DNA of 64,000 nucleotides from Kofleriaceae bacterium (GCA_965215005.1 CBDCCZ010000010.1:32001-96000); one strand, 5' to 3'; shown: positions 1 through 64,000, numbered from the stretch's first letter. Numbers and translations are program-made. Notes: generated from the sequence alone by a model not told the origin.

Positions 1-760
1 AGTTCAGCGGATTGTTCAAGCAGTCTTCGCTGAGGTTGAGCTTCTTCTTCTGCTCCACCTTCTCGCGTTCGACTTCCCGCTGGGCGCTGCGCACTTTGTT
101 CTGCCGCTCGCGCAGTCGGCTGAGCTGCTCTCTGGCCTTCTCGCGTTCAGCGGCACTCTCCGCGTCAGCGAGTTGTTGCTCGGCGGAATCGATCTCGCCG
201 GTGAGCGCGTCGAGCTCCTTCGATAACCGCTCGAGCTCCGCCGCCGCCATCGCCGCCTCCTTGCGCGCCTCTTCGGCATCAGCCTGCGCTGCCGCGGCGA
301 GACGCGACTTTTGATCCGCCTCGGCGCTCTTGTCATAGAGGTAATAGCCGAGGCCGCCGACGAGCAGCACCAACAGCCCGGCCACCGCGAGCAATCCCGT
401 GGGCCGCTTGCGCGCGACTTCCTGGCGCCGCAGCTCCATCTCCTGGACCAGCCGCTGCTGCTCGAGCTGCGCCTGCGCCTCGACCCGCGCCCGCGTCTCT
501 GTCTCTTGCAGGCGCATCCGCTCTTCACGCTCGGCGCGCTCGCGCTCATCGCGCACTTTGCGTTCCGCGTCTTCGACGTCGCGTCGCTTGCGATCTTCTT
601 CATCGCGAGCGCGACGTTCTGCTTCCATCTGCGCTTGTACTCGCTCGTGCTCGCGCCGTTGCACCTCTTCTTCTTCTTCGGCGACGCGGTCTTCTTCGAT
701 CTGCCGCAGCTCGCGCAGCGAGAAGAGGACAGAGTTTTCGCGTTTCTCGGGCTGTGACAT
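1..760 (-). CDS. Coiled-coil membrane protein (runs off the window start; 3' end missing)
   Basis: Translated by hand; not in the ORF track because no stop falls in the window. ATG at 760 with GAGG upstream; MSQPEKRENSVLFSLRELRQIEE..., then an E/R-rich coiled coil, one TM segment (GLLAVAGLLVLLVGGLGYYLY) and a second coiled coil. Confidence 0.8.
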   Translation of the reverse strand, partial: MSQPEKRENSVLFSLRELRQIEEDRVAEEEEEVQRREHERVQAQMEAERRARDEEDRKRRDVEDAERKVRDERERAEREERMRLQETETRARVEAQAQLEQQRLVQEMELRRQEVARKRPTGLLAVAGLLVLLVGGLGYYLYDKSAEADQKSRLAAAAQADAEEARKEAAMAAAELERLSKELDALTGEIDSAEQQLADAESAAEREKAREQLSRLRERQNKVRSAQREVEREKVEQKKKLNLSEDCLNNPLN

Positions 761-985
761 CGATTCCTCGCGCTATCGGTTGCAGCGTGCCGCGGAGCCC
801 CGCTCCCTGGAATCTCTATTTCTATCACTCACCTACCTAGCGAGCAACGCCGACTTTGGCAGCGCCGCTGCGCTTCCACGTCTACATCCGCCCACCCCGA
901 CACCTGCGGTATGCTGCCGCTTGCGCGCCGCGGCGCTCGCCTGCGTCGCGAGCACGGTGCTCGAGAGAAACGTTAGCCAACGCCC

Positions 986-1708
986 ATGGGTTACATCGAC
1001 TTGCATTCCCACGTCTTGCCGGGACTCGATGACGGCGCCCCCGATCCAGACGCCTCGCTGGCGATGCTGCGCGGGCTCGCCGACCTCGGGTTCGAAGCCG
1101 TCTGCGCTACGCCGCACCAGAAACTAGGCCAGTTCATGCCTTCGCTCGCAGCGATCGATGCGGCGCATCGCGACACCCGCCAGCGGCTCGAAGATCACGG
1201 GGTAGCACTGCGCCTGCCGCTCGCCGCCGAGAACATGTGGGACGCCACGTTCTACGAGCGCAGCGAGGCCGACTCGATTCCCAGCTATGACGACAGCAAC
1301 GCGTTCTTGGTCGAGCTGCCGGTCGCCGCGCTGCCCGTAGGACTCTTCGACCACCTGTTCCGTCTGCGCATGCGCGGCAAGCTGCCCGTGCTGGCTCATC
1401 CTGAGCGTTACCAACCGCTATGGAACGCCCCAGCGCTCCTCGATGCACTGCGCGCGCAGTGCGCGATGGTGGTCGACCTCGGTGCCGTCGCTGGTTACCA
1501 CGGCCGCCGCGAGGCCAAAGCCGCCCGGATGATGCTCAAGAAGGGCATTGCGCACGCGGTCGCCTCCGATGCTCATAGCCCCGCCGACATCGGGGTTGCC
1601 GCTGAGGGCATTGCATGGATCCGCAAGAAGCTCGGCGCAGCCGCGATCGAGCGTCTATTGAGCGCGAGCCCGCGCGCCATTCTCGCTGGCGAACATCCAT
1701 CTGGGTGA
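986..1708 (+). CDS. PHP-family protein-tyrosine phosphatase (CpsB/CapC/YwqE-like)
   Basis: [25 protein letters not shown] and ASDAH motifs. Confidence 0.9.
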
Positions 1709-1810
1709 CCGCCGCACCCTTCTGGCGCCCTCGCTGCCACGGCCCGCTGCACGCTCGCTCTCGTGTATGCTCGAAAGTCGAGCCACGTCCTCCCACACCA
1801 CACTTGCTTC

Positions 1811-2857
1811 ATGCGCCTAGCCATCAACGTCTTCTTGTCACTCATCATGCTGGGCGTGTGTCTTTGGCTGGTTTGGCCAGGACCGGCAGAGCGAGCGCAA
1901 CTACATGCCGTGTTCTCGCAGCTCACGATTGCCGAGCTGTGGCCAACGCTGGCTGCGTATGGCGCGATGCTGGCGCTCACCCACTGGTGCCGCGCATGGC
2001 GCTGGAACAACTTACTCGCGCCGCTCGGCGCGCGCCTATCGCCAGCACGTCTGCTCGCGATCTCGTCCGTTGGATTCATGGCAATTCTGGCTCTGCCGGC
2101 GCGCTTGGGTGAATTCGTTCGCCCCGCGTTGGTCCGCGAGAAAGGCGCCCTGTCGGCGACAGCGGCGCTCGGCACGGTCGCCGTAGAGCGCATCGTCGAT
2201 GGCCTGTTGGTGTCGATTCTGGTGTTTGCGGCATTCTTCTCCCTGCGCGGCCCAAACGCGCCGGACTGGATGATGCCAACGGCTTACGTCGCCCTCGGCG
2301 TCTTTGCCGCAGCGATGACGTTCCTGGCCTTCGCCATGCGCTGGCCACAGCGCACCGTACACACCTGCGTCGCTCTCACGTTGGCTCCGTGGCTCGCCCC
2401 ACGGATCGCGCGCCTGCTCGAGCGCAAGCTACTAGCGCTCATCAGCGGGTTTATGGTCCTAAAGGACAAACGCAATCTAGCAATTTTTGTGGCTTGGAGT
2501 GTTATCTACTGGATCTGCAATGGCGTGAGCTTATGGCTACTGGCGCGCGGTATGGGCTTGCCGCTGTCGCTCGTGGGCGCGTTCGCCACGATGGGGCTCG
2601 TGGCGGTTGGAATCACGCTGCCCAACTCCCCCGGGCTCGTCGGCCAATACCAGTACTTCACGCAGCTCGGACTGTCGCTCTACCTCGGCAAGGCGGTCGG
2701 CATGGGCGGCGCGGGGCTCGCGTTCGCGATCGTGCTGCACGGCCTTCAGGTGCTTTGGTACATCGGCGCCGGCGCGATCGCGCTGGCCACCCCTTACGTC
2801 TCGATCGACGAGCTCTGGCGCGCCCGCGAGCCGGTGCTGTCGGCCGGCGACGCCTGA
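1811..2857 (+). CDS. Lysylphosphatidylglycerol synthase TM-domain (flippase-like) membrane protein
   Basis: Multi-TM protein with [22 protein letters not shown] and LPNSPGLVG motifs; start placed at ATG 1811. Confidence 0.85.
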
Positions 2858-2890
2858 GGCATCGACAGGCGACTGCGGTACAGTCCCGCG

Positions 2891-3936
<1,046 letters not shown>

Positions 3937-3946
<10 letters not shown>

Positions 3947-4992
3947 TGCTCGCCCTCGCCGTGCTCACCGCGTGCTCGGCAGCGCCGCTTCATCCAGATC
4001 TTGCGGCGGCCGAAGACCACGAGCACCGCGGCGATTACGAGCAAGCGCTGCGTGCCTATCGCGCTGCGCAGCGAAGTTGCCTCGACATCGATGGGCCTCG
4101 ACGGCGCCGCGCGCGCTGCCGGCAGGCGCATCTGCAGCATGCCGAGCTGTTGACGCGAATGGGCCGGCATCCGCAAGCCTTGACCGCCTACGACGCCATC
4201 GCGACGGCCTTACCCGGCGATCGCCTCGCGGCGGCCGAGGCGGACTATCGCGCGGGCCGGCTCGAGCTCGAGCATGGTGACGAAGCGGCCGGCTATCGTC
4301 GCCTGTGGCGAGTGGTGACCCATTACGCTGACCAGCCGTTCGCGGTCGACGCGCTGAAAGTCCTGGTGCGCGATGGGCGTCAGCGCGACGCCGACGCGCT
4401 GTATCGTGAGCTCACGCGGGTGCTCGCGACCGCGCCGCGCTCGGCCATCACCGACAATCTTCATCTTCACCTGGCCGAGCTCGCAGAGCACGAGCGCAAC
4501 GATGTCGCGGCTGCGCGAATGCACCTCGATGCGATCGCCGAGCGCGAGGGCAGTCCGCTGCGCGACGATGCCTTGTGGCACGGCGCTGCCCTGGCGCGCC
4601 AAACTGGCGATGCCGCCGGGGCCGTGACGCGGCTGCGAGCGTTGCTGGCAACCCGGGAAGTGCCTCTAGGCGGCATTGGCTCGTACTTCTCGGTGTGGCT
4701 CGACAATGCGCAGCTCGAGCTCGGCCGCATCTTGCGCGATGACTTGCGCGATCTACACGGCGCACTCAAGGCATTTCAGCAATTACCCGAAGACTATCCC
4801 GCCTCGGTGCTGCAAGACGATGCGCAGTGGGAAATCGCTCGCACGCACGAGCAACTGGGCGATGTCGCCGCTGCCTGCAAGTCGCTCGAGCGACTCGCGC
4901 GCCGCTGGCCTGATTCCAAGTACGAGCTCGACCGTGCGCCGGCGCTGCGCCAAACCCTGCGATGCGCCGCGCCCCCTACCAGCCGCCAATGA
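3937..4992 (+). CDS. Tetratricopeptide-repeat lipoprotein
   Basis: Lipobox LTAC; helical TPR-like repeats; overlaps both neighbouring genes. Confidence 0.8.
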
Positions 4993-5735
4993 CTGCGTTC
5001 ATCGAGCTCGCCGGCGTGCACAAGCAGTTCGGCCGTGCGCCATTGCTGCAAGGAGTCGATTTGGCCATCGCCGCCGGCTCGCGCATCGGCGTCATCGGCC
5101 CAGCCGCGAGCGGCAAGAGCGTGCTCCTAAAGCTCCTCTGCGGCCTCTTACGCGCCGATCGCGGCACCATCCGCATCGCCGAAGATGCGCTCGAGGAGCT
5201 CGATGAAAACCAGCTCATGCGAGTGCGAGCGCGCATCGGAATGCTGTTTCAGAACTATGCCCTGTTCGACTTCATGACCGTCGGCGACAACGTCGCCTTT
5301 CCCCTAGTTCGACTGGGAGGAATCGACCGCGCCGAGATTGATGACCGCGTGCACACGCGACTGCGACAAGTGGGACTGGCCGGCAGCGAAGACAAGATGC
5401 CCGCCGAGCTCTCCGGCGGAATGAAAAAGCGCGTCGGAATCGCCCGAGCAACCATCGCCCGTCCAGAGATCGCTATCTACGACGAGCCGACCGCCGGGCT
5501 CGATCCAGTGACCACCTCCAAAGTCTACGATCTGCTCGCGTCAGACCAACAACAGACCGGCTGCACCGTTATTGCAGTCTCCTCCGACGTCGCCGCGCTC
5601 ACTCGATTTGCCGATACCATCGCTATGCTATACGACGGCCGCATCCACTTCGTCGGCAGCGCCGATGCTCTGCGCGACGCCGATGATCCGTTGGTCCGCC
5701 AGTTCGTCCGCGGCGATCTCGAGGGCCCTCTCTAG
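4989..5735 (+). CDS. ABC transporter ATP-binding protein, MlaF/Mkl family
   Basis: Walker [18 protein letters not shown] signature, [14 protein letters not shown] overlap with the upstream stop. Confidence 0.9.
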
Positions 5736-5905
5736 CAAGAGACGGCGCTCGTTGACTCGACTTCACCCCGGCGAACCTTCGTGGTGCGTTTCACCTCGTC
5801 GCTCGCGATCTGAGCCCGTTCTCGCGTTGTTCTGAAGAACCCGGGATCAATTCGCGCGGTCCTCCGCTTTAGGAGCATCTGCAACCCTAACGGAGCGAAG
5901 TAATC

Positions 5906-6277
5906 ATGCGAATTGTCACTCTTGTTCTCGGAATCCTCGGCGCGTTGATTTGTGCAGCACTGGCCACGACGTGGCTGTCGGATGCATCGGAGATGCGCGC
6001 GCTCATCGATGAACTACGCGCGGCGGGTGTGGCCGACCAAATTGACTCGATTGTCCGCGGCAGCTATGCGCTGCTGGCGTCTGCTGTTCTCGGCATTGCT
6101 GGTGGCGTGCTCACCATGAAGCATCAGGGCCGGCTCGGCGCTGCGCTGTTCGCTATTGCCGTCGTGCTTCCCGTGATCTTCACGGCGAAGGCGCTCCTAG
6201 GGACGTTTTTATTCGTCGCTGCCGCAGGCTGCGCGCTCAAGGTCGGAACGAAGAGCAAGTTCGCTCGCGCGGCCTAG
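5906..6277 (+). CDS. Small integral membrane protein (about 4 TM)
   Basis: GGAG RBS-like sequence upstream; hydrophobic helices. Confidence 0.75.
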   Translation: MRIVTLVLGILGALICAALATTWLSDASEMRALIDELRAAGVADQIDSIVRGSYALLASAVLGIAGGVLTMKHQGRLGAALFAIAVVLPVIFTAKALLGTFLFVAAAGCALKVGTKSKFARAA

Positions 6278-6867
6278 CCTTGCGGCGGGCCGTTGCCGAC
6301 TCGTGTTGAGTCGAGCGACGCCCAGCTCGATTCCGCCAGCTCGCGCGATGGGGAAAGCTCATTGAGCCGTTGCCGGAGCGCAGCGCGCGCCCGCGCCATT
6401 CGACTGCGCACGGTGTGCTCGGAGATGTCGAGCACCTGTGCGATTTCTCTTCCACTCATCCCCTCCCAGTAAGCGAGCTCGAGGACGATTTGACTGTGAA
6501 CAGGAATATGCTGCATCGCCAGTAAAAGCAGCCGTTCCTGCTGATTTCGCGCGACCTTCTGGCTTGGCGACGTTCCGCAGTGAGCAATGCAATCGATATC
6601 CAGATCGACCGCTTGGCGCCTGCGTAAACGATCATAGAGCCGATTGCGAGCGATTCCAAAGAGGTACGCACGAAACTCCCCCTCGGTGACCCGGTCGCAA
6701 CTCTCAATGCAGCCGAGCAGCGTCTGCTGCACCAAATCCTCCACCTCGTCGCCTACTTTGGTTCGAAAGAAGCGGTGGAGACTGGCAAAGTAGCGCTGCA
6801 AGAGAGAGTCCGCTGCAGCCTTGTCGCCGGCTCGCCAAGCGAGCAAAAGCTCCTCATCGCTTTTCAC
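6274..6867 (-). CDS. ECF RNA polymerase sigma factor
   Basis: SDEELLLAWRAGD, VEDLVQQT, FRAYLFGIARN, and region 4 HTH (EIAQVLDISEHTVRSRMARAR); GTG start inferred at 6867. Confidence 0.9.
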   Translation of the reverse strand: MKSDEELLLAWRAGDKAAADSLLQRYFASLHRFFRTKVGDEVEDLVQQTLLGCIESCDRVTEGEFRAYLFGIARNRLYDRLRRRQAVDLDIDCIAHCGTSPSQKVARNQQERLLLLAMQHIPVHSQIVLELAYWEGMSGREIAQVLDISEHTVRSRMARARAALRQRLNELSPSRELAESSWASLDSTRVGNGPPQG

Positions 6868-6892
6868 CGTGGCTGCTATAGCATACGAGTTG
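6868..6892. promoter_or_regulatory. Candidate bidirectional promoter between the ECF sigma and kinase genes
   Basis: 25-bp gap between divergent inferred GTG starts; contains the perfect palindrome TGCTATAGCA (6874-6883), which resembles an extended -10 element on both strands. Confidence 0.4.
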
Positions 6893-9841
6893 GTGGCGGT
6901 GGATCCTGATTTCGACGCGCAAGAGCTTGATCGAGTGCTCGGCCTGGCTCGTCCAAATGACGACGATCTGGCCGTGCAGACGGCACTCCGAAACGTGCGC
7001 CGCCGTATGCTCGGCCTCGACTCCGACGCACCCACAGTCGGCCGTTTCGTCATCCTCGGCCAGCTCGGCTGCGGCGCCATGGGCGACGTGTTTGAGGCTT
7101 ACGACCCAAAGCTCGAGCGCAAGGTCGCACTCAAGGTCATCCGCGGTCAGGGAACGGTGTCGGCGAGTCGCCTGTTGCGTGAGGCTCGCGCGCTGGCGCG
7201 AGTCTCTCATCCCAATGTCATTGCGGTCTACGATGCCGAGGCCAAGGAGGACCGCCTGTTCCTCGCCATGGAGCTGGTTCGCGGGCAAAATCTTGCGCAG
7301 TGGCTGCGCAGCGCGCGACGGTCCCAGGCCGACATCGCCGCCGTATTCGTGGATGCAGGACGCGGTCTTCGTGCCGCACACGCCGCGGGCATCGTTCACG
7401 GCGACTTCAAGCCGGAGAACGTGCTGGTGGGCGATGACGGTCGCGTTCGCGTTGCCGACTTTGGGCTTGCCCGATCCGTGGAAGATTCGCGCGCAACTCG
7501 CTCACCAGAGAACACAGCAGTAACGCACACGGCCCAGACCGGCGGCACACCGGCCTATATGGCCCCCGAAGTGACCGCGGGTCATCCGGCTACCCCGCAG
7601 AGTGATCAATACAGTTTCTGCGTTAGCTTGATAGAAGCAATCGCGGGCCGGAGACCGATTCCGGGCTCGGCAACGCCTCCCTTGGTGAGCAAGCGGATCA
7701 CGCGCCTCGTGCGAGCAGGGCTTTCCGTGACCGCCGACGATCGCCTGCCCGACCTCGATTCGCTGGTCAGCGCGCTCGAGCGGCGCTCGACCCGGCGGCC
7801 GCGCCGCATCAGCGCGGCCATTCTCGCCGTCATCCTCGCCGCTGCCGCTGCCGCCGGTTGGCATCATTATCACCAAGCAGATCCAGCCGAGCAGTGCCGC
7901 CTCGGTGCATCCGCCTTCGAACGAGCGTGGGACGCGCAAACAAAATCGGCGCTGCTCGCGCGCTGGTCGGCATACTCGCCGGTGGCCGCCAACATCAGCT
8001 CGAGTCTCGATCGCTATGGGGAGCGCTGGCGCGAGGCCCATACGAGCGTCTGCGACGCCACGCACACTCACAAGCAGCAGTCCATGGCGCTTCTCGACCG
8101 CAAAATGGAGTGCCTCGAGCAGCGACGCCAGGATGTCCAGCAACTGCTCGTCGCCTGGATGCACAGCGATCCCGACCGTTCGGTACCACAGGCCAAAAAC
8201 TCGGTTGCTCGCCTTACCGCTGCCGATGACTGCCTGAGCTCTACGACCATCGGCGGCGCTGCCAAGCCCGCAGACGCGGCGCTGCGTGGCGAGGTGACGG
8301 CGATCGACCAGATGCTGTCTAAGACCCGATCACTCAGAACACAGGGGAAGCTTGGCCAAGCCGAAGCGCTCGCGCGCGCGGCGTTGGTGCGCGCAGAACG
8401 AACCGACTTTCGCCCGATCATCGCCAGGGCGCTGTTTGAGCTCGGGTACCTATTGCACGACTTCGGAGATCCGGAGACCTTGAGCGTTATGCGCCGCGCG
8501 ATGACCGTAGCCGCGCAAGCGGGAGATCAGGCTCGCGCGGCCGAGGCCGGCATCATCGTGCTGTCGGCGCTGATCTCCATTCGCGAGTACGACAGCGCGG
8601 AAGCCATTGTTCCCCATGTTCGCGCCGCCGTTGAACGGTCGCCGAATCCGCGGAGCAGACAAGCAAGACTCGATTATCTTCAAGGTCAATTGGCTGCGAG
8701 AAAGGGGGACCTGGATCGGGCTGAGGAAATGCTGCGCGGAGCGGCGGAATCTGTGGCCGCAACCATCGACCCGGACATCGGCTGGATCATCACCAACGAG
8801 CTGGGCAACGTGCTGCGCAAGCAGGGGAAGCTGGCACAGGCAGCGGCCACTCTCAACGAGACCACTGTCCTGGCCGAGCGCGCCGTTGGTGCCAATCATC
8901 CGCAGCTTGCGCATGCACTACACAGCTTGGGCGCCGTGCTCACGGAGCAGGCGCGCTATGAGGAGGCTCGGGCCATTCTCGAGAGAGCACTCGCCATCGT
9001 CAAGGCGGGACACGAGCGCAACTCGGTACTGCTGGTAGCGCTGCACAGCAACCTCAGCGGCCTGGAGCAGAACATGGGCAACTACGAAGCGGCCTTGCGA
9101 CACGTTCAGGCGGCAATCGATGCCGAAGCAGCAAGCTCTGCGCCGGAAGTCTACCGACAGAAGCTGTTCCTCTCGCAACACGGCAGAGTACTGCTCTCGA
9201 TGGGTAGAGCAGCCGAAGCACTGTCAAAGCTCAATCGCGCCATCGAGGGCCTAGAAGAACGATACGAGGAAGACCCGCTCGCCGCCGAGATTCTCGCTGC
9301 CAGGGGTCACGCGCAGCAGCGGCTCGGCAACTACAAAGCCGCCTTCGCCGACCTACAGCGAGCCATTACGATCACTGAGGTGCACAGCGGACGAGACCAC
9401 GTTAGTCTTGCCTCTCCGCTCTATAGACTGGGCGACCTGCTACGACGGCGTGGCGACCACCGCGCGGCCCGTGCGGCCTGTCAGCGCGGCCTGGATGTCT
9501 CCCTCAAAGCGCTTGGTCCCGACCATCCAAGCCATGTTGCCGGCTACACCTGCCTCGCTCTGGCCGAGCTCGCGCTCGAGCACGATGCTGCAGCCGAGCG
9601 CGCCGCCGACTTGGCGCTGAAAATCGCCAACTCGGCCGTTGGAAAGCAGCTAGCGACTGCCGCTGCACTCGCTGTCAAAGCAGACGTGCAGTGGCGTGAC
9701 GGCAATCGCTGCGCAGCCGTCGAGCTGAACCAACGCGCCAGCGCGTCCGCGAAGATGCTCACGCCCGGCGACGACACCTACGAGGAGGTTGCCTCCCTTC
9801 GCCGTCGCTGGCGCTCTCGTCAAGCCATCGGCTGCGACTAA
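6893..9841 (+). CDS. Ser/Thr protein kinase with TM segment and TPR repeats
   Basis: LGCGAMG, VALK, HGDFKPEN, DFG and GTPAYMAPE; a TM helix; long C-terminal TPR array. Confidence 0.92.
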   Translation: MAVDPDFDAQELDRVLGLARPNDDDLAVQTALRNVRRRMLGLDSDAPTVGRFVILGQLGCGAMGDVFEAYDPKLERKVALKVIRGQGTVSASRLLREARALARVSHPNVIAVYDAEAKEDRLFLAMELVRGQNLAQWLRSARRSQADIAAVFVDAGRGLRAAHAAGIVHGDFKPENVLVGDDGRVRVADFGLARSVEDSRATRSPENTAVTHTAQTGGTPAYMAPEVTAGHPATPQSDQYSFCVSLIEAIAGRRPIPGSATPPLVSKRITRLVRAGLSVTADDRLPDLDSLVSALERRSTRRPRRISAAILAVILAAAAAAGWHHYHQADPAEQCRLGASAFERAWDAQTKSALLARWSAYSPVAANISSSLDRYGERWREAHTSVCDATHTHKQQSMALLDRKMECLEQRRQDVQQLLVAWMHSDPDRSVPQAKNSVARLTAADDCLSSTTIGGAAKPADAALRGEVTAIDQMLSKTRSLRTQGKLGQAEALARAALVRAERTDFRPIIARALFELGYLLHDFGDPETLSVMRRAMTVAAQAGDQARAAEAGIIVLSALISIREYDSAEAIVPHVRAAVERSPNPRSRQARLDYLQGQLAARKGDLDRAEEMLRGAAESVAATIDPDIGWIITNELGNVLRKQGKLAQAAATLNETTVLAERAVGANHPQLAHALHSLGAVLTEQARYEEARAILERALAIVKAGHERNSVLLVALHSNLSGLEQNMGNYEAALRHVQAAIDAEAASSAPEVYRQKLFLSQHGRVLLSMGRAAEALSKLNRAIEGLEERYEEDPLAAEILAARGHAQQRLGNYKAAFADLQRAITITEVHSGRDHVSLASPLYRLGDLLRRRGDHRAARAACQRGLDVSLKALGPDHPSHVAGYTCLALAELALEHDAAAERAADLALKIANSAVGKQLATAAALAVKADVQWRDGNRCAAVELNQRASASAKMLTPGDDTYEEVASLRRRWRSRQAIGCD

Positions 9842-9935
9842 TGACCCGCTTGCCGCCGCGTCGGCCACGCGAACGTCCACCTCCAAGGTCTACGGTCTGC
9901 TCGCGTGCTTACCCTAGGCCCTCGTCCAGGATCCT

Positions 9936-11303
9936 TCACTCGTTCTCTGCCTTTTCGAGCAGCGCTTCTAATTCTGAACGGCTGAGCTCGCTTGGGTTGC
10001 CGGCGACTGGCCAAGACTGGACGAAACGCGTGGGAGTGACGCCGTGGTCGCGCAGCGCGCGCAAGAGGCCGCGCGTTCGTGAGCTGACAGCCGTGGTGCC
10101 CGCGCGGGTGAACCAGCCGAGGTCGCCTTGGAACAGGAGCTCCGCTCCTGGCACGTAGAACACGATGTATTCGTCGGTGTGGTCGGACGCGCTGCCGATG
10201 TCGATTGCTTCGATACGACCATCGGGGCTCCGCCACCGACCCTCGAACACCTCGAGGGAGGCATCGCGCGGTCGCTGAGCCAAGGCATCGGGTCGCAACG
10301 TGAAGGCCCTAGTCAGCAACGAGCGAATCAGTGACGACGTTTGCGGTGTGGTTACAATCTTTGCCCCCGCGGCGGCGAATGCGCGCGCGGCACCCGCGTA
10401 ATGCGGATGATGGTGGCCGACCAACAGTGTGGTCACGGGCTTGTTGGGAAAGCGTGTGGCCAACGCGCCAATGATTGCTTCGCCCACGAAGCTCGAGACC
10501 GGCGCCTCCATCACCGTAAGCGCCTCGCTGCCTTCGAGAACGAGGACGCGCGAGTCAGTCGTGTCGATTTCAATCGACCACAGCCCATCGTCGAGCTGGA
10601 CGAACGAGAGCCGGGGCGGGACCGGCGGGCTATCGACGCACGGCTGCGAGGGCCGCACCGGCGCATCACGCGGCGGCGTGATGGCCTCGGCGGAGGCGCG
10701 TGCCGAGGTGAGCGTGAGGTCGAGCTCGTTTGGCTCTTCGGGCTCGAACTGGCGAACCTCGAGGTGCAGTGGGACCACGAGGCCGTCCTGCCGCTCGTAG
10801 TCGCGATAGCTCACGCGATGACGCACGTCCCCGAGGCGGGCATGGGCGAGAGAAAGCTCGATCGCATCGATGGTCTCGCCGCGCACCACCTCACTTCCCT
10901 CCGCCTCGGCAAACACCTCCGGCAGCCCTTGCTGAGCCTGATGGCGAAGCCAATCGGCCTGACATCCGATGACGCGGTTCCATTCGTGACCAGTCTGATG
11001 CCATACGTCTGGCCCCACCACGATGGTCGTCTCGGCCTCCAGCACCGCTCCCTGCGGGTCATAAAGGACTGCGTCGTAGCGCACCCGATCGCCATCGCGT
11101 GCCCACACCGCCTTGATCGGGTACTCCTTCGCTTCTCCAGGGCGACGGTAGTGCCCGAAGTATCTCAACGTTCCTTCATAGGAAACCGTGACGCCGCTCG
11201 CTCGCGGCTCGCTCTGCCGCTTCACCTGCCGCGGCGCGGTGGTGCCGGAGCAGCCGGCCACCGCGGAGAGCAGCGCTAGAATCGTTAGATATCGCGATTT
11301 CAT
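9936..11303 (-). CDS. Lipoprotein with C-terminal metallo-beta-lactamase-fold domain
   Basis: Lipobox VAGC; degenerate MBL motif GHHHPHYAG, DHT and LFQGDL. Confidence 0.75.
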   Translation of the reverse strand: MKSRYLTILALLSAVAGCSGTTAPRQVKRQSEPRASGVTVSYEGTLRYFGHYRRPGEAKEYPIKAVWARDGDRVRYDAVLYDPQGAVLEAETTIVVGPDVWHQTGHEWNRVIGCQADWLRHQAQQGLPEVFAEAEGSEVVRGETIDAIELSLAHARLGDVRHRVSYRDYERQDGLVVPLHLEVRQFEPEEPNELDLTLTSARASAEAITPPRDAPVRPSQPCVDSPPVPPRLSFVQLDDGLWSIEIDTTDSRVLVLEGSEALTVMEAPVSSFVGEAIIGALATRFPNKPVTTLLVGHHHPHYAGAARAFAAAGAKIVTTPQTSSLIRSLLTRAFTLRPDALAQRPRDASLEVFEGRWRSPDGRIEAIDIGSASDHTDEYIVFYVPGAELLFQGDLGWFTRAGTTAVSSRTRGLLRALRDHGVTPTRFVQSWPVAGNPSELSRSELEALLEKAENE

Positions 11304-11355
11304 AAATATCCGATCGATGCCACCAACGCCGCAACCAAGGCGATTGCATCGCTTG

Positions 11356-12807
11356 CTATTCGTCGGCCACGCTGGCGTCGATCTCGTACTTCTTCATTAG
11401 CTTGCGGAAGTACTTGCGGTCGATGTCGGCTTCGCGGGCGGCGTGCGAAATGTTGCCGCCATGGCGCTTGAGGAGCGAGATGATGTAGTCGCGCTCGAAG
11501 CTCGAGACCCAGCGCTCTTTCGCGTCTTTGAAGGTGACGTCGCCGTTGATGAGCTCGTGCGGGGGCCGCGGCGCTTCTGCAGCACTGCCGTCGCCGCCAT
11601 CGACAGCAAACGTCGACGGGCGATCAATCGGCTTGGCATCGCGGACGAAATCGGGCAAGTCGCCGGGTTCGATGGTGTCGCCATCGCAAAACGAGACCGC
11701 ACGCTCGATCACGTTGACGAGCTCGCGGACGTTGCCAGGCCACTGGTAGGCGCGCAGCGCGACCATCGTCTCCTTAGAGACGCCGCGAACCCGCTGGGTG
11801 CCGTCAGCGCCGCGATTGTAGGGTTGCGACTTGAGGAAATGATGCACCAGCAGCGGCACGTCATCATCGCGCTCGCGCAGCGACGGAAGCCCGAGGCGCA
11901 CCACACTGAGTCGATAGAAGAGATCCTGGCGAAACCGGCCATCACGTACCTCTTGCTCGAGGTTGCGATTGGTGGCGGCAATGATGCGCACGTCGACCTT
12001 GATCGACTTCGACGAGCCAACCCGACGCACCTCCCGCTGCTCGAGCGCGCGCAGCAGCTTGGGTTGCAGGTCGATGGGCAACTCGCCGAGCTCGTCGAGA
12101 AACAGCGTGCCGCCATCGGCCATTTCGAACAATCCCTGGCGCGTCATCACGGCGCCGGTGAACGAGCCCTTCTCGTGACCGAAGAGCTCGGACTCGATGA
12201 GGTTTGGCGGTACGGCTCCGCAGTCGAACACGATCAGCTGGCCGCTGTGCCGTGGCGATAATTTGTGGATGGTCTGCGCCACCACTTCTTTGCCGGTGCC
12301 GGTCTCACCCTCGATCACCACGGTGGTTGCGGTCGGCGCGATCTTCTCGACGATCGAGTAAATCTCGCGCATCTTCGCGTTGCCGCCGATCATGTCGCCG
12401 CACTGCTCCGAGGCCGACGGCTCGATAATCACTTCGTGGTCGCTGGCGTTGAACTTGAGCTTGGTCTGGCCGACCGCAATGGTGCAACCCGGCCGCAAAA
12501 ACGCTTCTCGCACCCGCACGTTGTTGACGAAGGTGCCGTTGGTCGAGCGCAGGTCGCGGAGTACGTAGCCGGTGTCTTCCTGCACGATCTTGCAGTGGTA
12601 TCGGGAGACGGTCTCGTCGCGCAGGACGATGTCGTTGTCGTCCATGGCGCCGATGCGCACCTCTTCGCTCTCGAACGTGCGCTCGTGGCCGTCGAAGGCA
12701 ATGGTGCAGCGCCGCAAGTGCAGCTTTGGGCGTTGGTTGACGTACTGAATCTTGGTGGGAGGAACGAAGTCTGGAAACTTCGTGTCCCGCTTGTCTGCCG
12801 AGGACAT
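11356..12807 (-). CDS. FHA-domain sigma-54-dependent transcriptional activator (FHA-AAA+-Fis HTH)
   Basis: FHA (VSRYH...STNGTFVN), [32 protein letters not shown]-terminal HTH. Confidence 0.95.
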
Positions 12808-13012
12808 TCGACCCCATTCTAGCACTGTCACGCGGGGCTCCTGGGGTCGCACGTGACCAACAGCCGTTCACAAGACGCTCACACGGCCCCACCTGCTTGC
12901 AGAGGCCGCGGCAACCCGCCGCGTTGCCCGCGCGCTCTGGGGCTCTTATAACGCTTCCGCGAGAGCTAGCGCCGTGAACCCCGAACCACCCGTACCCAAC
13001 GTTTCCCGCGAC

Positions 13013-14002
13013 ATGGGGGAGACCTCGCATCTGGACGAGCACGGCCGCCCCCGTATCGTCGAGCGCCGCTTCGTCGTCGATGAGACCGAGGCCGGGCAAC
13101 GTGTGGATCAATTTCTCAAACAAAAGATCCCGCGGCTGTCGCGCACCAAGCTACAAAAAATCATTCGCGCCAGCGTCGTCCGCGGCGATGGCAGCATGCT
13201 CAAGCCACACTCGCCGGTGGTCGCCGGGCAGTCGCTGATCCTGCGCCGCGAAGCGCAGCCCGAGCCGCCCTGCCCGCGCGACTTCACCGTGCTCTACGAA
13301 GACGACTATGTAATGGTGATCGACAAGCCGGCGGGGCTGCCGATGCACGCGTCCGCCCGCTACTACTTCAATACACTCACGCGCGTGCTGCGCGAGCGTT
13401 ACCCAGACGACAAACGCCAGATCTGCCATCGCCTCGACCGCGAGACCAGCGGCTGCGTCGTGGTGGCCAAGCATCGCGAAGCAGCCGCGCGACTCAAAGG
13501 TGCTTTCGAGAAGAAGCGCATCGCCAAGAGCTATCTGGCAATCGTTTATGGTGTTCCCGTCTTCACCGGTGCTGCTGAGCCGTTTGCGATCGACCTGCCG
13601 CTAGGACTCGTCGCCGATCCGAACGCAATGATCGACCTCCGCATGGAGGTGCGCGCGGATGGGCTACCATCGATGACTCGCGTGCGAGTCGTGGAGCAGC
13701 GAGCCCAATTTGCCCTTCTCGAATGCATTCCCGTGACCGGGCGACAACACCAAATTCGCGCCCACCTGGCGGCACTTGGCCATCCCATCGTCGGCGATAA
13801 GCTCTATGCCCACGGTGATGCGACCTTCGCCCGCTGTTGCGACTCAGGTGTCACTGCCGAGCTGCTCGCCGAGCTACTCCTGCCCCGCCACGCGCTCCAT
13901 GCCGCATCGATTGCCCTGCCGCACCCACGAGACGGCGCCATCTTGCAGGTTCAAAGTCCTCTTCCAGACGACCTCCAGCAATTCTTTTCCAATGCACCAT
14001 GA
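13013..14002 (+). CDS. RluA/RluD-family pseudouridine synthase with S4 domain
   Basis: [26 protein letters not shown] and [10 protein letters not shown]; start 13013 or 12974. Confidence 0.93.
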
Positions 14003-14077
14003 TACTGCTCGGGGCCCTCGAGCCGACGCGATGACAACCTCTCGACTTCATCTTCCGACAACAACAAGGGCACTTCA

Positions 14078-14302
14078 TTGAGCACAGACGACGAAACGCC
14101 CCCGCGCAAGCGCGAGGTGCCCGGATGGCTGCTCGTGACCGGCGGAATGATTCTCCTTGGCACCGTCAACATCGTGGTCGGTCTCATGGCGTATCCGGAT
14201 CCGCCCGCCGAAGACGAGCCGCCTGCGGCCGTCACAACCGCTGACGCGGGCGCTTCGTCACCGCTGCTCGATGCGGGCCCGACGCTCGCGCCTACGCCGT
14301 AG
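14078..14302 (+). CDS. Small single-pass membrane protein
   Basis: 74 aa; one TM helix and a Pro/Ala/Asp-rich tail (DAG motifs) typical of myxobacterial proteins; TTG start. Confidence 0.55.
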   Translation: MSTDDETPPRKREVPGWLLVTGGMILLGTVNIVVGLMAYPDPPAEDEPPAAVTTADAGASSPLLDAGPTLAPTP

Positions 14303-14340
14303 CAGGCGGTCGGCGGCGAGACATTACGCAGAGCGTCTTG

Positions 14341-16881
14341 TCACGGCCACGAGATCGCAAACGGAAGCCGCGCTTGCGGCACGGTCGGCTGCATGAGCAC
14401 CGACAACGGCAGCACCTCACGCAACGTCCGCGCCAGCGGCGCGAGCAGCTCCAACGCTGCGGCGTTGGCCTCGCTCTGCAATTCAGGAAGCCCGAGGAGC
14501 TGCCCGAGCACGCTCTGCCGCGTCTCTGGCAAATAGACCAGCTGCGCCAGCTCGCCCTCCTCGAGTCCTGCCTGCGCCTTGGCCATGGCGATCGCCTCGC
14601 CGATGCCACCGAGGCGATCAACGAGCTCGAGCGCTTTGGCTTGCTCGCCCGAATACACGCGGCCACGACCGAGCTCATCGGCCCGCTTCTCACTGATGCC
14701 GCGCCCCTGCGCGACCCGCTCGAGGAACAACTCGTAGAGGTAGCGCATCTTCTCGAGGATCAGCTTGCGCTCGTCCTCGCTGTACGGCCGAAACCACGAT
14801 TCCATGTCGGCGCGCTCGCCACGGCGATACGTGTTCCAGGTGATGCCGAGCTTGGCGAGTAGCCCCGAGAGGTCGAACTTGCCGTAGAAGATGCCGATCG
14901 AGCCGGTGATGGTCATCGGATCGGCGAAGATAGTGTCGCAGCCCGCGGCCGCGTAATAGCCACCCGAGGCGGCGACCTCGCCCATCGAGCAGAGAATCGG
15001 CTTGACCCCGCGGGTCTTGAACACCTCCCGCGCGATCAGCTCCGAGGCAAGCGCGCTGCCGCCGGGCGAGTCGATGCGCAACACGATGGCCTCGACGGCG
15101 GGATCGAGACGCGCTTGCGCGATCGCTCGAGTGATGGTGTCGCCACCCACCATCTGCCCACCGATGAAAGGAAGCGGCAGTGGCACGTTGCGGCTCTCGC
15201 CATCGACGATATCGCCTTCGATGAAGATGACCGCCACCTTGGGTAGCGCCCAGGAATCGAGACGCTCGGCGGGCGCCGGCGCGATGGGATAGGCAGCGCC
15301 GAGCTCGGCAGCGATCAGCTTGGGCAGCTCTTCGGGCGATGCCACCGCGTTGACCAGCCGTTCGTCGTTCTGGAGATCACCTGCGGTATAGGGACCATTA
15401 TTGATGAGCTCGGTCACGACCGCAGGCGCAAGTCCCCGGCTGCGCGCCAGCCCGCCAATCAGCTCCGCATAGAGGCTGTCGTAGAGCTCGCTGCGCATTC
15501 GCAATGCCGGCTCCGAAGGGCCGATCTGCGTGAAGGTCTCGGGCGCGCTCTTGTACTCGGCAATCTTCTCGAACTCTGCCGAGACGCCGAGCTGGTCGAA
15601 GAGCCCCTTGAAGTAGAGAATCGTGCCCGCAAACCCCTGCAAGCGAATACCGCCGGCGGGATCGAGGTACACGCGGTCGGCGGCGGCGGCCAAGAAGTAC
15701 TCGCCCGTCGACGCCGCCACCAGATACGCAAACACTTTCTTGCCCGCGGTTCGTAGCCTCGCGAGCTCCCCGCGCAGCTCCTGGAGACCGGCCCAGCCGA
15801 CCCCCAATCCATTGATAACAAGCAGCACCCCCGCCACTCCCTCATCGCGCGCCAACGCTCGCAGGCGCAACACGTGACTGGTTAGCCCGCGCGCTCCCAA
15901 GCTGCCCGACAGCTCGATCCGCTCCACCCGTTGCCGCGGCCCCAGCGCCGATGGCACCTGCTCCGTCGACAGCCGAATCGAGCCCCCAGCACCAGCGAAC
16001 TGCACCCCATCGTCGCCGGTCTCGCGATGCGCGGCGCCAGAGCCAAAGCCAAACACGCCAATGCTCCCAAACGAAACCTCGAGCCCGAGCGAGGCGCGAA
16101 ACACCTGCCCATCGCGATCCGCACCGGCAAGCTCGGTCTCGCGCACGCCGAGCTCGCCGCGCACGTAGACGCCGCGCCGCACGCGCGCCGAAATCCGCAG
16201 CCAGCCACCGAGGTCGCCGCGACTCTCGCCAACTTCACCGCCAAGCCCGATTTCCAGCCTGTCGGTCGCGACCGGACGACTGACAAGCTCGAGCAGATAG
16301 CGCCGGCCCAGCTCGACGTCATCGACCACAGGACTGCCGACATCGCGAACCACGAAGCCCGCCGCAAACCGCGCCCCAACCCGCAGTGATAAGCCGAGAT
16401 CCCAGCTCGACAACCCGTCGAGAAGCTCGCCATCGCCATCCCAATAGCGATGCCACGCAGCTCCGAGGCCAAGGCTCGACCCGAGCGGCAGCGCGCCGCT
16501 CAACGTGAGCCGCGTGGGCGAACCGGGCTCGGGGCGCAGCTGCTCTGGCGGCCGCAATAGCTCCACCGCCGCTCCCAATGCGAGCCGCGGCAGAAGCCCG
16601 CCGCCGATGCCTCCCGATAGATAGCCGCCCCACCCACTGCCGGTGGTGGCAGCCGCTTCGTCGTCGCGATACGCGTAGGCGAGCCCGAGTTGCCAGCCGC
16701 GTAGCAGCGCCAAACCCGCCGGATTGGCGGTCACGGTGAGGACATCGTGCTCGCCGGCCAGCGGAGTCGTAGGAACCTGCACGCCGCCGGTGGGGTCTGC
16801 GACATACGCGTTTTGCGCCCAGGCAGGCGCTCCGAGCGCGATAGTGAGGAGAACCGTTGCCCAAGCAACTCGCCACTGCAT
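14341..16881 (-). CDS. sppA: Signal peptide peptidase SppA (S49, two domains) with an extra N-terminal domain
   Basis: YKSAPE, RIDSPGGS, AASGGY, TGSIG and GRGRVYSG motifs; signal peptide plus about 290 aa rich in alternating beta-strand pattern. Confidence 0.9.
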   Translation of the reverse strand: MQWRVAWATVLLTIALGAPAWAQNAYVADPTGGVQVPTTPLAGEHDVLTVTANPAGLALLRGWQLGLAYAYRDDEAAATTGSGWGGYLSGGIGGGLLPRLALGAAVELLRPPEQLRPEPGSPTRLTLSGALPLGSSLGLGAAWHRYWDGDGELLDGLSSWDLGLSLRVGARFAAGFVVRDVGSPVVDDVELGRRYLLELVSRPVATDRLEIGLGGEVGESRGDLGGWLRISARVRRGVYVRGELGVRETELAGADRDGQVFRASLGLEVSFGSIGVFGFGSGAAHRETGDDGVQFAGAGGSIRLSTEQVPSALGPRQRVERIELSGSLGARGLTSHVLRLRALARDEGVAGVLLVINGLGVGWAGLQELRGELARLRTAGKKVFAYLVAASTGEYFLAAAADRVYLDPAGGIRLQGFAGTILYFKGLFDQLGVSAEFEKIAEYKSAPETFTQIGPSEPALRMRSELYDSLYAELIGGLARSRGLAPAVVTELINNGPYTAGDLQNDERLVNAVASPEELPKLIAAELGAAYPIAPAPAERLDSWALPKVAVIFIEGDIVDGESRNVPLPLPFIGGQMVGGDTITRAIAQARLDPAVEAIVLRIDSPGGSALASELIAREVFKTRGVKPILCSMGEVAASGGYYAAAGCDTIFADPMTITGSIGIFYGKFDLSGLLAKLGITWNTYRRGERADMESWFRPYSEDERKLILEKMRYLYELFLERVAQGRGISEKRADELGRGRVYSGEQAKALELVDRLGGIGEAIAMAKAQAGLEEGELAQLVYLPETRQSVLGQLLGLPELQSEANAAALELLAPLARTLREVLPLSVLMQPTVPQARLPFAISWP

Positions 16882-16931
16882 CGACGCAACGGTAGCTCAT
16901 CGCATCGCGCAAGTGCATCGCCGCAGCGCGA

Positions 16932-17282
16932 TCAAGCCTCGGCGAGCATCGCTTCGAGCATCTCCTCGGCGCTGGGGGTGATGTACACGATGCGCAATGC
17001 GATGCCGCAGCGCGGCTCGAGCTCTTTGCGAATGACCTCGGTACGGCACGAAAACCGCCGCGTGCCGCGCTCGATGGTGATCTCGAAGGCAGCGCCGAGC
17101 GCCAGTGCATCGGGCTCCGCAAAGTTCACGAACACGCCTTTGCGGCTCGCCTCGAGCACTTCGCACCTGCGACCGTCCGGAAGCGTGACTGTCACGCCTG
17201 GCAAGATGCCGCGCAACTCGCCGCGGCGTTCGATTGCTTCGAGCCGCAAACTCGGCTCGCTACCTTGGTCGTCCGAGCGCAT
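16932..17282 (-). CDS. PilZ-like domain protein
   Basis: ERRGELR (RxxxR) and EASRKG (D/NxSxxG-like) motifs; C-terminal GIALRI strand. Confidence 0.7.
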   Translation of the reverse strand: MRSDDQGSEPSLRLEAIERRGELRGILPGVTVTLPDGRRCEVLEASRKGVFVNFAEPDALALGAAFEITIERGTRRFSCRTEVIRKELEPRCGIALRIVYITPSAEEMLEAMLAEA

Positions 17283-17394
17283 GGCAACCATTGTATAGGC
17301 AGGCGAGCATCTATGAACCCTTATCAGGCCGCGGCGGCGACTTGACGGCGAGCAAGGCGCCGCATACGGTCTCGGCACCTCGGAGGTCCTGCTC

Positions 17395-18000
17395 ATGTCG
17401 CTAGAACGCCCGCCGCGCACTATCTCTCCGTCAGATTTCTTCCATACCTGGCTCCCCCAGACCTACGCCCAGCTCAAAGCGACCACGAGCAAGACTCCGC
17501 CGGATGGCACGGTCTCCGTCGTGCTCGAGGGCGACAGCGGCGGTGCCTGGAGCATCCGCGCACGCAGCGGAGAGTTGTCAGTGACCGACGGCGCCGCAGA
17601 CGATGCGCTCCTCACTCTCACTCAATCGGTCGACGACTGGCGCAGCCTCGTGGTCGGCGAAGAGGGCGACGGCCCGCGTATCGTCCCCCCCGGCAGTGAG
17701 CTGAGCACCGACATGCTGATCATCGATCAGGGAACGCACCAGATTCTGTCGGCGGTCAAGGGCACCCTGCGCTTCGAGGTTCCAAACTATCGCGGAAGAA
17801 CGTTCGCGGTGACCGCCGCCTTCAACAATGCGGCGCAGCCCGCGGCGACCGTGAGCGTCGACGCTGACACGCTCGCAGCCATGCAGAACGGTTCCATGCA
17901 GGCCACGGAAGCCTTCTTTGGCGGCAAGATTCAGATGAGCGGAGATACCGCGTTCGCGATGCAGCTCGGCATGTCGCTCATGCAGCGCATGCAGAGCTAG
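17395..18000 (+). CDS. SCP2 sterol/lipid-binding domain protein (tandem SCP2-like)
   Basis: GGAGG RBS; C-terminal EAFFGGKIQMSGD..FAMQL SCP2 signature. Confidence 0.8.
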   Translation: MSLERPPRTISPSDFFHTWLPQTYAQLKATTSKTPPDGTVSVVLEGDSGGAWSIRARSGELSVTDGAADDALLTLTQSVDDWRSLVVGEEGDGPRIVPPGSELSTDMLIIDQGTHQILSAVKGTLRFEVPNYRGRTFAVTAAFNNAAQPAATVSVDADTLAAMQNGSMQATEAFFGGKIQMSGDTAFAMQLGMSLMQRMQS

Positions 18001-18050
18001 CAAGTTCGCTAGCGGCATCGTATGCGCAAACGCCGGCTCATCTGGGTTGG

Positions 18051-18650
18051 ATGCATCGCCCTAGGCCTGCTCTGCACCGGCGCCGCGCCCGCAGTCGGGA
18101 CGGAAGTTTGATCGTCGGCAGCGCAAGGCAGCCACACAAGCTGCGACCCACGCGCTGGTGGTCGGCCTTTCTCTCGTTGCTGCTCCTCTCGAAGCTCGGC
18201 TGCGGTGGAGCCTCGGGTCACGATCGAGCTCGCAGCCAACCGCTGGTGGTAGCGCTCGAGCTCGTCGATGGTGGCGAGCTCATCACCACGCGCTATCGCG
18301 GCAAGGTCCTGGTGCTGCACCTGTTCTCGACGTGGGCGATCGGCGCAGAGACCGACCTCGAGCAGCTCAAAGCCGCCGCGACCGCCGACAACGTTGCAGT
18401 GCTGGGAATTGCGCTCGATCCCGACGGGTATCCGCTGGTCGCGCCGTGGCGTGAGGTCCACAAAGTCGGCTATCTCATCGCGGTCGCCGATGCCGAAATG
18501 CGTGCGGGTCACAGTCCGCTCGGCCGCATCAAGGTCGTACCAACCACCGTGGTGCTCGATGAGCGCGGACGGCTGGCGCGGCGCATCGAAGGTCCGCTCG
18601 CGCCCCATCAACTCCAGCGCATCATCGACGAGGTCGGCAGGACCAAGTGA
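18051..18650 (+). CDS. TlpA/ResA-like thioredoxin-fold lipoprotein lacking CxxC
   Basis: YRGKVLVLHLFSTW..., VLGIALD and VPTTVVLDERG; lipobox KLGC; start uncertain. Confidence 0.7.
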   Translation: MHRPRPALHRRRARSRDGSLIVGSARQPHKLRPTRWWSAFLSLLLLSKLGCGGASGHDRARSQPLVVALELVDGGELITTRYRGKVLVLHLFSTWAIGAETDLEQLKAAATADNVAVLGIALDPDGYPLVAPWREVHKVGYLIAVADAEMRAGHSPLGRIKVVPTTVVLDERGRLARRIEGPLAPHQLQRIIDEVGRTK

Positions 18651-19741
18651 CGTCGCCGCGGCGTGCGCGCGAACATCTCGTGATTCGCGGCGAGAGTGGT
18701 AACCGACACGGCAAGCAGCCATTCCGCCGCAGCGTACTCGTGATGCTCGCGATGACCTGCGCTACGCCCAGCGCCACTGCCGACGCCCAGGAGCCACGGG
18801 GAGCGATCGCGCTCGTCGCCCTCGACATCACCGGAGACGCGGCGCCGGAGCTAAAAACTCAGCTCGAAGCGAGCATCGTACGGGGTCTGCAGGACAGCGG
18901 CGTCCGCGGCGCTTCCCATGAAGACGTGCTCGCTGCCGCAAGAGACAAGCCCGAGCTCATCGGCTGCACCTCCACGGCGTGCCTCGAACAGATCGGCGAG
19001 CTGGTCGACGCGGAGCGGTTCGTTCGTGCGCGGGTCGAGAGCAACGGCGCCGCCTACACGATCGAGCTCGAGCTTTTGTCTCCCGAGGGCGGCGCGGTGG
19101 AGCGCCAGGTCGTCGAACAGTGCGGCGTCTGCACGATCACCGAGCTCAATCAGCTGGCGATCAACGCAGCGCATCGGCTGATGAGTGGCGCTAGCGAAGG
19201 TCCACTCGCGATCGAGATTTTGACCAATCCTCCCGGCGCTCGAGCGACCATCGACGGACGCGAGCTCGGCCCCTCCCCCATCACCGAAACGCTTCCTCCA
19301 GGCTCGTATCAGCTCACACTGTCCATGCCCGGCTACGTCACGGCCACCTATGACATCGTCGTAGAGCCAACCACCAGTGAGCCGCAGCGCTTCGAGTTCG
19401 AGCTCGCCGCCAGAGCGCTCGATCGTGCACCAATCATTCACTTAAAGCCGGAGCCGCGATTCTCCCGCTGGAAGTGGCTCACCGCCGGGACTGCGGCGAC
19501 ACTGTCGACCATTGCCGTCATCGAGCTCGCTCGGGGCTCGTCGAGCTGCGACTCCGCCGACGCCCGCTGTGACGACTGGAGTCACCGCGACTGGGGCCTC
19601 CTAAGCCTTGCCGGTGCGCTGGCCGTCGGCGGCGTGAGCGGCTGGATGTTCTATGCCGACTGGCGCGCCGAGCGCACGCCGCGCGTCGGCATCACCACAA
19701 CCGGCAGCGGCATCTTCGCCGACCTCGCCATCGACTTCTGA
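18647..19741 (+). CDS. PEGA-domain protein
   Basis: ILTNPPGARATIDGRELG...LPPGSYQLTLSMPGY; C-terminal hydrophobic hairpin and terminal Phe; true start may be the GTG near 18741. Confidence 0.8.
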   Translation: MTSPRRAREHLVIRGESGNRHGKQPFRRSVLVMLAMTCATPSATADAQEPRGAIALVALDITGDAAPELKTQLEASIVRGLQDSGVRGASHEDVLAAARDKPELIGCTSTACLEQIGELVDAERFVRARVESNGAAYTIELELLSPEGGAVERQVVEQCGVCTITELNQLAINAAHRLMSGASEGPLAIEILTNPPGARATIDGRELGPSPITETLPPGSYQLTLSMPGYVTATYDIVVEPTTSEPQRFEFELAARALDRAPIIHLKPEPRFSRWKWLTAGTAATLSTIAVIELARGSSSCDSADARCDDWSHRDWGLLSLAGALAVGGVSGWMFYADWRAERTPRVGITTTGSGIFADLAIDF

Positions 19742-19817
19742 TCGAGCCCATCTCGCTGGCGCAGTGGCCGCACCTCTAACGCCTGCGCTCGCTGGCGTAC
19801 GTGCCCGCTGAATGCCG

Positions 19818-22895
<3,078 letters not shown>

Positions 22896-23038
22896 GCGCA
22901 AGAGGCCTGCTCGGCGGCTAGCCTATCACGGGCCGGGAGCCGACACCAACGACCCGCTCTCTGCCGCGAGGTTTCGCAACATTGATAAAAGCGAAGCCGC
23001 CAAGCTACATTGCAGCTCATTGCTTGGGGGTGAGAACG

Positions 23039-24451
23039 ATGCCCGGCGAGACCGTCCTCGTCATCGACGATAGTCCAACCATATTAAAGGTAGTCCAGCT
23101 GGTGCTGGCGAAGTCCGGCTTCCACGTCGAGCTCGCCTCCGACGGCGAAGCGGGACTTGCCGCGGCGCGGCGCACGCGCCCGGACCTGATCTTGGTGGAC
23201 TTCGTGATGCCTCGCATGAATGGCTACCAGTTCTGTCGCGAGCTCGCGGCCGACGCTGAGCTCAAAGACATTCCGGTAGTGCTGATGAGCGCCAAAGGCG
23301 ATCAGGTCGGCGAGCGGTTCGTCAAAGTCATGGGCATCGTCGACTACATCACCAAGCCGTTTTCGCCCGAAGCGATCACTGCCGTCGCCCAGCACACGAT
23401 CGCCAAATACAGTCGTCGCGCCGCGGAGGATCACTCGACGCCTCTCATCGCCGGCGCCGACGACGTGCAGGCCGATCCCGTCGCCCTCGAGGCAGCTCGC
23501 GCCGACGCCGCAGCTCGGCTCGACGCTCTGGCAGATCTGCGCGAGCGCATTGCTACGGCCGTGGCGGCGCGTCTGGCTGGTGTCCCACCGCTGGCTACGG
23601 CGCAAGCAGGGCCGCTCGATGCCGCCGCCATCGCCGATGCCACCCGGGCCGCTCTCGATGACGATAGCCTCACCGAGCTCGCTCGCACTGTGGACGCTGC
23701 CGCCATCATCGAAGACGGGCCGTCGCTGCGCGGCGATCTCCGGGTGGTGCCTGTCGCCGAGGTGTTGCAGCTCCTCGATGCCCAGGAGCAAAGCGGGGTT
23801 TTGGCGGCAGTACGCGCTAAGGGACGCGTCGAGATCTACTTTCGCAAGGGTCGCGTCGACCTCGCCGTCGCCACCGGCGTGGCGGAGGAGTTCCTCCTGG
23901 GCCGCTTCGTGCTCGAGGCCGAGATGATGACCCAGCAGGAGCTCGAGGAGTTTCTGCAAACGCGACAATCTGGCAGCCTCATCGGCAGCCAGCTCGTCGA
24001 GCGCGGTCACGTATCCCACGCCGAGCTCAGCCAGGTGCTCGCGCGCCAGACCTCTGAGCTGATCTACGAGATCTTGCGTTGGCGCTTTGGCAACTTTCGC
24101 TTCACGCGAACCAAAGAGCTGCCGGCGGTAGCCGTCGATGCGAGCTTGGGGCTCGACGTCGAAGGCATCTTGATGGAGGGATTTCGTCGGGTCGACGAGT
24201 GGCACCTCATCGAGCGGCAGGTCGATGACTTCGGCTTGGTGTTTTTGCGCAACGAGGACGCGGTCGCGCAGATGGGTCGCGGCCGACTCACGCGCGAAGA
24301 GCTCGCCATTCTCGAGCTCGTCAACGGCAAGAACACAGTCAAAGACATCATTCGCCGTTCACGCATGGGCTCGTTCGACGTCTCGAAGATGCTCTATCGC
24401 CTGCTGTCGATCAAACTCGTGCGCCGCCGCGTCATGCCGGTGGCGGTTTAG
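23039..24451 (+). CDS. Response regulator with a DUF4388 (PATAN-like) domain
   Basis: N-terminal REC (VLVIDDS, DFVMPRMNG, KPF); LRGDL..VPVAEVLQLL...SGVL and W.FGNFRF; C-terminal winged helix. Confidence 0.85.
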   Translation: MPGETVLVIDDSPTILKVVQLVLAKSGFHVELASDGEAGLAAARRTRPDLILVDFVMPRMNGYQFCRELAADAELKDIPVVLMSAKGDQVGERFVKVMGIVDYITKPFSPEAITAVAQHTIAKYSRRAAEDHSTPLIAGADDVQADPVALEAARADAAARLDALADLRERIATAVAARLAGVPPLATAQAGPLDAAAIADATRAALDDDSLTELARTVDAAAIIEDGPSLRGDLRVVPVAEVLQLLDAQEQSGVLAAVRAKGRVEIYFRKGRVDLAVATGVAEEFLLGRFVLEAEMMTQQELEEFLQTRQSGSLIGSQLVERGHVSHAELSQVLARQTSELIYEILRWRFGNFRFTRTKELPAVAVDASLGLDVEGILMEGFRRVDEWHLIERQVDDFGLVFLRNEDAVAQMGRGRLTREELAILELVNGKNTVKDIIRRSRMGSFDVSKMLYRLLSIKLVRRRVMPVAV

Positions 24452-24475
24452 CGGCGGGGTGCAGCGGGATTGGCG

Positions 24476-24925
24476 ATGAAGAACGTCATCGTCTTCGATC
24501 AAGGTGGTGACCGATTCGCGGCCGAGCTGCGCTGGGTGCGTGAGGTCATCTCGCTGGGCTTCGTGACGCCGGTGCCCAACGCGCCAATGTTCGTGGCCGG
24601 CGTGGTCAACTTGCGCGGAACCTTGCTGCCGGTGCTCCACCTCGCGCCGCTCCGCGATGCATCAGCAACGGTGGCCGCAGCGGTGCGCCACGGCGACGGC
24701 GCAATCCTTCTGGATGTAGAGGGACTGCAAGCCGCGCTGCACATCGATAAAGTCGATGCCGTGTCCACGCTGGAGAGCGCCAGCAGCAGTAGCGTCGTCG
24801 ATGCGCGCGGCCGGCAACTACCGCTCATTCATCCGCCGACCCTGTTGCGACGCGCGGTTTCGCTCGCCAACCAAACCAGAGAGCTCTTGCCTCTGCCCGC
24901 GGACGATGTCGGTGGCGTGCTCTGA
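24476..24925 (+). CDS. cheW: Chemotaxis coupling protein CheW
   Basis: VREVI, TPVPNAP.FVAGVVNLRGTLLPV. Confidence 0.9.
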   Translation: MKNVIVFDQGGDRFAAELRWVREVISLGFVTPVPNAPMFVAGVVNLRGTLLPVLHLAPLRDASATVAAAVRHGDGAILLDVEGLQAALHIDKVDAVSTLESASSSSVVDARGRQLPLIHPPTLLRRAVSLANQTRELLPLPADDVGGVL

Positions 24926-27257
24926 CGACGATTTTGCGCCCGAGGAGCTGGCGATGCTCCGCGAGCTGTTCCGTGACGAGGCCTGCGAGGCGCTCGAGCG
25001 GCTTATCACGCGCCTGCTGCAAGCAGCCTCGACGGGCCCGCCCGACGAGACCACGCTGTCCGAGCTGATGCGCACCACCCACACCCTGAAGGGATCAGCG
25101 GGCACGGTTGGGCTCACCACCATCGCTGAGCTCACCCATCGGCTCGAAGACCAACTCGCGCGCGTGCGCTCGCACGCGTTGCCATGGTCGAGCGCGCTCG
25201 TCGACAGGCTGGTCGGTGTCATCGATGCGATCCGCTCGGTTGTCGATGTGCTGGGTGATCCGGCCGCCGAGCTCGCTTGCGCAGCGCGCGCCATCACCCG
25301 CCTCGATACGCTCGCGGGTCGAGCAAGTGACGCCGTGCCTGAGGCCATCCCGCACCCGCTCGGTGACGAGGTCAGCGCTGCCGTGCACTCGACGCCCCAC
25401 GACGCGTTGGATGCAGAGGTGCTTCAGAGCATCCCGTCTCCTCTATCCAGCGGCAAATCCGCCGCCGAAGTGACCCACTCGGTCGTCGCCGGCGAAGCCA
25501 GCGACTCGCTGCGCCGTGAAGCCGCGAGCCCAGGCGTGTATTCGTCGATCCTGCGAGTCGATTCGGCGCGCGTCGACCAGCTCATGGACAGCGTCGGCGA
25601 GCTCACCTTCGATCGCACGCGGATCGAGCGCCGGGTCCAGCAGCTGCGCACTCTCGCAAAGGAAGTTGGCCGCACCCGCCAAGAGCTCCGTAGTCATCTC
25701 GGAGCCGTGCGAGCTGCCACCGACGATGCGCGACGCCAAGCCATCGAGGCCCGATTTCTGGCCATCGAAAGCGACCTGGCGCGGCAAGTCACGCAGCTCT
25801 CGCAGACCACCGCGAGCCTCATCGAAGATGCCGATGCCCTGCGCCGCACCACCAGCACGCTACAAGATGGGCTCACGCGCGTCCGCATGCAGACGGCGCG
25901 CACGCTGTTTCAGCGGCTCGCACGCAGCTTCCGAGTCGCGGTGCGTGATACCGGCAAAGAAGTTCGCATGCTCACCAGCGGCGAGGACGTCGAGTTCGAC
26001 AAGGCTCTCGCCGAGCAGCTCCTCGACCCACTCACGCAACTGCTGCGCAATGCAGTGGCTCACGGCATCGAGCCCGCCCACCAGCGGCGCGCCGCCGGCA
26101 AAGAGCCGCAAGGGCTCATCTCCGTGGCGGCGCGACAAGAAGGCGGACTGATGGTCCTCGAGGTGGCCGACGATGGCCATGGGATCGAGCCGGGAACGCT
26201 GCGCCGGCAGTTCGTCGCCAGCGGGCGCTGGTCGGCGACGCGCGCGCGAATCACCAGCGATGAAGAGGTCATTCGGGCGGTATTCGAGCCAGGGATGTCG
26301 ACGCGGGATGAGGTCGACGAGCTCAGTGGCCGCGGCGTCGGCCTCGATGTCGTACGCGAGACCATCGCGCGCCTTGGCGGCGAGATTCGCCTCACCTCCA
26401 CGCCCGGGAAGGGCACGAGGTTCACCATGCGACTGCCGGTGTCGGCAGCGGTGAGCCAAGCATTGCTCTTCAAGGTCGATGGCCACGTCTACGCGCTGCC
26501 CAACGTCCACGTCACCCAAACCGTGCAGGTGTCGGTCGAGGCACGCGCGGCAGCCACGCTGCTCGTGCACGGCACCCGCCAGCCACTGCTCGATTTGCAC
26601 CGCGTGCTCGGCACCACGGCGCCCCGTGCCGTGGCGCTCCCCGGCGTGGTTCTCGAATACGCAGGCAAGCAGCTGGCGTTCACGTGCGACAAGCTCGTCG
26701 GTCCGCGCGAAATCGTCATCAAGCCGCTCGGCCCGCTGCTCGCGCCCTTGCCGCTGTATGCGGGCGCGACGATCAGCGGCTCGGGAAAAGTGCAGTTGAT
26801 CCTCGATCCGGCCGCTCTCGTGGCCCTGGCGTATCCTGATGGAGCGCCCATCGAAGCGCCCATCGAGTCGAGCGCCAGTGCACCGCAAGTGTCGCAGCTG
26901 CTCGGACGCGCGCTCGTCGTCGATGACTCACGCGCGATTCGTGAAGCGCTCAGTCGCATGTTGTCGAGCGAAGGCTTCATCGTCGACCTCGCCGAAGACG
27001 GCGCGCGAGCCTGGGCCATGGTCGCTGAGCTGGCCTACGACGTCGTGCTAACCGACCTCGAGATGCCGCGGCTGGGCGGCTTCCAACTGGTCGCCAAGCT
27101 GCGCGCCGATGAGCGATTTCACGCGCTGCCGGTGGTGGTGGTGTCGTCGCGAGCAACGGCTGCCAATCGCCGCCGCGCCGAAGAGCTCGGCGCGCGCGGC
27201 TTCCTTGCCAAACCAGTCACCAAACGCAAGCTTCTCGACGCCCTGCGCGGGCTTTGA
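24906..27257 (+). CDS. cheA: Hybrid CheA histidine kinase (Hpt-dimerisation-HATPase-CheW-REC)
   Basis: HTLKGSAG, LLRNAVAHGIE, DDGHGI, SGRGVGLDVV, GATISGSGKV, and a C-terminal REC (DLEMP). Confidence 0.93.
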   Translation: MSVACSDDDFAPEELAMLRELFRDEACEALERLITRLLQAASTGPPDETTLSELMRTTHTLKGSAGTVGLTTIAELTHRLEDQLARVRSHALPWSSALVDRLVGVIDAIRSVVDVLGDPAAELACAARAITRLDTLAGRASDAVPEAIPHPLGDEVSAAVHSTPHDALDAEVLQSIPSPLSSGKSAAEVTHSVVAGEASDSLRREAASPGVYSSILRVDSARVDQLMDSVGELTFDRTRIERRVQQLRTLAKEVGRTRQELRSHLGAVRAATDDARRQAIEARFLAIESDLARQVTQLSQTTASLIEDADALRRTTSTLQDGLTRVRMQTARTLFQRLARSFRVAVRDTGKEVRMLTSGEDVEFDKALAEQLLDPLTQLLRNAVAHGIEPAHQRRAAGKEPQGLISVAARQEGGLMVLEVADDGHGIEPGTLRRQFVASGRWSATRARITSDEEVIRAVFEPGMSTRDEVDELSGRGVGLDVVRETIARLGGEIRLTSTPGKGTRFTMRLPVSAAVSQALLFKVDGHVYALPNVHVTQTVQVSVEARAAATLLVHGTRQPLLDLHRVLGTTAPRAVALPGVVLEYAGKQLAFTCDKLVGPREIVIKPLGPLLAPLPLYAGATISGSGKVQLILDPAALVALAYPDGAPIEAPIESSASAPQVSQLLGRALVVDDSRAIREALSRMLSSEGFIVDLAEDGARAWAMVAELAYDVVLTDLEMPRLGGFQLVAKLRADERFHALPVVVVSSRATAANRRRAEELGARGFLAKPVTKRKLLDALRGL

Positions 27258-27279
27258 CGCGGCGCTTCAGTGGCGGCGA

Positions 27280-29652
27280 TTAACGACGGCGCTTCTTGCC
27301 AGGGCCGCTGCGGCGTTTCTTGCCCGCGCCGTCGCGCTTGGTGCCACGAGCGCCCGCCGCTTCGCGCTTCTTGGCTCCGCCGGGTTTGCCAGCACGCGCC
27401 TGCCGCGGCGCCGGCGCGCGCCGCTGTTGATCCTTGCCGTCGCGAGTCCGTCGGCGACGCCGCGGCGGCGCCGTGGTCGCCTCGGCCGAAACGGTATGCG
27501 CGACCAATTCGAAATCGATACGGCGCTGGGCCACCGACACCTTGACGAGCTGGACCTCGAGCTCATCGCCAAGACCGATACGTACGCCGGTGCGACTGCC
27601 TTGCAGCGTCATGCGAATCGGGTCGAAGTGGAAGAACTCATCGCCGAGGGTTTCGATCTTGATGAGTCCTTCGACGTACGGCTCTTCAATCTCGACGAAA
27701 ACGCCAAAGCTGGTCACGCCAGTGACGCGGGCGTCGAACGTCTCACCGAGCTGCTCGCGCATGATGAAGGCGCGGTACATCGAAACTGCTTCGCGCTCGG
27801 CTTCCATGGCGCGCCGTTCAGCGGCCGAGGCATCCCCAGCCATGTTTTTGAGCTCGTCTTTCGCCGGCGGCGGCAGCGCACTCGCTCCACCCGAGGCTTG
27901 GCCTTCGGCGTGCAAATAGTGCTTGAGCAAGCGATGGACGATGACGTCGGGATAGCGCCGAATCGGCGAGGTGAAGTGCAGATAGTCTGGCGACGCGAGG
28001 CCAAAATGGCCGATATGAGCCGTGTCGTAGATGGCTTGCTTGAGGGTACGCAACACCTGAAACATGAGCGACTTGGCTGCCGGCAAGTCCGCGACCGCAT
28101 CGAGCACCTTGCTCATGCCCGCTGGCGCGATGGCCTCCTCGACGTCGACGTCGATGCCGAAATGAGCCAGCATTTCGGCCAGATCTTCGACGCGCGACTG
28201 CTCCGGCGGCGCATGCACCCGCCATACGGTGGTTAGCCCGCGTTCCTCGAAAAACGCCCCCACCGCCTCGTTGGCGGCAATCATGAACTCCTCGACCAGC
28301 TGATACGCTCCCTTGACACCTTCGTCGCCTTTGGCCTGCACGACGTCGCGGACCAACATCGGATCATCGGCGTCGAGCACCACTTTTGCTTCGGGCAGAT
28401 CGAGATTGAGCGCGCCCCGGCTCATCCGTCGCCGCCGCAGCTGTTGCGCCAGCTCGCTCAGACGCTCGAGCGCTGGCTCCCAACGGCGATACACTCCGCG
28501 GCGGCCGCGGAAATCGCCCCGAAGCGCTGCTGCGACTCCTGGATAGTCGAGCCGCGCGTGCGAGCGGATCACCGCCGCAGCAAAGCCCTTGCCCGTGAGC
28601 GAGCCGTTTTGATCATAGTCGAGCCGTGCGACCATGGCGCAGCGGTCGACCTCGGGGTTGAGCGAGCAGATTCCGGCCGACAGTGGAAACGGCAGCATCG
28701 GGATGACGCGGTCGGGAAGATAGACGGAGACGCCGCGCAGCCGTGCCTCGCGATCGAGAGCATCATCGGGGCGGACGTAATGCGAGACATCGGCGACCGC
28801 GATCCACACGCGGGTGCCGCCGCGCGGCCCGTCCTCGATGCATAGCGCATCATCAAAATCGCGGGCGGTTTCGGGATCGATGGTGACGAACTCGCGATCG
28901 CGCAAATCGATGCGGTCGGCAAAGTCGTCAGCGCGAAGGTCCTGCGGGGTGTCCTCGCCCTGGGCACGCGCGGCCTCGGGAAACTCGGTGGGAATATCGC
29001 CACAGACGATGATCTTTTCGATTTCCACTCGCGGGTCTTCGGGATCCCCGAGCACGCGAATCACCCGGCCCGAAATGGTGGGGTCTTCTTCACTCGGATA
29101 GCTCGAGATATCGACCACCACCGCCTCGCCGACCTTGCCTTCGATGGCGCCCGCGAGCAGGTGCACGCGGCCGTAGTCGGTGGCGATGCGAGGGTCATCC
29201 GGCTCGAGGTACATGGTGCGACCGGTGCGTCGCAGCGTGCCGGTGAGCTTGGCGCGGCCGCGCGAGACCACTTCCTGAACGCGCCCCTCGGTGCCCTTGT
29301 GGCCCGCCCAAGTGGCGACGACCACGCGATCGCCATCCATCGCCGAGCCGCGATACTTCGCCGGAATGAAGACATCGTCGCTGCCGTCATCGAGGGCGAC
29401 GAAGCCATAGCCTGCGGGATGCACGCTGATGCGGCCGACGGTGCTCGGTATTTCTGAAGGCGCCGACACCGCGTAAGCGGCTCGCCCGACCCGACGAATC
29501 ACTCCATCGGTGACCATCGACGTGAGCAGGCGCCGAAGTCGCAACTGATCCTTCTTACGAACATCGAGCTCCTCGGCGAGCTCGACGAATTTCATTCCAC
29601 TGGTGAACGCCTGCCCGAGGGCGGACAAGACTGCTTCTCTACTAAAACTCAT
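27280..29652 (-). CDS. rnr: Ribonuclease R
   Basis: HPAGYGFV, TIDPETARDFDDA, HFTSPIRRYPD, S1 domain and basic C-terminal tail. Confidence 0.95.
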   Translation of the reverse strand: MSFSREAVLSALGQAFTSGMKFVELAEELDVRKKDQLRLRRLLTSMVTDGVIRRVGRAAYAVSAPSEIPSTVGRISVHPAGYGFVALDDGSDDVFIPAKYRGSAMDGDRVVVATWAGHKGTEGRVQEVVSRGRAKLTGTLRRTGRTMYLEPDDPRIATDYGRVHLLAGAIEGKVGEAVVVDISSYPSEEDPTISGRVIRVLGDPEDPRVEIEKIIVCGDIPTEFPEAARAQGEDTPQDLRADDFADRIDLRDREFVTIDPETARDFDDALCIEDGPRGGTRVWIAVADVSHYVRPDDALDREARLRGVSVYLPDRVIPMLPFPLSAGICSLNPEVDRCAMVARLDYDQNGSLTGKGFAAAVIRSHARLDYPGVAAALRGDFRGRRGVYRRWEPALERLSELAQQLRRRRMSRGALNLDLPEAKVVLDADDPMLVRDVVQAKGDEGVKGAYQLVEEFMIAANEAVGAFFEERGLTTVWRVHAPPEQSRVEDLAEMLAHFGIDVDVEEAIAPAGMSKVLDAVADLPAAKSLMFQVLRTLKQAIYDTAHIGHFGLASPDYLHFTSPIRRYPDVIVHRLLKHYLHAEGQASGGASALPPPAKDELKNMAGDASAAERRAMEAEREAVSMYRAFIMREQLGETFDARVTGVTSFGVFVEIEEPYVEGLIKIETLGDEFFHFDPIRMTLQGSRTGVRIGLGDELEVQLVKVSVAQRRIDFELVAHTVSAEATTAPPRRRRRTRDGKDQQRRAPAPRQARAGKPGGAKKREAAGARGTKRDGAGKKRRSGPGKKRRR

Positions 29653-29766
29653 TGAATCGTAACCAAATCTGCAATTGAGTCGCCGTTCGCGGCGCATCGA
29701 GGATGCGCTCCGAAGGCGATGAACGCCACCGCTTGGCAGTCAACAGCCGCCGCGGTGAAAGAAACA

Positions 29767-31047
29767 CTACTGAAACGCTCGAAGCGTGTGATCGTCACTG
29801 GCGGCATAGACCACTCCGCTCGAGGAAACTGCCGGGGTGCTATCGACATCATCGTCGAAGGCCAGGTACCAGCGCAGCCGGCCATCCCGAGAAAGAGCAT
29901 ACAGGTGATCATCTTGCGCGCCGAACAGGATGGTGCCGTCGGTCGCGATGATGGGAGAGCCGTGAATCTTGTCGGCGGCAGCAAAGCGCCACTGTACCTG
30001 GCCGCTCGGTGCAATGGCGTACAGCGATCCATCGTAAGAGCCAACATAAATCGTCCCATCATCCGCAATGGCAGGCGAGCCGCGAATGTCACCTCGCGTG
30101 ATCACCTTCCAGGAAACATCGCCTTCGGGCGTGATGGCATAGAGCGCATGGTCATCGCTGCCAACATAGATAGTGCCATCGGCGCCGATGGCAGGTGAGG
30201 AGTCGATGTCGCGACGGGTTCGCAGCTCCCAACGCTTGGTGCCATCGGGGCGAATCGCATACAGCGCATCGCCCTGCCCGCCCGCGTAGATCGTGCCGTC
30301 GGGGCCAATCGCGGGCGCGGTCGCCACGTGCTCGGGCGTGGCAAACTTCCATCGCAAGGTGCCGTCGGGATAGACCGCGTAGACGCCGTCGCCGCCGGTG
30401 TACACGGTGCCATCGGAGCCAAGCGTTGGCCCCCCATCGACGTCGCAGCGCGAACCTTCGGGACCAAACGCGCCGGCGTCGCACTCGCCGATGCGAAACC
30501 GCCAGCGAATCGTCCCGGTTGCGCCGTCGATGGCATACAAATGGTCATCGTCGGAGCCGGTATACACGGTGCCGTCTTCGGCAACCGCGGGCGTGCTCCA
30601 GATGCGATCGCCGGTGGCCACCTGCCAACGGAGCTGTCCGGCTGGCGAGAACGCATACAGCCGCTTATCGTGAGAGCCGACGTAGATCGTGCCGTCGGGG
30701 CCAAGCGTCGGTGACCCAGCGATGGGACCTTCGAGCTTCACCGCCCACAGCTGCCGCGGTTGGCTGCTGGGCGCCGGTCCCGCGGTGCGGCCGGTGTGCT
30801 GCGCGTTGCCGCCAAACATCGCATGCGGCGGCGAGCCCGCGGCCGCGCGCGGTGGTGGAGGCTGCGGTGGTGGGGTCGCCACGTACGCGGCCGATTCGGG
30901 CGGCGGCTCGATGCAGCGCTGCGCGCTACAGATGCGCGCGCCTTTGCAGTCGCTGTCCTTGGCACAACCGATGGGAGTCGGCCGAGCCGCGGGTCGCGGG
31001 CACGCCGCCAGCAGGATCGCCGTGATGACGACGAGCAGGCGGTTCAT
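29767..31047 (-). CDS. PQQ-repeat beta-propeller lipoprotein
   Basis: Lipobox LAAC, short Cys-rich motif, repeated SPAIG.DGTIYVGS.D..LYA...W units. Confidence 0.9.
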   Translation of the reverse strand: MNRLLVVITAILLAACPRPAARPTPIGCAKDSDCKGARICSAQRCIEPPPESAAYVATPPPQPPPPRAAAGSPPHAMFGGNAQHTGRTAGPAPSSQPRQLWAVKLEGPIAGSPTLGPDGTIYVGSHDKRLYAFSPAGQLRWQVATGDRIWSTPAVAEDGTVYTGSDDDHLYAIDGATGTIRWRFRIGECDAGAFGPEGSRCDVDGGPTLGSDGTVYTGGDGVYAVYPDGTLRWKFATPEHVATAPAIGPDGTIYAGGQGDALYAIRPDGTKRWELRTRRDIDSSPAIGADGTIYVGSDDHALYAITPEGDVSWKVITRGDIRGSPAIADDGTIYVGSYDGSLYAIAPSGQVQWRFAAADKIHGSPIIATDGTILFGAQDDHLYALSRDGRLRWYLAFDDDVDSTPAVSSSGVVYAASDDHTLRAFQ

Positions 31048-31058
31048 GAGGTTGGAGT

Positions 31059-31334
31059 TTACGCCTTCGGTAAGTCGGTGGTGAAACGCTCGGCGAGCTT
31101 TTCGAAGTAGCGGCGCGTTTCTTCCAAAATATCGGGGTCTTGATCGGGATACATGCGGATGCCGTAGGCGCCACACGCATCGGTTGTCACCGGGCCGACG
31201 GGCAGACCGCCGACGATTCCAGTCTGCTCGTGATACAGCAGCGCCAGCACTTCGGCGTGACTCTCGGGGACAAGGAACGTCCGCCGACCCAACTCGGGCC
31301 GGCCATCCTTGAAGCCCTCGACGAGTTTGGCCAT
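31059..31334 (-). CDS. Hypothetical protein (91 aa)
   Basis: Natural-looking composition; stops 11 bp before the next co-directional gene. Confidence 0.6.
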   Translation of the reverse strand: MAKLVEGFKDGRPELGRRTFLVPESHAEVLALLYHEQTGIVGGLPVGPVTTDACGAYGIRMYPDQDPDILEETRRYFEKLAERFTTDLPKA

Positions 31335-31458
31335 CGGTTCGCTAGTTTTTCATCGCAGGTCATAGAAGTCAAAGCGGATCCAGCCCTTCTGGTGGTACCG
31401 GTTCGGCGCCGCGGGCTCGTCCGCCGGCGCTTTGACCGCACGCGCCGAGCTTGCGAAG

Positions 31459-32763
31459 ATGCCGCTCATGGGCTCGCCGCGACTCCTCTTCTATTTCGAC
31501 TTCTCATGCCCTTACGCCTATCTCGCCGCGACGCAGATCGAGGCGATCGCCGAGCGCGGCGGCGCGGAGCTGGTGTGGAGGCCGATGCTGCTCGGCGGCG
31601 TGTTCCGCAGCATCGGCACCGGCGATGGGCCCATGGCCACGATGGGCGCGGCCAAAGCGCGTCACAACGGCCTCGACATGTACCGCTGGGCCGATCACTT
31701 CGACGTTCCGCTCACGCTCCCGAGCGGTCATCCGATGCGAACGGTGGCCGCGCTGCGGGCGCTGCTCACGCTTCCCGAGGAGCGATGGAGCGCGACGATT
31801 GCCGCGGTGTATCGCGCGTATTGGCAGAAAGGACTGGACATCAGCCAGAAAGCTGGCTTGCGCGCCGCGCTCGCTGATGTGCTCGAGGCAGCGGAGCTGG
31901 AAGCAGCGTTGGCCGGCAGCGACGACAGTGCCGTGAAAGACGAGCTGCGCCGGCGGACCGACGAGGCCGTCGCGCGCGGCGTGTTTGGCGCGCCGACGAT
32001 GTTCATCGAACGCGATGGTGAAGAGCCAATCATGCTCTGGGGGCAAGATCGGCTGGCCATGACGCGAGCGGCGCTCGAGGGGTGGCGCCCGGGAGAGGCG
32101 GCTCCCACAGGCCAGTCGCCGATGCTTGCGCAGTCCTCAGCGTCCGCAGCGAGCATCGAGTTCTGGTACGACTTCTCGAGCCCGTTTGCGTATCTGGCGT
32201 CGACGCAGGTGGAAGCGTTGGCGGCTCGCACCGGCGCGACGCTGCACTGGCGTCCGATGCTGCTCGGCGCGTTGTTTCGCGACCTCGGCACCGTCAACGT
32301 GCCGCTGCTGTCCATGAGCGAAGCCAAACGCCGCTATCTTGGCCTCGAGCTCACCACCTGGGCAGCCTGGTGGCAGGTGCCGTTCCACTTCACCAGTCAT
32401 TTTCCGTTGCGAACCATCACTGCATTGCGCCTGGCGCTCGGCGCCGGCCCGCGCATTGCAGAGCTGAGCCACGCGCTGTTTCGCGCCGCCTGGGCCGAGA
32501 ATCGCGACCTCGCCGATCCCGACACCTTGGCGGCCATTCTTACGGCAACCGGCTTCGACGCCGCCGGGATGCTGGCGGCGACTCAGGAGCCAGCCGCCAA
32601 GCAGGCGCTCATCGATAACACCAGCGAGGCCCAACGGCGCGGCGTGTTTGGCGCACCGACGCTGATCATCAGCCGCGGTGGCCAGGAGTTCTTACTTTGG
32701 GGTCAAGATCGCCTGGAGCTGGCGGCGGACATTCTCGGAGGCTGGACGCCGGGGCACGGCTAG
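31459..32763 (+). CDS. Tandem DSBA-like 2-hydroxychromene-2-carboxylate isomerase/kappa-GST protein
   Basis: Two copies of (Y/W).DFS.P(Y/F)AYLA...WRPMLLG...RGVFGAPT...LWGQDRL. Confidence 0.9.
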   Translation: MPLMGSPRLLFYFDFSCPYAYLAATQIEAIAERGGAELVWRPMLLGGVFRSIGTGDGPMATMGAAKARHNGLDMYRWADHFDVPLTLPSGHPMRTVAALRALLTLPEERWSATIAAVYRAYWQKGLDISQKAGLRAALADVLEAAELEAALAGSDDSAVKDELRRRTDEAVARGVFGAPTMFIERDGEEPIMLWGQDRLAMTRAALEGWRPGEAAPTGQSPMLAQSSASAASIEFWYDFSSPFAYLASTQVEALAARTGATLHWRPMLLGALFRDLGTVNVPLLSMSEAKRRYLGLELTTWAAWWQVPFHFTSHFPLRTITALRLALGAGPRIAELSHALFRAAWAENRDLADPDTLAAILTATGFDAAGMLAATQEPAAKQALIDNTSEAQRRGVFGAPTLIISRGGQEFLLWGQDRLELAADILGGWTPGHG

Positions 32764-32809
32764 CACGGCCGGCCCGGCAGCAGTTCTTTTACCGGTCGAC
32801 GCGTGGCGA

Positions 32810-32959
32810 CTACTTATTGCGACGCCGCGCCCGCGAGCGATTGAGCCCGCGCTTGCGTGAGGCGCGCAGCTTGGCTTTCTTGCGGCGGCAGGCGAGGCGG
32901 CGCTCCTGCTTGTACTTCGGGCGGTCTTTGAGGCTGGTCTTGCTGCGTCGAGTGGCCAT
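32810..32959 (-). CDS. Small, very basic protein (49 aa)
   Basis: AAGGA Shine-Dalgarno 7 nt before the ATG; MATRRSKTSLKDRPKYKQERRLACRRKKAKLRASRKRGLNRSRARRRNK. Confidence 0.65.
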   Translation of the reverse strand: MATRRSKTSLKDRPKYKQERRLACRRKKAKLRASRKRGLNRSRARRRNK

Positions 32960-33010
32960 GGCGATGTCCTTTGTAAGAGCCCGGTAGTCTACCCACCCGC
33001 GCGCCCACGT

Positions 33011-33283
33011 CAACGGCCGCATGCCGCTGGCGCCCACGCTTGCTCGGGCGAGGGAACATCGCACGCCGGTTTGCGTAGGATGTCTGCGGCAGCGATGCGT
33101 TTTGAGGCCGACGGCGCAGGAGAGCCTCCAGGGGAGGCGTTGGAGGCAGGATGCGGGAAAGACCAGGTTCTGGTGGGCCATCCGATGAGCGCGGCGCAGG
33201 TTCTCAAGGCAGTGCGAACGCTGCCGATGCCGCCGGCCTCGCATCAAGCCAACAAGTACGGCGCAGAAACAGGTCCTGCCCCG
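33011..33283 (+). pseudogene. Deleted relic of the DUF4157-phospholipase gene (upstream region, start codon and one internal fragment)
   Basis: About 33011-33170 matches the reverse complement of about 61328-61490; 33176-33283 matches the reverse complement of 59453-59559, with a 1-nt insertion. Confidence 0.85.
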
Positions 33284-33303
33284 CGAAGCGGCTTGCTGCG
33301 AAG

Positions 33304-36300
33304 CTAGACCAGCGTTCCGCTGGCCGAGAGCTTGCCCATCTCGCGGTATTCCAGCTGGATGGCGCGGCTGAGGTGATCGTGGCTGAGCGGCTTGTTCTCC
33401 TGAGCGGCCAGAAAGGCGGCGCGCAGGCAGCTATTGCGGATGTAGCCGCCGGACATCGGGTACTGCTTCGCGAGCTCGGCTAGATTGAACTTGCCAGCGG
33501 TTGGCGCTTCGGTGGGAAGATGCGCCTTCCACAGCCGCAACCGCGTCTCTTCATCCGGAAACGGGAACATCAACCGTAGCGACAGACGCCGCTTGAAAGC
33601 ATTGTCGACCGACCCTTCAAGGTTGGTCGTTAGAATGGCAATTCCCTCGAAGGTGTCGAGGCGCTGCAACAGGTAATTAACCTCCAAATTAGCGTAGCGG
33701 TCAACGCTGGATTTGACCTCGGTACGCTTGGAGAACAGCGAATCCGCCTCGTCGAAGAGAATGATGCATTGCCCCTCTTCCGCGGCGTCGAAGACCTCAG
33801 CGAGGTTCTTCTCCGTCTCGCCGATCCACTTCGACATGATGCGCGCCAAATCGATACGGTAGAGGTCGAGCCCAAGCTCGCGCGCGATGAGGCCGGCCAC
33901 CATGGACTTGCCAGTACCGGGTGGGCCGTAAAACAGCGCCGTCAGCCCGCGGGACGTGCTCATCTTGCTATCAAAGCCCCACGACTCGTAGACCGTTCGC
34001 CGGTGCTTGATTCGACCTACGAACTCGCGCAGGCTATCGAGCACGTCCTCTGGCAGCGCAACCTGCTCCCATTTTGGCAGGCGCGTGATGTGGGTTGCCA
34101 CCTTCGACATCCGGGTGTCGATGTGCTGCCGGATTGTCGCGTCGAAGAGCGCTACCGGTTCCTTCGTTTGCTCCTCCATCGGGCGCGATGTGACGCTGCG
34201 AATGACCTCTTCGATGATGCCTGGACCGATTCGATAGCGACTCGCCAGCACCTGGACGCCGGTCGTGGGAAGTCCATGGCGAGAGAGCACCTCTTGCCAA
34301 TAGTCGCTGCGCTGGCTCTCGGTCAGCGGTTCTATCTTGAACTCGTGGTAGCCCGGATCCAGCGGCAGGAAACAGTCTGCGTTGGTGCGCACGAACAGCG
34401 GCCCAGGATGCGTCCGCACCGCGAGCTGGATCTGCTGTAGGAGCTCCTTTTGGGTACTTTCGATCCGCTCGATGCCGCAGATGCACGGCACCGCTCCACG
34501 GATGACGGCGCGCCGCAGCTCCGCTACGAGCGCGTTGCCCGCTAGCCCCGGCTGTTGCGGCAGCCGCTCCGCGAGAATGACAGCCAGCGACTTGCCGGCT
34601 CGAGCTGCCACGGCTGCGAGCAGGCTACGTCGTCCGCACCCGTTGCGGCCGCGGACCACGATGCGTGCGCCCGAACCATCGGCTGGCGCTCGTGCTAACG
34701 CGAGCACGAGCTCTCGCTTGATCTTCGGATCGAGCGCCAGGTCCGGCAGGTCACGCCCGGAATACCGCAACTGAGTCACTGCCGTTGCGCCGGTACCAGA
34801 GGCCGATTGTCCTCGAAGCCGCGCAACGACCGCGGGATCGGGCTTGATAGGAGAAAACAAATACAGCTCGTCGACCGCTTCGGTAACTTGTATCAACCCG
34901 TGGCGAACGAGCGGCGCATCTTCTGTTAGCTCTGCGGCAATCGCATCTCGTCGATGCGATGAGTCATCGGTGCATAGAAGTGTCTCTATGAGATAGCGGT
35001 CGCAGAGAGGCCGCATATTATCATTTATCAAGATTCCGTACAGGCGTGCGATTGGGCCGCGGAGGAATGGCGCGACGACAGCTAGCAGAACCTCCACGGC
35101 CGTCGCAGAAAGACCGAACTCTGCGACCAGCTCGAGCATGGGAAGACACGCACCAGAGTCGCGCAACGCATTTTCCCGAGCGTTGGCGAAATCGATAGCC
35201 TCCTGCAATGAGGCTTTGGTGCTCTCACGTTGATCCTCGGCTGCTAGCACCCGATTACCGGCCAGCGCCGCAACCTCCTGCTCATGAGGATGCTGCCTGA
35301 TGTACGCCATGCTGAGGGCACCACTATCCCATGCGTCGGCGATGGCATGGCAAACCTGGGCTTTGACGACTGCGAGCAGAGCATCTAGGTGCTCGGCTGC
35401 GGAGGAAGACGCGTCGACGACGCCCGCCGCGGCGTTTGATCGCAAGAGCCGCGAACGCGGCTGCAACGCCAGCAGCGGCACGTCCGGCACGACGACGTCG
35501 ACAGGTGGCGCAGCCTCACTCGGTGGACTCTGAAGCGCCGCGGAGAGGTCCAGCGATGGCGCCGCAGCGTCCGTTGGCGGCGCCTCTTCGGGAGGGCTCG
35601 GAGCATCGGTATCTAAGTGCTCCGAGCCGGCGTCTGCGATGGCAGCAGAGTCCGAGCGACGGCTTCCGGACGCGTTATCGCCTCTACCGCCAAAATATTC
35701 TAGGTAGGATCTATGGTTGACACTCGTGCGCCCCCCCTCACCAATTCCAGCGAGGAGGAGGTAATTGCCGTCGGCGTCGAGCTGAATCGCGACAACTGGC
35801 TCAGGCGACCTGACGTCCGCGAGCAGTTTTCCAAATCTCAGATCGACAGCTATGAGTCTATAGTCGTGTGTCACCAAGACCGCTACGCCCCGCTTTACCG
35901 CGAAGGCATGAGCACGAGTCTTTGGAAATTTGAGCGTATGACGAACCGAGCCATCGATGTCCAGGACCGTGAGCGAGTCCGCATCCGAGGATTCTGCCAA
36001 CACGGCGATCGCGCGGCCAGCAAGCAACATCACCGCCGAGACCACTCCACTGCACGGCAGGGTCATCGATGCAACGTCGCTCCGACCCACGTCAAAGAGT
36101 CGCAGCTTGCGGCCTTCCACCGTGAGAAGCCGACGGCCGCCGAGGGGAACCACCAGCGTATCGGCTGTGGTTTCAGATGTCAGGTCGTGGACGTGGACCT
36201 CATCGTCCACCTGCTGGAGCAGCCAACGCCCCGTCGGCGACACCAGGGCGGCACTGAGCCCCTGGTGCACTTGCGCGGGAACGAGGCGCCCGCCTGCTTC

Positions 36301-36573
36301 CGGCAACGCTGTCGGTTCGGCGTGAGTGAGGCCCTCGAGGGTCATGCGACGCAGTTGCTGACCGTCCACGACCCACAGCGCATCGCCCACGCAGCCAAAG
36401 TCGACCAGCTCCGGGACCGGGATATCGAAGGTGGGGGCCGGACCAAGTGCATCCCGCAACGTGAGCTCGCCAGAATGACAGATCGCCACGAAGCGACCCG
36501 AATAGGATAAAGAGAATAGCCGCCGCCGAGTGTCGCCTGCGACCGCCAGGGGCGTCTTGATCACGTCGGCCAT
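33304..36573 (-). CDS. AAA+ ATPase of the Afp15/Pvc15 (eCIS-associated) type with a long N-terminal extension
   Basis: [51 protein letters not shown]; winged-helix-like segment (FGLS...LLAVVAP...[10 protein letters not shown]); degenerate first P-loop GRNGCGRRS. Confidence 0.88.
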
Positions 36574-36595
36574 GGAGCGGAGCATCGCACCCTAG

Positions 36596-37969
36596 CTACG
36601 GCACCTCAACGCCCTGTCGCGAGACCGCCGCCGTCGCCACCGAGTCCTCGGGCTGCATCAGCGGTGGAATTCGATCTTCTCCCGTCAATCGAGCGACAAT
36701 CGCGGCCACACACGAGTCGCTCCATACATTGATCGTCGTGCGAGCCATGTCGAGCAGCCGGTCCACCGCCAGAATTACCATCGCCGCATCCAGCGGCAGC
36801 CCCACGGCCTTGAGCACGATGACCATCATGACCAGCCCGGCGTGCGGAATGCCAGCGGCGCCCACCGAGGCCGCCAGCGCCGTGAACGCCACCACGACCT
36901 GCTGACCGATGCTGAGGTCACCGATGGTCTGGGCGATGAACAGCACCGCCACAGCCTCATAGAGCGCCGTTCCATCCATGTTGATCGTGGCGCCGAGCGG
37001 CAGCGTAAACGAGCTCACCCGTGTGCTTACCCCTGCCCGCTCCTCGACGCAGCGCATGGTAAGGGGCAACGTGCCATTGGACGACGCGGTCGAGAATGCC
37101 GTAAGCAGCGCCGGCGACATCGCGTGCCCATACGCGAGCGGCGAGCGACGCGCAAACAGCAGCACCAAGGTCGGCAACGTCACGAGCCCGTGGAACAACA
37201 GCGCGAGCAACACCGCGAGCATGTACATGCCGAGGTCACCCGCGATGGCGAGCCCGCCGCGCGCCGATAGCGCCAGCATTGCGCCAAAGATGCCGTAGGG
37301 CGCCAGTGAGATCACGAACGAGGTCATGCTCATCATGACCTCGAAGAACGAATGAAAGAAGCGCGCCATGCGCTCGCCGTGCTCGCCGCCGGTCTTCTTG
37401 ATGAAGACGCCAAATAGCAGCGCAAAGAAGATCACCGCCAGCACGGTGCCGTTGCTCGAAGCAGCGGCTACTACATTGTCCGGCACCATTCGCACGAGAA
37501 CGTCGGCCAACACGCCCATGCCAGAGCCGCCGGTCTCCATTGCTTCGACCGAGGGCGCTTGTCCACTGGCAGCAGCGCCGGCAACCAGATCTTCGTAGCG
37601 CAGTCCGCTGCCGGGCTCGATGATGTTGACCATCACCAGACCCGTGAAGATCGCCATCAAGCTGGTAACGATATAAATCGAAAAGGTCCAGAGCGACATC
37701 CGCCGCAGCCCTGCCATGTCGGGCACTCCAGCGACGCCGGTGACCAGCGACGAGAAGATCAGCGGCACCACCAGCATCTGCAGAAGCGCCAGGAACAGCT
37801 TGCCGATGCGTTCCCCGACCTGTGCGATGCCCCCCAGCACCTCGGCCGATACCAGCCCCTGTTGCCAGCTAATGCGCGCGAGCGCCCCCACCGCGATTCC
37901 AATCGCGATGGCGATGACAATCTGCCAATGCAGCGGAAGCCGCCCGCGGCCAAGAGATGCGTCGCTCAT
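36596..37969 (-). CDS. Dicarboxylate/amino acid:cation symporter (DAACS, GltP-like)
   Basis: AFSTASSNGTLP, LPLGATINMDGTALYE, SVGAAGIP and DRLLDMARTTINV. Confidence 0.95.
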   Translation of the reverse strand: MSDASLGRGRLPLHWQIVIAIAIGIAVGALARISWQQGLVSAEVLGGIAQVGERIGKLFLALLQMLVVPLIFSSLVTGVAGVPDMAGLRRMSLWTFSIYIVTSLMAIFTGLVMVNIIEPGSGLRYEDLVAGAAASGQAPSVEAMETGGSGMGVLADVLVRMVPDNVVAAASSNGTVLAVIFFALLFGVFIKKTGGEHGERMARFFHSFFEVMMSMTSFVISLAPYGIFGAMLALSARGGLAIAGDLGMYMLAVLLALLFHGLVTLPTLVLLFARRSPLAYGHAMSPALLTAFSTASSNGTLPLTMRCVEERAGVSTRVSSFTLPLGATINMDGTALYEAVAVLFIAQTIGDLSIGQQVVVAFTALAASVGAAGIPHAGLVMMVIVLKAVGLPLDAAMVILAVDRLLDMARTTINVWSDSCVAAIVARLTGEDRIPPLMQPEDSVATAAVSRQGVEVP

Positions 37970-37984
37970 GGGGGCGGCAGCATA

Positions 37985-40201
37985 TCAGGCTGCTCCGCCG
38001 GCTGCGCCCGTGCGCTGCCAGATCGCGACCATCGCCTCGAGCTCTGCGAGCAAGTCATCGACGCTTGGAACCATGTACGGCGCCAACGTGTTGACTCCGC
38101 CGACGCGACACAGCAGCGTCTGCGGGTGATCTGAGCGCAAGATCGCCTCGAACATCTCTTCGTCGGTTCGATCGTTTCCGCAGCAAATGACTGCGTCGGC
38201 GTCGGCGTGACGCTCGAGCAAGAGCCTTGCGGCATGGCCTTTGGACATCTGCACATGGCGGACCTCGATGACCTTATCGCCCGCCAACACCGAGTACGGC
38301 GCCGAGGACAAAACGCCTTCGAGGATCGAGCGCAGCTCCTTGGCGCGCCATGCTCCGAGCTTTGGATCAGCGCCGCGATAGTGCCAGGCGATGGAGGCCT
38401 TCTTGAGCTCCACCTTGGCACCCGGCGTGCGCTCGGTGAACTGGCGAAATAGCGGCTCGACGGTGTCGCGCAGAATGCTGCGATCGATGGGCGCCGGCTC
38501 CGCCCATGCGCCACCGCGCGGCTTGATCGACAATCCGTGCTCGCACGAGAGCCCAATTGGCAGATCACCTAGATGTTGATCGAGAAACGCGCCAGGGCGG
38601 CCGCTGATGACGTAAACGTGCCCAATGCGCGCCAAGTTGCCGATGAGCTCACGAACCCGCGCCGACGGGGTTGCCTGCGCGGGAATCAGGGTGTGCTCGA
38701 CCAACGTTCCATCGTAGTCGAGCAAGATCAACGGATGTTTGGCGCGTTCGATGAGCGCTGCAGGAGCCCCCTGATTCACCCGTAGCCGTACCACTCGCCC
38801 CCGTGCCTCCTCATACGCCTTCTCGAGCCGTTGCAAGAACCGCTTGGCCCACGCGAGCGAGGTGTTGGTATGCACGAACTCGCGCATATGGTCGAACGCA
38901 TCACTATTGGGGCCGCTATCAAGCGCCTCGGCGAGCACCTCGGCGATCTGGCCAGGATTGTATGGATTGATCACCCGCGCCCCCGATAGGCAGGCCGCAG
39001 CGCCGGCAAACTCGCTGAGAATGAGCACTCCGGCATCGGCACCGCGCGCAGCGATGTACTCGAGGCACACCATGTTCATGCCGTCGCGTACCGGCGTTAC
39101 CAGCGCCACGTCGGCAAGCTTGTAGAGCGCCGCCAGTCGCTGCCGTGGCACGTTGCGATTGATGTAGTGGATAGGTGTCGAGCTCAAGGTGCCATAGGCA
39201 CCATTGATTCGGCCGACCATCTCGTTGATCTCTCGCTGTAGGCTCTGATACTCGACGACATCTTGGCGCGACGGGGCGGCAACTTGAATGAGCACCACTT
39301 GGTCACGCAGCTCGGGTCGCTTGCACAAGAGCTCCTCGAAGGCCAACAGCTTCTGCGGCAGCCCTTTGGTGTAGTCGAGGCGATCGACCCCAAGCACCAC
39401 TTTCTTGCCCGCGTAATTCGCGACCAGCTCGTCGTATTGCTGAATCGCCTCGGGCGTGCGCGCAAACGCATGAATCTCATCGGGCTCGATGCCAATCGGC
39501 AGCACACCGAGGTGCGCGTCGTGGCTCGGCATGCGCACGTGCTCGGGCTCCGACTCCAGCCCCAAGACGCGCAGTGAGGCGCGGCGAAAGTTATCGACAT
39601 ACTCGTAGGTGTGGAAGCCGATCAGATCGGCTCCGAGCATGCCGCGCAAGATCTCCTCGCGACACGGCAACGTTCGATAATGCGCCGACGAGGGAAACGG
39701 GATGTGCAGGAAGAATCCAATCGCGCAGTCGAGCTGCCGGCGGCGCAATATCTCGGGAACCAGCATCAGCTGGTAGTCGTGCACCCAGACCGTATCGCCT
39801 GGCTCCGCGTGCTCGACGATCGCGTCTGCGAAGCGCTGGTTGACTTGCCGATATCGCTCCCAGGCATCGCGATCGAACACCTTGGGCCCCGGCAGATTAT
39901 GAAACAGCGGCCATAACACCCGATTCGATGCCTCGCCGTAGAAGCCATCGAAGTCCTCCTGCTCGAGGAAAATCGGCACGTTCGTGTGCTTCTCTGCAAG
40001 CTGCTTGCGCACCTGGTCTTGGTCCTCGGGTGGGACCTCCACCCCTGGATAGCCGATCCAAGTGAACGGTCTGCGCGCGGCAACGGCGCGCAAGGCCGTC
40101 GCCAAACCGCCAGGGCTCTGCCGAACATCCCAGCGACCGTCCTCTGAGTACACGCTTACCGGTAAACGAACCGACGCGACGATCAACTTCGCAGCTCCCA
40201 T
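37985..40201 (-). CDS. Bifunctional trehalose-6-phosphate synthase/phosphatase (OtsA-OtsB fusion)
   Basis: GT20 motifs GGLAT, WVHDYQL, FLHIPFP, DRLDYTKG and RDGMN; HAD domain LLDYDGTL. Confidence 0.95.
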   Translation of the reverse strand: MGAAKLIVASVRLPVSVYSEDGRWDVRQSPGGLATALRAVAARRPFTWIGYPGVEVPPEDQDQVRKQLAEKHTNVPIFLEQEDFDGFYGEASNRVLWPLFHNLPGPKVFDRDAWERYRQVNQRFADAIVEHAEPGDTVWVHDYQLMLVPEILRRRQLDCAIGFFLHIPFPSSAHYRTLPCREEILRGMLGADLIGFHTYEYVDNFRRASLRVLGLESEPEHVRMPSHDAHLGVLPIGIEPDEIHAFARTPEAIQQYDELVANYAGKKVVLGVDRLDYTKGLPQKLLAFEELLCKRPELRDQVVLIQVAAPSRQDVVEYQSLQREINEMVGRINGAYGTLSSTPIHYINRNVPRQRLAALYKLADVALVTPVRDGMNMVCLEYIAARGADAGVLILSEFAGAAACLSGARVINPYNPGQIAEVLAEALDSGPNSDAFDHMREFVHTNTSLAWAKRFLQRLEKAYEEARGRVVRLRVNQGAPAALIERAKHPLILLDYDGTLVEHTLIPAQATPSARVRELIGNLARIGHVYVISGRPGAFLDQHLGDLPIGLSCEHGLSIKPRGGAWAEPAPIDRSILRDTVEPLFRQFTERTPGAKVELKKASIAWHYRGADPKLGAWRAKELRSILEGVLSSAPYSVLAGDKVIEVRHVQMSKGHAARLLLERHADADAVICCGNDRTDEEMFEAILRSDHPQTLLCRVGGVNTLAPYMVPSVDDLLAELEAMVAIWQRTGAAGGAA

Positions 40202-40240
40202 GGCCGCGTATCCTATACTGATTCCTTTTCCGAGGCTGCG

Positions 40241-42010
40241 ATGGATCTGGCTCTGATTGGAAACTGCGCGTATCAAGCGCTCTTGGACACTTCTGCTCGC
40301 GTTCGCTGGCTGTGTTGGCCGCGCTTTGACTCGAGCTTCGTGTTCGGCAGCCTCGTCGATGATGACCGCGGCGGTGAGTTCTCCATCTTACCCGGCACCG
40401 ACCACGGCTATCACAGCGAGCAAGCCTACCTGCCGCTCACCAACATCGTCCGCACGCGCATCGAGAGTGGTGTGGACGCCTATGAGATCGTCGACTTCGC
40501 CCCGCGCTTCTTGCAGTACGAGCGCAGCTTCAAGCCGACCATGCTGGTGCGCCGTGTTCGCCGCCTAGCGGGCACCCCGAGCGTGCGGGTCGTCTGCCGG
40601 CCCGTCTATGACTATGGTCGACTCGAGCCGAGCTCTTACGTGGCATCCAATCATATGGATTGGCTGATACCAGGTGCACGTCTGCGGCTCACCACCAACG
40701 CGCCGCTTACCTACGTCGCCGATGGCCGAGCCTTCGCTCTCGAAGAAGATCTGTACTTCGTCCTCACCTGGGGCGAGCCGCTCGAAGCGCCGCTCATCGA
40801 GACCGCGGAAAGCTTTCTCGCGCGCACCACGCGCTATTGGCGCACCTGGGTCAAGCACGCGCGGATCCCCGAGCGCTATCAAGAAGAGGTGCTGCGCTCG
40901 GCGCTGGCGCTCAAGCTACATCAGTTCGAAGACACCGGAGCAATCACCGCCGCGGCCACCACGAGTCTGCCTGAATTTCCCCGCTCGGGACGGAACTGGG
41001 ACTATCGCTTCTGCTGGCTGCGCGACTCGTGCTTCACCCTCGGCGCTCTTCGTCGCCTCGGCCATTTCGAGGAGATGGAACGCTTCATGACGTATCTGCA
41101 CAACATCGCAGAGGCATCTCCCAACCATTTGCAGCCGGTGTACGGCATTAGCGGCGAGGCGACCCTCACCGAGATCGAGCTCGAGCACCTCGCGGGCTAC
41201 GACGGTGACGGTCCGGTGCGCGCCGGCAACGCCGCCTTCGCGCAGGTCCAGCACGACGTTTACGGCGAGATGATTGCGGCAATCTATCCGTTGTTCACAG
41301 ATATTCGCTTTGGCAGCTCGACCGGTGAGCGCTCGACGGCGCTCATGCATTCGCTCCTAGACAGCGTGGAACGCACTCTCGAGGCGCCCGATGCCGGCCT
41401 ATGGGAAAAACGCGCGGATCCCAAGCTACACACGTTCACGCTCCTCATGCATTGGGTCGGTGCCGGCGCCGCAGAACGGGTTGGACGCTACTTGAATGAT
41501 GGCGCATTGGCGCGGCAGGCGGCTGGTCTCGCCACGCGCGCCTCTGTCATGATCGAAGAGCAAACCTGGCGTCAAGATCTTGGCTATTACGCCGACTCAC
41601 CAACCTCCTCCGATGCCGATGCCTCACTGCTGATGCTCGTCAACCTCGGTTTTCTGTCCCCCGACCACCCGCGCGCCGCGACCCACGTGAAGAGCCTGGC
41701 GCGCATGCTCGGCCCGGCGGAGCATCTCTTGCATCGTTACGTTCACGATGATGGCATTGGCGAGACCCACGCCACCTTTACGGTGTGCGGGTTCTGGTAT
41801 GCAGAGGCGCTCGCGCGCCTTGGCCACATGGACGACGCCGAGAGGGTCTTCGCGGCGCTACTCGGCCACGCCAATCATGTCGGTCTGTTTAGCGAAGACA
41901 TCGATCCGGCCACCGGCGCGCAATGGGGCAACTTCCCGCAGACCTACTCGCACGTTGGTCTCATCAATTCCGCCTTCTTGCTCGCCCCGCCCAAAGGGCC
42001 CGTCTTATAA
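40241..42010 (+). CDS. Glycoside hydrolase family 15 (trehalase/glucoamylase-like)
   Basis: TTSLPE..RNWDYRFCWLRD, DAGLWE, GLFSED and GNFPQTYSHVGLIN. Confidence 0.95.
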   Translation: MDLALIGNCAYQALLDTSARVRWLCWPRFDSSFVFGSLVDDDRGGEFSILPGTDHGYHSEQAYLPLTNIVRTRIESGVDAYEIVDFAPRFLQYERSFKPTMLVRRVRRLAGTPSVRVVCRPVYDYGRLEPSSYVASNHMDWLIPGARLRLTTNAPLTYVADGRAFALEEDLYFVLTWGEPLEAPLIETAESFLARTTRYWRTWVKHARIPERYQEEVLRSALALKLHQFEDTGAITAAATTSLPEFPRSGRNWDYRFCWLRDSCFTLGALRRLGHFEEMERFMTYLHNIAEASPNHLQPVYGISGEATLTEIELEHLAGYDGDGPVRAGNAAFAQVQHDVYGEMIAAIYPLFTDIRFGSSTGERSTALMHSLLDSVERTLEAPDAGLWEKRADPKLHTFTLLMHWVGAGAAERVGRYLNDGALARQAAGLATRASVMIEEQTWRQDLGYYADSPTSSDADASLLMLVNLGFLSPDHPRAATHVKSLARMLGPAEHLLHRYVHDDGIGETHATFTVCGFWYAEALARLGHMDDAERVFAALLGHANHVGLFSEDIDPATGAQWGNFPQTYSHVGLINSAFLLAPPKGPVL

Positions 42011-43372
42011 CAGCAACGCTGCGAGCATCGTCACCACGCCGACGCCGATGAGATTGAGCAAAATCCCTTCGCGCGCCATCACCGCGGTGGTCACCCCCGG
42101 TGTCGCCGAAACAATGGCATTGGGGGCAGTCGCTACTGGCAACATGAAGGCGCAGCTCGCGCTGAGTGTCGCCGGCACCATGAGCTGCGTTGGCTCGAGC
42201 CCCGCCGCCATCGCGGCGGCGTAGAGAATCGGCAGGAGCAGACTTGCAGTCGCGGTGTTGCTGGTCACCTCGGTCATGAAGGTGACCGCCAAGCAAATGA
42301 TGAGAGTGACGAGGATGAGCGGCCAATGTGCAATCGAGCCGAGCGCGGCCCCCAACGCCGCTGACAGCCCCGATGCGGCAAAACCAGCCGAGAGCGCAAT
42401 GCCGCCGCCAAACAAGAGCAATAGCCCCCAGGGGATCACTTGCGCCCGTTCCCACGTCAGCAACTTGCTGCCGCGACCGTCTGGGATGATGAACAGCAGC
42501 ACCACCGCGGCCAGTGCGACGGTGGCGTCGGAAGCGCCGGGGGCGCCCACGAGCCCGCTCCAACCGCCAAGGGGCTCCGTGCGGAAGATCCACGCCAGCG
42601 CAGTGGCACCAAACACCAGCGCGATGCGTCGCTCCCCCGGCGTCCACGGTCCCGGCCGCGGAACCGCGGGCGCTGGAGTCAACGGCAGCCGGCGGGTGAG
42701 CAAGAGCCACGCGCACGGCAGCATCAGCACCACCGCTGGCACTCCGATGCTCATCCAGTCGAGAAACGACACCTCCACGCCCGTGCGCTGCTCATACACC
42801 GCGAGGAACAGTAGATTCGGCGGCGTGCCGATCGGCGTGCCCAAGCCGCCGATCGAGGCGCCATAGGCGATGCCAAGCAGCAGCGGCACCTTCGTGGCCT
42901 GTGCGTCCTCCGATTCGAGCACCGCCAACGCCACCGGTAACAACATCAGCACAGTGGCGGTATTGGAGATCCACATGCTGCACAGCGCGCTCGCGAGCAT
43001 GAATCCAAGAACCAGACGGCGGCCGCCGCCACCGGCGAGCCGGACCATGAACAACGCGATGCGGCGGTGAAGTCCGCTGCTCTCCACGGCAGTCGAAAGC
43101 AGAAAGCCGCCGAGCAGGAGCAGGATGATGGTGTGACCATAGGAGACAGCCACTTGCTCGTGATCGAGCACCCCCACCAGCGGAAACACGGCAAACGGCA
43201 CCAGCGAGGTCGCAGGAACCGGAAGCGGCTCGAGCACCCACCACGTCGCACAGAGACCCGCGACTGCCGCGGTCCAGGCGGCAGCGTGCGGAAGCCCTGC
43301 GAGGAGCGCGAGTGTCCCGCAGCCGATGGCGAGCAGCGGGCCAAGGGCCAAGGCGGTGACGCGGGAAGCCAT
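42005..43372 (-). CDS. SLC13/DASS family permease
   Basis: SMWISNTAT, GTPIGTPPN, TEVTSNTAT and FMLPVATAPNAI; start 43372 or 43381. Confidence 0.93.
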   Translation of the reverse strand: MASRVTALALGPLLAIGCGTLALLAGLPHAAAWTAAVAGLCATWWVLEPLPVPATSLVPFAVFPLVGVLDHEQVAVSYGHTIILLLLGGFLLSTAVESSGLHRRIALFMVRLAGGGGRRLVLGFMLASALCSMWISNTATVLMLLPVALAVLESEDAQATKVPLLLGIAYGASIGGLGTPIGTPPNLLFLAVYEQRTGVEVSFLDWMSIGVPAVVLMLPCAWLLLTRRLPLTPAPAVPRPGPWTPGERRIALVFGATALAWIFRTEPLGGWSGLVGAPGASDATVALAAVVLLFIIPDGRGSKLLTWERAQVIPWGLLLLFGGGIALSAGFAASGLSAALGAALGSIAHWPLILVTLIICLAVTFMTEVTSNTATASLLLPILYAAAMAAGLEPTQLMVPATLSASCAFMLPVATAPNAIVSATPGVTTAVMAREGILLNLIGVGVVTMLAALLL

Positions 43373-43523
43373 GAATGCCATGGTAGCCACGGTCGCCAGA
43401 TTCGTCTCGGGTGCTAGCTTGTCGGCGAAATTGGAAGTACTACCAGTGCAACAGACGTGGGCCACAGCACTCCTCTACGGGCGTAACCAGTTCCACCCGA
43501 GTCGCGTATACAATCCATGAGCA

Positions 43524-44096
43524 ATGGCCGACGACGACCGCGAGCTCATGCAGAGGTACTGCGCAGGCGATGCGCAGGCCTTCCGCGCGTTGTATGCGCG
43601 GGTGGCACCGCGACTGCGCGGCTATCTCTTGCGCATGACTCGCGAGCCAGCGCTCGCGGATGACCTGCTACAGATGACGTTTCTCAAGCTACATCGGGTG
43701 CGTTCTGCTTACGTGCAAAGTGCCGATCCGCTCCCTTGGCTCTACGCCATCGCGCATCGCACCTTTCTAGACGAGGTGCGCAAGCGCAAGCGCGCCAAGG
43801 TGAGGCTTTCGGCTGACGGTGAGTCGGTGCCGGCGGGCCGCGCCCATATCACCGGCATCGATGAAGACCACGTCGTCGAGGGCGTGGATCCCGAGCTCGC
43901 GCAGCAGGCACTGGCGGCGCTCGAGCGGCTACCGGAAAGCCAGCGTCAAGCAGTGGTATTGGTCAAGCTAGACGGTCACAGCATTCAAGAAGCCGCGGCG
44001 ATCGCGGGTACCACGGCCGGCGCGATGAAAGTGCGAGCGCACCGCGGCTATACCGCCCTGCGCAAGGTGCTCGGTGGCAAAGGAGCCGACTCGTGA
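43524..44096 (+). CDS. ECF RNA polymerase sigma factor
   Basis: [28 protein letters not shown] and MKVRAHRG. Confidence 0.92.
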
Positions 44097-44797
44097 AGTC
44101 CGACGGCTGGGACAAGACCCTTCGCGCCCTCGGGCAACACAGCGCCCCCGCCCTGGCGCCCGAGCTCGAAGCGGAGCTTGCTGCGCTCCAGCCGGTGCGG
44201 CTACGCCGGCCGCGGCGCGAGTGGACGATCGCATTGGTCGCGAGCTTGGCGTGGGTCGCAGCGCTCGTTGGTGGCTTTGGTCTTCGCGGCGATCTTCCGG
44301 CCTTACCCGAGACCTGGCTGCTGGCGCACGGAGCGATCTGGTTGCTGGGCTTTGCGACGCTGGCGTGGCTGGCGCTGGTGCCGCGCAGCGGCGCGGTCAT
44401 GCCGAGGGCGCGCGTCGCCGGCATGTGCGCCGCCGGCGCAGTCGTTCTCTACGTTGCGGTTGGATTGCTGTTCGCGGGCGCCTCTCCCGCGAGCTTCTCG
44501 CCACCAAACACGCTCGAGTCGCTGCTTCACTTCGGGCTCGGCTGCTTGACCATGGGCACCTTCACTGCGGTCTTGCCGATCGTGGTCCTATCGTTACTCC
44601 TGCGCGGCCGCGTGCCGCTGTCATCGCGATGGGCCGCCGCCGCCGTCGGAGCCGCAGGCGGGTGCGTCGGCGGGCTGTTCTTGCACCTTCGCTGTCCGGT
44701 CGCGACCGCGTTGCACCTGGGTGTGGCGCACGCCGGCGTGGTCCTCCTGAGTGCGCTGCTCGCGGCAACGCTGGCCGCACCACGACTGCGACCATGA
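44093..44797 (+). CDS. NrsF/DUF1109-like membrane anti-sigma factor
   Basis: GTGA overlap with the sigma gene; about 6 TM helices; LHLRCP...H...H motif. Confidence 0.8.
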
Positions 44798-44913
44798 GCC
44801 TGCATTGCCAGCTGCCAAGATGGAGGAACGCGCGTGCCGGCAGGAGCTCTTGTTGCCTACAAGAGCCAGCGTTCTGGCTCTGGCGCGGGTTCTACGTTAG
44901 CCTTCCGCTCTAG

Positions 44914-46245
44914 GTGCGCGCTCCGTTCGTTTCCATTCGCCACGACCTTCGACCACCCATCGTGCGCTCGCGCGCCAGCCTCGCCTCGGCACCTCACACC
45001 GTGGTTGGTCTGGGTCATGCGCCCGACGGGCTGCCGCTCGCGCTGTCGGTGTCGCGCCGCTATTCGGTGCGAGAAGCAGTGCTCGATGAGCTCGACGCCA
45101 GTGCCATCGAGGAGCTTGCGCCCCCGGTGCGTGATGCGGTGTTGGCGCTGGAGCGCGCCGTCTGCGACGAAGCACGGCGCGAAGGGCTGATCGAGCTGGG
45201 CGGCACCGACGTCTATCTAAGTGCCGGCACCATGGGCGCCATCTTTGGCTCGACCATGCTCGCGCGGCTGCTCGGCAGCCAAAGCCCGATTGCCTCGCCG
45301 CTGGACGGAGCGCTGCCGCCGGCCCTGCTCGCAGCTCCCGGTCCGTCGCTGGCAGCCTCGGAGCCGGTAACGCTGATGAAGAGCGTCGGCGCCGATCGCT
45401 ACCTCGCGGTGCCGGCGCAGGACGGGCCGGTGTTCATTGCCGAGGTGTTCGACGAAGAAGCTGACGTGGCGCAGGAAGCGCTCCAGCCGCTGCGGCTCGA
45501 GGACCTGCGCAGCATCGACGGCGCGCGCTTCTGGTGGCGTCGCGGCTCCCGCATGGGCGACGGCGCGTTGGCCGACGCCGGCAGCTATCAACGCGCGGTG
45601 CGCGAAGCCGATGAGCTGGCCTGGAGTATCGAGCGCGCCGCGGTCGGGACCGCGCTGGTCGAGCTCGCCCGCAGCCTCGAGACGTTTCACAGCGAAGGCC
45701 GCGTGCATGCCGACGTCAAGCCCGGCAACTCGATCCTCACCGCGCACGGCGCGATCACCATCGACCCGATCGGCGTTCGCATCGGCGAGCGCTCGCCCGG
45801 GGCAACACCTGGATGGGCTGCGCCCGAACAGCTGCTCGGCCGCGACGTCGCCGCCGCCACCGACGTCTATCCGCTTGGTCTAATGCTCGCGCAGATGCTC
45901 GGCGCGGTGATCTACGGGGAAGAACGGCTGTTCGTCACGCCCATCGGCGGCGAAGCACCACGACGTATCCGCCTATTCGGTGACCCTGAAGTGTATCTCG
46001 ACCCGGCGTTGGTCACCGGCTCAGCACGCAGCGGCTGGAGCGAGCTCATCCGCCGCTGCGTGAGCTTCGATCCCGACGATCGCCCCGCTGACGCCGCCGC
46101 GGTCGCCGATCACGCCGCGACGCTGCTCGAGGAGACGCCGCTCACCGGCCGCATGCTGCTTTCCGCCGGCCCCGGGACGCTGCACCGCAACGCCCTCGTC
46201 GACGAGCAGCCGCAGGCCGTGTGGGTTCTGGAAGACGCGCGCTGA
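44914..46245 (+). CDS. Atypical protein-kinase-fold protein
   Basis: VHADVKPGN, IDPIG in place of DFG, TPGWAAPEQ and DVYPLG; start uncertain. Confidence 0.7.
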   Translation: MRAPFVSIRHDLRPPIVRSRASLASAPHTVVGLGHAPDGLPLALSVSRRYSVREAVLDELDASAIEELAPPVRDAVLALERAVCDEARREGLIELGGTDVYLSAGTMGAIFGSTMLARLLGSQSPIASPLDGALPPALLAAPGPSLAASEPVTLMKSVGADRYLAVPAQDGPVFIAEVFDEEADVAQEALQPLRLEDLRSIDGARFWWRRGSRMGDGALADAGSYQRAVREADELAWSIERAAVGTALVELARSLETFHSEGRVHADVKPGNSILTAHGAITIDPIGVRIGERSPGATPGWAAPEQLLGRDVAAATDVYPLGLMLAQMLGAVIYGEERLFVTPIGGEAPRRIRLFGDPEVYLDPALVTGSARSGWSELIRRCVSFDPDDRPADAAAVADHAATLLEETPLTGRMLLSAGPGTLHRNALVDEQPQAVWVLEDAR

Positions 46246-46248
46246 GCG

Positions 46249-48060
46249 CTACGGCAAGACCTCATCGGCACCGATATCCGGCGCGCGGCCGGCAGGACGC
46301 GCCTCGCCATCGATGTCCACGCCATCAAGAATGGTGGGATCACCCGCATCGATCAGCGGCGACGTCGGGCTCAAGTGATAGTCGCCTCCATTGCGATCGA
46401 CGAACTCGGGATCGACGGAGATGTTTCCGTTTCCGTTGTCGAACGATTGAATGTTCGAGTACCGATGCTTGCAAGTACCGAGAGTCGGCGGCAGACGGGA
46501 GGGAGTTAGGTGGTAGATGATGTTGTTCGATAGCTCAATCGGACCAGGCACAGAACAATCTAATCCCGACGTGGTTGCCTGTGGTCCAAGTGAGTTGTCA
46601 GCGATCGTATTGAACGCGAAGACGTGAGGGTTCACGGGCTGACTTGCTCTGATCCACACCGGCTGAGCATGATATTCCCCAGTGCCCGTCTTGACGATAA
46701 AGTTGTTCTCTACAGTGAAAGCGCTATTCGTAATCACCAAGGCCTGGAGAAGGCTATTCGACAGCACACTTCTCTCCATTTTCAGTGAGCCGTCAGCTAC
46801 ATCCACAGCGACGATCTTATCGTCAATCGTCGTCCGTTCTATCCTCACGTCGGTGTTATCAGTCGTTACTCCAAAAACATCACGCCCCAGCAGCTCACAA
46901 TTCTCGATCAGAAGGGAGCCGCCGCGGAAACCCATTTGAGAGCCATCACCGCCGTTGCCCATAAACTTCGTTCCCTTTATCTGTAATGAGCTATTCTCCG
47001 CAGAGATAGCCGTTTTATGGTTCCCAAACTGTGATTTTTCGACGAGCATGTCGCAGCTGACGGCCTTCAATGTTCCTCCCTCTCCTTCCTTCAACAGCGC
47101 ATTGCGAACTGTCAACTTGGAGAAATCCTCGCACTTGATACCCGTCGGAGCGAGGATGGTAAGACCATCGACGATCAGCGTCCCTTCCTGCGTGACCAAC
47201 AGCGCCGGCTGCTCGGTCATCGGGGGCAACGCGAGGATTCCCTCGCCGATCAAGCGGACCGTGCGATTGGCGATAACGACCGATTCGGCGTAGGTGCCTC
47301 GCGCGATGAGCATCGTATCCCGCTCGGCAGTCAGCCTAGTGAGCGCTTGGTTGAGGCTCGAGCAGGGGGTTTCGCGACTACCGCACTCGAGGATATCGAG
47401 GCCGCCCATGGCTGCGACGTGTACGATGTTGGCTTCGGCGATGCAGGCCCCGCTGTCTTGATCGCAAGCGCCAGACGGACACTCGTCGTTGGCGGTGCAA
47501 CGCCGGCAGCTCGAGGCCCCAGCGTCGCACACGGGTGCATCGGAAGCCGTGCAGTCGTCGTCGGAGCGGCAGCCGGCGCATTGCCCCGCATCGACGCAGT
47601 AGGGTGCTTGTGCGTCCCGCGCCGCGCAGCTCGCGTCGCCCTCAGCACCAGGAACGCATTCTACGCACTCACCAGCTGCACACTCGGGCGCATCGCCACT
47701 GCAGTCGCTGGCGTCGCGACATCCGACGCAGCGACCTTCATCGCATAGCGGCGCTGCGGCGTCGCGTTCGGCGCATTCGGCATCGCCGGCCGCGCCGCCG
47801 GCGCATCCACGACAAACTCCTTCAGACGAGGCACAGATCGGTTCCGCCCGATTGATGCATTCGCTGGCGCTCGCGCATGGCAGCGACAGCGGCTCAACGC
47901 AGGTGTTGCTTCTGCCTTGCAAGCTGCCGTCGAGGTCGCAATACGACGCAGCGGGATTGGAGCTGTACTCGCACGGCGTAGCGTCGTCGCAGTACAGCGG
48001 CGCGGCGCGCGTGCAGGCGGCCAAGCTCCCCACCGCCAGTAGCAAGAGGCACGCGCGCAG
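46249..48060 (-). CDS. Cys-rich repeat plus right-handed beta-helix surface lipoprotein
   Basis: Lipobox LAAC; CxxDxDC/PxC repeats; beta-helix repeats; C-terminal YHL...SPLIDAG...DIGADE. No ATG near the signal peptide, so the start is uncertain (CTG 48060 used). Confidence 0.8.
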   Translation of the reverse strand: MRACLLLLAVGSLAACTRAAPLYCDDATPCEYSSNPAASYCDLDGSLQGRSNTCVEPLSLPCASASECINRAEPICASSEGVCRGCAGGAAGDAECAERDAAAPLCDEGRCVGCRDASDCSGDAPECAAGECVECVPGAEGDASCAARDAQAPYCVDAGQCAGCRSDDDCTASDAPVCDAGASSCRRCTANDECPSGACDQDSGACIAEANIVHVAAMGGLDILECGSRETPCSSLNQALTRLTAERDTMLIARGTYAESVVIANRTVRLIGEGILALPPMTEQPALLVTQEGTLIVDGLTILAPTGIKCEDFSKLTVRNALLKEGEGGTLKAVSCDMLVEKSQFGNHKTAISAENSSLQIKGTKFMGNGGDGSQMGFRGGSLLIENCELLGRDVFGVTTDNTDVRIERTTIDDKIVAVDVADGSLKMERSVLSNSLLQALVITNSAFTVENNFIVKTGTGEYHAQPVWIRASQPVNPHVFAFNTIADNSLGPQATTSGLDCSVPGPIELSNNIIYHLTPSRLPPTLGTCKHRYSNIQSFDNGNGNISVDPEFVDRNGGDYHLSPTSPLIDAGDPTILDGVDIDGEARPAGRAPDIGADEVLP

Positions 48061-48434
48061 AAGCTCGCCTCGCTGCGCCGGTGTGGAAGCGCAATGATGC
48101 CCGCGCAACGCGGCCGCTGTCCCTTGGATGGTCTCGCGGGTCGCGGGGCGCTCGCCTTGCCCGCGCGCAAACAAGCTCCTGCAACGCTTTGTCAGCACGC
48201 GTCTTGCCCCATAGAAAGATCGGCTTCTCGACTGGCTCGTCCACTCATTGCCGCCAGTATCGCCCAATCTTGCTCTGCGCAATGCTACTAGCGACGCGCC
48301 CGCTCGCGTATCGGCCATCGTCGCGGACAGAATCGTCACGGCAACCACGTCTGCCCCGCCGCAAGCTGCGAGCGAGCGAAACCAGCGTAACTCAGCTTGC
48401 TAGACTTTCGCGGCGCCGACGATTCCGCCCGTCG

Positions 48435-49638
48435 TCACTCGGCGTCTTCAATGAGCGTCTTCTCGGTGAGCGTGCGATGCACCGGACACTTGTCGGCGAT
48501 CTCGTGGAGACGCGCGCGCTGCGCATCGTCTAGCTCGCCGGTGAGAATCACCCGGCGCTCGATGCGATCGATCTTGCTGCCGCTGCTCTCGCAGTCTTCG
48601 CAGTCGGTCTGGTGCACCTTCTCATGGCACAGCTGGACCTCGACTCCCTCGAGCGGCCACTTCTTGCGCTGCGCGTACATTCGCACCGTCATCGAGGTGC
48701 AAGCCCCCAGTCCCGCCAGCAATAAATCGTAGGGCGTTGGACCCGTATTCTCGCCGCCAAGGCGTTCCGGTTCATCGGCGCGCAAGCGATGGCCGCTGGC
48801 CACGATCTCCTGCGCAAAGCCGCTCGCACCGCCACGCACCGTGACCACGCCGCTAGAGGGCGCCTTGCTCTCCTCGCGCTCCAAGTAGCGCTCGGCCCAC
48901 GCCGCGATCAGCTGCGCCGCGTACCGGGCGTCGGCAGCGTCCGATAACAAATGATCCGCGCCCTCGAGCGCAACGAAGCTCTTGGGGTGCCGCGCCGCCT
49001 CGAACAGCTGCCGCGCATTGTCGATGCCGACGATTGCATCGCGGGGCGCATGACACACGAGCAGCGCGCGACCGAGCTCGCCCACCCGCGCCCGTAGATC
49101 CTGCTGCTCGAGGTCGATGAGCAGCTGCTTCTTGATGCGAAACGAGCGCCCCGCAAGGCAAATCTCCGCCTCGCCACGGGCCTCGAGCATCGTCCGCGCC
49201 GGCGCCAGCAGACGCGTGACATGCGCAGGGTCGGCGGGCGCACCGATGGTCGCCACGGCTTTGCACTCCTCGATCGCTTCGGCCGCCAAGAGCGCTGCTG
49301 CACCGCCGAGGCTGTGTCCAACGAGCAGCTGCGGCGCCCGATGCTCACGCCGCAGCCAGTCGGCGGCGGCCACCAAGTCATCGACGTTGGAGCTGAAGTT
49401 GGTGTCGGCGAAGTCGCCTTCGCTCTCGCCAAGACCGGTGAAGTCGAAGCGCAGCACGCCAAGACCAACCGGCAAGCGCCTCAGCGATACGCACGGCCGC
49501 GTGGCTGTTCTTCGAGCACGTAAAGCAATGCGCAAACAGCGCCCACGCCGTGGGGGCACCGGCCGGCAGATGCACGCGCCCAACCAATCGCGCACCACTG
49601 GCGCCGGGAAAATGGGTGACTTGCGAGGGTCTCTTCAT
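48435..49638 (-). pseudogene. Bifunctional alpha/beta hydrolase-OsmC gene with a frameshift near 49469
   Basis: The N-terminal part ([11 protein letters not shown]...AEALAG) is in one frame; [22 protein letters not shown] and the OsmC motifs (GACT, DKCPVH) are in another. Confidence 0.85.
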
Positions 49639-49737
49639 GTCAGCCTTTGGGCGCACCACTACGCGTACGCCTTGATTGCAATGGCACTTGCATCGTCACT
49701 CTAGACGCCTTCGAGGTCGATACCGTAACGTGCGCCG

Positions 49738-50256
49738 GTGCGGAATGCGCTCCAATGGCTAGTTTGGATGATGATCGCCGGCTGTGGTGGAGCAAACACA
49801 ACACCCACTGCCGCGGAGGCGCCCTCTGCTGCCCCTGCGGCGATCGAGGCTCTGGCAGCTGCTACCGACCTAGACGGCCAGTTGATCGGGAATCCGCAGC
49901 GTACGACTGTCGTCGTGGTGTTCGCCTCCTGGTGCGGGCCGTGTCGGCGCGAGCTGGCCATGCTCGGCGCGCTGCGTCGCGAGGTGCCAGAGGTCCGTTT
50001 CGTCGGTGTCAATGCCTACGAAGAGTACGAAGATCGAAGTGACGAGGCGCGTCTGCGCGCTTATCTGGCGGCGAATGCTCCTTGGCTCCAGGTCGTCCGC
50101 GGCGATGCGCGCCTTCTGGCCGCGCTCGGCAGCCCGCAACACGTCCCGACGGTGCTGGTGTATGACGCCGCCGGCGCCCTGCGCATCGCCTCGGCTCCAG
50201 ACGAGCCGCCGCTCGATCGCCAGACGCTCCGCCGCTCCTTGCAGGGCCTCGAGTAG
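49738..50256 (+). CDS. TlpA-family thiol-disulfide oxidoreductase lipoprotein
   Basis: Lipobox IAGC; FASWCGPC; VPT. Confidence 0.85.
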   Translation: MRNALQWLVWMMIAGCGGANTTPTAAEAPSAAPAAIEALAAATDLDGQLIGNPQRTTVVVVFASWCGPCRRELAMLGALRREVPEVRFVGVNAYEEYEDRSDEARLRAYLAANAPWLQVVRGDARLLAALGSPQHVPTVLVYDAAGALRIASAPDEPPLDRQTLRRSLQGLE

Positions 50257-50316
50257 CCATCCAGGCCGCGGAAGCCTTTCTTTTCGCCCGCTACGCGGCT
50301 ACCTTCGAGAGCGCGT

Positions 50317-52227
50317 ATGTCCTCCTCCGAGGCGGAATCAGACCTCCAGGGTCATCGCTACGGCGGATATTGGTTCAAGCGGCTGCTGGGCGAAGGGGGC
50401 TTCGGTGCCGTTTGGGAGCTGGAAAACAAGCTCGGACGGCGCTGCGCGGCCAAGGTGCTTCGGCGCGAGCTCCTAGACAACGCCGACATCGTCAGGCGGT
50501 TCATGCGCGAGGCCGAGACGGCCGCCAAGATCAGCCATCCCAACATCGTTGAGGTGCAGGATGTAACCACGCTCCCCGACGGTCGGCCGATCATCGTCAT
50601 GGAGTACCTCGAGGGCGAGACGTTGAGCGCGTATCTCGAGCAGCAGGGACCGTTGCAGCCATCGCAAGCAGCACCGATCCTTCTCGAGATCTGCGCCGCG
50701 CTCGCGGCTGCGCACGCCATGGGCGTGGTGCATCGCGATCTCAAGCCGGACAACATCTTCTTTCATCAGCTCGCCGGCCGGCCCCGGGTGCTCAAAGTGC
50801 TCGACTTCGGCATTGCGCGCATCGTCGACAATAAAGGTGCTGTCAGCCATCACACCCGCACCGGCCAAGTGATGGGAACGCCCGCGTATATGTCTCCAGA
50901 GCAGGTACTGGGCCAACCCGACATCGACTTGCGCACCGACGTCTATGCACTGGGTGTAGTCACCTACAAGATGTTCACCGGCGGCTATCCCTACCATGCG
51001 CATAGCGTCACCCAGTGGGCCATTGCTCATGCCAGCCTGCTGCCCTTGCTGCTGCACGATGCCCGGCCCGATTTGGCGCAAGCGTGGAGCGATATCGTTG
51101 CTATCGCGCTTTCAAAGTTCCGCGATAGCCGATTCCCCTCGATGCTGGCGTTTGGCGATGCCGTGCGCGCTGCCGCTGACGGTCGCCCGGTGCACGCTCC
51201 GCAAGGGCCCCCACCCAGCTCGAGCATGACGCCAACCCTCCGCGATGGACCTTTCATGGCGGCCATGGAGAGCGTTCCGAGCGCGATGCCGTTGGTGTCG
51301 AGCGGACGCGTCGAGCAGCCAAGGATGCCACTGCCGGCGTCAGGCCCGCTGCCGGTTGCAGGCTCGCCGCAGGCGCCGCTGCCGCACGGACGTGGATTCG
51401 CGGAGGGAGCGGCGGCGCAGCCATATATGCAGCCGTATCCGTCGCCATCGCAGCCGCATCCGTCGCCATCGCAGCCGCATTCGTCGCCATCACAACCGTC
51501 ACCGAGTCCTGCCGAACAGGCGCAGAGATGGCCAGAACAGGAACACCGCGCGGCATCCGCGCCGCTCCAGGACCCGGCGCAGACGCGCGAATCGTCACCG
51601 CACGGGCCAGCCAGCTCTCGCCGCTCTATCCTGATCGCGCTTGGTGTGGTCGCGGCGGTGGGCGCAACGATAGCGCTGGTGGTGGCGCTATCGGGACCAC
51701 CGGCGGCAAGTGGCGTCGAAGCACGTGCGGTGACCAAGCTCGAGCCGACTGAGCCGGCCAAGCCCGCCACCACGCCGGCCAAGCCCGCCACCACGCCGGC
51801 CAAGCCCGCCACCACGCCGGCCAAGCCCGCACCGACCGAGCCTGCCAAGCCCACAAACCAGGCCCCCGACGAAGATCAGCCAAACGCCGCTCCGAGCAAA
51901 CCGCCGAGTCCACCATCGCAACCGGCTGCTTCCAGCGCCGCCCGCCGCGCCGCCACGCCGCCGCAAGCAACGCCACGCCAGGTCGCTAGCGCAAAACCCG
52001 AGTCCGATCGCGCTCCTGCGGCCGGCAGCGGCACACTCACGCTCAGCGTCACGCCGTGGGCCGAAGTCTATATCAATGGCAAGAATAGCGGCTTTGCGCC
52101 AATGACGTTGAAGCTGCCCACCGGCCGCTATTCGCTCCTTCTCGTCAACCCAACGCAGAACCGCCGCGAACGGCTCCGCGTCGACGTCACACCGGGCAAG
52201 CCGGTGGTGGTGAAGCGTTCATGGTAA
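50317..52227 (+). CDS. Ser/Thr protein kinase with TM, Pro-rich linker and C-terminal PEGA-like domain
   Basis: LGEGGFG, HRDLKPDN, DFG, GTPAYMSPEQ; TPWAEVYING..LPTGRY. Confidence 0.92.
   Translation: MSSSEAESDLQGHRYGGYWFKRLLGEGGFGAVWELENKLGRRCAAKVLRRELLDNADIVRRFMREAETAAKISHPNIVEVQDVTTLPDGRPIIVMEYLEGETLSAYLEQQGPLQPSQAAPILLEICAALAAAHAMGVVHRDLKPDNIFFHQLAGRPRVLKVLDFGIARIVDNKGAVSHHTRTGQVMGTPAYMSPEQVLGQPDIDLRTDVYALGVVTYKMFTGGYPYHAHSVTQWAIAHASLLPLLLHDARPDLAQAWSDIVAIALSKFRDSRFPSMLAFGDAVRAAADGRPVHAPQGPPPSSSMTPTLRDGPFMAAMESVPSAMPLVSSGRVEQPRMPLPASGPLPVAGSPQAPLPHGRGFAEGAAAQPYMQPYPSPSQPHPSPSQPHSSPSQPSPSPAEQAQRWPEQEHRAASAPLQDPAQTRESSPHGPASSRRSILIALGVVAAVGATIALVVALSGPPAASGVEARAVTKLEPTEPAKPATTPAKPATTPAKPATTPAKPAPTEPAKPTNQAPDEDQPNAAPSKPPSPPSQPAASSAARRAATPPQATPRQVASAKPESDRAPAAGSGTLTLSVTPWAEVYINGKNSGFAPMTLKLPTGRYSLLLVNPTQNRRERLRVDVTPGKPVVVKRSW
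51429..51491 (+). repeat. Intragenic 21-bp tandem repeat x3 (encodes QPHPSPS-like units)
   Basis: GCAGCCGCATCCGTCGCCATC with single-base variants. Confidence 0.85.
51753..51830 (+). repeat. Intragenic perfect 21-bp tandem repeat x3.7 (encodes PAKPATT)
   Basis: GCCGGCCAAGCCCGCCACCAC three times plus a 15-bp partial copy. Confidence 0.92.
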
Positions 52228-53273
52228 AAGCAGCAGCAATGACGCGTAGCTTGTGCGTAGGGGTGCTCGTACTGCTCATGGCCACTGCGGCCTCCGCCGA
52301 TCCTGCCGACGTGCCGCAGCTCATCAACATCGTCGTTTCCGCGCCCGACGACGTCGAAGCCACCATTCTCGATGCCACCGAGGCCGCCGTCCGCGAGCAG
52401 CGCTACGAGATCGAAGTGGTCGCCTCGCCGGCAGTGCGTAGCGATGTTGCTAGCTGCATCACGCGAGCGAGCAGCGAAACCTGCATGAAGCGTCTCTTCG
52501 AAGGCAGCCAGACCGAGCTCATCTTGGTGCTACGCGCTCAAGCGAGCACAGATGATGAAGGCCAGCCGCGGTATCTCATCGATGCGCGCCTTGTCGAGTT
52601 TCCCAGCGGCAAGACGATTGGCGCTACGCAGCGGCACTGCATGCGCTGCACCGACAACGCTCGCCTTGCGGAACACGCGCGCGACCTGTCGCTTCAGCTA
52701 TTGCGCGATCAAGGCATGCGGCGGGCGCCGCACACCGGCCTTCGCGTCGTGACGCAGCCAAGCGATGCAACGATCACCATCGATGGCATCGAAGCCGGCC
52801 CCGCCGGGGAGACCTATCGCGTAGCTCCGGGTCCACACGAGGTGCTGGTCGAGCACCCCAGGCACCGCGCCACCACCAAGCAGATTGATCTGCGGCCCAA
52901 CCAAGAGCTGGTGCTCGAGGTCGAGCTCGAGTCGACCAGCGGCCCGCGCGCGGAATCGCCGGCGCTCAGCTCTCACGACGAGAGTTGGATGGCACGGCAG
53001 CGCGAGCGTTGGCTGCCGTGGACGCTCACCGCCGCCAGCGCTGGCAGTCTTGCGCTCGGCATCACGTGGATCGTCATCGACGAAGATCAGGTCGAGGGCA
53101 CGCGACAGCCTACCTACCGCGACTCTCAAACGCCGGGCATCGTCGCCGTGTCGGTAGGAGCCGTGCTCGGTGGCGTGGCAGCGTATTTGTTCTATCGCGA
53201 CTCCAAAGCGCCGGCGCTAATCGCCGCTCCGAGTCGCGACGGAGGCGTTGTGGTGTGGCACGGGCACTTCTGA
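52221..53273 (+). CDS. PEGA-domain protein
   Basis: Signal peptide; VTQPSDATITIDG...VAPGPHEVLVE; hydrophobic hairpin; ends VVWHGHF. Confidence 0.82.
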   Translation: MVKAAAMTRSLCVGVLVLLMATAASADPADVPQLINIVVSAPDDVEATILDATEAAVREQRYEIEVVASPAVRSDVASCITRASSETCMKRLFEGSQTELILVLRAQASTDDEGQPRYLIDARLVEFPSGKTIGATQRHCMRCTDNARLAEHARDLSLQLLRDQGMRRAPHTGLRVVTQPSDATITIDGIEAGPAGETYRVAPGPHEVLVEHPRHRATTKQIDLRPNQELVLEVELESTSGPRAESPALSSHDESWMARQRERWLPWTLTAASAGSLALGITWIVIDEDQVEGTRQPTYRDSQTPGIVAVSVGAVLGGVAAYLFYRDSKAPALIAAPSRDGGVVVWHGHF

Positions 53274-54688
53274 AACTGCTGTTAGCGGCGGTGCTGCTGG
53301 TGGGCAGCGCGTCGTCTGCCCGCGCCCAGCGGCTCATCCTCGAGAGCTACGTCGCCGCACCGCCGGCGTCGTCGCACACGGTGATGCCGCCGCTGCGTGC
53401 ATCGCTCAACCAGCGCGGCGCGCTCGCGACCACGCAAGAGGTAACAGCGCAGCTCGAGAGCTCTTCGCGGGTCAATTTGCCGCCGCCAGCATCGGTCGTC
53501 GAACAAATCGAGACCAACCTCAGCGCCGGATTTCGGCATTGGGGCAATGTCGAGTTCGATCGCGCGATCGAGTCGCTGCGCGAAGCCATCGCGCTGGCGC
53601 AACAGTACCCGCTCGTGACCACCCGCTCCGCCGATTTGCGCCGCGACATCTTTCACGCCCACGTCGCTCTCGCGTTGGCCTACCAGCGCAGCGCCCGCCA
53701 GAGCGAAGCGCGCGCCGAGCTCGAAGACATCGTTCGCACCTATCCCGAACAGCGGATGCCCTTCGACCGGTTTGGCCCACAACCGGAAGCGCTGCGCCGA
53801 CAGGTCGAAGCGGATTTACGCGCCGAAGCCGAAGGCCGCCTCGTGGTGTCCTCGCCCAGCGGCGAGCCCATCCGCGTGTTCGTCAACGAGCAATTCATCG
53901 GCAACGGCGCCAGCGTCGAAGCCTCGCTCTTGCCCGGCCGCTATCGAGTCTTCACCACGAGCGACGCCCACGTCAGCCGCATCCGCGAGATTCGCATCGA
54001 CAGCGGCCGCGACCACCGACTGACCATCGACCCCCGGCTCGATTCGATCCTGCGGCTCGAGCCACGGCCCATGATGGTTTTCGCCGACGAAGTCGAGCGA
54101 AGCAAGCGACAGCGCGGCTACGTGCGCGAGTTGGTGCATCAAGCATCCGCAGCCAGTGGCATGATCTTGCTGCACGTCGAGTCCGCCGGTGACATGACGC
54201 GAGTCATTGGCGAGGTGCTAACGGCGGAAGGCCAGCGCGAGCGCGCGGGCGCCGTCCGCGTCGATGCAGAGTTGCCGCAGGTCGAATCGCTCGAAGCCCT
54301 GGCCGAGTTCCTGGCAAATGGCGTGGCATCGCCCGCGATTGAGGTACTGAGCGGCTCGGCGCTGTCGGCCCGCCCTTCGCACACCTCGCGCTTTGGCGCC
54401 TGGAAGTGGGTCGGGGTCGGGATCGGAGTCGCCGCAGCGGCAACCGGTGCCACGCTCCTCTACCTCGACGGCCGCGGCACTTGCGATGTCCCCGGACAGA
54501 TGCGATGTCCCCGCGAGTACGGCACCAAGACAGCCGGCGTCGCGACCTTATCTGTGGCGGGCGTCGCCGCCGTAGCCGCCACCTTGATGTGGATCTTCGA
54601 CGATGCGCCGGTGCGCGAGCGGACCCAGATTGGCCTCGGCCGCACCACCAGCGGCTCCTGGACCGTCGGCTTGAGCGGCCAGTTCTAG
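53255..54688 (+). CDS. Secreted TPR/PEGA-like protein
   Basis: GGAGG upstream of GTG 53255; signal peptide; helical repeats; PEGA-like VFVNEQFIG..LLPGRY; ends VGLSGQF. Confidence 0.75.
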   Translation: MARALLKLLLAAVLLVGSASSARAQRLILESYVAAPPASSHTVMPPLRASLNQRGALATTQEVTAQLESSSRVNLPPPASVVEQIETNLSAGFRHWGNVEFDRAIESLREAIALAQQYPLVTTRSADLRRDIFHAHVALALAYQRSARQSEARAELEDIVRTYPEQRMPFDRFGPQPEALRRQVEADLRAEAEGRLVVSSPSGEPIRVFVNEQFIGNGASVEASLLPGRYRVFTTSDAHVSRIREIRIDSGRDHRLTIDPRLDSILRLEPRPMMVFADEVERSKRQRGYVRELVHQASAASGMILLHVESAGDMTRVIGEVLTAEGQRERAGAVRVDAELPQVESLEALAEFLANGVASPAIEVLSGSALSARPSHTSRFGAWKWVGVGIGVAAAATGATLLYLDGRGTCDVPGQMRCPREYGTKTAGVATLSVAGVAAVAATLMWIFDDAPVRERTQIGLGRTTSGSWTVGLSGQF

Positions 54689-54852
54689 CCCAGTGAGCTC
54701 GAGCGCCGCTCCCTACCTCATTTCCTACGGTACCGCGGCCCCCTGAGCCGCCCCGCCTAGCGCGGAGACGGTATGCAGCGCCTGGACGACCCGCGCTGAT
54801 CGCTTTGCAGACGCGCGCAGCGATGGCGACTGATGGCGACGGGAGACCGCGT

Positions 54853-56010
54853 TCATGGCGCGGTGTCAGCGACCTGAATCTGCAGCTGATTGCCCAGCTC
54901 GCGGAAGGCGATGACCCCTGGCGCGTCGTAGCGCGGAACCAGGGCAATGGCGGTGCAGTCGGAGATGCCCCACGCCGGATGCGTGTCCTCCAGGCCCCGC
55001 ACGCGCTTGCCGGTGGCCAGGTCATAGACGAAGTACTGGCAGCGCTCCGGGCGCATCGACATGTCAGTGTCCTTTGCGGGCACGTGCTCGAACAGCCATA
55101 CCAGCCCGTCCGTCACGCCCAGCCACGAAAACTCGGGGGATACAAGCGATGGAATAGGTACAACCCTCAGCGGTTTGCCGGCACGACTCTCGTATACGGA
55201 GATCTTACTGCAGGTCTCACAGCGATCAGGATCCTGAAGAAGCAGCGCGAACCGCTCCCCGTCAACGCTATAGACAATGCGACCATGCCCGCCACTGGCT
55301 CCATCTAATCCAGGATCTAGGTCGTGCTGCCAAATGACGCTACCGTCGTCGGTGTTCCGTGCTTGAACAGTTTCCTTGCGTGAAGTGTCCCTCAGCAAAA
55401 CAAGGAATTGCTTTGCGTTGGGAGCGACCACCGCTGCCGCCACACCCGTCCCCTTACCCAAAGAAACGACCCAAACAGGATCTCGTTGTTCTGGCTTGTA
55501 CCAGTGTAGAGCCCCCCATGTCCGCGCCGGTCCTGACACCGTCCGCAGTAGCCCTGCTTCCAGCTTTCCCGGCGCGACGCGCCATAGCGTATTTTCCGAC
55601 CAGGAATAGTCGCCGCGATCCGTGGATTCTTTGGCGTCTGAGCCAATTAGCTCGGGGGCCAGATAGTACAAGGAGCCATCGAGGGAATCTGCGCGGACCG
55701 TATTAGCCTCCACTGTGTGAAACCTGAGCAAGGCATCCGCGACCAAATAGCCTTCCGCCACTTCAGGGACACCCATTTTGTCAATGTGGAAGATGTGGCC
55801 CGGGACGCCCCCGCCGGGGAGCTGCACTGCGACCGCACCCTTGGGTCCCGTAGCGACCATTCGCTGTGGATCACCGATGGTTGCTGGCACACCGACACGA
55901 TGAAGCAGAGTAGGCACGGGCGGTAACACTTCGTTTTGAGGTTGACGAGAGGATCCGCAACAGCAGGAGAGAATCAACACCAAGGCGGCAGCACTGGCGT
56001 AGTGCATCAT
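54853..56010 (-). CDS. Putative immunity lipoprotein, copy 3 (385 aa, beta-propeller-like)
   Basis: MMHYASAAALVLILSCCC lipobox; paralog of the two upstream copies. Confidence 0.85.
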   Translation of the reverse strand: MMHYASAAALVLILSCCCGSSRQPQNEVLPPVPTLLHRVGVPATIGDPQRMVATGPKGAVAVQLPGGGVPGHIFHIDKMGVPEVAEGYLVADALLRFHTVEANTVRADSLDGSLYYLAPELIGSDAKESTDRGDYSWSENTLWRVAPGKLEAGLLRTVSGPARTWGALHWYKPEQRDPVWVVSLGKGTGVAAAVVAPNAKQFLVLLRDTSRKETVQARNTDDGSVIWQHDLDPGLDGASGGHGRIVYSVDGERFALLLQDPDRCETCSKISVYESRAGKPLRVVPIPSLVSPEFSWLGVTDGLVWLFEHVPAKDTDMSMRPERCQYFVYDLATGKRVRGLEDTHPAWGISDCTAIALVPRYDAPGVIAFRELGNQLQIQVADTAP

Positions 56011-56186
56011 CCGTCGATGATCTTTCTCAGCCGGTCGAGCTGCGAGCTCGAGAGGCAGTTCCACATATCGTCGTCGGCGACCCACCAGCCGTGCTTAAAG
56101 TCGCCCTCCCATGCGTGGCCCTCATTGTGGACGGGCGGATGCCTGCGCAGGTCCGAGGCAACTCTCTCAGCGAGTCTGCCGTTCAT
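56007..56186 (-). CDS. 59-aa orphan toxin C-terminal tip ORF, copy 2
   Basis: MNGRLAERVASDLRRHPPVHN plus the last 38 aa of the toxin; its stop overlaps the lipoprotein ATG. Confidence 0.5.
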   Translation of the reverse strand: MNGRLAERVASDLRRHPPVHNEGHAWEGDFKHGWWVADDDMWNCLSSSQLDRLRKIIDG

Positions 56187-56234
56187 GGAAGAGGCCTTTG
56201 CGGTTTGGCAGATATGGCCATGGAACTCACGAGA

Positions 56235-57398
56235 TCATGGCGCAGTGTCTGCGACCTGAATCTGCAGCTGGTTGCCCAGCTCGCGGAAGGCGATGACTCC
56301 TGGCGCGTCATAGCGCGGAACCAGGGCAATGGCGGTGCAGTCGGAGATGCCCCACGCCGGATGCGTGTCCTCCAGGCCCCGCACGCGCTTGCCACTAGCC
56401 AAATCGTAGACGTAGTACTCGCAAAGCTCCGGGATGTTCGACATATCCGTGCGCTTCTCCGGCACGTGAACGAACAGCCATACTAACCCGCCCGTCACGC
56501 CCAGCCACGCAAACCTCGTTTCCACGCTTGGCCCAAGGGGCACGCGGTGTAGCAGCTTACCTGTTCCGCTCTCGTGCACGACAATCTGCACGCAACTTAC
56601 GCAATGCTCAGGATCCGGGAGAAGCAGCGCAAATCGCGCTCCATCGGAGCTATATACGAGCCGAGAGTCTCGAATACTGATTCCGTCGCTCTCCTTGCCC
56701 AACGCGCGGGCCCAACTAACGCTACCGTCCTTAGTGTTGCGAGCTTGCAGCGTTTGTTCGCGTGAACCGTTCCTGATTAGAACAAGGAACTGCTCTGCGT
56801 TTGGTGCAACCGCTGCCGCCGCCACACCAATCCCGTTACCCAGCGAAACGTGCCAGAGCGGACTCCGCTGTCCTGGCTTATACCAGTGGAGAGCTCCCCA
56901 CCTCAGCGCTGGTCCCGATACCGTCCGAAGCAGCCCTGCTTCCAGCTTTCCCGGCGCGACGCGCCACAGCGTGCTGCGCTCGGACCAGTCGCAACAGCGT
57001 AATCCGCTCGATTCGATAGCGTCGGCCGAGCTCACTCGCTCTGGTGCAAGATAGTAAACGGAATTATCGAGAGAGTCCGCTCGGACCGTATTATCTTCCA
57101 CGTCGTGGAACCGGAGTAGGGCATCCGCCATCAAATAGCCTTCCGCGACCTTCGCGACACCCGCTGTGTTGATGTGGAAGATGTGGCCGGGGATGCCACC
57201 GCCAGGGAGCTGCACGGCGACCGCACCCTCGGGTCCCGTAGCGACCATTCTCTGTGGATCACCGATGGTTGCTGGCACACCGACACGATGAAGCAGAGTA
57301 GGCACGGGCGGTAACGCTTCCTTGTGAGGTTGACGAGAGGACCCGGAGCAGCAGGAGAGAATGGTCATCAGGGCGGCGGCACTGACGTAATGCATCAT
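56235..57398 (-). CDS. Putative immunity lipoprotein, copy 2 (387 aa)
   Basis: MMHYVSAAALMTILSCC lipobox; paralog. Confidence 0.85.
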   Translation of the reverse strand: MMHYVSAAALMTILSCCSGSSRQPHKEALPPVPTLLHRVGVPATIGDPQRMVATGPEGAVAVQLPGGGIPGHIFHINTAGVAKVAEGYLMADALLRFHDVEDNTVRADSLDNSVYYLAPERVSSADAIESSGLRCCDWSERSTLWRVAPGKLEAGLLRTVSGPALRWGALHWYKPGQRSPLWHVSLGNGIGVAAAAVAPNAEQFLVLIRNGSREQTLQARNTKDGSVSWARALGKESDGISIRDSRLVYSSDGARFALLLPDPEHCVSCVQIVVHESGTGKLLHRVPLGPSVETRFAWLGVTGGLVWLFVHVPEKRTDMSNIPELCEYYVYDLASGKRVRGLEDTHPAWGISDCTAIALVPRYDAPGVIAFRELGNQLQIQVADTAP

Positions 57399-57574
57399 CC
57401 GTCGATGATCTTTCTCAGCCGGTCGAGCTGCGAGCTCGAGAGGCAGTTCCACATATCGTCATCGGCGACCCACCAGCCATGCTTAAAGTCGCCCTCCCAT
57501 GCGTGGCCCTCATTGTGGACGGGCGGATGCCTGCGCAGGTCCGAGGCAACTCTCTCAGCGAGTCTGCCGTTCAT
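57395..57574 (-). CDS. 59-aa orphan toxin C-terminal tip ORF, copy 1
   Basis: Open frame from ATG 57574 to TGA 57395, ending EGHAWEGDFKHGWWVADDDMWNCLSSSQLDRLRKIIDG. Confidence 0.5.
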   Translation of the reverse strand: MNGRLAERVASDLRRHPPVHNEGHAWEGDFKHGWWVADDDMWNCLSSSQLDRLRKIIDG

Positions 57575-57622
57575 GGAAGAGGCCTTTGCGGTTTGGCAGA
57601 TATGGCCATGGAACTCACGAGA

Positions 57623-58786
57623 TCATGGCGCAGTGTCTGCGACCTGAATCTGCAGCTGGTTGCCCAGCTCGCGGAAGGCGATGACTCCTGGCGCGTCATA
57701 GCGCGGAACCAGGGCAATGGCGGTGCAGTCGGAGATGCCCCACGCCGGATGCGTGTCCTCCAAGCCCCGCACGCGCTTGCCGCTGGCCAGGTCATAGACG
57801 AAGTACTGGCAGCGCTCCGGGATGTTCGACATATCCGTGCGCTTCTCCGGCACGTGCTCGAACAGCCAAACTAGATCGTCCGTCAGGCCCAGCCACGAAA
57901 ACTCGGCAATCACCCGTGGTTCGATGGGCACACGGTGTAACAGCTTCCCAGTTTGACTCTCATGCACCGCAACTTGTATGCAGCTTGCACAGCGCTTGGG
58001 CTCCGGAAGGAACAGCGCGAATCGCGCACCATCGGAGCTGTATACGAGGCGAGAGTCTGGAATGACGATTTCCTTCTTCTCCACCTCAAAGGCGTGGGCC
58101 CAGATGACGCTACCGTCGTTGGTGTTCCGGGCTTGGACCGTTCGCCGGCGTGATGTTTCCCGGAGCAGAACCAGGAACTGCTCCGCGCTGGGGGCGACCA
58201 CGGCCGCCCCCACACCCGTCCCCTTACCCAAAGAGACGACCCAAACAGGATCTCGTTGTTCTGGCTTATACCAGTGTAGAGCCCCCCACGTCCGCGCCGG
58301 TCCCGACACCGTTCGCAGCAGCCCTGCATCCAGTTTTCCCGGCGCGACACGCCATAGCGTGCTCCGCTCGGACCACGCACAACAGCGCGAGCTGCTCGAT
58401 CCGATGGCGTCGGCCGAGCTCACTCGCTCCGGGGCCAGATAATTCACGGAACCATCGAGGGAGTCAGCGCGGACCGTATTATCTTCCACGTCGTGGAACC
58501 GGAGCAAGCCGTCCGCGACCAAGTAACCCTCCGCGACTTTCGCGACACCCGCTGAGTTGATGTGAAAGATGTGGCCTGGCACGCCACCGCCAGGGAGCTG
58601 CACGGCGACCGCACCCTCGGGCCCCGTAGCGACCATTCGCTGCGGATCACCGATGGTTGCTGGCGCACTGACACGATGAAGCAGAGTAGGCACGGGGGGT
58701 AACGCTTTCTTGTGAGGTTGACGAGGAGACCCACAACAGCAGAAGAGAATCGACATCACGGTGGCAGCAGTGGCGTATTGCATCAT
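57623..58786 (-). CDS. Putative cognate immunity lipoprotein, copy 1 (387 aa)
   Basis: ATGA/TGATG overlap with the toxin stop; MMQYATAATVMSILFCCC signal peptide. Confidence 0.85.
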   Translation of the reverse strand: MMQYATAATVMSILFCCCGSPRQPHKKALPPVPTLLHRVSAPATIGDPQRMVATGPEGAVAVQLPGGGVPGHIFHINSAGVAKVAEGYLVADGLLRFHDVEDNTVRADSLDGSVNYLAPERVSSADAIGSSSSRCCAWSERSTLWRVAPGKLDAGLLRTVSGPARTWGALHWYKPEQRDPVWVVSLGKGTGVGAAVVAPSAEQFLVLLRETSRRRTVQARNTNDGSVIWAHAFEVEKKEIVIPDSRLVYSSDGARFALFLPEPKRCASCIQVAVHESQTGKLLHRVPIEPRVIAEFSWLGLTDDLVWLFEHVPEKRTDMSNIPERCQYFVYDLASGKRVRGLEDTHPAWGISDCTAIALVPRYDAPGVIAFRELGNQLQIQVADTAP

Positions 58787-61350
58787 CCGTCGATGATCTT
58801 TCTCAGCCGGTCGAGCTGCGAGCTCGAGAGGCAGTTCCACATATCGTCATCGGCGACCCACCAGCCGTGCTTGAAGTCGCCCTCCCATGCGTGGCCCTCG
58901 ACAAGCTCATAGAGACTCTTGCGTTGACCGGCGGTGGTGGTTTGGAAGAGACGAACGACCGTCTCGCCCTCGTCTTCGCCGCACCAGTTCCAGAATCCTC
59001 CCGCTAACGCGTGCACTCGAGCTGCCTTCTGCGGCAGAGTCATTCCGGCGAGCTGCTCTTCGGTCATCTCACCCTGGCCATTTTGGCCGTTGATCTCGCG
59101 CATGACGGCATCGTCTTGATTGAAGCCCGCTTGCCCGGTGGCAGGGCTGAAGTGGAGAATCGACAGGAGGCCTCCCAGCGGGTCGACGAGCAGCGGAGCG
59201 AGAAAGCCATCCAGGAACGCGCGCTTGGGATGCACTGTGAACCCCATCGCGACGTCTTGGGTCTCAGGAAACTTCGTCGCCATCCTGCGAAGCTCTTTGC
59301 CGAGCTCGCCGCCGTTCATGCTTAGGTCGATCTTCTTGCCGAATGTTTCACCGTCATCGGCTGCCGAATGAACTCGGGCGTCCCACAGAGTCTGCAAGTC
59401 AGGCTGCTGCCAGTTCTGGGTTCCGTTCTCAAACGCGCGGGCAGGATCGAGACGGGGCAGGACCTGTTCTGCGCCGTACTTGTTGGCTTGATGCGAGGCC
59501 GGCGGCATCGGCAGCGATCGCACCGCCTTGAGAACCTGCGCCGCGGTCATCGGATGGCCTCCTTTGGAGGCGCCCAGTTGCGCTGCAACACGAATGTCTT
59601 CCACCCCCAGCGCCACAGCCAGCTCCGCCATCTCAGCGGTGCGATTGTCGCTATCCTTATTATTGAGATGGCCATCGCCAAATAGCTTCCACGAGATGCC
59701 AAGGTCGTTGATGACCCAGACGCCGTTCTCGTTGTCGAAGTCATGGGCAACGAGCGACACCAAGTCGTCAAAGCCCATCGCCGGTAGGTCTTGCGTCTGC
59801 TCGAGAACGGTCTGCTGGATCGTCGCGTAGATCGTATCGACCGTTGCCGCCCAGCCCACCCAGTCGTTGTCGTTGATCCAACGCGCGACGTCGAGGGCGA
59901 TCTTGTTGCGCAGGTTGTCCCAAAATAGTGGGTAGATGGCGCGCCAATGCTCTCGAATGCTGGCTCGCGGGGTTCGCAGGTGACCGGCGGCGAAGTGATC
60001 GGTGAGAAAGTGCTGGGCCGCCGCCTCGCGCGCGCTCGCCTGCTCGACCTCGCCGCTGTCGTAGGCCATCAAGATCGCGGTCTCGTGCAGCGCGCGGTAC
60101 GAGCCGCCCGCCGACGCCCGATCGCCTGCAGTCGGGCCTTTATCGCCACCTTGAGGGGCGACGAAGTGCTCAGCGTTGGCGGCAGCACGGCGCAGATACC
60201 GCTCTTTCACCGAGGCGATGACAGAGTCGGAAAAGGTGATCTGGTTCCATGGATGGCCCTGGGGATACGCCGGCGTGCACCCGAGCATGAAGCGATCATC
60301 ATCTGGGATGGCCTGCTTGATGGCACATACGATTTCATCCCAGGTCCCCACGTTTTGGCCGGGTGATAGCGACGGGATCTGCGCAAGAAGGAACAGCGAG
60401 TCTGGATCGGGCTCTTCCATGCCAGCGGCGTTCAAGCGCGTGTCGCGGGGCGAAAAATAGTCGCCGGTGAGCATGACGATGTCGCCATGGGTCAGCCGAA
60501 AGGCGCGGTTGTATGCACTGCTGTCGATGGCGGGGCTATGGCCGCCAAGGTCATAAGAAGCCGCGCCCGTGGCATTGTCGCCGAGGCTCTTGTGCTCCAA
60601 CGAGCCAAAGCGCTGCACCCGGCCAAGGCCCGCTTGGCCACCGCGACCGCTCCCAGCCGCAAGCAAGTCGGAGGCTGGCTGTTGTGCAACTACGCGCGCC
60701 GCTACCGCGTCGGCGTTTCGCTCATATGAGTCGCCGTGCTGGCCAACGCCGCCTTTGAGCTGCACGCCGTTCCGCTGCTGCAGCACGTGCGCCACCTCGT
60801 GCGCCGTGGTCGCAAGAGTGGGCGCGCCCCTAAAGACCACGTGCTCGCCAGTCGCAAACGCCTCGGCACCCATGCGCTCCGCCGAGCGGCTGGCATCGGC
60901 GCCGACGTGGGCGGCAATGGTGGAGAGATCATGGCCGGCAAGCGAGGCCTGCAGCTCCGCGCGATACGGCAACGTCTGGCTCGGCGTCTGAGCGCCCTGC
61001 GCCGCGGCCTGCTGCACCGCCGCCGAGTCGAGCTCGCCGGCTGCTCGCTCCGTCGACTGCTGGACTGCCGTCTGCTCGAGGTTTGCGCCGCCGCTCTGCT
61101 CGAGCTCCGGCCTCCGCTCGGGCGATTCCGACGAAACATCGTCCTGCGTCGAGCTCGCTGGCGCTGCCTCGGCTCCTAACTGCGCCCAAAACCTCTTGAG
61201 TGACGCGCTGACGAGTTGCTCCTGCGCCTCATTCTGCTGCACCGGCATAAAACTGGTGCGAGTGCCCTTGCATGGCCATCCTCCGCTCGCGCCGCCGTAG
61301 GCGCTCTCTTCGCGATATCGCCCTGTCGAATCTGGTCGTTTCTCCCGCAT
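58783..61350 (-). CDS. DUF4157 (eCIS core domain) protein with predicted zinc phospholipase C/P1-nuclease-fold toxin domain
   Basis: GGAGG RBS before ATG 61350. DUF4157: AEAFATGEHVVF...AHEVAHVLQQ...ERNADAVA. After VQR: FGSLEH..LGD, GDIVMLTGDYF, NAEHF, HFLTDHFAAGHLRTPR, HDFDN and FGDGHL. Confidence 0.88.
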   Translation of the reverse strand: MREKRPDSTGRYREESAYGGASGGWPCKGTRTSFMPVQQNEAQEQLVSASLKRFWAQLGAEAAPASSTQDDVSSESPERRPELEQSGGANLEQTAVQQSTERAAGELDSAAVQQAAAQGAQTPSQTLPYRAELQASLAGHDLSTIAAHVGADASRSAERMGAEAFATGEHVVFRGAPTLATTAHEVAHVLQQRNGVQLKGGVGQHGDSYERNADAVAARVVAQQPASDLLAAGSGRGGQAGLGRVQRFGSLEHKSLGDNATGAASYDLGGHSPAIDSSAYNRAFRLTHGDIVMLTGDYFSPRDTRLNAAGMEEPDPDSLFLLAQIPSLSPGQNVGTWDEIVCAIKQAIPDDDRFMLGCTPAYPQGHPWNQITFSDSVIASVKERYLRRAAANAEHFVAPQGGDKGPTAGDRASAGGSYRALHETAILMAYDSGEVEQASAREAAAQHFLTDHFAAGHLRTPRASIREHWRAIYPLFWDNLRNKIALDVARWINDNDWVGWAATVDTIYATIQQTVLEQTQDLPAMGFDDLVSLVAHDFDNENGVWVINDLGISWKLFGDGHLNNKDSDNRTAEMAELAVALGVEDIRVAAQLGASKGGHPMTAAQVLKAVRSLPMPPASHQANKYGAEQVLPRLDPARAFENGTQNWQQPDLQTLWDARVHSAADDGETFGKKIDLSMNGGELGKELRRMATKFPETQDVAMGFTVHPKRAFLDGFLAPLLVDPLGGLLSILHFSPATGQAGFNQDDAVMREINGQNGQGEMTEEQLAGMTLPQKAARVHALAGGFWNWCGEDEGETVVRLFQTTTAGQRKSLYELVEGHAWEGDFKHGWWVADDDMWNCLSSSQLDRLRKIIDG

Positions 61351-61426
61351 CCTGCCTCCAACGCCTCCCCTGGAGGCTTTCCTCAGCCGTCGGCCTCAAA
61401 ACGCATCGCTGCCGCAGACATCCTAC

Positions 61427-61442
61427 GCAAACCGGCGTCCAA
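61427..61442 (-). promoter_or_regulatory. Candidate sigma-54 -24/-12 promoter of the toxin operon
   Basis: TTGGACGCCGGTTTGC (GG-N10-GC) about 77 nt upstream of the toxin ATG. Confidence 0.35.
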
Positions 61443-61717
61443 TGTTCCCCCGCTCGAGAAACTTTGACGACAGCGGCAAGCGTCCACTTGCGCCGCCCGC
61501 TCGCCTCGACTGGCCATTCTGGTCGCCGTCTTCGGTCCTGGTGGCGGGAAATCGGCGAGAGCCCCGCAAGCTCCGGGCCAGCTGGCCACAGCTAGAACGC
61601 CGTCACGGTTTGCCGGTGGAACAGGCTAGAAGTGGGCGACTGACGGCAGCTCGAGCATTTACACTCGCCCACGACCGAGCCGACTCGAAGTTAGCCGCGT
61701 TACAAATGAGGAGATAC

Positions 61718-63325
61718 ATGCCCCGTAGAGCTGCGAACGTTCTCATCACGATAGCGACCATCGGTTCTTGCGCGTTGCTTTCTTGTGTTTGGCCGCCGCG
61801 TCAAGACACCCCGTTGTACTGCGATGCGTCGACGCCGTGTAGCTACGAAGGGTTTCCCGACGCGACGTTCTGCGATGTCGATGGGAATTTGCAAGGCGTG
61901 GGCAATACGTGCATCGAGCCGCTATCGCTGCCGTGCTCGACCGCGGCGGAGTGCGTGGCGCGGCGGGAGCCGGTTTGCGGGCTACCAGAGGGAGTCTGTC
62001 GCGGCTGCGCCAGCGGGGAGGCGGGCGATGGGGAGTGTGCGGAGAAGAACGCAGGCACGCCGTTCTGCGCCGCGGGCGCTTGCGTGACGTGTCGAGAGTC
62101 GAATGACTGCGATGCGAGCGCGCCGATCTGCGCCGACAATGAATGTGGCGCGTGCGAGGTGGGCGCCGAGGGCGACGCAGCGTGCGCGGCGCGCGATGCC
62201 AGCGCCCCCACGTGCGTCGACGGTCGCTGCGCCGAGTGCCAAGTGGATGGCGATTGCGTGGGTGCTGCCGGCCCGATTTGCGATCTCGAAACGCTGCAAT
62301 GCCGCGGCTGTGAGACCCATGGAGAGTGCGCCTCCGGCGTCTGCGACCGCGACGGCGGCAGCTGCATCGACGAGGCCAACCTCATCTACGTGGCCGCCGA
62401 CGGCGGAGTCAACAGCCCCGCATGCGGTAGGAAAGAGCAGCCGTGCGGCTCCATCGGCGGCGCCCAAGGCGGCTTGGCAAAGGTCGTCGGCCGCCGCCAC
62501 ACGCTGCAGCTCGCCGCAGGCAACTACGTAGAAGCCGTGAGCATCGCCAGCGGCGAGCTCGTCCGTTTCGTCGGGGCGGGCGTGATCACGCCGCCATTGC
62601 GCGCCGACGAACCGGCGCTCTCGGTCAGCGCCGGCAGCACCGTCATCATCGACGGCCCCAAACTCGCCGACGCCACCGGCGGCAACAACGCCGACGGCAT
62701 CCGCTGCGAGGGCTCCTCCACCCTCACCCTCCGCGAAGCCACCATCTCCGGCAACGCCGCCACCGGCATCGAAGCCAGCAACTGCACCGTCCAAATCGAA
62801 CGCTCCACCATCTCCGGCAACCTCGGCGGCGGCGTTGACATCAAGAACTCCGCCTTCACCATCCAAAACAACTTCATCGTCAGCAATGGCACCGCCGGAG
62901 CCAACGGCTCGTCCTTTGGCGGCGTCTCCATCAACAACAACGGCGCCGTCGACACCTCGATATTCGACTTCAACACCGTCGCCGATAGCCTCGCGAGCCC
63001 CAATGCCCCTGCCGCCGCCGTGCTTTGCCTCGGCACTCCCTTCGTCGGCTCCAACAACATCGTCTACCTCTCCACCGGCGGCCTCGCCTCGACCGCTGGC
63101 ACCTGCACCTGGACCTACTCAGACATCCAAGGCGGCGCCCCCGGAACCGGCAACCTCGACCTCGACCCCGGCTTCATCGACCCCGCTGGCAACTTTCACC
63201 TCGGCACCGCCTCCCCACTCATCGACGCCGCCGACCCCGCCGCCACCCTCCCCCTCGACTTCGACGGCGACTCGCGCCCCCAAGGCACCGCCTCCGATAT
63301 CGGCGCCGACGAGGTCATCCCATAA
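61718..63325 (+). CDS. Cys-rich repeat plus right-handed beta-helix surface lipoprotein (paralog of 46249-48060)
   Basis: GAGGAG RBS before ATG 61718; lipobox LLSC; Cys repeats; ISGN beta-helix repeats; C-terminal FHL...SPLIDAA...DIGADE. Confidence 0.88.
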   Translation: MPRRAANVLITIATIGSCALLSCVWPPRQDTPLYCDASTPCSYEGFPDATFCDVDGNLQGVGNTCIEPLSLPCSTAAECVARREPVCGLPEGVCRGCASGEAGDGECAEKNAGTPFCAAGACVTCRESNDCDASAPICADNECGACEVGAEGDAACAARDASAPTCVDGRCAECQVDGDCVGAAGPICDLETLQCRGCETHGECASGVCDRDGGSCIDEANLIYVAADGGVNSPACGRKEQPCGSIGGAQGGLAKVVGRRHTLQLAAGNYVEAVSIASGELVRFVGAGVITPPLRADEPALSVSAGSTVIIDGPKLADATGGNNADGIRCEGSSTLTLREATISGNAATGIEASNCTVQIERSTISGNLGGGVDIKNSAFTIQNNFIVSNGTAGANGSSFGGVSINNNGAVDTSIFDFNTVADSLASPNAPAAAVLCLGTPFVGSNNIVYLSTGGLASTAGTCTWTYSDIQGGAPGTGNLDLDPGFIDPAGNFHLGTASPLIDAADPAATLPLDFDGDSRPQGTASDIGADEVIP

Positions 63326-63431
63326 GTGTTGTAGAGCCGTAGAGCCGCGCGGCTATGGTGCCGCGCCAGCGCGCGTGGTCTCGCCGCTGAGAACGTATCA
63401 ATGGCATTCACAGGAGGCACCCATGCTGCGA

Positions 63432-63701
63432 TTAGCGAATAGGTTCGACATCGAACGTAGCCTCATAGCCACGTCCAACAGTCAGCCTAGCTTCATAGCC
63501 GAGCACCACGCCACCCTTGCTCGCTTCGGTGAGGAAGAAGCGAAGCTCTTCAAAATCGGCCATAGCAGAGCTGCCCCGTCCTTCGCTCATCGGTACTCGT
63601 TCGCTCGCGCCATCACCGCTGCGAGCGGGATTGCTGCATCCGAGCACCGCGCCCAACATCATCGCCGCCACTCTGGTCCCCGCTATGAGTCGCTTGTTCA
63701 T
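63432..63701 (-). CDS. Small putative lipoprotein (89 aa)
   Basis: G-rich RBS-like sequence; MNKR...GAVLGC lipobox. Confidence 0.55.
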   Translation of the reverse strand: MNKRLIAGTRVAAMMLGAVLGCSNPARSGDGASERVPMSEGRGSSAMADFEELRFFLTEASKGGVVLGYEARLTVGRGYEATFDVEPIR

Positions 63702-63849
63702 CGATCCCCCGGCCCAGCGCCCGTATCGAGGTGGATGCTCACCACCGACCTGGAGCGCGTTCCCGCGTTGCCGAAGCGGTGATGAAGAACGCCGGGTTCG
63801 CGGCCGGCATCAAGACCCAAGTGAGCCCTTGGGGGGCGAGCGCATCTGC

Positions 63850-64000
63850 TCACAACGAAGGCGCAGCGTTTTCCCGCGTCACCGAAGCCGTGTGGTCGCT
63901 CTTAAAGGTGATCGTGTATTGATAGTAATTGTCGGGTGTGGGGTAGTGGCCGTCCGGCGACGCCAGGTATCTCGTGAGAAAGGTCAATCGTCCTTCGCCT
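63850..64000 (-). CDS. C-terminal end of a hypothetical protein entering from outside the window
   Basis: Open frame ...GEGRLTFLTRYLASPDGHYPTPDNYYQYTITFKSDHTASVTRENAAPSL*, translated by hand. Confidence 0.5.
   Translation of the reverse strand, partial: GEGRLTFLTRYLASPDGHYPTPDNYYQYTITFKSDHTASVTRENAAPSL

Follow-up and report, generated by a model that had tools for sequence, protein, structure and literature searches.

The locus described here, from a soil-type Kofleriaceae bacterium (Myxococcota), is best read, with moderate confidence, as encoding a phospholipase C (PLC)-like envelope toxin marked for extracellular contractile injection systems (eCIS), followed by a periplasmic immunity array; we infer toxicity, substrate, and protection from sequence, predicted structure, and gene linkage. 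The 855-aa product would be a polymorphic toxin of Myxococcota whose DUF4157 domain marks it as eCIS cargo, and an eCIS encoded on another contig would deliver it. About 25 residues past DUF4157 would follow a ~390-residue metal-dependent phosphodiesterase of PLC/S1-P1 nuclease fold, probably belonging to a wider sequence family of ~43- to 48-kDa Pseudomonas "phospholipases", which would attack a target cell's envelope phospholipids from the periplasm. The three downstream genes (p1, p2, and p3) are predicted to encode exported, lipid-anchored, seven-bladed beta-propellers that would bind and block the enzyme. Because p1 is translationally coupled to the toxin gene, it would be the cognate partner, and p2 and p3 may be variants, retained or imported, that guard against toxin variants made by kin. 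The original prediction, a membrane-attacking DUF4157-PLC toxin with a poly-immunity array, is partly supported, in that those parts open to in-silico testing held up.

Organization of the locus

All elements of the locus lie on the minus strand of the window, which is the whole 64,000-nt stretch of DNA analyzed (Table 1). The predicted gene arrangement was recovered as described: an ORF for a DUF4157 protein with an HExxH motif, a stop codon that overlaps the start of the first lipoprotein gene (ATGA), and a lipoprotein gene present three times at a period of 1388 bp, with products of 385 to 387 aa that are 76% to 81% identical to each other. This threefold repetition is not due to chance. 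Three direct-repeat families (D1 to D3) have three copies each, spaced at 1388 + 1388 or 1382 + 1388 nt, the shorter spacing being due to a 6-nt deletion in p3. The same 855-aa protein with PF13699 is present in the database (P0001). Its gene is located at ~90.8 to 93.4 kb of a 220-kb contig (C10), at least 90 kb from both ends.

Table 1 Features of the toxin-lipoprotein locus, in window coordinates. Coordinates and lengths of p1, p2, and p3 are counted from the conserved MM start.
Feature	Position	Strand	Basis or remark
Predicted toxin gene, 855 aa	58783..61350	(-)	ORF; order: N-terminal leader, DUF4157, short Gly-rich linker, PLC-like module, helical C-terminal region
DUF4157/eCIS_core domain, residues 129-195	60766..60966	(-)	Pfam PF13699, E 2.9e-12
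HExxH motif HEVAH, residues 184-188	60787-60801	(-)	Motif position in toxin
Phe248, preceded by V-Q-R; first ordered module residue, proposed mature N-terminus	60607..60609	(-)	Alignment, model
PLC/S1-P1-nuclease-like metallophosphoesterase module, ~residues 248-640, with HFLTDHFAAGH (H447, D451, H457)	59431..60609	(-)	
Helical C-terminal region, residues 641-855	58786..59430	(-)	
Annexin-repeat-like stretch, last ~87 toxin residues	58786-59046	(-)	
Lipoprotein paralog p1, 387 aa	57623..58786	(-)	ORF; start overlaps toxin stop (ATGA)
Spacer after p1, 111 nt	57512..57622	(-)	Same sequence as spacer after p2; unlike sequence after p3
Toxin-tail copy 1, 117 nt (38 codons + stop)	57395..57511	(-)	ATGA junction with p2 kept
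Lipoprotein paralog p2, 387 aa	56235..57398	(-)	ORF, genome profile search
Spacer after p2, 111 nt	56124..56234	(-)	
Toxin-tail copy 2, 117 nt	56007..56123	(-)	ATGA junction with p3 kept
Lipoprotein paralog p3, 385 aa, last of the array	54853..56010	(-)	ORF; sequence past stop unrelated to spacers

The enzyme module and its relatives

The motif set first noticed in the toxin is conserved in an alignment of 40 diverse sequences of the toxin family. Twelve columns (D290, D297, N392, H395, H422, H447, D451, H457, H536, D537, D559, and E628) are invariant in all 40, and H253 and E252 are kept in 39 and 38 of them, respectively. The module is significantly similar to a 434-aa "phospholipase" (P0206) from a 19-member cluster of fluorescent pseudomonads (database E value 8.1e-11; pairwise, 30% identity across 243 aa, E = 2e-16). 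The Pseudomonas proteins keep most of the invariant columns, and they share H253, D258, D297, N392, H395, H422, H447, D451, H457, H536, D537, D559, and E628 with the toxin family. The name "phospholipase" on these relatives is an NCBI annotation, not the result of an assay, and no NCBIfam model stands behind it.

An AlphaFold2 (AF2) model of the module (pLDDT 92.8, pTM 0.90) is ordered from its ninth residue, F248, onward, residues 1 to 8 having a pLDDT below 50. The best structural matches of this model are zinc PLCs and S1/P1 nucleases, with most of each target domain covered and middling scores; Foldseek returned no match at E ≤ 0.001. In the structural alignments, F248 falls at the position of residue 1 of these enzymes, and together with the invariant His/Asp side chains it may form a trinuclear metal site. 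The module had no match in the PDB by sequence or by profile, and no Pfam family matched residues 240 to 635 or 636 to 855 at E ≤ 10, including zinc PLC (PF00882) and S1/P1 nuclease (PF02265). PF00882 has no match anywhere in the genome, and comparing the module, profile to profile, with PF00882 members of related genomes gave no significant result (probability 0.16). 

The module may instead be a phosphodiesterase with a non-lipid substrate, either an S1/P1-type nuclease or an enzyme that cleaves a phosphodiester in a cell-wall polymer or precursor; in either case the lipoproteins would still be immunity proteins. We consider this quite unlikely, since the sole named sequence relatives are called phospholipases, PF02265 has no match in 61 genomes of the order (this genome included), and a cytoplasmic nucleic-acid target is improbable for an enzyme with an exported, lipid-anchored partner. 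The annexin-like C-terminal end, which suggests membrane binding, likewise speaks against it. Two peptidoglycan-binding domains in one homolog from the Ilumatobacteraceae hint at the cell envelope. Actinobacterial short forms of the module have no conserved partner and are found in conserved, housekeeping-like synteny, and therefore the module is not always a toxin.

Lipoprotein paralogs and the history of the array

Searched with a profile, the whole 6.2-Mb assembly yielded p1, p2, and p3 and no further copies. The family is rare (67 out of 1.84 billion representatives); a lipobox-like signal is present in 25 of 40 members, and four Cys columns are conserved in 33 to 34 of the 40, as expected of an exported protein. 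The model of p1 is a seven-bladed beta-propeller (pLDDT 87.8). The cores of the paralogs have dS values of 0.65 to 1.13 and dN/dS values of 0.25 to 0.30, and they contain no stops. Judging from these rates, p1, p2, and p3 are evidently all functional, with purifying selection on their cores, and the differences between cores are mainly old synonymous divergence and not rapid local diversification. The word "diversified" in the original prediction is to be read with this limit.

Linkage of the two families in other genomes, an outcome on which the original prediction depended, was found from both directions. In seven of 80 related loci, a member of the lipoprotein family comes immediately after a toxin homolog on the same strand, and in the reverse search the toxin module adjoins five of nine lipoprotein loci outside this genome; the remaining four have no toxin homolog within 5 to 6 kb. 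Further DUF4157-fused homologs have small lipoproteins of other kinds behind them, including a PQQ_2/BamB-type propeller. No tandem lipoprotein array was found in the other 80 toxin-module loci. Since the other DUF4157 genes of this genome have no member of the lipoprotein family beside them (there are just three copies genome-wide), the link is with the enzyme module and not with DUF4157.

The spacers before p2 and p3 each carry a copy of the toxin gene's final 117 nt (114 identical bases among the 116 compared), and a toxin-profile search of the genome independently recovers both tail copies (E = 1.3e-15 each). The repeat unit thus consists of a toxin tail, a lipoprotein gene, and the 111-nt spacer. 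Identity along this unit is ~100% at its ends and 42% to 90% in the gene cores. The two tail copies with identical junctions suggest that the array arose from one illegitimate join, followed by unit duplication. The join would have brought the toxin 3' end to the flank of an immunity gene, recombination may have maintained the near-identity of the unit ends, and the cores would be old, distinct alleles retained by selection. Because the array has one family and identical junctions, unit duplication with allele exchange fits better than serial insertion of unrelated modules.

We rate just as low the possibility that the propellers are accessory factors (an activator, an export or loading helper, an anchor, or a receptor) and that the array is simple gene amplification. 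Seven-bladed propellers are generic interaction scaffolds, no known immunity protein is among the top 50 structural matches of the propeller, four of the nine family loci elsewhere lack a toxin neighbor, and most antibacterial eCIS toxins are reported to have no recognizable immunity genes (PMC8213781, PMC11297309, in the text available). However, the toxin has no signal peptide and its partner is exported, so the two would meet only in the toxin-receiving cell. Three diverged copies under purifying selection, together with toxin-tail remnants, form the pattern of an immunity array as far as it is described in the accessible part of PMC5361080. Distinct small lipoprotein families behind distinct toxin homologs are typical of immunity genes, and the toxin-less family members fit orphan immunity genes.

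The DUF4157 domain and the injection systems of the genome

PF13699 matches the toxin with 47 bits (gathering cut-off 22), with the zinc-binding motif intact, and is one of nine matches to this family in the genome. The status of DUF4157 as an eCIS toxin marker, on which the original prediction drew, agrees with the sections available of two studies: it is described as an eCIS-specific core domain, frequently N-terminal to toxin domains (PMC8213781), and is present in 36% of known eCIS toxins versus 0.06% of other proteins (PMC11297309). The genome has an eCIS locus on contig C40, with Pvc16_N, two sheaths, two gp19 tubes, two Phage_base_V, and gp25. The toxin gene is remote from this operon, outside the ten-gene neighborhood that, in the same partial text, holds 88% of known eCIS toxins (PMC11297309). 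No T6SS sheath (VipB/TssC) was matched in the genome (assembly 92.8% complete), and ORFs and Pfam searches at the locus revealed no VgrG, Hcp, or PAAR genes beside the toxin. The least probable of the alternatives is that the locus is not an interbacterial weapon and encodes a lipid-degrading enzyme released by a predatory or saprophytic myxobacterium, with the lipoproteins shielding the producer's envelope during release; secretion of the P. fluorescens PlcC group without a signal peptide (PMC2613904, as far as its accessible text goes), the resemblance of the actinobacterial short forms to ordinary chromosomal enzymes, and the distance from the eCIS locus are consistent with it, but fusion to DUF4157 is reportedly highly specific to eCIS cargo (PMC8213781, PMC11297309, same sections), and a single self-protection role leaves three diverged protective alleles unexplained.

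A possible role of DUF4157 in maturation

A further and rather doubtful suggestion is that the protein is a zymogen with DUF4157 as its built-in maturase. The metal site of the PLC/S1-P1 fold includes the free aromatic residue at the N-terminus. In these enzymes, the N-terminal residue binds metal via its main chain (PMC5201275). The proenzyme of Listeria PC-PLC stays inactive until its propeptide is cut off by a separate metalloprotease, and any residue ahead of W1 abolishes activity, with W1F being tolerated (PMC10576769). In all six PLC/S1-P1 structural alignments of the modeled module, F248 is the first aligned residue and is paired with residue 1, or the first mature residue, of the matched chain. 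The F248 column has phenylalanine in all 29 sequences with a residue there, the other 11 of the 40 starting at or after it. Of these 29, 19 have Q-R before the phenylalanine and 24 have Q at position -2. This pattern occurs independently of the leader, whether this is DUF4157, a degenerate Nostoc leader, or a short LQRxAGNxAV leader. Leaderless actinobacterial forms begin at the F248 position, with Met1 five residues ahead of the first His. Cleavage at QR|F, whether the work of the HExxH domain lying 60 residues upstream or an event in the target cell, would turn the enzyme on only after delivery. If so, DUF4157 would gain a function, and the lipoproteins would have a task only when activated toxin arrives from outside. 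Such a scheme would also account for the tolerance of producers to cytoplasmic eCIS toxins in the absence of cytoplasmic immunity, a puzzle left open in the eCIS papers as far as their available sections go (PMC8213781, PMC11297309).

Comparison with known systems

The toxin resembles the eCIS toxins (EATs) described in the accessible parts of Geller et al. 2021 (PMC8213781) and Danov et al. 2024 (PMC11297309) in having an N-terminal DUF4157 HExxH domain followed by a C-terminal effector, no Sec signal, and a producer genome with an eCIS and several DUF4157 genes. It differs in that its C-terminal module is absent from the activities listed in those parts, and in having a conserved exported partner and an array where most antibacterial EATs are without recognizable immunity genes. 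Its gene also lies well away from the eCIS operon.

The zinc metallophospholipase C family was reportedly defined in a 2013 JBC paper, together with its essential conserved residues. The module is likened by description to the PlcC/Legionella PlcA-B-C group, as portrayed in portions of PMC2613904 and PMC6617341, while similarity was measured to the annotated 434-aa Pseudomonas "phospholipase". In the first of these portions, the P. fluorescens PlcC group spans 383 to 546 aa and includes Legionella PlcA, the characterized PlcC has 385 aa, and the Pf0-1 protein has 437 aa; PlcC is reported to lack a signal peptide, as does the toxin. The Pseudomonas "phospholipases" share with the toxin the motifs RF..EH..GD, GD[YF], N..HF, H[FY]LTD.F.AGHLR.PR, HD.D, and [FY]GD. 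The module here departs from the PlcC group in its fusion behind DUF4157, its lipoprotein partner genes, an insertion of ~70 residues that follows the HFLTD helix, and a C-terminal extension of ~215 residues.

The best structural matches of the modeled module are B. cereus PC-PLC, the clostridial alpha-toxin N-domain, Listeria PC-PLC, and S1/P1 nucleases. It resembles the zinc PLC/S1-P1 fold in its aromatic first residue, its many invariant His/Asp residues, and the H-x3-D-x5-H motif, which is typical of that fold.

Tle and Tli are phospholipase effector-immunity pairs of the T6SS. The parallel drawn to them in the original prediction holds as an analogy but not as a shared apparatus, since the genome has no recognizable T6SS sheath and a complete eCIS on another contig; moreover, the enzyme is not an alpha/beta-hydrolase lipase. 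As in T6SS effector-immunity loci, the partner proteins are exported, which suits an enzyme acting on the envelope. The locus has the arrangement of an orphan immunity array, several immunity-type genes after one effector with effector 3' ends retained (three paralogs and two tails), as in the V. cholerae T6SS arrays with their shifted effector 3' ends (PMC5361080, as far as its available text describes them). In contrast to those arrays, the one described here is built from a single family with identical junctions.

Organization of the locus

The anatomy of the toxin-lipoprotein locus is real and richer than the original prediction described. The 855-aa DUF4157 gene and three tandem lipoprotein genes that it had placed at 54853-61350 were confirmed by open reading frames, Pfam, and a repeat finder, which returned three families of three copies each at a spacing of 1388 nt (1382 nt where p3 has a 6-nt deletion). 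The stop codon of the putative toxin gene overlaps the start of the first lipoprotein gene in the sequence ATGA. The three lipoprotein paralogs (p1, p2, and p3) share 76% to 81% identity, and a search of the whole 6.2-Mb assembly found exactly three copies of the family, all in this array. Scans of positions 54300-61800 gave no excess of promoters (1 match versus 1.3 in the shuffled expectation) or terminators (6 matches versus 4.5). On balance, we favor reading the locus as a DUF4157-marked, phospholipase C (PLC)-like toxin of the envelope, accompanied by a beta-propeller immunity array in the periplasm, which would have grown by unit duplication and allele exchange.

The divergent neighbor of the toxin gene encodes a protein of 627 aa, possibly secreted or at the surface, whose N-terminal half is rich in Cys and which contains a right-handed beta-helix. 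Further away, a Ser/Thr protein kinase carries a repeat linker rich in Pro and Ser as well as a PEGA domain at its C terminus, and the gene for a 350-aa PEGA-domain membrane protein overlaps its stop.

Coordinates of features in the window and of related loci elsewhere (L, locus; G, genome; C, contig; G000 is the genome of the window)
Feature	Position	Strand	Basis or remark
Toxin ORF, 855 aa	58783-61350	minus	ORF scan
DUF4157/eCIS_core (PF13699)	toxin residues 129-195		Pfam E 2.9e-12, 47 bits, cut-off 22
HExxH motif (HEVAH)	from toxin residue 184		
p1, 387 aa	57623-58786	minus	counted from conserved Met-Met start
p2, 387 aa	56235-57398	minus	counted from conserved Met-Met start
p3, 385 aa	54853-56010	minus	counted from conserved Met-Met start
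Beta-helix protein, 627 aa	61442-63325	plus	PF13229, E 5.6e-10
Ser/Thr protein kinase, 636 aa	50317-53273	plus	
Second DUF4157 gene, 1405 aa	L081:3682-7899 (G000:C10, ~97.7-101.9 kb)	minus	Annexin repeat PF00191, E 7.6e-10
eCIS locus	L082 (G000:C40:1-20000)		
Open frame, 1064 residues	L135:6553-9744 (G009:C2)	minus	
Cyanobacterial ORFs, ~427 aa	L005:3794-5080; L007:9030-10313; L008:9146-10429		no Pfam match
Module homolog, Ilumatobacteraceae MAG	L034:1945-4701		PF01471, E 9.4e-32

Fold and family of the enzyme module

Relatives of toxin residues 240-855 comprise 76 proteins at E<=0.001 in a 90%-clustered collection, its own protein counted, and 182 were confirmed in one-per-species reference genomes; the locus analysis covers the best 80 of these 182. 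In Haliangiales, Kofleriaceae, and other Myxococcota the module is fused behind DUF4157, in Nostoc it follows a leader that Pfam does not recognize, and in Actinomycetota it is leaderless, with a length of ~480-500 aa. Pfam detected PF13699 in 12 of the 21 toxin ORFs submitted to it. Homologs include P0002-P0009, with ~70% identity, and P0010 of Haliangium ochraceum, with 65%. The Actinomycetota forms (loci L025-L080; database proteins P0057, P0062, and P0069) lack the final ~110 residues, and the short forms show conserved synteny with a ~556-593-aa gene and other ordinary-looking genes; the leaderless forms are probably not toxins but ordinary enzymes, either cellular or secreted. The homolog in an Ilumatobacteraceae MAG carries two C-terminal peptidoglycan-binding domains.

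Structural modeling suggests, with middling scores, the PLC/P1 fold named in the original prediction; searches of family and structure databases led to no named family. Pfam assigned the module to no family at E<=0.01 or at E<=10, NCBIfam gave no match, the PDB gave none with phmmer or a profile hmmsearch, and Foldseek of the model against the PDB returned 0 matches at E<=0.001; matches in the ESM Atlas were to unnamed clusters only (0.93 and 0.92). An AlphaFold2 model built on a 40-sequence alignment has a pLDDT of 92.8 and a pTM of 0.90, with disorder confined to residues 1-8. When this model was aligned exhaustively with 48,161 representative chains, a single fold, that of PLC and S1-P1 nucleases, supplied 6 of the top 16 rows, and each of the six alignments covers model residues 9 to ~350-370 and most of the target chain. 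All 40 sequences keep D290, D297, N392, H395, H422, H447, D451, H457, H536, D537, D559, and E628, and 39 keep H253. These invariant His, Asp, Asn, and Glu columns strengthen the fold match, as does the motif HFLTDHFAAGH (H-x3-D-x5-H), which we take to be typical of the PLC/P1 metal site.

Structural matches of the module model to the PLC/S1-P1 fold, with the values returned for each
C. absonum alpha-toxin	7.4	166
SmNuc1 nuclease	6.6	157/245
Listeria PC-PLC	6.3	155/230
B. cereus PLC	6.1	153/245
S1 nuclease	5.7	151
Zinc-dependent bifunctional nuclease	5.6	152

A profile-profile comparison with 10 PF00882 members of related genomes was not significant (probability 0.16) and is a weak test, since those members are membrane-embedded, unlike classical secreted PLCs; its sole local alignment set QHFLTD against SHxxxD. 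Given this result, and since neither PF00882 nor PF02265 has a match in this genome, the module was placed in neither family. The locus supplies a probable fold and a likely chemistry for one unnamed DUF4157-linked module, whose relatives number at least 182 across reference genomes.

Relation to named phospholipases

The original prediction had likened the module to Legionella PlcA/B and a Pseudomonas fluorescens PC-PLC; the Legionella zinc metallophospholipase C family was reportedly defined in a 2013 JBC paper. A search limited to shorter proteins gave 63 relatives. One cluster of these comes from fluorescent pseudomonads such as P. brassicacearum and P. mucoides; its proteins are 434 aa long, with a database E of 8.1e-11 (pairwise E 2e-16, 30% identity over 243 residues). 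The NCBI/UniRef name is "phospholipase" in 6 of 15 listed members, and of the 19 members read 10 have a name at all; NCBIfam offers no model for these proteins that supports the name. In an 11-sequence alignment they keep H253, D258, D297, N392, H395, H422, H447, D451, H457, H536, D537, D559, and E628, and every motif of the set first noticed in the toxin is retained in them.

The published account of P. fluorescens PlcC describes a PLC of 385 aa that degrades lecithin, is linked to haemolysis, and lacks a signal peptide; its relatives in other pseudomonads measure 383-546 aa, the 437-aa one of Pf0-1 among them, and it is 43% identical to Legionella PlcA, its similarity to B. cereus PC-PLC not being significant (PMC2613904). 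Judged by size, taxon, and name, the 434-aa Pseudomonas matches likely belong to the PlcC group. The assignment to the PlcA/B-PC-PLC family is thus plausible and partly supported by the Pseudomonas similarity and motifs and by the description of the PlcC group. The module would connect the poorly understood PlcC/PlcA-type phospholipases with the PLC/S1-P1 fold.

N-terminal boundary of the module

All six PLC/S1-P1 alignments start at model residue 9, which is Phe248 of the toxin, opposite residue 1 of the mature enzymes; in S1 nuclease the corresponding residue is Trp21, the first mature residue. In this fold the main chain of the N-terminal residue binds a metal (PMC5201275). In Listeria PC-PLC, W1 is critical and W1F is tolerated, a single extra N-terminal residue abolishes activity, and the propeptide is removed by a metalloprotease (PMC10576769). 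Phe occupies the F248 column in all 29 family sequences that reach it, preceded by Q-R in 19 and with Q at -2 in 24 whatever the leader type, and ten short actinobacterial forms in the alignment begin at the F248 position (M-x-x-x-E-H, with His as residue 6). The alignment of F248 with the first mature position, the Listeria PC-PLC precedent, and the conserved QR/F junction suggest that the toxin might be a zymogen needing N-terminal processing at F248, a possibility that we consider doubtful. The conserved junction opens a simple test of the role of DUF4157.

The lipoprotein family and its linkage to the module

No Pfam or NCBIfam model matched p1, p2, or p3, and a word-based search found one outside relative only (43% identity); a profile run against 1.84 billion representatives found 67 relatives, 10 of them at E<=1e-30. 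Among 40 family sequences, a lipobox-like signal is present within residues 1-45 in 25, the column of p1 Cys17 holds Cys in 27, and four more Cys columns are each kept in 33-34, a pattern that fits predicted exported, disulfide-bonded lipoproteins. The lipobox of p1 (ILFCCC) is atypical; p2 and p3 have ILSC. An exported partner points to the envelope as the site of action, consistent with a periplasm-acting T6SS metallopeptidase whose immunity protein must be exported and is an outer-membrane lipoprotein in some species (PMC6899460). When the 616-aa toxin module was co-folded, without controls, with residues 21-387 of p1, the scores were 0.00 and 0.01 (mark, 0.32), a result that is neutral on binding.

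Within the best 80 of the 182 toxin-module loci, a lipoprotein-family gene lies directly downstream on the same strand in seven (L001, L002, L011, L014, L017, L021, and L024), all Myxococcota-type. Small exported proteins of other kinds lie behind further DUF4157-fused homologs: in L010 a propeller lipoprotein of the PQQ_2/BamB type (349 aa), and in L019, L020, and L027 a family of ~160-200 aa. In the same 80 loci, the actinobacterial short forms have no conserved partner, and no other locus has a tandem lipoprotein array. In cyanobacterial loci (Nostoc and a Chroococcales MAG), the conserved ~427-aa ORF 200-320 nt downstream of the module gene is a candidate partner of another family.

The reverse search, with the lipoprotein profile against 301 genomes of the class, gave strong matches (91-299 bits) in 8 genomes besides this one, all of the same family; seven are near the full profile and that of G011 spans positions 228-385 only. 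The many weaker matches reflect single-blade similarity to larger propeller proteins, and a metagenome scan added one short locus. The toxin module adjoins the lipoprotein gene at five of these nine loci (8 genomes and 1 metagenome locus), which bears out the expectation that the homologs would be linked to it, although at one of the five, G009, the toxin frame is disrupted; at the other four it is absent within 5-6 kb, and the adjoining genes are unrelated (for example, alanyl-tRNA synthetase and Tex). Forward and reverse counts are not independent, because they draw on the same species set (contig G022:C1 is, by coordinates, that of L001). Since the lipoprotein family is absent beside the other eight PF13699 matches of this genome, it is tied to the enzyme module and not to DUF4157.

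The 1064-residue open frame of G009 was considered as a toxin-propeller fusion and rejected, as its toxin frame is disrupted: the match of this DUF4157 toxin homolog ends at profile position 497 of 680, and from there the frame stays open for ~100 residues that make little sense before reaching an intact lipoprotein ORF, which has a signal peptide and lipobox of its own. Here the toxin has decayed and the partner has been retained. The ORFs of 994 and 595 aa upstream at two orphan lipoprotein loci are unrelated to one another and were rejected as distant toxins (hhalign probabilities 0.64 and 0.27). In the representative library, P0084 (343 aa) joins DUF4157 straight to a lipoprotein-family propeller from about profile position 78, without the entire enzyme module or a lipoprotein signal peptide; its structure suggests either a toxin-immunity pair reduced by deletion or a chimeric assembly.

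Delivery context

As originally stated, the window contains no injection-apparatus genes. An extracellular contractile injection system (eCIS) locus on contig C40 encodes Pvc16_N/DUF4255, two sheaths, two gp19 tubes, two Phage_base_V spikes, gp25, and a 1359-aa ORF without a Pfam match; a T6SS sheath (VipB) was not found in this 92.8%-complete assembly. PF13699 has nine matches in the genome, over seven contigs. About 4 kb past the window end, the 1405-aa product of a second DUF4157 gene has this domain mid-protein (residues 570-633), followed by the Annexin repeat; on the same strand, two small ORFs of 229 and 235 aa that match nothing in Pfam follow the gene and possibly form another toxin-immunity module with it.

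The published eCIS surveys describe DUF4157 as a core domain that is specific to eCIS, occurs with toxins, and has no known role (PMC8213781), report no other annotated domain in 983 of 1130 predicted eCIS toxins with DUF4157 (PMC11297309), and leave unexplained that most antibacterial eCIS toxins lack adjacent immunity genes (PMC8213781, PMC11297309). DUF4157 toxins that have a conserved, exported partner are rare, and this locus, as one of them, makes envelope action of some eCIS cargo and kin protection directly testable questions. Toxin-immunity arrays and DUF4157 toxins are both already known kinds. The module, the partner family, and their combination outside T6SS are undescribed in the literature searched, where no paper contained both "DUF4157" and "phospholipase C"; the toxin clusters listed in the supplements of the eCIS papers might already include this module.

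History of the putative immunity array

Upstream of both p2 and p3, the final 117 nt of the toxin gene (38 codons and the stop) recur, identical to the toxin 3' end at 114 of 116 compared bases and with the same sharp boundary in both; across the genome, the toxin-family profile found one full gene and these two tails (E 1.3e-15 each). The repeat unit therefore consists of the toxin tail, a 1164-nt lipoprotein gene that shares 4 nt with the tail, and a spacer of 111 nt, so that the native ATGA translation start region is kept in every copy. The spacers after p1 and p2 are identical to each other, and downstream of p3 the sequence is unrelated from the first base past the stop.

Identity along the unit is mosaic, at 95% to 100% in the tail, the final ~170 nt of the gene, and the spacer and 42% to 90% in the core, and the paralog closest to p1 is p3 in some stretches and p2 in others. 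Nei-Gojobori dN/dS is 0.25-0.30 in all three pairs, indicating purifying selection on all three genes; dS falls from 0.65-1.13 in codons 111-330, the core, to 0.15-0.27 in the final 57 codons. These values mark the cores as old alleles and the unit ends as recently homogenized or exchanged. The array had been called diversified, and the three copies are indeed diverged; fast local diversification into recent hypervariable copies is ruled out by the low dN/dS with high dS.

The identical junctions favor a single illegitimate join, which would have linked a point 117 nt before the toxin stop to a point 111 nt after an immunity gene and been followed by duplication of the unit. The unrelated flank after p3 fits p3 as the resident gene, with units added in front of it. 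Toxin-tail remnants with identical junctions are a record of immunity-array growth outside T6SS, Rhs, or CDI loci. The growth logic is the same as that proposed for the T6SS immunity arrays of V. cholerae, where effector 3' ends have been shifted back into the array (PMC5361080).
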